A DNA stretch of 51,082 bases, the filler included, from Dimargaris cristalligena (lineage: Eukaryota), in NCBI GenBank assembly GCA_003614675.1. It is 2 parts of 2 records of this genome, joined end to end, with 100 filler letters (N's around TTAATTAATTAA, not from the genome) between each part and the next. Parts side by side here need not be neighbours in the genome. Positions count along the whole stretch, not along the records: positions 1 to 25,511 come from ML002560.1; 1 more part is not named here. One strand, written 5' to 3'. The notes beneath the pieces were generated by a model. The model searched no databases. It was not told where the DNA came from and saw only the letters and a program-made list of their open reading frames with translations. Positions 1-51,082 of this stretch are shown piece by piece (position 1 is the first letter of the stretch; every line of letters begins with the position of its first letter). Both the position numbers and the translations under genes were made by a program.

Positions 1-11723: not shown

Positions 11724-13632
11724 GGCCCGTTTGTTGTGGGGTATGCGTGGCTTGGGTTAGTTTCGACTGTAATGACATGGTGTTAACATCGTGGTGGGTT
11801 TGGAAGTTCACAGCGGATAATTTCCGGACCCAGCGGGCCCCAGTGACACCTTTACAGCCCAGCGGTTTCTTTAGTTATCATACCAACAAGGGGAGAGGGA
11901 TACCCATTCATCGATTGGCTATCGTCTCTCCATTCCATACTACTCATATGCACGCCTGTTCGGAACCTCAACCAAATGTCACTCTGGTGTATCAACTCGG
12001 ACCGCAATAGGTAGTATTGTTAATGTTCAATCTAAGCAATTAAAAAAATGTTCGACATATTTCTTAATCATGAAAAGGAGTATTGGTCTCCCATTTCCCC
12101 TCCTGAAGGCAGGGATTGATTACCTGGGGAAGGGGTACGGGGAAACCTCACAGGAGTACAGAACTTGCACCCTTTAAATCAGCTGTAATTGGGCAGAAGG
12201 TTTGGTGAATAGGATGATTCCATTAAATGAAATTGGCCGAATAGGGTTCAAGCGGGTAGGAGTTGATACATTTATGACTATTCGTCAAAGTGACCTAGGA
12301 AATACGATAAACAACGTCCCATCAGTTCGCTATACACGAGAGAAAGTGTCGTTTTTATTGGGTTTAATGATTGTTTTATAATGTAGCTTATTGGTGGGAA
12401 TGTAATAAACCCCACACCAGTGTTATCATTCCACAATTGGCTGTTTTCTGTATATATAAAAACATACACGCCCCAACAGGCTCAGAACTCCCCACACTCA
12501 TATATCGGTGTATTTTAGTGCAAGCAAAGCGCCATTGAAACGGAACCATATTCGTTAACGATCCTCCCGTAGATTCCAAACGGAGGTTGGTTAGGAGATA
12601 TTAAAAAGTGCGGAGGGGGGATTCTTGGGGCTAATATGATATTATCTAGGCATGGCCGCTATGATTGGTATGCAATAGTTAAACCAGTACCTAATTGAGG
12701 GGCAGGAATTTATTGAATTGGAATTGGAGACTCAGAAGTATGAGTTAAGCTGGGGTACAGGTGATGCAGGGAATCAGTATAAAAAGTGACTGATTTGAAA
12801 AGGTACGATTCGCCTAATCCAGGGAGGTGCACCTACGGAGGCCGGCGAGTATAGGGTGGTAGACCAGGGTTCACCCCCCGCATGCCTGAGAATGCCAGCA
12901 GTTGGACTGCACGCACTATAATACGATATTTAAGAAAGACTTCCAATGAGGATCCCGGGTTAGAGTTGCTATTGGCGTCTTTAAATATGAGCCGACCTGA
13001 AATTGATTGAGGCTCTAGAGGTCTCTGGGTGTTTCAGCATTCAGTTAAGGCAAATATTATTAAGTCAGTTAGATACTGAATCTGGCAGAGCCCATGCATT
13101 GATTGGCACAAAGTAAAGAACTTGATCAAAAGAAGGTAGTTAACCACACTACTTTAAAAGGGGATTGGAAAAATTGGCAGTAAATTGTTTAGAGCCTGAT
13201 GACCCAGGAGAAAATTCGAAAAGGTCTGGTCTCCAATCGTCACCATATCGGATAATATACACAGCAGCTCTACACTAGTCGTTCAATAAAGAGGTTGTAT
13301 TAAATAAAAACACAGGTATCCAACTCCATGATTGGGGTTAGGGTCAGCAGTAACCCGACTAAATGGAAGAATGGTGGCATTATGGGCACTCAGTAGGTAC
13401 GGTGGCTGTATTAAGACGATCGCTAAACTATAAATGAGAACTGCAATGGGTTGGGCATTGTAATTTATTCTCGTAGTCGGATAGCGGAACGAATTGTGAT
13501 TAGGTAATTAAGGTGGGGTTTATTTAAGCGGGAGAGCAGTAGGCCAAAACATCGATGCAAGAAATATCAAGATATATAGTGGAACTAAATAGACTAATAG
13601 CTAACTTTAAAGCATTCAAGTACAGAATTGAA

Positions 13633-14416
13633 TCACGGGTTATGATCATTAGCGACTTCAACATTGGCAGCGATGCCGTTGTCGAGGAGCTTATCCAGAC
13701 GGCGGGACTGAGAATGGTCGTTGGCCACCTCGGCATTGACCGCAATCACATTGTCTAGGAGCTTGTCGAAACGACGGGATTGGGAATGGTCGTTGGCCAC
13801 CTCAACGTTGGCAGCAATCACATTGTCCAAGAGCTTGGTAAAGCGGCGGGACTGGGAATGGTCGTTGGCCACCTCGGCATTGACCGCAATCACATTGTCT
13901 AGAAGCTTGTAAACGGCGGGATTGGGAATGGTCATTGGCCACCTCAACGTTGGCAGCAATCACATTGTCCAAGAGCTTGGTAAAGCGGCGGGACTGGGAA
14001 TGGTCGTTGGCCACCTCAGCATTGACCGCAATCACATTGTCTAGGAGCTTGTCGAAACGACGGGATTGGGAATGGTCGTTGGCCACCTCGACATTGACGG
14101 CGACGCCGTTATCCAGGAGCTTATCCAAGCGACGAGACTGGGAGTGGTCATTGGCAATTTCCACGTTGGCCGCAATGACATTGTCCAACAGCTTGTCGAA
14201 ACGACGGGATTGGGAATGGTCGTTGGCAATCTCTACATTGGCGGCAATGACATTGTCCAAAAGCTTGTCCAGGCGACGCGATTGGGAGTGGTCATTGGCA
14301 ATTTCCACATTGGCGGCAATGACGTTATCCAGCAGCTTATCGAATCGACGGGACTGGGAATGGTCGTTGGCAACCTCGACGTTGGCCGCAATGACGTTAT
14401 CTAACAGCTTGTCGAA
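13633..14416 (-). repeat. 72-bp tandem coding repeat, 11 units
   Basis: First codons of the units begin at 14416, 14344, 14272, 14200, 14128, 14056, 13984, 13912, 13842, 13770 and 13698. Spacing is 72 bp except for one 70-bp unit. Confidence 0.95.
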
Positions 14417-14656
14417 ACGACGGGCGCGGGAGGGGTGGTTATTCCCCAGGGCGACGGCACGGGGACCATGCTTGAACGTCGCCATATCAGCCCGCTTATC
14501 CTTCGTCTTGGAATCAATCTTTCCCTCGGTAGTAGAACTAAATTTGAAGTCGGTGGACAGGTTGTCGGCACGCGGGGTCAGATCATTTTCGACCGGAAGG
14601 GCACCGGAGGTAAGAGCAAGCATGGTCAGGGCCAGAACAGTGACAGCGAACTTCAT
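13633..14656 (-). CDS. Secreted Kex2-processed repeat precursor B: signal peptide plus 11 head-to-tail 24-aa repeats; 2-bp frameshift at about 13910
   Basis: Signal-like MKFAVTVLALTMLALTSGA, then FDKLLDNVIAANVEVANDHSQS-RR type repeats. Seven are in ORF 13802-14656 and four more in ORF 13633-13959. As sequenced the reading frame stops at 13802. Confidence 0.88.
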
Positions 14657-14873
14657 GTTGGAATTGGTTGGGTTACTAAAGAGGAGATGGGGGGTGGATA
14701 TAAGAATCGATGACTAATTAGATATGGGAATACAGAGAGAGAGAGAGTAACAAGCTAACTATAGATATGGAGTAGGGAATGAGCCGCGGGTCTACGGAGG
14801 CCGGTCGGAGCGATACGGAACGGTGAGGCGGAATGTTCGATTGTCGATTTAGATGGGCGGGTGGCCTGGTATA

Positions 14874-14879
14874 TTTATA
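14874..14879 (-). promoter_or_regulatory. TATA box upstream of precursor B
   Basis: TATAAA(TA) on the minus strand about 220 bp upstream of the ATG at 14656. Confidence 0.5.
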
Positions 14880-17148
14880 TTAGATCTCCAATGGAGCATA
14901 TATGGTCCGGGTTGGAGCTCGCTGGCATATATTGCATTGAATGGCCGGTGAGTAATATGGCTCGCACATTATGACTAGAGCAGATCTATGGTTTCTGGGG
15001 TGGCTTGTTAATTGGAGTGTCCTATAATGGCGGCACAGGAGTCCCTCCGGCTCGGCTCAGTGAGCGCTTCACCATCCCCCTAATCCGCTCGGCTCCTCTT
15101 TCGTAGATTTTATCCAATGGCATCATACTTGGTCCATCCGACCCACCAAGCCAAGTAGCTTAGTGAATGGTGCTCAATATTACATCGCCAACAGTAAACA
15201 GCCTTGTTCATAATTCTTCTACATATGAAAGTTGGAATCCCCTTAACACCTCCTGGCCGTGGGGCTCATTATGAGGGAGGGGTGCTGCATATTTTTGCAG
15301 GGGTTTGAATATCGCTGCTTTCAACTTAACTGTGACCGTAGGGGATGCCCCGGGGGTATAGGGTGGGGAGCCTAAGGGAAATTGGCGGAAAAACTAGAGG
15401 TTGCTAATGGAGAGAGAAAAAGAGGGGGAGAGGTATCACATTATATCCCAGGAGAAACGAAATGTGGAGTGCTATTAATACTGTTTTGATAATCGGTGGA
15501 ACGTGGGGAGGAGTAGTATCGCTTAAATGGCAATCAGTCAATATTCCCACCTCTCAATGGCCCATTAAAGGGAATATTATCCTGGCTCCTTCTGGTGTTC
15601 TGCAGTTTCCCCTTTGCCAATCACTAAGCATACATACATCGCTCCATTAGTCGTGGCCGACTCCGCAATTCGGTCTATTAAGGCCAGTGTTGGTGAAGTG
15701 GTCGCACAGTCGAAGCAGCACAGCAGCCGACAGTGCTCTTGGAAGTATCCTATGGATGATGGGTCTGGTTTTTCCAAATGACCCACAGGTGGCGTGGCTC
15801 TCATAATGAATAATGAAGTGTTGGGCGGTCAGAAGAGGTATCCACTAGGAACAGCGGACCTAATGTCGTTCGGGTACTTTGGCTGGGTTGGCATTATTCA
15901 CCATCCGTCCAGCATCTATAGACGGTTCGGCATGGGTGGAAGCACGCCCCCAGTCATACATTAGAAAATAGAGTATAATTTTAGGCGGTCGAACCTACAA
16001 TGGGTTCTAACCATAAAAAGAAGCGTGTTTTTACCGCGGTAGATCAATCTGATGGACTGACCGCCAATAGTGGCCAAGAATCCCGCCATGGCAGCCGTTT
16101 TAAAGCCAATATTCGGGATAGTCGTTTGATCAGGTTAGTTTGGTGATCGGCGGTACAGTTATCATTGATGCAGATGCGTTCTAGAGTGCTACCCCCCCTA
16201 AAGAAGATTATGTATTTAATAGGTACCCCAAGAAGAACCGTCCCAGATCCTACAGGTTGAGTTACTCCATTATATAAATACTGACGTTGCCGTCCTCTAA
16301 CTCACTGTTAACCGGCCTTAATCTTACTCCATATGCTTCTTTAAATTATATCCATCTCGTTGTAGTTACCGTGAACTACTCTATACTTATTTTTGTAACT
16401 TGGTTGGCGATGCCATTGTATTTTTGAGGCTCACTGAATAGTATAGGCCGCTATGTTGGATAAAGAAGGTATAAAGGAAGTGAGGCTTTAGCGCAGAGCT
16501 TAAATGCCCCTGGCATCTAAAGCTATCGAAGGTGTAGGCCCGATACCGCCGATGATAAGGTGTTCCTAGAATATACCATATTTTGACTCAATTGGCAACC
16601 TCTGGAGCATTGCAGATTATCATTAAAGTCGCTTTTCTGATGATCAAGTACATCTAAATACTTAGTTCAGATGGTTATCACCCGAAAAATCGCTGTGAAA
16701 TAGATAGCATTATTGCCAGTATTGTCACTTTTAACCAATTATAACGGGTCTACCAAATGGCCCATTCTCTATATAGCTGGACTAAGGCTTCTTGATGTAC
16801 ACCCACTACTTTTAAATCCTGCTCTATCCGGCTTCCAATTTGAAATCTAGAGATGTAGAGGCATCCAAATGGTTTACGATGACCCGAATAATCCTATACG
16901 ACAAGGTCAAATTATATGTTGTGAAAACATTGAAAAATCACCTACAGATAATTATTTTTAGAGGGTTATATTATTGCGATATAATGATCGCAGTATCAAT
17001 GTAAATAAAGACATCCGGGGAAGACCAAAGACAGTCTAAACTAAAAGTTATTTGTAATGTTAATAAATGTAAACTAACTAACAGCTATGGTTGCTCACAA
17101 AATCTATATCGGCAGCCACATCGTATTCAGTACTTATTAGGATGGCTT

Positions 17149-17877
17149 TTACGGTTTGGTAGCATCGGCCTGGGGCTCGACGGCGGCCTTAACTGAATCA
17201 TCCGCCTTGACCTCGGGTTCGGGTTTCGTTTCGGGCTTAGTTTCGGGCTCGGCAGCAGGCTTAGCCTCGTCGACCTTGTCCTCGCGGCGAGACCGGGAGT
17301 GGTCATTGAGGAGTTCCAAATTGACACCTACTACATTGTCTAGAAGCTTTTGGAACCGCTTTTCCGGCTTGGTAGCATCGGCCTGGGGCTCGACAGCGGC
17401 CTTAACTGAATCATCCGCCTTGACCTCGGATTCGGGTTTAGTTTCGGGCTCGGCAGCAGGCTTAGCCTCATCGACCTTGTCCTCACGGCGAGACCGGGAG
17501 TAGTCATTGAGGAGCTCCAAATTGACACCCACTACATTGTCCAGAAGCTTTTGGAACCGCTTTTCCGGCTTGGTAGCATCAGCCTGGGGCTCGACGGCGG
17601 CCTTAACTGAATCATCCGCCTTGACCTCTGGTTCGGGTTTAGTTTCAGGCTTAGTTTCGGGCTCGGCAGCAGGCTTAGCCTCGTCGACCTTGTCCTCACG
17701 GCGAGACCGGGAATAGTCATTGAGAAGTTCCAAATTGACTCCCACTACATTGTCCAGAAGCTTCTGGAAACGGGGATGAACCAAGGCGCTGCCGAAGGGC
17801 TCGGCGGGGGCTGCCATAGTAGACTGGGAAGCCAGGGCCAGGACAATGGCAGAGATGATGGAGAGAGTGACCTTCAT
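17149..17877 (-). CDS. Secreted Kex2-processed repeat precursor C (242 aa): signal peptide plus 3 x (core peptide + acidic Pro/Glu/Lys spacer)
   Basis: Signal-like MKVTLSIISAIVLALASQSTMA. Cores PR/KR-FQKLLDNVVGVNLELLND[YH]SRS-RR, each followed by a 43-47 aa spacer EDKVDEAKPAAEPETKP...ADATKP(EKR). Confidence 0.9.
   Translation of the reverse strand: MKVTLSIISAIVLALASQSTMAAPAEPFGSALVHPRFQKLLDNVVGVNLELLNDYSRSRREDKVDEAKPAAEPETKPETKPEPEVKADDSVKAAVEPQADATKPEKRFQKLLDNVVGVNLELLNDYSRSRREDKVDEAKPAAEPETKPESEVKADDSVKAAVEPQADATKPEKRFQKLLDNVVGVNLELLNDHSRSRREDKVDEAKPAAEPETKPETKPEPEVKADDSVKAAVEPQADATKP
17152..17769 (-). repeat. Tandem coding repeat, 3 units of 213, 201 and 204 bp
   Basis: Near-identical units that differ mainly by a 12-bp indel in the spacer and by synonymous changes; the last unit is cut short by the stop codon. 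Confidence 0.95.
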
Positions 17878-20800
17878 GATGGTAGAATTAGGATGGGGTA
17901 ATAATAACGGTAGGAGTTGGTCGTAATTAATGCGGATTCTATTTCAGGAGAGAATAGTCAATGGGTCGTTAAGTGGATCGTAAAAGATTGGAAGAACAAT
18001 TGGAACTGAATGACCAGGGCGGACCAATGTAATTAAAATCACAAGGAAGAGCACAGGGTAAAATATGAGATGGTAGCGAAATAGAACAGAACACAACTAC
18101 TGGAAAAGGGGATATGCTAAAAGAATATATATTTTAAGAGCGTTAAGATACTGTAGCAGTATAGCTGAGGATATTTGGATGTTGAATTGTATTGAAAAAA
18201 CGGGCAATGCGGGCCTTTAAATATCACAAGATCGAGCAGAGAAAACCCCGTTAGGGTAATGTCCAGCAACACTATTCCCCAGTATATTAGCGCGGCTATA
18301 GCGATTCTTTGGAGTTTTTTTTTTTCATTGTAATCGAATCCATTCCCATATTCCGTGACTAAACCGGTCTCGGCGGTGACGGGATCCTGGCAAACTCCAC
18401 GCCCATATTAAAACTCAAACAGCAAGGCTTATTCACACGTAAACGCCTCCGCCACCTGGCTACCAAATCATTATTGCCCCATCCCCCTAAATTGCCTCAT
18501 TAGCACCTAAAAAGGGGATAGGAAAGAATGGGACCTACACCCACCAGGTTACCCATCTCCTGGCCGACAACCAATTCGGGACTTTTGTTTCCTTATTAGA
18601 AAAACTCCTGGTGAGGCATAGGGTATCTCAACACACCCCTACATCGAGGAAGGGGAAAATGCCGATTAGCACGTAGGTGGCCCCTCCCTACGCGCAGAAC
18701 AGGACCGGAAATAGTGTTTTTTTCCATGTACCCACCCTCGACCCGATGTAGCTACTAAAATTAAAATCTGATGAGGTTAGGAGGCTTGGTAAAGGGGTGC
18801 TGGATTTAAGTGACTACTTTAATCCCTTGACCTCCCCAGCCTTTCTTTAATACCATCCATTTTATTGTCATTACAGCCGTCTTGTCATTCGCCAGTAAAG
18901 AGAGATAGGTCCATCTCTCATCATCATTACTAAGAACATTTACATACCTGCTCAACGACACAAGGCACTCCTTGGTCAGGTTTGAGTAATGGGACCAGGT
19001 CATCCAACCCACAGCTACCCCTGACTCGAGGTGAAGCAACAGGAAAGGGTGTGCACCTGAAACAACCATAAGTGTAATCCGGTATTTTTTTAGTATTGCT
19101 CAACTATGCACACCCATCATTATATGAGAAAGACTGGGATGAAGCGCATAGTGAGGCTTTGTGGGGGGCGCGACAGAGGGTAACATTTCCCCAGAATATA
19201 TTGATCACTATCAGATGCACGTCGCCGAAAGGTGACTATTTTACCATCTGATACCACCCTAACCTCACTCCTTAAAAGGGATATGGGGAATAATGAAGGA
19301 GCATCATTAGCAACGGAATGACAAACCTGTTCACCTAAAAAGTGCGTTTTAGCGGAGGGCTCACGGCTGAATTAATGATTACTACCCCGAACCATCACCC
19401 ATGTACTGATCTTCATCTACTACCCTAGGTGGTAGCAACTGGACGCTTCCTTATTTTCAAAACCAAGTGTAATCCTCCAAAGAATCATTGGCATAAAAAA
19501 CGACTCTTAAATTAATAATATCGGTTTACTATCCGCCTTACTACCCCGCCCTCCATTGGTATCGCCCAATTCGGGCAAACTATGCGCGGCTGAAGGTCCA
19601 ACCGAGGTGGATGTTATGCAGTACTCATGGTGGCTAGGAAATTAACGTTGCCACTGATATTCCTCATCAAGTCTGCCCAAGTTATGTTCAGATCTGTGCA
19701 AACTCACCCCCCTCTGGTGAGCTGTTCCAAAGGGAAGTCTGCCTAGGTACACGGCAGTGATTCAAGTGTGCCATAGCATGCAGTCTGTAGGCCGGTGGAG
19801 GCTCAGAGCCAGGTCAGCTAAGTAGGCGCTGTCGGTTTACTCCGTGCTCACTGCGTTTATGCACCGGTAAATCAGTATTGGGTTTACTTTTTTTGTATGG
19901 CCAATGGTTTGAGCGGGAAACAACTAAATGGCATTGGCTATCGTTATAAGATCTCTGCTAGTGCCAATGGTAGGTAGTGGGGCTTTTACCTGAGGCGATC
20001 TTTGGTGGTTGGCTTTACCATTTGTAAGTGTTGCCAGTTCGATCAGTGCCAATCCAGTGGGGGTTTGAGGTTACCGTCGCGGAGCTCATGAATACCCCCC
20101 TCCTCATATTGACATGATTCGAAAATTAACCTTTTACCCCAAGGTCGAATTAATCCCTCAGCTATGCCAAATCAGGGGGTTTCATAACCGTTTATTATCC
20201 CCTCATTTCACCCCCCTTCCTGTCTAGATTCTCCGACCCCGCATTTTAGAATAATCAAACAAACCACATCACACATCATTAAACTGAGTCCACTCCTTAG
20301 TTGTAGGCATGGTCATCAATGCTGACCAAACTTGTATACCCCACAGGGGGGAGTTGCAGGACGCCGAAGTGTGTTCTTCAGCCGCCTCTCCCCCTTATTT
20401 TGGCAGCCTATTTTTGTGCCAAGTACAATCACAGCTGCCTCGCTACACGTTTATATCCCCCCCCCCCAGAAAAACCAGTTAAAAATCGAAGAGTAACTCA
20501 TGACTAAACATTTCATTTAGGTGCATCATTGAAACGGGGGCGCAGTGATTAGGAGAACCTTACGCATCCGCAGGGTAGCGGTACCTCCCCTTTTCCTCTC
20601 AGCATACCCCCTCCCGTAGTTAACTACAAGTGGACGTGACCACTCAGTAGAGTAAATAATAATAATGTTCCTTCATCAAGTGCCTGATTTATCCCGTGGC
20701 GCTTCACTACAAGTCGCTTCATCAAGGATCTTGTAATTAGGTATGGCTTCAACAGGCTATTTGGGCTATATTATATTATACATAGCCACTTCTTTTACAG

Positions 20801-21391
20801 AGGCGGCTAAAGTCGCCGATTTCGCGTAAGGGACAAACAACGTGGCGCTGAATAATGAAATGATTTGAAACACACCCCGTCCGTATGGTCGTTCGTTTGA
20901 ATGGCTGGATAACCTCTTATACTGCTTGGCGCCTATGATACTGCCGCCCCCTTATGGTCAACATGGTCTGTAGTAAAATCACAGGAATATATTAATGGAG
21001 GTGCTCGTAGGAGCCTCCATCTGCAATAATAATAATAATAAATGATGCTATTCAAATACAGCGACCGCCATATGCCCACGGTTCTGAACCCTGAGGGGGG
21101 CCCAACGCAAATAAACGAGCCCTGTGTATACTTGGCTTTAGGATTTCACTTTATCGCGAGTCGGGTTTACCATGGGCGCCTCCCTTGGACCAATGTACCG
21201 ATTTAGGAGCACAGGGTGATTCGTTACTCAGCACCACCTGGACCGTTTCATCGCCGATCATGTTATTCAGGTACGTACCAGGGGACATGCCCCCACCACT
21301 GATCTGGCCATTGGCTGCCAACATTCCCCCCATGATAACCGTGGCAGCAGGATGCCGCATGAGTCCCCCACCACCACCGCCACCATCTACA

Positions 21392-23527
21392 CTACTTCTT
21401 AGATTCAGCGATGAATCCTGGCGGGAGTGGGAAAGGGGGGGGGAAGTGAGGTCGGGATTCTGGTAAAGGAAGACTGGTGGTGCTGTGGTGGCTACTAGGG
21501 CTGCCACTCTCCCCTCCGTGGTTGGGATGAGCCATCAGGGGGGCGCGGAGGTGACTGGGGTCCGCATCGTCGGCAGCATGGAAAATGGCCGTGGTATAAT
21601 GGGGGCGGGGTAGGGAGTCCAGGAGACTGTCCATGTCGTTGCCCTGATAATCGGCAGGGGGAATGGGGCTGTGGGGTAGGGAGGTCAGGAGCTGACTCTC
21701 AGTTGGTTCCTCCCCTTCCTCCCCGTCATCGCTATCCTCCTTTTTGACAGCATACCGGTTTCCGGGGGGATTGGGCTCTGACAGGGTCGGATCAGCAGGT
21801 CCTAATAAAAACGAAGAGGTGGACCCGTTGGGGCCGGTACCGCCGTGGGAGGGACTCGAACGATATCCCGACGTATACAACCCCTGATTGAGGAGGGGTG
21901 GGTTGATGTCGGCGTTATCATCGTCGGAGTCCGCTTCGGGCGCCATAAAATCGTACTTGCGGGTAAGCTCGCTGATCAGGGCCGTACTTTCGGGGTCGTC
22001 GAAGAGTAAGTCCTCAATCTCCCGGGTTTTCAGGGACAGCCGGCGGTCGGTTTGACCCAGGTACCGGGACTTGGCCGCGGAACCCGCTAGGCGGGACGAC
22101 CGGGGGGAATCGACCCCCAAAGAAGACGCCTGGGGGGTGGCGGCCTTCTCCACTTTAATGCGTGTGGAGGGCGCGGGCGAGGTCAACTCGCTCGAAGACG
22201 GTGGTTTAACCGACATCGTGGCCGAGTTAGAGGCAATGGGGGTGCCCCCGGGACTGGCCGTAGGGGCGGTGGCGTACCGCTTCATGAGGGCGGTGATTTC
22301 GGGACTCATACCATCATGACTCAGGGAAATGTCGTGGTGGGGGGTCGGGTGTGGCCCGCCTCGACTATGCACTGAGTATGGTTGACTCCGGTCCCTCACA
22401 CTACCCCTGTCCAGAACTTCATCCTTGGGGGCGGTTTTGTATCGCCCATGGCTAAAGGCTGCCCGTGGGGTCTTTTCTATAACAAAGCGACGGATATCAC
22501 TGGGTGTCGAAGAGAACGAGTATTCGTCCGAGGCCGAGGGACCGCCCCGGTGGGGCTGGCTGGAGTAATTGTCCATAATTGGGGCATCCCCATCGAACGA
22601 TGACAGGAGATTGCCGACCGGGCGCTGGATAGTGGACTGAACATCGCCATTCAGCAGACTGGTACCATAGAGGTCGCTCCCGATTTTGGAAGGGGTATGT
22701 TGGGTGGGGTCCATAAAGGAGGTCCGGGCGGCCGAGCCATGAGGGGGACCGTACGACAAGCCCGCTTTACTATGGCTATGGGCCGTAGCCAAAGAAAATT
22801 CCGGGCGGAACTCGTGGGCGAGCCGTGAACCCTGGCGGGGCTGACTCCGCTGGAGAGTCGATGAAGGCCCGCCGTCCCCGCTCCGGATGGATCGGAAACC
22901 AGCCGGTGTTCCCGCTAGAGAGGGGGTTTGCAGGACTTTGATGGAGCCCACTAGGCGGCTGTGTACCGAATCCGGAGTGGCAATAACCGAGGCTTGGCTG
23001 GGGGCGTACCAACCACCACTGCGGTCCCCCATTCCGGCGTAGCCCATGGCCTCATCGATATCATCGAGGGGGTAGTTGAACGATACTTGGCCATCTACGA
23101 CTGATGCGGTACCGTCGGCTTCACCCGGAACGGGGCGGGCGAATATTTCGAAAAATTGGAGCCAGGGCTATTTCAGAGTGGCAATAATTTTGATGGATAT
23201 TTGGGATAGGGGTTTTTAGAACTGTATGGTTAAAACAGGTCAAGGTAGTGATCGATTGTCTATTGCTGGGATGGCGCAATGGATATTGGTGAGTGGGGAG
23301 GGGCAGTCCAAACTTACTTTACATATGTCCAGGAGCCGTTTCGATACAGCGCCTAGTTTTTCGACGCGAGGTAGTAATTCGCCTTCCAGGTTTTTGTGAG
23401 TAACGGAGAAGTTGGCGTCGATTTCCTGCAGTAAATAAGTGATGTTTTGTTCGAGTAATTCGATTTGCGCGGTGGGGCTGAGGGACTCAAAGGCCACCTG
23501 CGGCTTGAGGGGAAGCTGGCTGCTCAT
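21392..23527 (-). CDS. ASK1: DASH/Dam1 complex subunit Ask1 with long disordered Ser/Pro-rich C-terminus; exons 23527-23318 and 23167-21392 (possibly extending to 21151)
   Basis: IELLEQNITYLLQEIDANFS...LLPRVEKLG...K|PWLQFFE matches the Ask1 N-terminal domain as I recall it (LEQxITxxLQEIDxNF...W..FFE). Intron 23317-23168 (GTAAGT...TAG) joins in frame with ORF 21392-23047. Confidence 0.85.
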
Positions 23528-24154
23528 GACGGAAAACCGGGACCTGGTAGACTAAGGGAATGGGCGGGTTGAAATGGAGGTATATATACAATCAGGTGCA
23601 ATGAAGAGGGAGGAGATGGGACGAATGTGGGTTCGCTTAACGAATGGAGGCCCATGGGAGACTGCTCGTCGAGACGGGGTGGACCAGGCTAGGGATCGGG
23701 AGGTTTGACTTGGCCCCACGACTGGCGCTAAATGTGTACGGGTTTTTTTCTGTGGGTTTGTTTATGCCTAGGTAACCGTCCCAGCTATGGGTTTCCTCTA
23801 GACTAGTCAACAAGGCCAAAAGAAGGGGAGCTAAAGGGTTAAAGCTGGCCTTCATGTTCCTGATAAACTACATACTCCCGGCCACCTGCCTTGGACAAGA
23901 AGGCCATGTTCTGAAGAACTTGCTAGGTGTTGCTGTTTTGAAGTGTGGTATGTACGTCGATGGGAGAAGCGCTTTCAAACTCCGCCTTCTAACCCAATAT
24001 TATTCTTTTGGGCTTAGGCTGACTCTACCAGCTGAACTGCTCCTGTTTAATTCGTCACTACTTCGCTTAACGCTCTCTCCCCCACTCGCGTGTGCTTCTT
24101 CTTTCCTTACTCCCTTTATATCCCACCACAACTTATCCCTTTCCCATATTTACC

Positions 24155-24891
24155 ATGGCTCAAGCAATGACCGCCCAATCTGGCAATGGCTCCACCGAGG
24201 GTAAGTAGCATCCTTGAAATAACTTCTCCCTACCCAATCTGCCTGGGCATTCAAGGGATTGGGCCCTTACCAGAGTTAGCAGGTTGTCTGTTTAGACCTA
24301 GCACCACATCATCTAGTCCCTCAGGACCGCAATAAGGAGTCCCGCTCGGTAGACGGTGTCATCGACCACCTTGCTCATCTCCATCCTTTGGCCGCGGGCG
24401 ATGGTCCCATAATTCTACTTCACAACACCCCATCCTTCTCCCATCTCATAGAGTTCCGGGAGGCCTTCTCTCTGTTCGACAAGACGGGCCAAGGCCACAT
24501 CCCCATCGAATCCCTCGGCACTCTGCTCCGGGCCTTGGGCCAAAACCCCACTGAAACCGAGCTCCAGGAAATCGTCGCTGACCTGGAATCCGACATGGGG
24601 GCCGCCAAGTCCAAGCACGTCGGGTTCGATACCTTTTTGGGCATTCTCCAACGCCCCGGCGGCTTCGCCAAACCCAGCGAGGGGGCCTTTGAGGAATTTG
24701 TCCAGGCCTTCCAGGTGTTTGATAAAGAAGGTAACGGCTTTATCTCGGCCGGCGAACTGCGCTATGTGCTCACATCGTTGGGCGATCGGTTGACGGACGA
24801 GGAAGTCAATGAGCTGTTGAAGGGAATCGAGACTGACAAGAATGGTAATATTCACTACGAGGAGTTTGTCCGTATGTTACTGGAATCCTAG
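24155..24891 (+). CDS. MLC1: Myosin essential light chain (Mlc1/Cdc4-like EF-hand protein); exons 24155-24200 and 24452-24891
   Basis: EFREAFSLFDK, LGTLLRALGQNPT, EEFVQAFQVFDKEGNGFISAGELRYVLTSLGDRLTDEEV. The degenerate N-lobe EF-hands distinguish it from calmodulin. Intron 24201-24451 (GTAAGT...TAG) is in frame. Confidence 0.9.
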
Positions 24892-25511
24892 ATGGGCATC
24901 CCTACAACACACCCTATGTTTTTCTTTACAATTTCCTTTTATGTCTCGGTTTATACCCAACTCTATGTACCTTGTCACATTCCATGTATAAACCCCGTTA
25001 TTATCCATGATCGATATCAGCTCAGCTGAGTTAATATTTTTCAATTGCGAACGGGTCCCCGATAAGGGGTCACCCGGAAAAATACTAGTAAAAGAAATGG
25101 CTTGGAGGTTGTTCTATCGTATTTTCATACATCTTCCCACCGGATTTGGATGGAATCGGGCGAGGCGGTATATTTAAAATGCAACGTAAATAAAAACATA
25201 TGATGTTAATAAAAAACCATTCACAGTTAAATGAGTCCATGAAGCGGATGCTTTGTTTTATAATAGGACCAAATCGGACCCTTATTTCGAAATGTAGGGC
25301 GCCGTCGTCGAGTATTTATTCATCAACACAATCCGGCCACACAAATCGGGGAAGTAGATGCTGGTTGGAGTATAGCTATCGTACAGCGGAAGTAACGTGG
25401 AAAATTAAATGGCAGCTGGTAATATATGGGCGAAGTTCGGCTTAGCTGTATAAGGTTTTAACTAATATGTGTATGGGAAAATCGGTGGGATGTTTATATT
25501 CAACCAGTAGT

Positions 25512-25611
25512 NNNNNNNNNNNNNNNNNNNNNNNNNNNNNNNNNNNNNNNNNNNNTTAATTAATTAANNNNNNNNNNNNNNNNNNNNNNNNNNNNNNNNN
25601 NNNNNNNNNNN
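25512..25611. other. Artificial assembly spacer: N44-TTAATTAATTAA-N44 (100 bp)
   Basis: Symmetric N runs around a 12-mer that places stop codons in all six frames, typical of an inserted contig-joining linker. Confidence 0.95.
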
Positions 25612-26529
25612 TTTTATCACCTATCTTTTCAAATAAAGTTCAGTTTTCAAGGATTTGAGTTCAGTTCTTTACACCTACACAACCTTACTATTTTCCCTTT
25701 TAATAGAGAAGGAAAGGGAGAGAGGGAGGGGGAGGAAATAAAAAGGAGAAAATGATAATATAGAGTATAAACTATAAGGATAGTGTTGCTTAGGTTAACT
25801 ACTCTTAATCCATCAAAAGACCCAAGGATAGGCTTCTAATAGTAGGTAGGGCTTAAGTATAGCTAACTGGCTTACTAGTATCAGGCATAGGGTACAGTAC
25901 TAACTAATAAAGGCTTAGTAGTAGGTACACTTACTAGTTAGTATAAGGGAGGTAAGTATATATAGAGTTTATTGGGAGTAAACTAAAGGGAAGAATAGGC
26001 TGATAAATCTAACTGGTCCTAATGGGGCCTAGTTATATATATATAGTAATAACTCCAAAGGAGAGTCCTAAGGGAAGGATATTACTAGGGTTATAGGATA
26101 AGTAAATAGTCCAACCAGATGGCTACTAGTAACTAGAAGAGTCTTTGGATCAGCACTGGAGTGATTAGTGCAAAGAGGTGGAGTTTGGATGGGGATAGTT
26201 ATATGATAGGGGATAATCCCATAGTACCAGGGGTGGCCATGGGAAGGTTAATATGGTGCTATAAGGCCTAGTGGGGGTGGTTGGCATGGTGTCTAGATTA
26301 AGGTGGATTAGAAGGACTGACTTTCAGAAACCACAAAATAGCTGCACTATTGTTATATTTGGCCCAGGGAGGTCCAGAAATTATCACATTTATCTAATAG
26401 AGGAGGGGGGTTCTTTTCTTGGTGTAGGCAAAATATTTAGATGGAAGTTGATTATTTTATTAATACATTGTTTTAGCTGGGATGGTATGTGTTATTTTCT
26501 AAGGTCTACCCCTAATTATTGAGTGTGGT
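25612..26529. mobile_element. CpG-free, TpA-rich decayed repeat/transposon relic at a contig end
   Basis: No CG dinucleotide found by eye in about 918 bp (first at 26530). Rich in TAG/TAA/CTA and sits at an assembly break. Family not identifiable. Confidence 0.5.
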
Positions 26530-27331
26530 CGATAGGGCTTGTAACAGCATCTTGTCATTCGGGTGGTGCCTTTTCGTCAGGGCATGATATCACTTCATCA
26601 TTTTAGCTGAGGACTTCCCCAGTTTTTGCAATACAAGTGAATAGACGCGGATAAACAAATCAGTCCAACATCTTTCGAGTAGGGCCGTGTAATGCTACAA
26701 CACATCCTCAACATGTCCTGAACACTACTATAACGCTAGGCCGAGAGGGCCCCGAATTTACCGTTGACTATTTAAGTCGAGGAGCGATTTCAAATAGACA
26801 TGAATTGAAAAAGTATAGTTATTTAATTATTTGATTGTAACATGAAGGACCCGTAATTACGTATGAATTTCTCGTTTTATTCCCTGCAATCGTCGCATTT
26901 GTTTAATGACTCGGCGATCGCTCGCTGATCACTTGTCTGGGCCTGCTCCACCAGAAGGCAGTGTAAATTTTCGACCTCTCGGTTGTTGGCGCTGGCCAGA
27001 GGTTGCAGTTTACTGTCATTCATAATGTATCATAGTCATTTATTTAAAGCATTGTGGCTGATTGTATTAAAAAATATGTTGCCCAGCCATAAGGTGGCTA
27101 AGATAGTTTAGCCGGGCCAGAATTTTCCATACCACGTTTAAAATATCGGTATTTCACCGATCAAACCATTCAAAATTATTTCCGAATTTATCATGCCCTA
27201 AAAAATAAAATCGTGCGATTATTCGACTCAAATATGTTATCAGGCATTACCCAGATAGCGATCGGAAAGCAAACGTGCCGAATGAACACCATATATAAAA
27301 AATAAACTCCAAGTAGGATTGGCAAATCCAA

Positions 27332-28133
27332 TTAACTGTTGGCCGAGTATTTGTACCTGGTAGTTATTAAAATAGTATATGGTTTAGTACAGTTGCATAC
27401 GGTTAAATGTTAGTACCCGGCGATTCAATTATCAATCACCTATCGAGGTGGGGTGGACCTTTGCGCTACTATGGTATTTCCATCCAGTGATAGAAGCTCA
27501 CAAAGAGGTAACCGTATTGTCTTTAAGACCCTGCTCAGATAAAGTACCGTAATGGTATATACATAACAGCCCTAAACTAGTAATAGACTACTTACCCGCA
27601 TCGCCGACAATTATAGAAAATAGTTTGACCTTCATCCGCCGACCGCATCTGGCGGGTATGGTATTCCATTTCTTCAGCCCCACATTTCTCACAGGTTTGA
27701 GCGATCTGAGAAACAGGAAGTGCAACGGACAGATTAAGGCATGGTTAGTTACATTAACAAAGTGATCCCTATAGACATGTAGCAGTAGTCTCGCGCGGCC
27801 AAAGCTTAGCAAGAAGGAGGGAAATAGGCATAGATAGAATATCAAGTTTTGGTTAGCAACCGCCATTGGAGGAAAGCTTACCGTAGCAGCCTCTTCACGC
27901 ATTTTGCTCAGGTCGTTCTGAACCAGCGATTTCTTGTTACGCAGGGCCGAAGGGAAAGCATTCGGGCCACTCTGGGTTAAGATTTCGATTCCCTCATATT
28001 GGTCACAATTCTTAGTCTCTCCGCAGATTTCGCATAAGAGGGATTGGGAGGAGCCGGGGTCGTCGAGCAGGTTACCGCACTGGGAGCAGAAAATAAGGGA
28101 GCCGTATACGTTGCGATTGACTTCTTCGTTCAT
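27332..28133 (-). CDS. RPA12: RNA polymerase I subunit A12.2; exons 28133-27882, 27705-27596 and 27356-27332
   Basis: N-terminal Zn ribbon [13 protein letters not shown]...CEIC, linker [13 protein letters not shown]. Spliced C-terminal TFIIS-like ribbon [40 protein letters not shown]. Both introns have GTAAG donors and CAG acceptors. Confidence 0.95.
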
Positions 28134-28889
28134 GGTGGCTAGTAAACAGTGGAAGCGGGCTTCTTTGGGCGAAATAGAGGTACTAAAGGAGAGAGAGTCG
28201 AAGCAGTTTGCTCAATTAGTTTAGAAAATGTTAGGGTGCGAGGAAAAAATGAAATGGAATGATGCACAAAGGTTCACTAGAAAGGACATGGACAGTGCCT
28301 AGGAAACTGAGGAAACAGATAGAGTATAGTGAATGAGAACGGATATCTCCCGCAAGAAACGACTTCGCAATTGCCCGACAGTGCCAATTTTTACAAAGTA
28401 ATATTAGGCAAAAAGGCTAACGGGATTTGTCGAGCCTACAATATCCACGGCGGATTTTTTTATTCGGTACTATTGAATACGAGAGTCACATGATCTGGGC
28501 CGCTTTATTTTTCTTTTTTTTTTTCTCTCTCTAGTCGAGGGATCTCGTTCCATTTGTTATATTGGCCGGCCCTTGTATTATGGAGAATTTTAAAGGCTGA
28601 AAAAAACCCCTACAAGCCATAATAGTGAAAATGGAAGTCAACCGTAGCTAAAGTAAGTCGAATGAACAAGGTGAGTATATGGGCTACTTGATTCCATTTC
28701 TCAGCTTCACTCAAGTTAACGTAACCGGTGCTGTTAATACTAGTGGCTTCACCTACATTGCCCGGCTTGGTTTTTTTCAGTCTCGCATTTACTTACCCCG
28801 ATCGGTTGTATCGGTCCATTCCCCACCTTTCCCGGCATATAATTCATTGACAACCCCACCTCTCCCCCCTAGCCAGCTCACATTCCGCC

Positions 28890-31638
28890 ATGGACTTTGA
28901 CCTTAAGCCCGACCTGAATCTGGTGCAGGACGATATCGAGGCCGAGGCCGACGACTTGGATACCGGCTTCAGCATCGACTTTAACCATGATGCCTTCGCC
29001 GGTCTCGCTAATATTCGCAAGGTGAACGCTGCGCGACGGGCTCTGCGGGCCCACCAACTGACTGCCTCCACCAATACTCTCGAGGAGCGCATCGCCCGTC
29101 AGCGCGCCCTATTGGCCCGTGAGACTGGTGATGCTCAGCTAACTTTTGATAGCTCCGATAGTGAAATGGACGAGCTGGTCGATATGGATAGTGAGTCCGA
29201 CCAAGAAGCGGACAGTGATGCGCAGGATCTCCTAACAGCCGCCGAGACCACCAAAGTTCACGTATCGGGCGCGAACGTACATAATGAAGACGATGAGGAT
29301 GATAGCGACGACGACGAAGATATGGTTACCAAGCGCAGTTTCCTCGCAGACGGCATGTCATCGGCCGATGAGGAGTCAGAGGTCGAGTCGGAATCCGAGC
29401 CTGAATCAGGATCAGAATCCGAGGCGGAAAGCGAAGTTGAGTCTATGGCCGGGGCGTCCGACACCGAAAGCGACGAGGAAATCGATGAAGCGGAGGAGGC
29501 CCGTCGCCAGGAGTACTTCGATATTGAAGAGAATGTGGATAAAAGCCTCCCCCAGTCCTTCAACCTTATGAATCTGTCCCGCCCTATTCTAAAAGGCCTG
29601 GCCCAGCTCGGGTTCACCAAGCCCACCCCGATTCAGGCCCGTGCGATTCCGATTGCGCTGTTGGGTAAGGATATCTGTGGTGGTGCGGTCACCGGTTCCG
29701 GTAAGACGGCCGCCTTCTTCGTACCCATTCTCGAGCGACTGCTCTACCGTCCGCGCAAAAACCCGGCCATTCGGGTACTTGTGCTGTGCCCCACCCGCGA
29801 ATTGGCCATCCAGTGCCATAGCGTCGCCACTAAATTGGCTGCCTTTACGGATGTCAACATGTGTCTGTGTGTCGGTGGTCTCCCCATGCGGGCCCAGGAA
29901 ACGGAATTGCGGCAACGCCCCGATATCGTGATCGCTACCCCTGGACGACTGATTGATCATTTGCACAATTCCCGCTCCTTCACCGTGGAAACCCTCGAAA
30001 TTCTGGTCATGGACGAAGCCGATCGGATGTTGGAGGACGGTTTCAAAGCGGAACTCACCGAAATTGTCGAAAACTGCCCGCGTAGCCGGCAAACCATGCT
30101 GTTCTCGGCGACCATGACCCAGAACATCGACGAACTCATCCGTCTATCCCTGCACAAACCCGCCCTGGTCCAGATTGACTCCGCCAAACAGGCCGCCGCC
30201 AACCTGGTCCAGGAATTTATTCGGATCCGGCCCAACCGCGAGGCGGACCGCCCGGCTGTGTTGCTGTCCCTCTGCCGCAAGACTTACAAACGCCGCTGCA
30301 TCATCTTTTTCCGCAGTAAGTTGGCGGTGCGGGAAATGAAAATTCTATTCGGGCTGTGTGGGTTGTCCGCCGCCGAAATTCACGGTAATCTCAACCAGGC
30401 CCAGCGGTCGGAGGCCCTCGAACGGTTCCGGGATGGCGAAGTGGAATTCCTAATGGCCACCGATGTGGCGGCCCGTGGTCTGGATATTAAGGGTGTGGAG
30501 ACCGTTATTAACTTCAACATGCCCATGCAATTTGCCCAGTACCTCCATCGGGTGGGTCGTACCGCCCGTGCCGGCCAATCCGGTCGTTCGGTGACGTTGG
30601 CCGGTGAAAGTGACCGCAAATTACTGCGGTTAGCGCTCAAAACGGCTAAAAAGGACCGTGTGCGCAGCCGTATCATCGCCCCCGCCACCATTGAGAAATA
30701 CAAGGCGAAACTCGAAACATTAAAACCCCAGGTGGAGAAGATTCTGGCCGATGATGATGACGATCAACTCCTGGTCAAGGCCGAAAAGGATATCAACCGG
30801 GCGTCGAACTTAATCAAATACGCCGAGGAAATCAAGGCTCGGCCGGCCAAGGCGTGGTTCCAGTCCACAGCCGAGAAGCGCCAAGAGAAAGGTAAGTTCC
30901 ACAGCGAGATGGGTTTAGGATGATGTATTCTTGGTTAAAGGAGACGATCCGGCTTTCTGGAGGGTTTCTTTTGCTGCCCTTATGGAAACGGACATTCCCT
31001 GACCATACGTAATTTCGTATACCCAATTCCCGACCCAGCGTATTATACCAGACAACTGGTTTAGCCGTCTGGGTCTAGGCGGAGCTTAATTACATAGATT
31101 TGACATACCCCTTTTTGTACAAACCGACCCTATTTCGACTTGCTAACCACTCGACTCTTTAACTTTCTATTACTGACGACCTTTCCGTATTTATATGCAA
31201 CCATCCTTGCTATCAGCCAAAGAACGGGAGTTCTTCAATGCCAAACTCGAGGCCAATCTGACCTCCTCATCCAAGGCCACCAAGCCATCCCAAATGACCC
31301 ATGCCAAGAAACGGAAACTGAAGTCCAATGACGACAAGGCCGCCGAGCGCTCGGCGTGGGGGTCCATTAAAGCGGCCAAGCGGGCCAACAAGATGCCCCG
31401 CATTAGCGCCCTGGATGAAGGCACCTCCCGCCCCAAGGGTCCGAATAACAAGGCCAAGAACAAGAAGAAGAAGGGTGCTGCGAAGGGCGACTTTGGTTTT
31501 GCTAATGAGCTTACTAGCACCACTAAGAAGGGCGCAGGTCAGTCCGGTGCGGCGGCCAAGAAGAAGAAGAGTATGTCCATGCTAGGGGCTGCTAAACGCA
31601 AGGGCAAAGTCGTTAAGCAGCAGGGTCGCAAAAAATAA
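28890..31638 (+). CDS. DRS1: DEAD-box RNA helicase Drs1/DDX27 (60S biogenesis); exons 28890-30891 and 31217-31638
   Basis: Acidic N-terminus, Q motif SFNLMNLSRPILKGL..GFTKPTPIQ, GAVTGSGKTAAF, PTRELA, ATPGRLIDHL, DEAD, SAT, DVAARGLDI, HRVGRTARAG, EIKARPAKAWFQS, basic tail. Intron 30892-31216 (GTAAGT...CAG) is in frame. Confidence 0.95.
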
Positions 31639-32134
31639 AGGGAGCTAGATTATTATTTTTTGGTAAAAAAACAAACAAACAAGCTAATCCCCCTACTCGG
31701 CCGCTTTCTTTATAGTGCTATTAGGTGCATTATTTTTAACCGGGGTGTTAGTCTGAGCTATCCTCTTCCTTGTTATTTATGCGACTCCCTCGCTCTCTTT
31801 CCTGATGCAATAGGAACCCAGCGGCTGCATATTGGTCTGCATTTTATATGGATAAATAAATAATGGTATTTTGAGTTGTTGAGCTAGTATCGATGTAGTT
31901 TCTTGAAAGGGACAGTAAAATGACCAGTTGACCTTATTTATTATTGTTGCTGGCAGACAAGGAGGGTAGCAAAGGTACCGCCTGGTGTATTAAGCCATGG
32001 GTGATATAATGGGGGGCCTGGGTATTTGGCCAAGAGAATAAAGCAATGAATGGGGTATAAATCGCGGTACAGCGAATATACTACTAGTACGAGCTGGCCA
32101 AGGGGGCAACTATTTCACTACAGCCGCTAAAAAA

Positions 32135-34909
32135 CTAGGCAATATCACCCACGGGAGCAGCGATAACGGACGAGTCGGATGCTTGGGCTTGTTGAGCCAT
32201 GTTCCACATCTTACTATAAATACCACCCCGGGCCACTAACTCCAAGTGGGTGCCAGTTTCGGCCACCCGACCGTGATCCAGGACAATAATTTGGTCGGCA
32301 TCCCTAATCGTGCTGAGCCGGTGGGCAAGGATGACTGTAGTGCGGGTTTTGCCGGAGCGTCGAATATGTTCCATAATTTTAGTTTCGGAAATGCTATCGA
32401 GGGCTGCTGTGGCCTCATCCAATAGAAGGATGGGCGCCTGCTTAACCAGGGCCCGGGCCAGTCCCATCCGCTGCAATTCACCGCCACTCATGGCACCCCC
32501 TTGCGCATCGAAGGGGCTGTCGAAACCATGTGGTAGGGCCATGATCTTGTCGCATAATCCCACCGACCGAGCTGCGCTGATCACATCCGCGCGGGACACC
32601 AGTTTATTTTGGCAAATTGCACCGTAGGCGATGTTGAAGTAAATCGACCCCGGAAACCCCGTAAAAAATTGGTTAACGAGGGCCATTTGGGACCTTAGTT
32701 CACGTTGGGCCATCCTGCGGATATCCACACCGCCAATTAGAATGGCCCCACTTGACACGTCCATCATACGCATAATCAAGTTGAGTATGGTAGATTTACC
32801 GTGGCCACTAATTCCGACAATGGCCGTGGTACGCCCGACTGGAATGGAGAAGTTAAGATCTTTCAGAACGGGGGTTCGGACGTCGTATGCGAATGATACA
32901 TTTCGAAATTCAATTGTATCGCCGTCGGCGAGATGGAATGGGATGGTCTGAGCGCTGTCGTCATCCGGAGTGTCGCCAGTCTGGTATATTTTTTCTATTA
33001 AATCCTTATGCCTGGTGGTGGTTTTGAACTCTACAATTAGAAAGTTGGCCAGTTTGCTGATTTTCTCGGCAATGAGATCATAGGCATGAATAATAAAGAG
33101 GCACTCGGTGTGGGATATGCTACCTGCATGTAATTTCTTAATACAAAATGCTACCCATAGGAAATACAATGCGCGGCTCAGGAGTGTGCTATAGAAGACT
33201 TGGGGAAATGCTGCACTGGCCTCCTCCACCTGCCAGTGCTTCGGGAGATGCTGAATGAGCTGTTGGTATTCAAACTGTTCGCTGTTCAGTAGTTTGTGAC
33301 TGCGGCTATACCCAAGTCGAGAAAGAACATTCGCCGGGTGGAATACACTCGCCACACTCCACGGAGTATTGAGAACATAGGCCAAATAATGGGCATAATT
33401 AATGAAACAGTTCAGGGATAAGTATATCAGAGCCAGAAATACAATTTCAAACCCAGTTGTTTGCCCCACACTGATCAGGAGAAAACTGACACCTGTCAAA
33501 CATCCCATCAGCTGAAGTAGACTCGTGTGGAAATGTTTGACTAAATCCACATACCACGTCAAGTAATACATCGGATACGCCAGAGGACAACTCAGTTCCC
33601 GATTTAACTCAAGTATACGGCTGTAGACATTTTGACTCCAATGATTACGCATCAGTCGGTCACAATGTGCGATGATCCAATGGAAGACAGCTGGCAGGAT
33701 TTCACTGATAACCTGGCTCGGGAAATAGTAATAGCACCAATAACCGACAATGGTGGTGGTCTGGGTCACGACACTGGCCTGAAATTGAAGATGAGCCTGT
33801 GATTGAAGATGAGCCAGACCTTCGCGAATTAGGCCCAGGAAGAAAAGCAGAGCTGTGCCAATGTAAACCTCCCGATTGAATAACATTGAAGAGACTATGG
33901 TTGAGTAGATGTTAATTTCATCAAAGAAGAACGAAGGTTCGTGTGGACTAATATCGGGGTTCGTCTCGGTTAGGTCTCTGCAAGGTAATTCTGGCGGGCC
34001 GGCCAGCTTCCAGTATGCCAAATTGAGGGTGCGACTCGTATATTTATCAAGTTCGATTTCGCGAAGCAACCTGGCCAAATTTGTCCATGCTAATCCGGAT
34101 GGTTGGCTTATAATAAGGGTGGATTTCGTACAGCAGGATGGTCCCATTATACAAAGGTCCGGAAAACACCAGAATATGCAGCGGGCAGCCCATGCAGGAA
34201 TTTGGGTCAGGGCAGTGGCAAGACCGATGCCAATGATTGGAATGCCATAGTAGCGGTGAAAGTGGAACTGCTGAATGGTGATGCCCGCGATTAGGGTAGC
34301 CCATACAATGGTTGAGCCAAGAGTGCAAACTGATATCAGTGGCAAGTGGAAAATATTTCCACAGCACAGAGCTACAGCGGTGACTTCGGCCAGGGCCATG
34401 CCCAGGTTGACCAGCCAAAACTCGAGATGCATGGTACCGCGGAGGCTCAAACGGTAAAGCCACAGGGTGGTGTCCAACTGGGTAACTGGCCGCGAACTCC
34501 GGCGCTGATAAAGGAAATGGCCCCAGGCCACGGTTAAAGCTATACCACGTAATGCCCCACATGCAAGCTGTAGCTGTACGGCAGGGAATCCTCTGCTACC
34601 GGACCACCCAACTAGGGCTACGGCGTGGATTAAGGCCAGTAGGGTTTGTACACATATACTTGCACAAATGGCTACGCGTTGGATGTTTTCTAAACGAACG
34701 TTAATGATCAATTGGCGTTCTTTAGGGACCACTGGGTAGGGTAACGAGCGGAAGCCCTCCGGGACGCTTGCTGCCACTCGATAGGAAGGGCTGCTTTGGA
34801 AGTGCAGGAATCGGCGGAGATAGACTGTTGAACTAATAACCGCAAGGCTGGATCCTATAGGGCCCCCAAGTAGGAGGAATGCGTCCCCAAGAGAGGTAAG
34901 GGCGGTCAT
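32135..34909 (-). CDS. ABCB-family half transporter (HMT1/ATM1-like NBD) with long hydrophobic N-terminal region
   Basis: IEFRNVSFAY, Walker A GISGHGKST, Q-loop LVNQ, signature MSGGELQR, Walker B ILLLDEATAALD, H-loop AHRLSTI, ETGTHLEL. First ATG at 34909 (the ORF-track start 34936 is TTG). Apparently intronless. Confidence 0.85.
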   Translation of the reverse strand: MTALTSLGDAFLLLGGPIGSSLAVISSTVYLRRFLHFQSSPSYRVAASVPEGFRSLPYPVVPKERQLIINVRLENIQRVAICASICVQTLLALIHAVALVGWSGSRGFPAVQLQLACGALRGIALTVAWGHFLYQRRSSRPVTQLDTTLWLYRLSLRGTMHLEFWLVNLGMALAEVTAVALCCGNIFHLPLISVCTLGSTIVWATLIAGITIQQFHFHRYYGIPIIGIGLATALTQIPAWAARCIFWCFPDLCIMGPSCCTKSTLIISQPSGLAWTNLARLLREIELDKYTSRTLNLAYWKLAGPPELPCRDLTETNPDISPHEPSFFFDEINIYSTIVSSMLFNREVYIGTALLFFLGLIREGLAHLQSQAHLQFQASVVTQTTTIVGYWCYYYFPSQVISEILPAVFHWIIAHCDRLMRNHWSQNVYSRILELNRELSCPLAYPMYYLTWYVDLVKHFHTSLLQLMGCLTGVSFLLISVGQTTGFEIVFLALIYLSLNCFINYAHYLAYVLNTPWSVASVFHPANVLSRLGYSRSHKLLNSEQFEYQQLIQHLPKHWQVEEASAAFPQVFYSTLLSRALYFLWVAFCIKKLHAGSISHTECLFIIHAYDLIAEKISKLANFLIVEFKTTTRHKDLIEKIYQTGDTPDDDSAQTIPFHLADGDTIEFRNVSFAYDVRTPVLKDLNFSIPVGRTTAIVGISGHGKSTILNLIMRMMDVSSGAILIGGVDIRRMAQRELRSQMALVNQFFTGFPGSIYFNIAYGAICQNKLVSRADVISAARSVGLCDKIMALPHGFDSPFDAQGGAMSGGELQRMGLARALVKQAPILLLDEATAALDSISETKIMEHIRRSGKTRTTVILAHRLSTIRDADQIIVLDHGRVAETGTHLELVARGGIYSKMWNMAQQAQASDSSVIAAPVGDIA

Positions 34910-36472
34910 CGCTTCGGTGTAGAGCCGGAATGACAACGCGTGAGGATTGCTCTTGGCAAATACCTGGAGGACCAGGAGAACGGGTGGTTAGTAAAAGAAA
35001 ACCAGAGACTCGGATAGGTAGCGCACAGTGGTCAAATTGTCGGTATAAATAAAACAATAGCCTATTTATTATCCGGGACCGGGATATAAGGGAAAAGGTT
35101 ACAGGTTGGAGAGAGATATAAGGGTTCCTTATATAGTCCAACCACTCGGGGAATTGATTTATTGGGTTACGTGATTCCAGTTGTAGCCACCTACGCCCAC
35201 AATTCACCTAATCCATTCAAGAATTGGGCGGACATTCCTGGGTATAGTCTTACCATGCAACATACCCTGCGGAATACGCACTTTCCATAGTACCACGGCA
35301 TATTCTGCAGGTTTCCGCTATTTGGCGTGAGCTACTGTTTGAAAGGGACTCGTGTGAACGTCAGGGTGAGAAAGGACCGGTTCCCCGCACTAAGCTGTCT
35401 TCGTCAACAATATACCACTGGGAAACAATAGAAATGCTATCCATGAGTCCGCAGTCCACCATTGCATAATTGAATTAAAATGCCAGATATTCAGTATATT
35501 AGTATCGGGGAAATTACCAGCCCCCGGAAGTTCTCCATAAACTAATCAGTGGACGCCTGTAACTCGCCTGTGACGGCACAACACGGTTATAATGGATTAT
35601 AGCGCTTCTACAATACAGCTGTGGTGATTGCACTTCCTGCCAGTGCCCAAGCCAAACATGTGCAGTAACTATAGGGAATGGGTGGGACAGCTTGCTTGTG
35701 ACAGTCTGTCATGGAATAGATCCCTTATGGTGTGTGTGGTGACGCTGTCTTGACATAAATTATGGCACTAATCCTGGACTTGTCGATTTGCCCAATTGGC
35801 AAACCAGCTAAAGACCCCATAATCCAATATGTATAGGGGCTTTTGTTGCCTCACGACTAAGTGGGATACATATTGGGTGAGATTCGACCCGGTGGTCTCC
35901 AGCAAAAATGCTTATTACGGGCCATTCTTTTCCGATTATAGGTGAGCGTGCCTCGTTTAATCATTTCCCCTCTCCCTTTCAGATGAAGTAGGGTTTTATT
36001 TAAAGTGAATCTAAGGCAGGCGACCTTACCCTCTCCCTTTCAAACGGAATACAATTGGATTGAACTTATCCCATGTTCTTAGCTCAGCTGCCTGGTTACA
36101 TATGTACTGCAATGGACTGCCTTCATTGCCGCAGTGTATCGCTGTGTCAATGTTCAGCCAACCAGAAGGAGGGTGACTTTGCCTTTTCCACTAGGCATTA
36201 ATGAACACCAAGGCGAAATCTACTCGGCACACGATTCAACATGCGGAGTATATTTCTTTACCGTTATATCTCACATGCTTTCCTACTTTTTGCCCATTCA
36301 CACCAAAACATCCTGTTCCTGTTATACTCGTTTCCAACCTCCTCAAACGCAGTCTCCTCAGCCAACTCGGGAGCTTCTTTGGCCCACATCCTACTACCGC
36401 TAAGCCGCTGTCCTCTGGTCGATTTGCACAGCCAACGTCAGGCGTGCGGTAAACTCCGCCATTCGAGTCGAC

Positions 36473-39400
36473 ATGGATCTAACCACTGGGGTAGGTCCCG
36501 GGTCCTTACCTCCGCACAATTCCGAATGGACCTCGGAGTACCGAGCGGAAATCCAGCAGTACTACGATTTGGTACAAGCCTACATCCATGACTTTCTGCC
36601 CACTCTGCTTGACCCCCAGCGGCGCCAAACTCCTGGTAAGTCCCATTCCACGTCAATTATTCCTTCATATAGACCCTACTAAGTCGTTTGCCGTTTCACT
36701 ATCATTGCCGCTGTCCCTCTCTCGATCTGGATCAATCTCATACCAGAAACTGGCCTATAGGTTAAGAGTCGACAACCTATCCCTCGCTAATACCCAACCT
36801 ATGTTAACCGATTCGTATATGCGGTATTTTTCTTATCTGATTGAAAATTCTAATACGGGGACTTTTTTACGGCTTACATTAGAGATCAATGCCGAACTAG
36901 TCCGTAACGCCCATAGTATTTTAAAGCTCATCCGACACGTATTTCAGTGCGTACCGGATATAATACACTGGCCCTCACCACCCGACCCCACTCGTCCGGC
37001 CATCGATCTGCCCCTACTCCACTTTGCTCTAGTGGTTCTGAAAGATTCCCAGCTTGTAACCGCCCACGCCTTAGCGATTGAATGTCTTCAAACATTGGCC
37101 ACCACGCTTCTCATGAAGTCCCCCGCGCTCTATCGCTTCGACCGTTTTGTTACCGATCTTTTAAATATTTTTACGCTGACTTACCGTCGACTACGGCCCG
37201 GTCGATCCAAGTCTAATTCGAACCGTCGGTTTAAAATCCCTTTACCTAAACCCCCCCAGCCGACTGTATCTAACGAGGCCATTAGTCCGCCAGATAGTGA
37301 TGTGACTATAGAGTCAACCGAGGAGATTTTTAGACTTTTAACGGGCCTTGTACGTACGCTCATCGCCATTTTTAGCGATCCTGAAGGAGTTGTCGCCGAC
37401 AGCCTACCTCGGCCATCCAAGTCTCCGGCCGTCTGTGCTATTCTGAACCATTATTTTACTCGCCATCCCCGATCCTTAGGTGACGTGCCCGAAGGAGCAA
37501 TTGGGAACCATATAGAACTATGGGCCAAACTACTTCAATTTTTGCTCTTGGTCCACGACGGTAGCGGTTTTACTTTTATCGAGCCTGTATTTAACACCTC
37601 CGTGCTGCAATTGGTTCTAGCCGGAGTTGGCCAGTGGGTCACCCGAGTTGGCTTGGACCCTGAATTAAGCCCCATCGCCCGTACCGAGGGCACCTTGCTG
37701 ATACAAGCGGCCGGCCATATACTGACGAAATACACGAATCACCCCCAGTTCCACCCCCTGCTAGTGCAGCAATGTCACATGGTTGACCAGTGTGTACAGG
37801 AAATGCAGACCTGTGGTGAATTGGTCGGTAAATGGACCCGACCCTGGTTCCTCAGCATGTTGAACTGCCTGACTTGCCTTGCCTCCACCTATGAGTTGAG
37901 TATCCCGAGGGGGTTTTCACAGGTCTCCCACCCGGCGATGCCTGGGAAGCGTAAGCGCCGAGTATCGAGTAAATCCGACAGCCCCCAACCAATGGTACTT
38001 GATACCCCTCTTGACTCTGGTAAAAAACAGCGCTGGGGTAGTCCCGCCAATACTATTCCCGCTAATGAGCATCCTCCTTTGGCGCCACTGAACGAGACGC
38101 CTGGCCACATAACCGCTTCTTCGGAATTAGTATCTCCACTATGGGACCCAACGCAGGTCGACGATTTCCGCCAGCTTCCGGCGACGCTAATTACGCACCT
38201 CCAGCAAACAGCTCGATCACTTAATCTGATAGATCCGGCATCCCCCACCCCTCTATCTTTTGCGGCCCAATATGTCAAGGATCTCCTGCCCATTGTTTAC
38301 CGTCCGTGGCCAGCCAGGGTCAAAGAGGCACTCGAAGAGTTTTTCGTACAATGCATCCTGGTCCTGATGCAGAAGTGGCTTAGGCAAGTGCTACTGGCAT
38401 ACCAAAGCCCCAAGGCAGATGGGCACTTGTCTCAAGATACTCTGAAACCCCTCGTTAGTATTCTAGGCACTGTCACCGACTGGTTTACTCAATCCGATTT
38501 TCAGCCCACTACTCAGTTGAATACGGACCTCTTGCCGCTATTGCTTCTGCCTTTTTTGGCAGACCCGGTAGCTAGAGAAGCCATTGACGACTGGGTCAAT
38601 GTAGTTCCACTAGATACCTGTGACTGGGCTGGAGAATCCGTAGTATTCACGATTCCCGATCAATTGCGGGTTCTGCAGACGGTCGACGCCTTGGCCGGGA
38701 CTGGCGAGGAACGGAGGCCCGCGTGGCATCCTGGATGCTGGGAGCGGCTTGCCCCCTTGGCCGTTTACCAGACGGATGTGATTCGACTATTATCCCACTT
38801 ATCTGCTAGCAGCTGGCCAGCTCACCAAGTTTTATTATTCGGCTGGGCGCTTCGGATCCCGATAGATCCCATCTGCTCGGAGGCTCTTCAGGCCAGTCGA
38901 CTGGCAGCCTGGGCCGGTCTTCCGCTCTTGATAACTAAATTTCGACCGCAAAGCAGGGTTTGGTCTTACCTGTACCCATTAATGCAACTGGCTGTGGACG
39001 ACCCTTACGATGTTCTTTGGACCGCCACTTCCAGTCTTAGTGTACTTGGATGTGCCCTTAGCGGTGCTCTTCGGCTTTCCGTTTCCTCGGTGTCGAAGGT
39101 GGCTCCGAACTCCATCTGCCAGGTTTGCCAGACCTGCCTCCCCGAAACCCAGGACCAACCAGAAATCGCCGACGCTGACCTATCTTGGTTATCAACGGGA
39201 CCGCCTATTACCCCAGTGTCCGTTTCACTGGCCCTATGGAACCGGTATTGGTTTATTATTGCCCAGCGCCAGGAACCGAAGCTCCGGATGGCTTTTGGCC
39301 GGGCTCTAGCCCGGTGCCTATTCCATGCCCCCCTTGTCGATTTCGGAATGACGGATGAGGCCCGTCGTGGACTGACCCAGCTGGTGGATTCAATCAAACC

Positions 39401-42400
39401 CCCCATCCCTCGGGGTTGGCCACCTCCGAGCCCCTCCCATATGAGCGACCACGAGGAACATTCAGCTTGTCGCTTTCCCGAACAGTGCCTACGGTATTTA
39501 TCATCATCGCTTCCCGGTTTAGGGGTCCTTCTGGGCGATATCCTGTGTGTGTTGGCCCAGATTCCCGATCACTGCCTGCCTCCAGGGGTGGAGCCCCATC
39601 TGCTTGACCCAACCCGTACCCTTAACCAACGCGCACTCGTTAAACATATTTTGGATATGTTAGATGTGACCCCACCCAGCACCGAAGCCAATCTATTGGC
39701 CATATTAGGTCGCATCGGATCAATGCGTCCAGATAATTGCCCCCTGTTAGGGCCTATCCTCAAAGCCCTTTTAGAACGAATTTTACAGAGCAACCTCTAC
39801 CTACGGTCGGTGGCCTATACCCAACTGGAGACTCTGGCCCGCGTCCGCCAAACCACCCTCCCCGATCTCTTCCGGCCGTTTAGTGCCGCGTTTAGTGTGT
39901 TTTTGACCCAGTGCTGGGAGGTTCAACCCGCCGCCGCCGATCGGGCCATGCGACTGTTGGGTCAGCCGCTGGCCCAATTTCTAACACAACACCTGGACCA
40001 TATACTTCCCGAATTGTTTGCCATGACGCGGGACACTACCCTGATGGCCGTTGCCCAAGTACTCCAGCAGGATCTCCCGGTGCTTTGTATCAATCACGCC
40101 CATACCATCCTGTCCCATCTCTTTCTCCTACCATCCGATCGGGTACCCCCGGCCATGCGTTTGTTCCTCACCGTGGCTACCCGTGACTCCCATAACATCA
40201 CCCTGACCAATATCATCCGGTCTTGCTCGCTACAATTGGTCATTCGACTTACCGATGGCCTAGGCGACTCGGATAATGCCCAGCGTGCTCGGGCAGCCAA
40301 TGCCCTGAGAATGGTGCTGGAGAAATTGGACGATAAGGGAGGGCCCCCAACGCCCACAGCTACCGATACCAATGTTGCACCAGGGCAGGCCAGGTCGACC
40401 GCTACGGGGGTCGTCGAAGGGTCAACGATGGGTAAGTGGGGGTCTCTAGATGAGCCTCTCGCGTCTTTGTTGCTGAACAAATATTTCCTCGGAATCCTGA
40501 CACACATGAATGAGCTACTAAGTGCGCCTTCCTCCATGGTACCTTCGACGGGTTCCCACTCACCGGGGCACAAGGCCCGTGATACGGTCACATCTAATCG
40601 GAAATGCCGAACTTTACGTAGTCTCATTGAGTTGATTAAACTGGTCGGTCCCGCCATCCAGCAAGTGGCCTCGCATATCAATGCCACCTTGCGGGCCACG
40701 CTGGTAGACGTCGATTTGCGGGATGCGACCCTGGAGGCCTGGCACGCCCTCATTCTGTCATTAAAGAAGGCCCATCTAGCGCCCCACCTCAACCATCTAC
40801 TAGCCACTTTCGGGACGGTGTATCCCCATTGCACCCCCCGGCAGTGTACGCTTATACACAAAACCTTGGACTATCTTCTGCTGGATAGCCAAACTGCCCT
40901 GGCGGCCCAGGGCGGTCGATTCTGTTTATTGCCCACCCAGGAAGAGGCCTTTGTACCTTATAATCTGGTCATATGGTCGGCTCGGGGGTCCCTTTCCATC
41001 CCTGAACACCTGCAACTGCTGAACACCATCATGGCCGACGAGAACCAGCAAGTCGCCGAATTAGCTGTGGCTGAATTACGGGAACTCCTGCTCAAGTACC
41101 CCGCCGACGTGCACCGGCTGGTCGTGGCAGAACGAATCGATCCTAGTGTAGTCCATACCATTCAGAGTTTACTCCGGTTATGCACTCGAATCAATGGCGC
41201 CGGGCGTGGCGCGGCGAGATGCAGTGCTGAATGCCTGGGCTTATTGGGCGCGATTGATCCGACTCGGCTGACAGCCATCCGGGCTGACCCCACATCAGAA
41301 TTTACCGCCGAGGTTCGCTCATCCACGGACCGACCACCCGGCTACGATTTGGCAACGGCCGACAACCGATTCGACTTTATGTGCTACTTCTTGGAAACCT
41401 ATTTGGTCCATGGATTTCGATCGGCCAAAACCCCCCAGGAACAAGGCTACTTTGCCTATGCCATCCAGGAGCTTCTGAAGGAATGTCGATTTACCCCTCA
41501 GACGGTGGGTACGGCAGCCGATTCCATCGTACTAACCCAGGAGGCACTGCTCCCCATTGGTCCCCGGACTAACCGGCGGTCGTCATCGGCGGGTCCCCCA
41601 GTCCGTGCCCCCGACGAAAGGGATCAGATATTGTATCGACGCTGGATGATGTTCCCTGAGCCGGTACGGGATACACTACAAACCCTCTTAGATACCAAGT
41701 ACTCCATCCATCCTGCCCCGGCGCCCGACGTACGCCGACCCATATTTCCCGAGCAAACCGACCACCGCATTTGGCTCAAGAAGTGGGTCCTCGATTTGAT
41801 TGCGCAGATCCCGATTGCTTCCATTCGGGATATTTTCGGAGTTTGTCGCAATGTTATCCGGTACGAAGACGATAATCAAGTGGCCCTATTCGTCCTTCCC
41901 TATTTACTGTTGTTGACGTTGTCGAATGGTCGAGAAAAATCTGTACAGAATGCCGTGGAAGAAGTCCAGACTATCCTAGCCAGCACCCGTAAGGACAGTG
42001 GGACCGGTAACTACCCACAGTTATGCGCACAGGTAAGTTCGAATGAACAGGGTTGGTCAATTTTAAACAACAGAAGAATTAGTCAAATTTATAATGCTTT
42101 TGCATTTTTTTGCACTTAACGAATTATTGTTCTAGGTACCATTTATTGATGGTTGGATATGTATTGGCTTATTCCGTGACCGCGTTTTAACCCGGTGGTT
42201 CTATGATTCAATATTTTGTTTTTCTAGACCCTGTTTCATGTCATAGACCAATTTAACCTATGGGCCATTCAGGAGCAACAGCAAGTCCGGAAACCCAGTG
42301 GCGACCTGCCTCCGCACCCTACTACGGGACTTTCCAATCGAGCCCCCATTTCCCGTGCTAGCTCAAGCAATTCAACGGCGGGACCCGCGGTGACGGATCT

Positions 42401-45400
42401 CGGTAGCCCTTTTGCCCAAGCGGTATCGGCCGCCCAGGCTCGTCTGCAAATCATTCCCCAACCCACTCTGGCGAGTGCGGCAATGGCCTGTGGGGTAGGG
42501 GCTCGGGCTATCCAGCATTTGGAAAATGCCTACTACCAACTAGAGTCTAGCGGCGACAAGCAGGGCGGGGTTGAGTTTCTCCGTATGTTGCTGCAAGTGT
42601 ATAGTCAGATGAATGATTCGGATGGAACCGAGGGGGTATCGACCCTTCTCCCACACGTTACGACCGATGACCAAATCGTACTTTTTGAATCCACAGGACG
42701 GTGGATCTCGGCCCAGGCCTGCTACGAGCTCAAGCTCAAGCAAAAGAGCGACTCGAAGGATACCCAGCTGGGATTCGCCCGCTGCCTCAAAAACATGGGC
42801 CACTTGGAAAGTCTCCTTACCCATATCCGCGGGTTATTGGCGGAACATGAGGATTGGCAAACCGAGCTGCAACCCCTGGCCGCTGAAGCCGCTTGGCGAC
42901 TGGGTAAATGGGATGCCCTGGAGGACCTATTGCCCGACTCGGCACAGCCCAAGACGAAAGCCATCAGCCGGTATTCATTCGAAGTGGCTCTTGGCCGGCT
43001 TCTCTTGTCCCTCCGACACGCCGACCGGGCGGGGTTCCAAAACCTACTTGATGAGACGCGAGAGTGGGTCCTGACCGATTTGGCTGTTGCGAGTAAAGAG
43101 TCCTACCTACGGAGCTATCCGGAGATTCTCCGGCTCCATATGCTGCGTGAACTGGAGGCCGCGGCAGGTATCCAGCCCCTAGTGCTTGAGCCGTCCCCCA
43201 CCGAGCACACAACTGACCCAACCACAGCGATGGAAACCCTATTTCAGGACTGGGAACGTCGCCTCGACGTAACTATGCCGCTGTTCCCAATCCGTGAGCC
43301 CATTCTCAGTCTGCGTCGGGTGATCACCCGGATCGTCCGGAACCGCACCAGTGTATCGGTCCCTGCTTCCGCATTATCCCCAGGACCAGCCACGACACTG
43401 TCCCTACCTTCTTTGACCTCCGTCCAGGCGCTTGCTCAGGAAGAGTATGCCCGCATGTGGCTACTGACGGCCAAAAACGCCCGCAAAGACGGCTACCTCC
43501 AAACGGCATTCAGCGCCCTCCTCAGTGCCAGCGAAGTTGACGAGAATCAAGTCAGCATCGAACGGGCCAAGTGGTACTGGGCTAGCCAGCAGAGTCGCCT
43601 GGCCTTCCGGGAACTCCAACAAGCGATTGAACGTCACACCCAACACCTCACACTCCCGCCCAAGTCGCCTACTACTAATCCGGGCCAGCCCGAAGGAACC
43701 ACCCCCGATAGCGCCGCCGATAAGTTTATTATCGCCAAATCGAACCTTCTCCTGGCCAAATGGCTGGTGGCCACCAGCGGCTCCAGTAGCAGTACCATTA
43801 TCGCCAAATTTGACGAGATTGTGCGCCTCCAACCGCGTTGGGAAAAGGCGTTTGTTTCCACCGGCCGCTACTATAATAAGTTCCTGAGTATTATTAAACA
43901 GCGGGACCAATTGCCCGGCAGTGGAGGGTCGGACCAAAGTGTGAGTGTCCACCCCGAGGTGGTAATTTATCTCATCTGCCGCAACTACAGCAAAGCCCTG
44001 ACCTTCGGTAGCAAGTATATTTACCAAACCATGCCCCGCTTACTGACAGTCTGGTTGAATTTTGGGGCGGAGGTGGACGCGGCCAAGAAGACTGCCAGTC
44101 CGGCAGCGGAAGAACGCCTGCGCTTTTTGTCCCGCATCAACAATACGATCCAAAGTATGGCCAAGCGACAGCCCACCTACCAATTCCTAACGGCCTTCCC
44201 CCAGATTGTCTCCTGGATCCTGCACCCCAACGACCAAGTATTCGCCATCTTAGAGAATATCATTATATCGGTTCTCATTGTGTTCCCGCACCAGGCCCTC
44301 TGGGCCATGATTGCCGTCGCGCAGTCCACCGTGAGCAAGCGGGCCAACCGCTGCTTCGCCATATTCGCCAAGGTTAAGTCAGACCCCACGGCCATGTACA
44401 AGCGACTTCGTGTGGGGGAACTTATCGAAGAGGCCACTCACTTTACCAACGCCTTGACCGACCTTTGTAACCACCCCGTACCCGCCAAAGTAACGACCCT
44501 GAGTTTCAACAAGGAGTTCCGGCGCCTGATGCGTATGACCCCCCTCAATCTACTGGTCCCGCTCCAATCCAGTCTTACGGTCACCCTACCCACGTCGTCC
44601 CAAACCCTCATGACCCACAATCCGTTCCCGGGGACCTTACCGGCCATCAGCGGGTTCCAGGATACCATCGAAGTCCTGCACTCCCTACAGAAACCCAAAA
44701 AACTGACCATCCTGGGAAGCGACGGCCAGTCGTATACGTTCCTTTGCAAACCCAAAGATGACTTGCGTAAAGATGCGCGAACCATGGAATTCAACACCAT
44801 GATCAACAAACTCCTACTGAAGGATACCGAATCGCGGCGGCGCCAACTCCATATTCGCACCTACGCGGTTATTCCGCTGAGTGAAGACTGCGGGCTCATT
44901 GAGTGGGTACCCCATACCACCGGCTTCCGGCATATTATTATGAATAACTACCGCCGGCGTAACTGCATGGTCCCCATGGCCCGAATTCGAACTCTACTGG
45001 AACGCACTGACCCCGCCCCGGCGGAGGTATTTGAGAAACAGATTCTACCGCTCTTTCCCCCCGTATTCCACGAGTGGTTCCTGGCCCGGTTCCCCGATCC
45101 CTCTGAGTGGCTGGTAAGCCGCCAGCACTATATCCGCACCACCGCCGTTATGTCCATGGTGGGGTTCATTTTGGGACTGGGCGACCGACACGGCGAGAAT
45201 ATCCTGTTCGATGAGACCAACGGGGACTGCGTGCACGTCGATTTTAGTTGCCTTTTCGAAAAGGGGCTGACGCTCGAGAAACCCGAGCGCGTCCCGTTCC
45301 GACTGACACATAATATGGTCCGCGCTATGGGGGTCACCGGCTATGAAGGCCCGTTCCGCCGCACTTGCGAAGTCACCATGACCCTCCTGCGGGCCCACCG

Positions 45401-45686
45401 GGACTCGCTGATGTGCGTCTTGGAGACGTTCCTGTTGGACCCCTTGTGCGAATGGAGTCGACCGACGGTGGCCGCGGCGGGACGGTCGGCCCAACGGGTG
45501 GCTGCCGTGGAAGCCCAAAACCGGCTGGCGGTGATTAACTTGAGCAAAATTAAACGAAAGCTGGATGGCTGGTTGCGCAACTCGATTCCTATATCGGTGG
45601 AGGGCCAGGTGGACCACTTAATCAGCCAGGCTACGTCCTCGGCGGAACTGTTCCACATGTATATTGGTTGGGCGGCCTATCTATGA
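36473..45686 (+). CDS. MEC1: PIKK checkpoint kinase Mec1/Rad3/ATR (about 2920 aa); exons 36473-36635, 36883-42032 and 42228-45686
   Basis: CLGLLGAIDP, FAYAIQELLK, FAT-region motifs (AAWRLGKWD, YQTMPRLLTVWL), kinase LCKPKDDLRKDAR, LGLGDRHGENIL, HVDFSCLF, PERVPFRLTHNM, FATC ending MYIGWAAYL*. Introns 36636-36882 and 42033-42227 are in frame. Exact start is uncertain. Confidence 0.95.
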
Positions 45687-48600
45687 TTTGGTTGGTAATC
45701 CGAAGTATGACCTCGCTGCTGGATAGTGGCGAATTGGTACGGCTGACAGCAACGGCCCTTTGTATCGACTTTAGTAGGTCTGATCTTTAAGTTTATTTTA
45801 CATTGTCAATATGGGGCCATCCTACTGCGAACAATTTTCCTACCTAGATAATTTTAATTATAATAATATAATATTATACCATGTGGCCGACTTCATGAGC
45901 TCTACTATAATCTGCGGTATTTGAATATAGTCTGGTTTTTAACAAGAAAACCAATTAGGTGCTTCAATAACAACATGTTTTTTTGGGGGGGTGAATTAGG
46001 TATATAAAAACACAATAAAAAATAAGGTATAGACAATAGAGGCTCCAAAGATTTTTCGTATTTTTTCCATTACTAATTGTAAACGGCTACCCCATGGCAC
46101 TGGCGAGGATGCACTTATAATAACTATTAGGTTTGTATAGTTAAACTTGTGAGAGGCGACTGCTATGAAATATTATGGATTAAAGGCCCAAGCAGAGTTG
46201 CAGCAATCGTCTATCGTACATAGCCCTTACGAAAGACAGTTAGGTGCATCTTGCACATAATGGTTACACCCCCTCTTCGCTAACTGGGGACATGTTTGGC
46301 AAGGTGTAGAAGGGAGTGGCGTCTCTCCGTTTCATCTCTATTTATCATTCAACATATTACTAGTGGTGGACTTCGCCTATTCTCACCGTTCTGGTGTAAT
46401 ATGTACTTTAACTACTAGGCTAATCATAACTAACATCACATCCGATTTAACCACCGCCACCACAGAGGTAGGCGAGGCCGATAAACTCTACGTTGCCTTA
46501 TCTACCTATTGGTTGGAGGCTACTCAATAGTAGCCGTCCATCTACCGATTGAGCAGACGAAGTAATTGGTTCCGGGTCACCAGTGGGGTTCGAATATCAT
46601 TGATTGCCAATCGAACAGCCGCGCTCGGATGTTTTAAATGCAAACACTTTGGTATATCGTTTGAAAAAGGCGAGTCATCAGCAATATATTTCTGGTCAGA
46701 GCCAAACCTAGATGGTTATTATTATTGGAATAGACCAAAGGTTATTGCATCCTAGTCCCCGTGAAATCAATTTTCCAACTCTTCAACATATCTTTACTGC
46801 TACGCGTTATCTGTTTGTGAAATATTGGTTGGCTAGCGATGGTTTGGCTAATTCTGCCCTGCAGGTCAGCATAGTAATTGGCCCACCACAACCTCTTTAT
46901 TTCCGTTTAAACATGGTAGATCAGGCAAGGGCACTCTACCCTTCACATTCATAGCATAATGAAGGAGCGGGGAAGCAATGGCAATGGCAGTGGATGTGAA
47001 GGGCGGAATAATTTGGAGAAGCATACATTAGGATAATTCAGGCCAAAAATACCCTATCATCCATTCCCATACTGGCCTTTAATGTATAGGGCAAAATACC
47101 TTTTTTGTTTGCCTTGGCTCGTTCCATTTTTGGACATGTCAAATCCGCCTTCTTCCGCGTCCGCCACCCAGCTGCTGCTCCTTTTTTGAATGACTCACAC
47201 CCACACTGGCATGTCCAAATTATTTTCTATATTCGGCGACAGCCCAAGATTGGGGGATGGAAACCTGACAATTAAAGCCCCCACCCATATGGTTCAAGCT
47301 GACTGTGGATCCTTAAATTAGACCCCACAGTAGCCAGGTTATTTATATACGAGGGCTTCATAGATGTGTGTGGGACCTCATTAATGTGTAGATAAACGAG
47401 CCTCTAATCAACAAACACGCGAGTGCAGGCGGGATGAAGTGCGCCTGTGAATTATTAGGATCGTTTGGTGAGTGAGAACACTACGGAAATTCATTCACCC
47501 CCTAAGGCTCCACGACAGATGCCACGTCAGGGACTCGAGTTCTGTGAAAGGTAGTGAGCATGAAAGCGCCTCTCAGCTCTAATTAGTGTAATACCACCAC
47601 CTCATAACTCACGAAAGCCTCCATTTAATACATGGGCTCTAAGCTAAGTCCCTGGAGGCTTTACAAGACACCGCGCCAAACCATACGATAAAGAGGCAAC
47701 TAACCGTAGATGCTGGTGATCCCTACTAAGGCCAGCAGATGAACTCGAATCCCCCAAGAGCTATTTATGAAGTAGTGAAGTAGGCGCAATAGTGTGCTGA
47801 GTAGAGTAGTGTGAGCGGGGGAGTTCAACGTTGACCAGAGCTCGGTTTATAAACCGGTTGAAATTCCCACCCAATTAGTCGCATCACTGGCAGGTTGCAG
47901 GGATCGCCTTACGGGCCGCACCATGTATGGCTAGTACTGTTAATTGCCTAAACTAACCTGATTGGTGGTGGCTCCACACCTCCTCTTAACCTTGGGCCAA
48001 GCAGAGCGAGGCAATGTTCTTTCATAAAAACAATCATCGCAATGCTCTGCAGCATAGAGACAGCTCAGGAGTGTAGGGGGGGGGGTGCAGTACAAAGTGT
48101 AGCCCAGAGAAAAATACCGCCACCCTCAATTCAATTGCAACTACGGGTATCCCGGTTGCCAAACCTTCCCTGCCCTTTACTACCAGCCCGTAGTGCCAAA
48201 TCATGCTACGGGCATAGCATGCGTGGTTTATACTAGCCAAGGTAGTCCTGCAAGGCGGGTGGGTGCCAAGTCGGTTGGGAAGAGACGGGCGTCTAGCAGG
48301 TGAGCATCGTTATTGACACAATGTGGGGGAGGTATTTGGGATCTAGCTCCAGCGATTGGTATGGCAGCTCCCAAGATCGGCCAGGCCCTTCGGCAAACGG
48401 ACATATGTTGCCATGGCTTCCCCAAATACCACGTAACCCACTCCTTTTCTGTTATTCTATTAGTGGTAAATACACACCCAATTCAAGGAACGGAGGCGAC
48501 AATAGGGATTGTCGATAACGGATCCACAGCCGAGAATAGCTGCTGCAGACACCCCTCCCGCTTCAAATAGAACTCCCCCTCCATACACACACACACACGC

Positions 48601-48730
48601 ACATACTTATCCAGCTACACGCAATCCCCCGACCTGCCACTTACCGATTAGTAAATGTTCGACACCCTCTATACTCCCGTGTGAGAGAAAAGGAGCAGCA
48701 TCCCCCCTCCCGCTTAACTACACTTCAGTC

Positions 48731-48748
48731 ATATATATATATATATAT
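48731..48748. repeat. (AT)9 microsatellite; an (AC)7 run lies at 48585-48598
   Basis: Read directly from the sequence. Confidence 0.9.
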
Positions 48749-51082
48749 GATTAACCCCGCCCCTCCTCCCAGCCAACCCCTTGTAACCCACCCTAATATT
48801 CTCTTTCCCCCGTTTTTTGTGACGCATCGTGCCTGGTGCCGACGTTGCTATTTTTATTCTTGCTTATTTCTCGGTTGTACTTTTCCCCCTTTTCAACTTA
48901 TTTAAATTTTGCCCCAATTAAGTGTCTGTGTGAGTCTGGCCCGGTTTGGTTGGAGCTTGCCCCCTGATATTGCCCCCCCTCGTTTACCACTTGGTGGCGA
49001 GATAGTTAAGTTGGTCGCGCCCCACCCAAAACCTACTCGCAGCAGCACTACTAGTACCGCTGGGCGGCTACTATACTCTTCTTCTTGTTTCCCCTTTACA
49101 ACGACCCCTCCCCCATTACCTCGTTACCTTGGGTTACCCGCTGGTGCTACTCCTCTCAGTTGCCTCCTCCCCATTCCCTCACGAGCTTATTTTATACTTG
49201 TATACAATACCGACATTCCCACTCGTTCCTGAAAAGCTAAACCGAGCCGCTCCCAGTTGCTCCGTTTTGCTTCGCCGGAGCCCGTGTTATTCTCCGAGAC
49301 TTGGGCATTGGCCCTGAGCCGATTACCAGCGCAGTTCCACCAACTCCTCTATCCGTCTATTTATAGTACCTTTCCATTCGCTAACCCCACAGTCGTTTTC
49401 GCTGGCGAATTTTTCACTTCCCGGGTCACTGATTCCAGATGGGGCACATCCTATTGCGGAATATACTCTACCCCTCTATATCAGCCCATAGTTAAACCTA
49501 GTATCTCGCTTATTATATTATATTATTTACTCCGCGCTTTCACTTGCTGTATCGTTTGGCAACTACCGAACATTCTAGCCCAGCCGCCAGCTTCAATTAA
49601 TTGTTAACCGCTCCCCGCGTATACTATAATATTAATATTACCGTGACCACAGCCTGATATCCTTCACACTGTCCCCTTCTCCCGCAACATCCAGTCCGTC
49701 TCTGTGCTGATACTTTCCCTTGAAGCAGTGCAATCAGGGTCATTCGGTTGCTATTCGAGTTACCTTTTTTTTTTGGCGCTGTTGCATGGTTAGCTTTGAG
49801 CGCCCCCTGCGTTTTTAGTATTTCTGTTTCAGCATACTGTTATTGATGCGCTGCATTCGGACCAGACTGGTGCTGGCCTGGTGCACAGCCTACGCTACGA
49901 CCCCTTATTCCTCTATTTCTGTTTAACTACCAAATACTCCTAATATCTTTGGCGGCTGTCGAGTGTAATCCATTACACCACTCTCTCATATTATCCAAAA
50001 CGACCGTTTGACTGCAAGCTCGGCATTGCATTGCACCAGTACAAGCCCCCCCTTAAGCTAAGTAGGTATTGGCCTTGAAACGTTTTGCACAGAAATGTCG
50101 ACGATTAATTCCAACGTGCTCGACCATGGGATATTCGCTTACCGAGACAGCATGGGTTGTCGATTAAAACACCGGCTTTCTTCAAATCGAGGGGCATTTT
50201 ATATTTTCGGTCAATGGTCATCGCAGCGAGGGTGAAACGCCTGCACTTCATTGATTGTTAATCCTTCACTATTGACACTTCCTTTGAGCCATGGTATAGG
50301 GACAGTTTCTAGATGGAGAAGAGCCGATGGGAAGAGCTGCGCCCAGGTGGTTTCTGGGGGTTAACAGTGCTGTTGGATTTCTCGTGCTCTCATGGGCCGG
50401 ACAGCTCCCGTCAATACGGCTTCTATTTTAACCCCTTGAATTTACCCATCTGTTTCATTGTTTAATTCACCGCTACTTACCTACGCGGGGCCATCCCTTT
50501 ATCACGCGTTTTTGGATACCCTCGTATATTACAATAGTTGCCAATCCAAGCAAGCGACTCTTTTTTCCTTGTGCGGTGCTATTGTAATTTATTTTTATCG
50601 CGGCTGCCCTTTTACTACCGACCCGAGGACGGTGGGCTTTTACGAAGGTCTCGTTGCCAACCGCGCGCGTCCTCCCTCCCCTTTTCCCGCCTGCGTTGTA
50701 CGGCTGTGTAGAGCCCCGAAAAGGTAAACTTAGAATTCCGTTACCCAGCGACGTGCAGGTAAGCCCCCATACGGCAATCCGGAATTCGTACCTGCGAGTT
50801 AGCGCACTTCTCGTGTGCCTATGATTCCCCGTTGCCTAGCAATCGGGCCCATTCCCCTACTATATCACGACTGACCGATTTGGTCAATCGGCACCTCCGT
50901 TTCCTTCTATTCCTATCAGTTGACTATTCGCTCGATAAAGTTCGGCTTTGTCCTCCGGTGGCGTTTTCTTTGACCATTTCCGCGATTGTTCGCTTTGGCC
51001 TGGAGTGCAACCATCGAATCTTGTCCCTTACACTTTACTTCCGCCTTTCCCCATGCTATGCTCCTTAATGGTGTATTTATAA

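Follow-up and report, generated by a model that had tools for sequence, protein, structure and literature searches.

KEX2-processed repeat proteins (KEPs) are precursors that combine a signal peptide, repeated cores and dibasic sites (Le Marquer 2019, PMC6339444; Umemura 2020, PMC7329392). In the survey data of PMC7329392, KEPs are most numerous per genome in Zoopagomycota, at 11.56 per strain, and Table S2 of that study assigns 11 stand-alone KEPs to Dimargaris cristalligena, three of them with consecutive accession numbers and all of them listed there without sequences or functions. Kex2 is reported to accept proline at P2 and to prefer an aliphatic residue at P4 (PMC8528282), and Kex1 is described as trimming the basic residues after the Kex2 cut (PMC9769878). 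The KEP-type precursor layout is shared by the dikaritins ustiloxin, phomopsin and asperipin-2a, and candidalysin is a linear KEP product, as described in PMC9769878.

Peptides of this kind can also act at surfaces. The secreted precursor of Ustilago maydis Rep1 carries about a dozen repeats and is reported to be cut by Kex2, with no tailoring enzymes, into linear amphipathic peptides that form fibrils for aerial growth and attachment (PMC3133707, PMC4617103). Streptomyces chaplins are described as small secreted surfactants that then form beta-rich fibrils on aerial hyphae (PMC3079736). Strict hydrophobins were reported in one of six Zoopagomycota genomes (10.1101/2022.08.19.504535, the text of which does not name Dimargaris), and PMC6784888 places hydrophobins outside Dikarya only in Caulochytrium and one Mortierella. 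Aerial growth and surface attachment with few or no hydrophobins are an open question for early-diverging fungi. Here we describe a D. cristalligena locus that shares with Rep1 a Kex2-type precursor predicted to be secreted, a comparable number of repeats, predicted amphipathic peptides and the lack of tailoring enzymes nearby.

Layout of the precursor genes and the gene B array

A stretch of 51,082 nucleotides, filler included, from assembly GCA_003614675.1 (the window) was used for the analysis. Three genes, A, B and C, share one strand. An aldehyde-dehydrogenase-family gene flanks them on the left and ASK1 on the right, and non-coding DNA of 2.1-3.5 kb separates the genes. A six-frame scan of the window revealed one 22-residue core common to genes A (two copies), B (11) and C (three), 16 copies in total, and found no core outside these genes in the whole window. 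The features are as follows.

8109-10101, + strand: aldehyde-dehydrogenase-family gene (PRO2-like, by family match), left flank, outside the system
10720-11532, - strand: gene A, 270 aa, with predicted signal peptide, pro-region, amphipathic 11-mer segment and two cores
11170-11295, - strand: gene A residues 80-121, an acidic Gly/Leu/Val/Asp/Thr/Lys segment ending at RR, with 11-residue (3/11 helix) amphipathic periodicity
11097-11032 and 10923-10858, - strand: gene A cores, each flanked by KR and RR
13633-14656, - strand: gene B, with predicted signal peptide, pro-region and 11 head-to-tail cores at the DNA level
14417-14656, - strand: predicted signal peptide of gene B, ending near residue 19, followed by the pro-region up to residue 80 with PR, KR and RR sites
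13913-14416, - strand: gene B cores 1-7, 22 residues plus RR each, in frame with the signal peptide
13909-13912, - strand: break where copy 8 begins, with 4 nt in place of the 6 nt of the other copies, frame shifted
13633-13908, - strand: gene B cores 8-11, in a second frame ending at 13633, not decayed
17149-17877, - strand: gene C, 242 aa, with predicted signal peptide, three cores and acidic Pro/Ala/Glu/Lys spacers; cut sites PR, KR and RR
17769-17704, 17556-17491 and 17355-17290, - strand: gene C cores
21392-23551, - strand: ASK1 (DASH_Ask1 match in 23243-23551), right flank, outside the system

The flanks had been named PRO2 and ASK1 in an earlier note on this DNA. The second name agrees with the DASH_Ask1 match; the first agrees at the level of the aldehyde-dehydrogenase family, the name PRO2 itself being carried over from that note.

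By a hydropathy heuristic, the products of A, B and C have a basic start and a hydrophobic core (best 12-residue Kyte-Doolittle mean 2.5-2.7), and a hydropathy scan found no later membrane segment in them; the precursors would enter the secretory pathway through this putative signal peptide. The pre-pro region is homologous between genes A and B. Comparison of the three promoters with random trios revealed no common motif beyond chance, and codon use of the repeat genes is similar to that of neighbouring housekeeping genes, with no clear sign of very high expression. DNA run X5 differs from window positions 10500-18000 by at least nine base differences and two small indels among those listed. 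Three of the changes fall in genes A and B; only one of them changes a residue, which belongs to the pro-region of gene B, and no core is altered. The gene C spacers (17149-17703, - strand) are acidic Pro/Ala/Glu/Lys-rich peptides of 43-47 residues with basic sites at their ends; they could keep the precursor soluble or themselves be products.

Analysis of the 91 stop-to-stop frames of at least 50 aa between the two flanks identified no DUF3328/UstYa, tyrosinase, methyltransferase or peptidase, as the earlier note had held, and DUF3328 and tyrosinase were likewise absent from 101 further frames of the window. Family matches occurred in three of the 91 frames, all in repeat or low-complexity sequence on genes B and C or antisense to them. 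Two matches passed the cut-off, KAP_NTPase on a low-complexity spacer of gene C (E 2.7e-6) and, on an antisense frame, Med26. Both were discarded as artefacts of the repeats.

Gene B had been described as 11 copies without spacers. The array is real, since Tandem Repeats Finder identified a 72-nt period at 13661-14424 (10.6 copies, score 807), the unit of which encodes 24 residues on the - strand, that is, the 22-residue core plus RR. All 11 copies are present at the DNA level, but only seven are in frame from the ATG at 14656, copy 8 being 2 nt short; the spacing is 72 nt throughout except between copies 7 and 8, where it is 70 nt. After the seventh core this frame enters a 36-residue out-of-frame tail and stops at 13802. 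Since the tail is preceded by an RR site and would be cleaved away, gene B would still function with seven cores. An intron restoring the frame was also considered and rejected: 50 GT-AG pairs were found, none with a consensus-like donor. The predicted yield is 7 or 11 cores from gene B, two from gene A and three from gene C.

Copies 8 and 10 differ from copy 6 at 2 of 60 nt and copy 9 from copy 7 at 1 of 60 nt, while copy 11 is shortened to 21 residues and contains proline. Because copies 8-11 are not decayed (pN/pS 0.08), the break at copy 8 is either recent or an assembly artefact. Contigs from the four DNA runs compared, out of five listed, showed no indel at the break, and among the pieces listed none spans 13886-14059. 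The listed pieces continue without branching through nodes at which branches would be expected if the window were copied exactly, in gene B and also in the unbroken gene C; the contigs are therefore simplified across repeat variants and favour neither alternative. The gene B product was absent from protein searches spanning 17-2000 residues (in part limited to the best ~8000 candidates) and from the search of representative proteins, whereas A and C were returned, and it may be unannotated.

Processing sites, precursor class and relatives

In-frame cores are preceded by KR, RR or PR in all 17 listed cases, including those of a relative from Dispira (see below). A basic site is also present 3' of each in-frame core except copy 11, and this includes the cores separated by spacers. 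It is highly probable, by analogy with other KEPs in which these steps are established, that a kexin cuts after KR, RR or PR and that a Kex1-type carboxypeptidase trims the basic residues. The product would very likely be a linear, unmodified peptide of 21-22 residues. The core, and not the array, is the conserved unit, because it stands isolated between unrelated spacers in gene A, gene C and the Dispira protein.

By the features checked, namely a predicted signal peptide and repeated cores at Kex2 sites, the products of A, B and C are KEPs. They have no DUF3328 neighbour, as is the case for 78% of KEPs and for 185 of 185 Zoopagomycota KEPs in the data of PMC7329392, where DUF3328 is recorded in none of the six phyla other than Ascomycota and Basidiomycota. 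To lack it is normal in Zoopagomycota and hence uninformative about this locus. They differ from catalogued KEPs in that the core has no Pfam match and that three paralogues with three layouts share one core. Two core motifs had no occurrence in the supplement text of PMC7329392 (three files) or PMC6339444 (four files). Judged from these comparisons of sequence, the core is a new family inside a known precursor class. Literature searches outside subscription journals found nothing on Dimargaris and Kex2 and, judged by title, nothing on repellent or amyloid peptides in Zoopagomycota, and the literature examined gave no function for any Zoopagomycota KEP.

A core profile (12 of the 16 cores) was searched against 1.84 billion representative proteins at E up to 0.001. 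Three proteins were returned: those of genes A and C and one of 102 residues (38.3 bits, E 6.4e-5), a Dispira simplex hypothetical protein at NCBI, which is the sole relative found outside the window. It has a predicted signal peptide and two cores, each preceded by LHPR. The first core is followed by a single Arg, and a 9-residue tail after RR resembles a degenerate core. As the Dispira match lies so near the threshold, remoter relatives would escape the profile. Nothing like Rep1 was among the matches to this profile. Both Dimargaris and Dispira belong to Dimargaritales, described as haustorial parasites of other fungi (PMC9866270).

Other searches were less productive. Metagenome contigs gave 180 pattern matches, none of which was confirmed. 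The ESM Atlas gave a best score of 0.84 for gene B, to be taken as a lead only, and nothing usable for the Dispira protein. Three PDB matches to the core profile (E 0.61-1.5) are at chance level and were rejected; two of them are OAA-family lectins, in which the similar short stretch is presumably a beta-strand, and they were not used as evidence.

Composition, constraint and shape of the core

Composition was tabulated for 15 window cores, omitting copy 8, the first two residues of which are out of frame. The earlier note had described the core as acidic, with three regularly spaced asparagines and without Cys, Trp or Pro. The asparagines are found as described, at positions 7, 12 and 17: among 17 cores, two of them from Dispira, N12 and N17 are present in all and N7 in 16. 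Cys, Trp and Pro are absent from 14 of the 15 tabulated cores, the exception being the proline of copy 11. All 15 are net acidic (-1 to -3, with His taken as neutral), but acidity is not conserved, since the Dispira cores carry +1. Residues 14 and 18 are Glu and Asp in window cores and Lys and Lys in Dispira, and the aliphatic/Asn pattern is kept despite this change of sign. Cores are slightly hydrophilic (GRAVY -0.05 to -0.35). Aromatic residues occur as Phe at position 1 (10/15) and Tyr at position 19 (two of three gene C cores); position 1 is F/L/I and position 19 is H/Y/N, so that no aromatic residue is conserved.

Comparison of gene B copies over core residues 3-18 gave a pN/pS of 0.088 across 55 pairs (pS 0.66, pN 0.058), and between genes the ratio is 0.19-0.32; these are uncorrected proportions from pairs that are not independent. 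Such low ratios indicate that the peptide sequence is constrained by purifying selection. Ten distinct core 18-mers occur together in one genome.

The earlier note pointed to a beta-branched, partly alternating central stretch. Hydrophobic periodicity, weighted by gene over four genes, peaks at 90 degrees (0.75) for residues 1-9 and at 170-180 degrees (0.53 at 180) for residues 11-18, with a flat spectrum for 8-18. A strand-like face does exist: over 12 distinct cores from four genes and two genera, positions 9, 11, 13 and 15 hold an aliphatic residue in every one of 48 cells, against 30 of 60 cells at positions 8, 10, 12, 14 and 16, which accept Gly, Ser, Asn, Glu and Lys. The alternative helical face (8/11/12/15/16) is aliphatic in 44 of 60 cells, with Gly at 8 and 16. 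These counts are descriptive, as related cores are not independent. In one gene B lineage positions 11 and 13 swap Ala and Val, a single event, as same-face strand neighbours might. What the note had missed is the helical periodicity of residues 1-9. Residues 1-11 have a helical moment of 0.48-0.57 and a strand moment near zero. Against controls, the helical periodicity of residues 1-11 is at the 87th-91st percentile (shuffle p 0.03-0.08) and the strand periodicity of residues 12-18 only at the 67th-89th. A continuous helix is disfavoured, because it would turn the aliphatic residue 13 towards the polar face and hide the invariant N12 in the hydrophobic one. We interpret the core as a short amphipathic helix, formed by residues 1-9, that leads into an amphipathic, strand-like part.

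Aggregation scores are ordinary. On an AGGRESCAN-type scale, a hot spot is present in 11 of the 15 window cores. These rank at the 40th-49th percentile among 3984 control 22-mers taken from housekeeping genes of the window, and 40-70% of shuffled cores score as high in hot-spot area. No hot spot was found on this scale in the three gene C cores or in copy 11. Scales of this type penalise Asn and may overlook amyloids built on Asn ladders. In the data reported in PMC3133707, TANGO flagged 14 of 16 secreted proteins and Waltz 15; with nearly all of them flagged, these predictors would be poor discriminators. AlphaFold2 predicted every core as helix, with no strand, both for seven gene B cores from a single sequence (mean pLDDT 47, pTM 0.33) and for the Dispira protein from a 7-row alignment (mean pLDDT 64, pTM 0.28). 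These weak models say little on fibrils and lend no support to amyloid.

The amphipathic segment of gene A shows a different periodicity. Its 42 residues have a moment of 0.47 at 98 degrees, a value reached by none of 10000 shuffles. All 25 PDB matches are alpha-synuclein chains (E 0.11-2.2, not significant), and the likeness, as far as the alignments go, is a shared pattern and not homology. An 11-residue periodicity is the geometry of lipid- and interface-binding helices. The segment may be a second released product.

Roles considered for the putative released peptide

The reading we prefer, with a probability of about 40%, is that the core, released as a linear peptide without modification, adsorbs at interfaces and assembles there into a coat or adhesive. 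It would be an analogue of the Ustilago repellents, to which the profile search revealed no homology. Residues 1-9 would form a two-turn amphipathic helix docking on an air-water, lipid or cell-wall surface, and residues 9-17 a strand with an all-aliphatic face (9, 11, 13, 15) opposite an Asn/charged face (12, 14). The strands of neighbouring molecules would stack, N12 and N17 perhaps forming Asn ladders. The resulting interfacial film or adhesive would lie on aerial hyphae, sporangiophores, spores or appressoria and play the part that hydrophobins and Ustilago repellents have in Dikarya. From gene A, the acidic 11-mer segment would add a further product that binds interfaces. This assignment of function draws on pattern and analogy.

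Self-assembly, which the earlier note had proposed, is plausible given the i,i+2 aliphatic face at 9-15, the constancy of N12 and N17 and the scarcity of hydrophobins in this phylum, while the ordinary aggregation scores and helical models speak against an amyloid; true cross-beta fibrils are on balance unlikely. Up to three net negative charges per core would also oppose in-register stacking at neutral pH. Two arguments of that note lose force: KEPs commonly have many copies whatever their function, and the absence of DUF3328, being phylum-wide, favours no linear-peptide role over another. The many conservative core variants in one genome, we infer, suit a material better than a receptor ligand.

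Comparison with described surface peptides reveals both likenesses and differences. The core (21-22 residues) is shorter than the Rep1 peptides, reported as 34-53 residues; fibrils and surface activity are reported as demonstrated for Rep1 (PMC3133707, PMC4617103) and are predictions for the core. Chaplins would be functional analogues if the coat reading holds, but they are bacterial and not Kex2-cut, and PMC3079736 describes a very low helix propensity and conserved prolines, in contrast to the helical half and the lack of Pro in the core; A, B and C gave no chaplin Pfam match. If the preferred reading is true, the core is a convergent counterpart of the Ustilago repellents and a minimal surface-active peptide; if it is false, the core is an ordinary orphan KEP product. 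A more far-reaching version is that Dimargaritales, in a phylum mostly without hydrophobins, independently evolved a repellent system. In it the three genes would supply a 22-residue helix-plus-strand peptide that adsorbs at interfaces and turns into an Asn-laddered cross-beta coat, helped by the co-secreted acidic 11-mer helix of gene A, and the coat would allow hyphae to rise into the air or to adhere to those of the host. The core would then be a functional-amyloid surface peptide of an early-diverging fungus, much shorter than Rep1 peptides or chaplins; we regard this version as doubtful.

The N-terminal helix pattern fits membrane or receptor binding equally well. The core could be an amphipathic helix directed at the host fungus or at competing microbes, the membranes or lipids of which it would bind or perturb like candidalysin, itself a linear KEP product (PMC9769878), or an anionic antimicrobial peptide. 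The strong helical and near-zero strand moments of residues 1-11, the AlphaFold helices, the gene A segment and the haustorial mycoparasitism reported for Dimargaritales (PMC9866270) are consistent with this role. Window cores are, however, acidic and hydrophilic, the sign of the charge differs between genera, and the misplacement of N12 and residue 13 in a continuous helix applies here as well, so that we consider a membrane-active helix rather unlikely.

Similarly improbable is a diffusible signal or host-directed effector acting via a receptor or protein target, as hormone- or pheromone-like KEP products do. No function is known for most KEPs that lack DUF3328, and several of the linear products that have been characterised serve as signals or effectors; strong purifying selection with species-specific charge would fit a ligand, and the ESM Atlas places an alpha-factor cluster at 0.79, below its threshold for leads. 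The coexistence of ten distinct core 18-mers in one genome argues against a ligand. So does comparison with alpha-type pheromones, the precursors of which have, as here, a pre-pro region followed by tandem cores: none of the 17 cores begins with a Ste13 XA/XP dipeptide after the cut site, and A, B and C gave no match to MF_alpha or MF_alpha_N in Pfam. Alpha-type pheromones are about half the length of the core, and the cores here are also more variable. An alpha-type pheromone is thus unlikely, in agreement with the earlier note.

The precursors might also be cut incompletely, gene B then being a whole repeat protein in the wall, as a helical array or a beta-solenoid with one rung per 24 residues. 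At its QSRR sites gene B lacks both the preferred Lys at P2 and an aliphatic P4, and the array has no spacers, but RR is described as a standard site (PMC9769878), the core stands alone in A, C and Dispira, set off by cut sites and unrelated spacers, and the predicted array fold is not confident (pTM 0.33); we give this little credence. Least probable of all is a RiPP role, in which enzymes from genes elsewhere in the genome would modify or cyclise the cores: the architecture is of the dikaritin type (PMC9769878) and the enzyme search covered the window only, but DUF3328 and tyrosinase are missing from all frames searched, DUF3328 is not detected in Zoopagomycota in the data of PMC7329392, and no Tyr or Trp is conserved. 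A dikaritin, which the earlier note had also set aside, is unlikely for want of a nearby DUF3328 or tyrosinase gene and of a conserved aromatic residue, and the core is much longer than those of dikaritins. As the core is short, Cys-free and easily synthesised, a coat, a membrane agent and a signal are separable by biophysics.

Some further observations concern the rest of the window. A tRNA-Arg(ACG) gene lies at 2127-2201 (- strand). Positions 3319-3700 (- strand) hold a small hydrophilic Gly/Asn/Lys/Glu-rich reading frame without a Pfam match, probably an exon of a small gene. An intronless ABC-transporter-family frame of 924 aa with a long membrane-like N-terminal part occupies 32135-34909 (- strand), and its GC3 (0.53) is the lowest among the nine genes measured.
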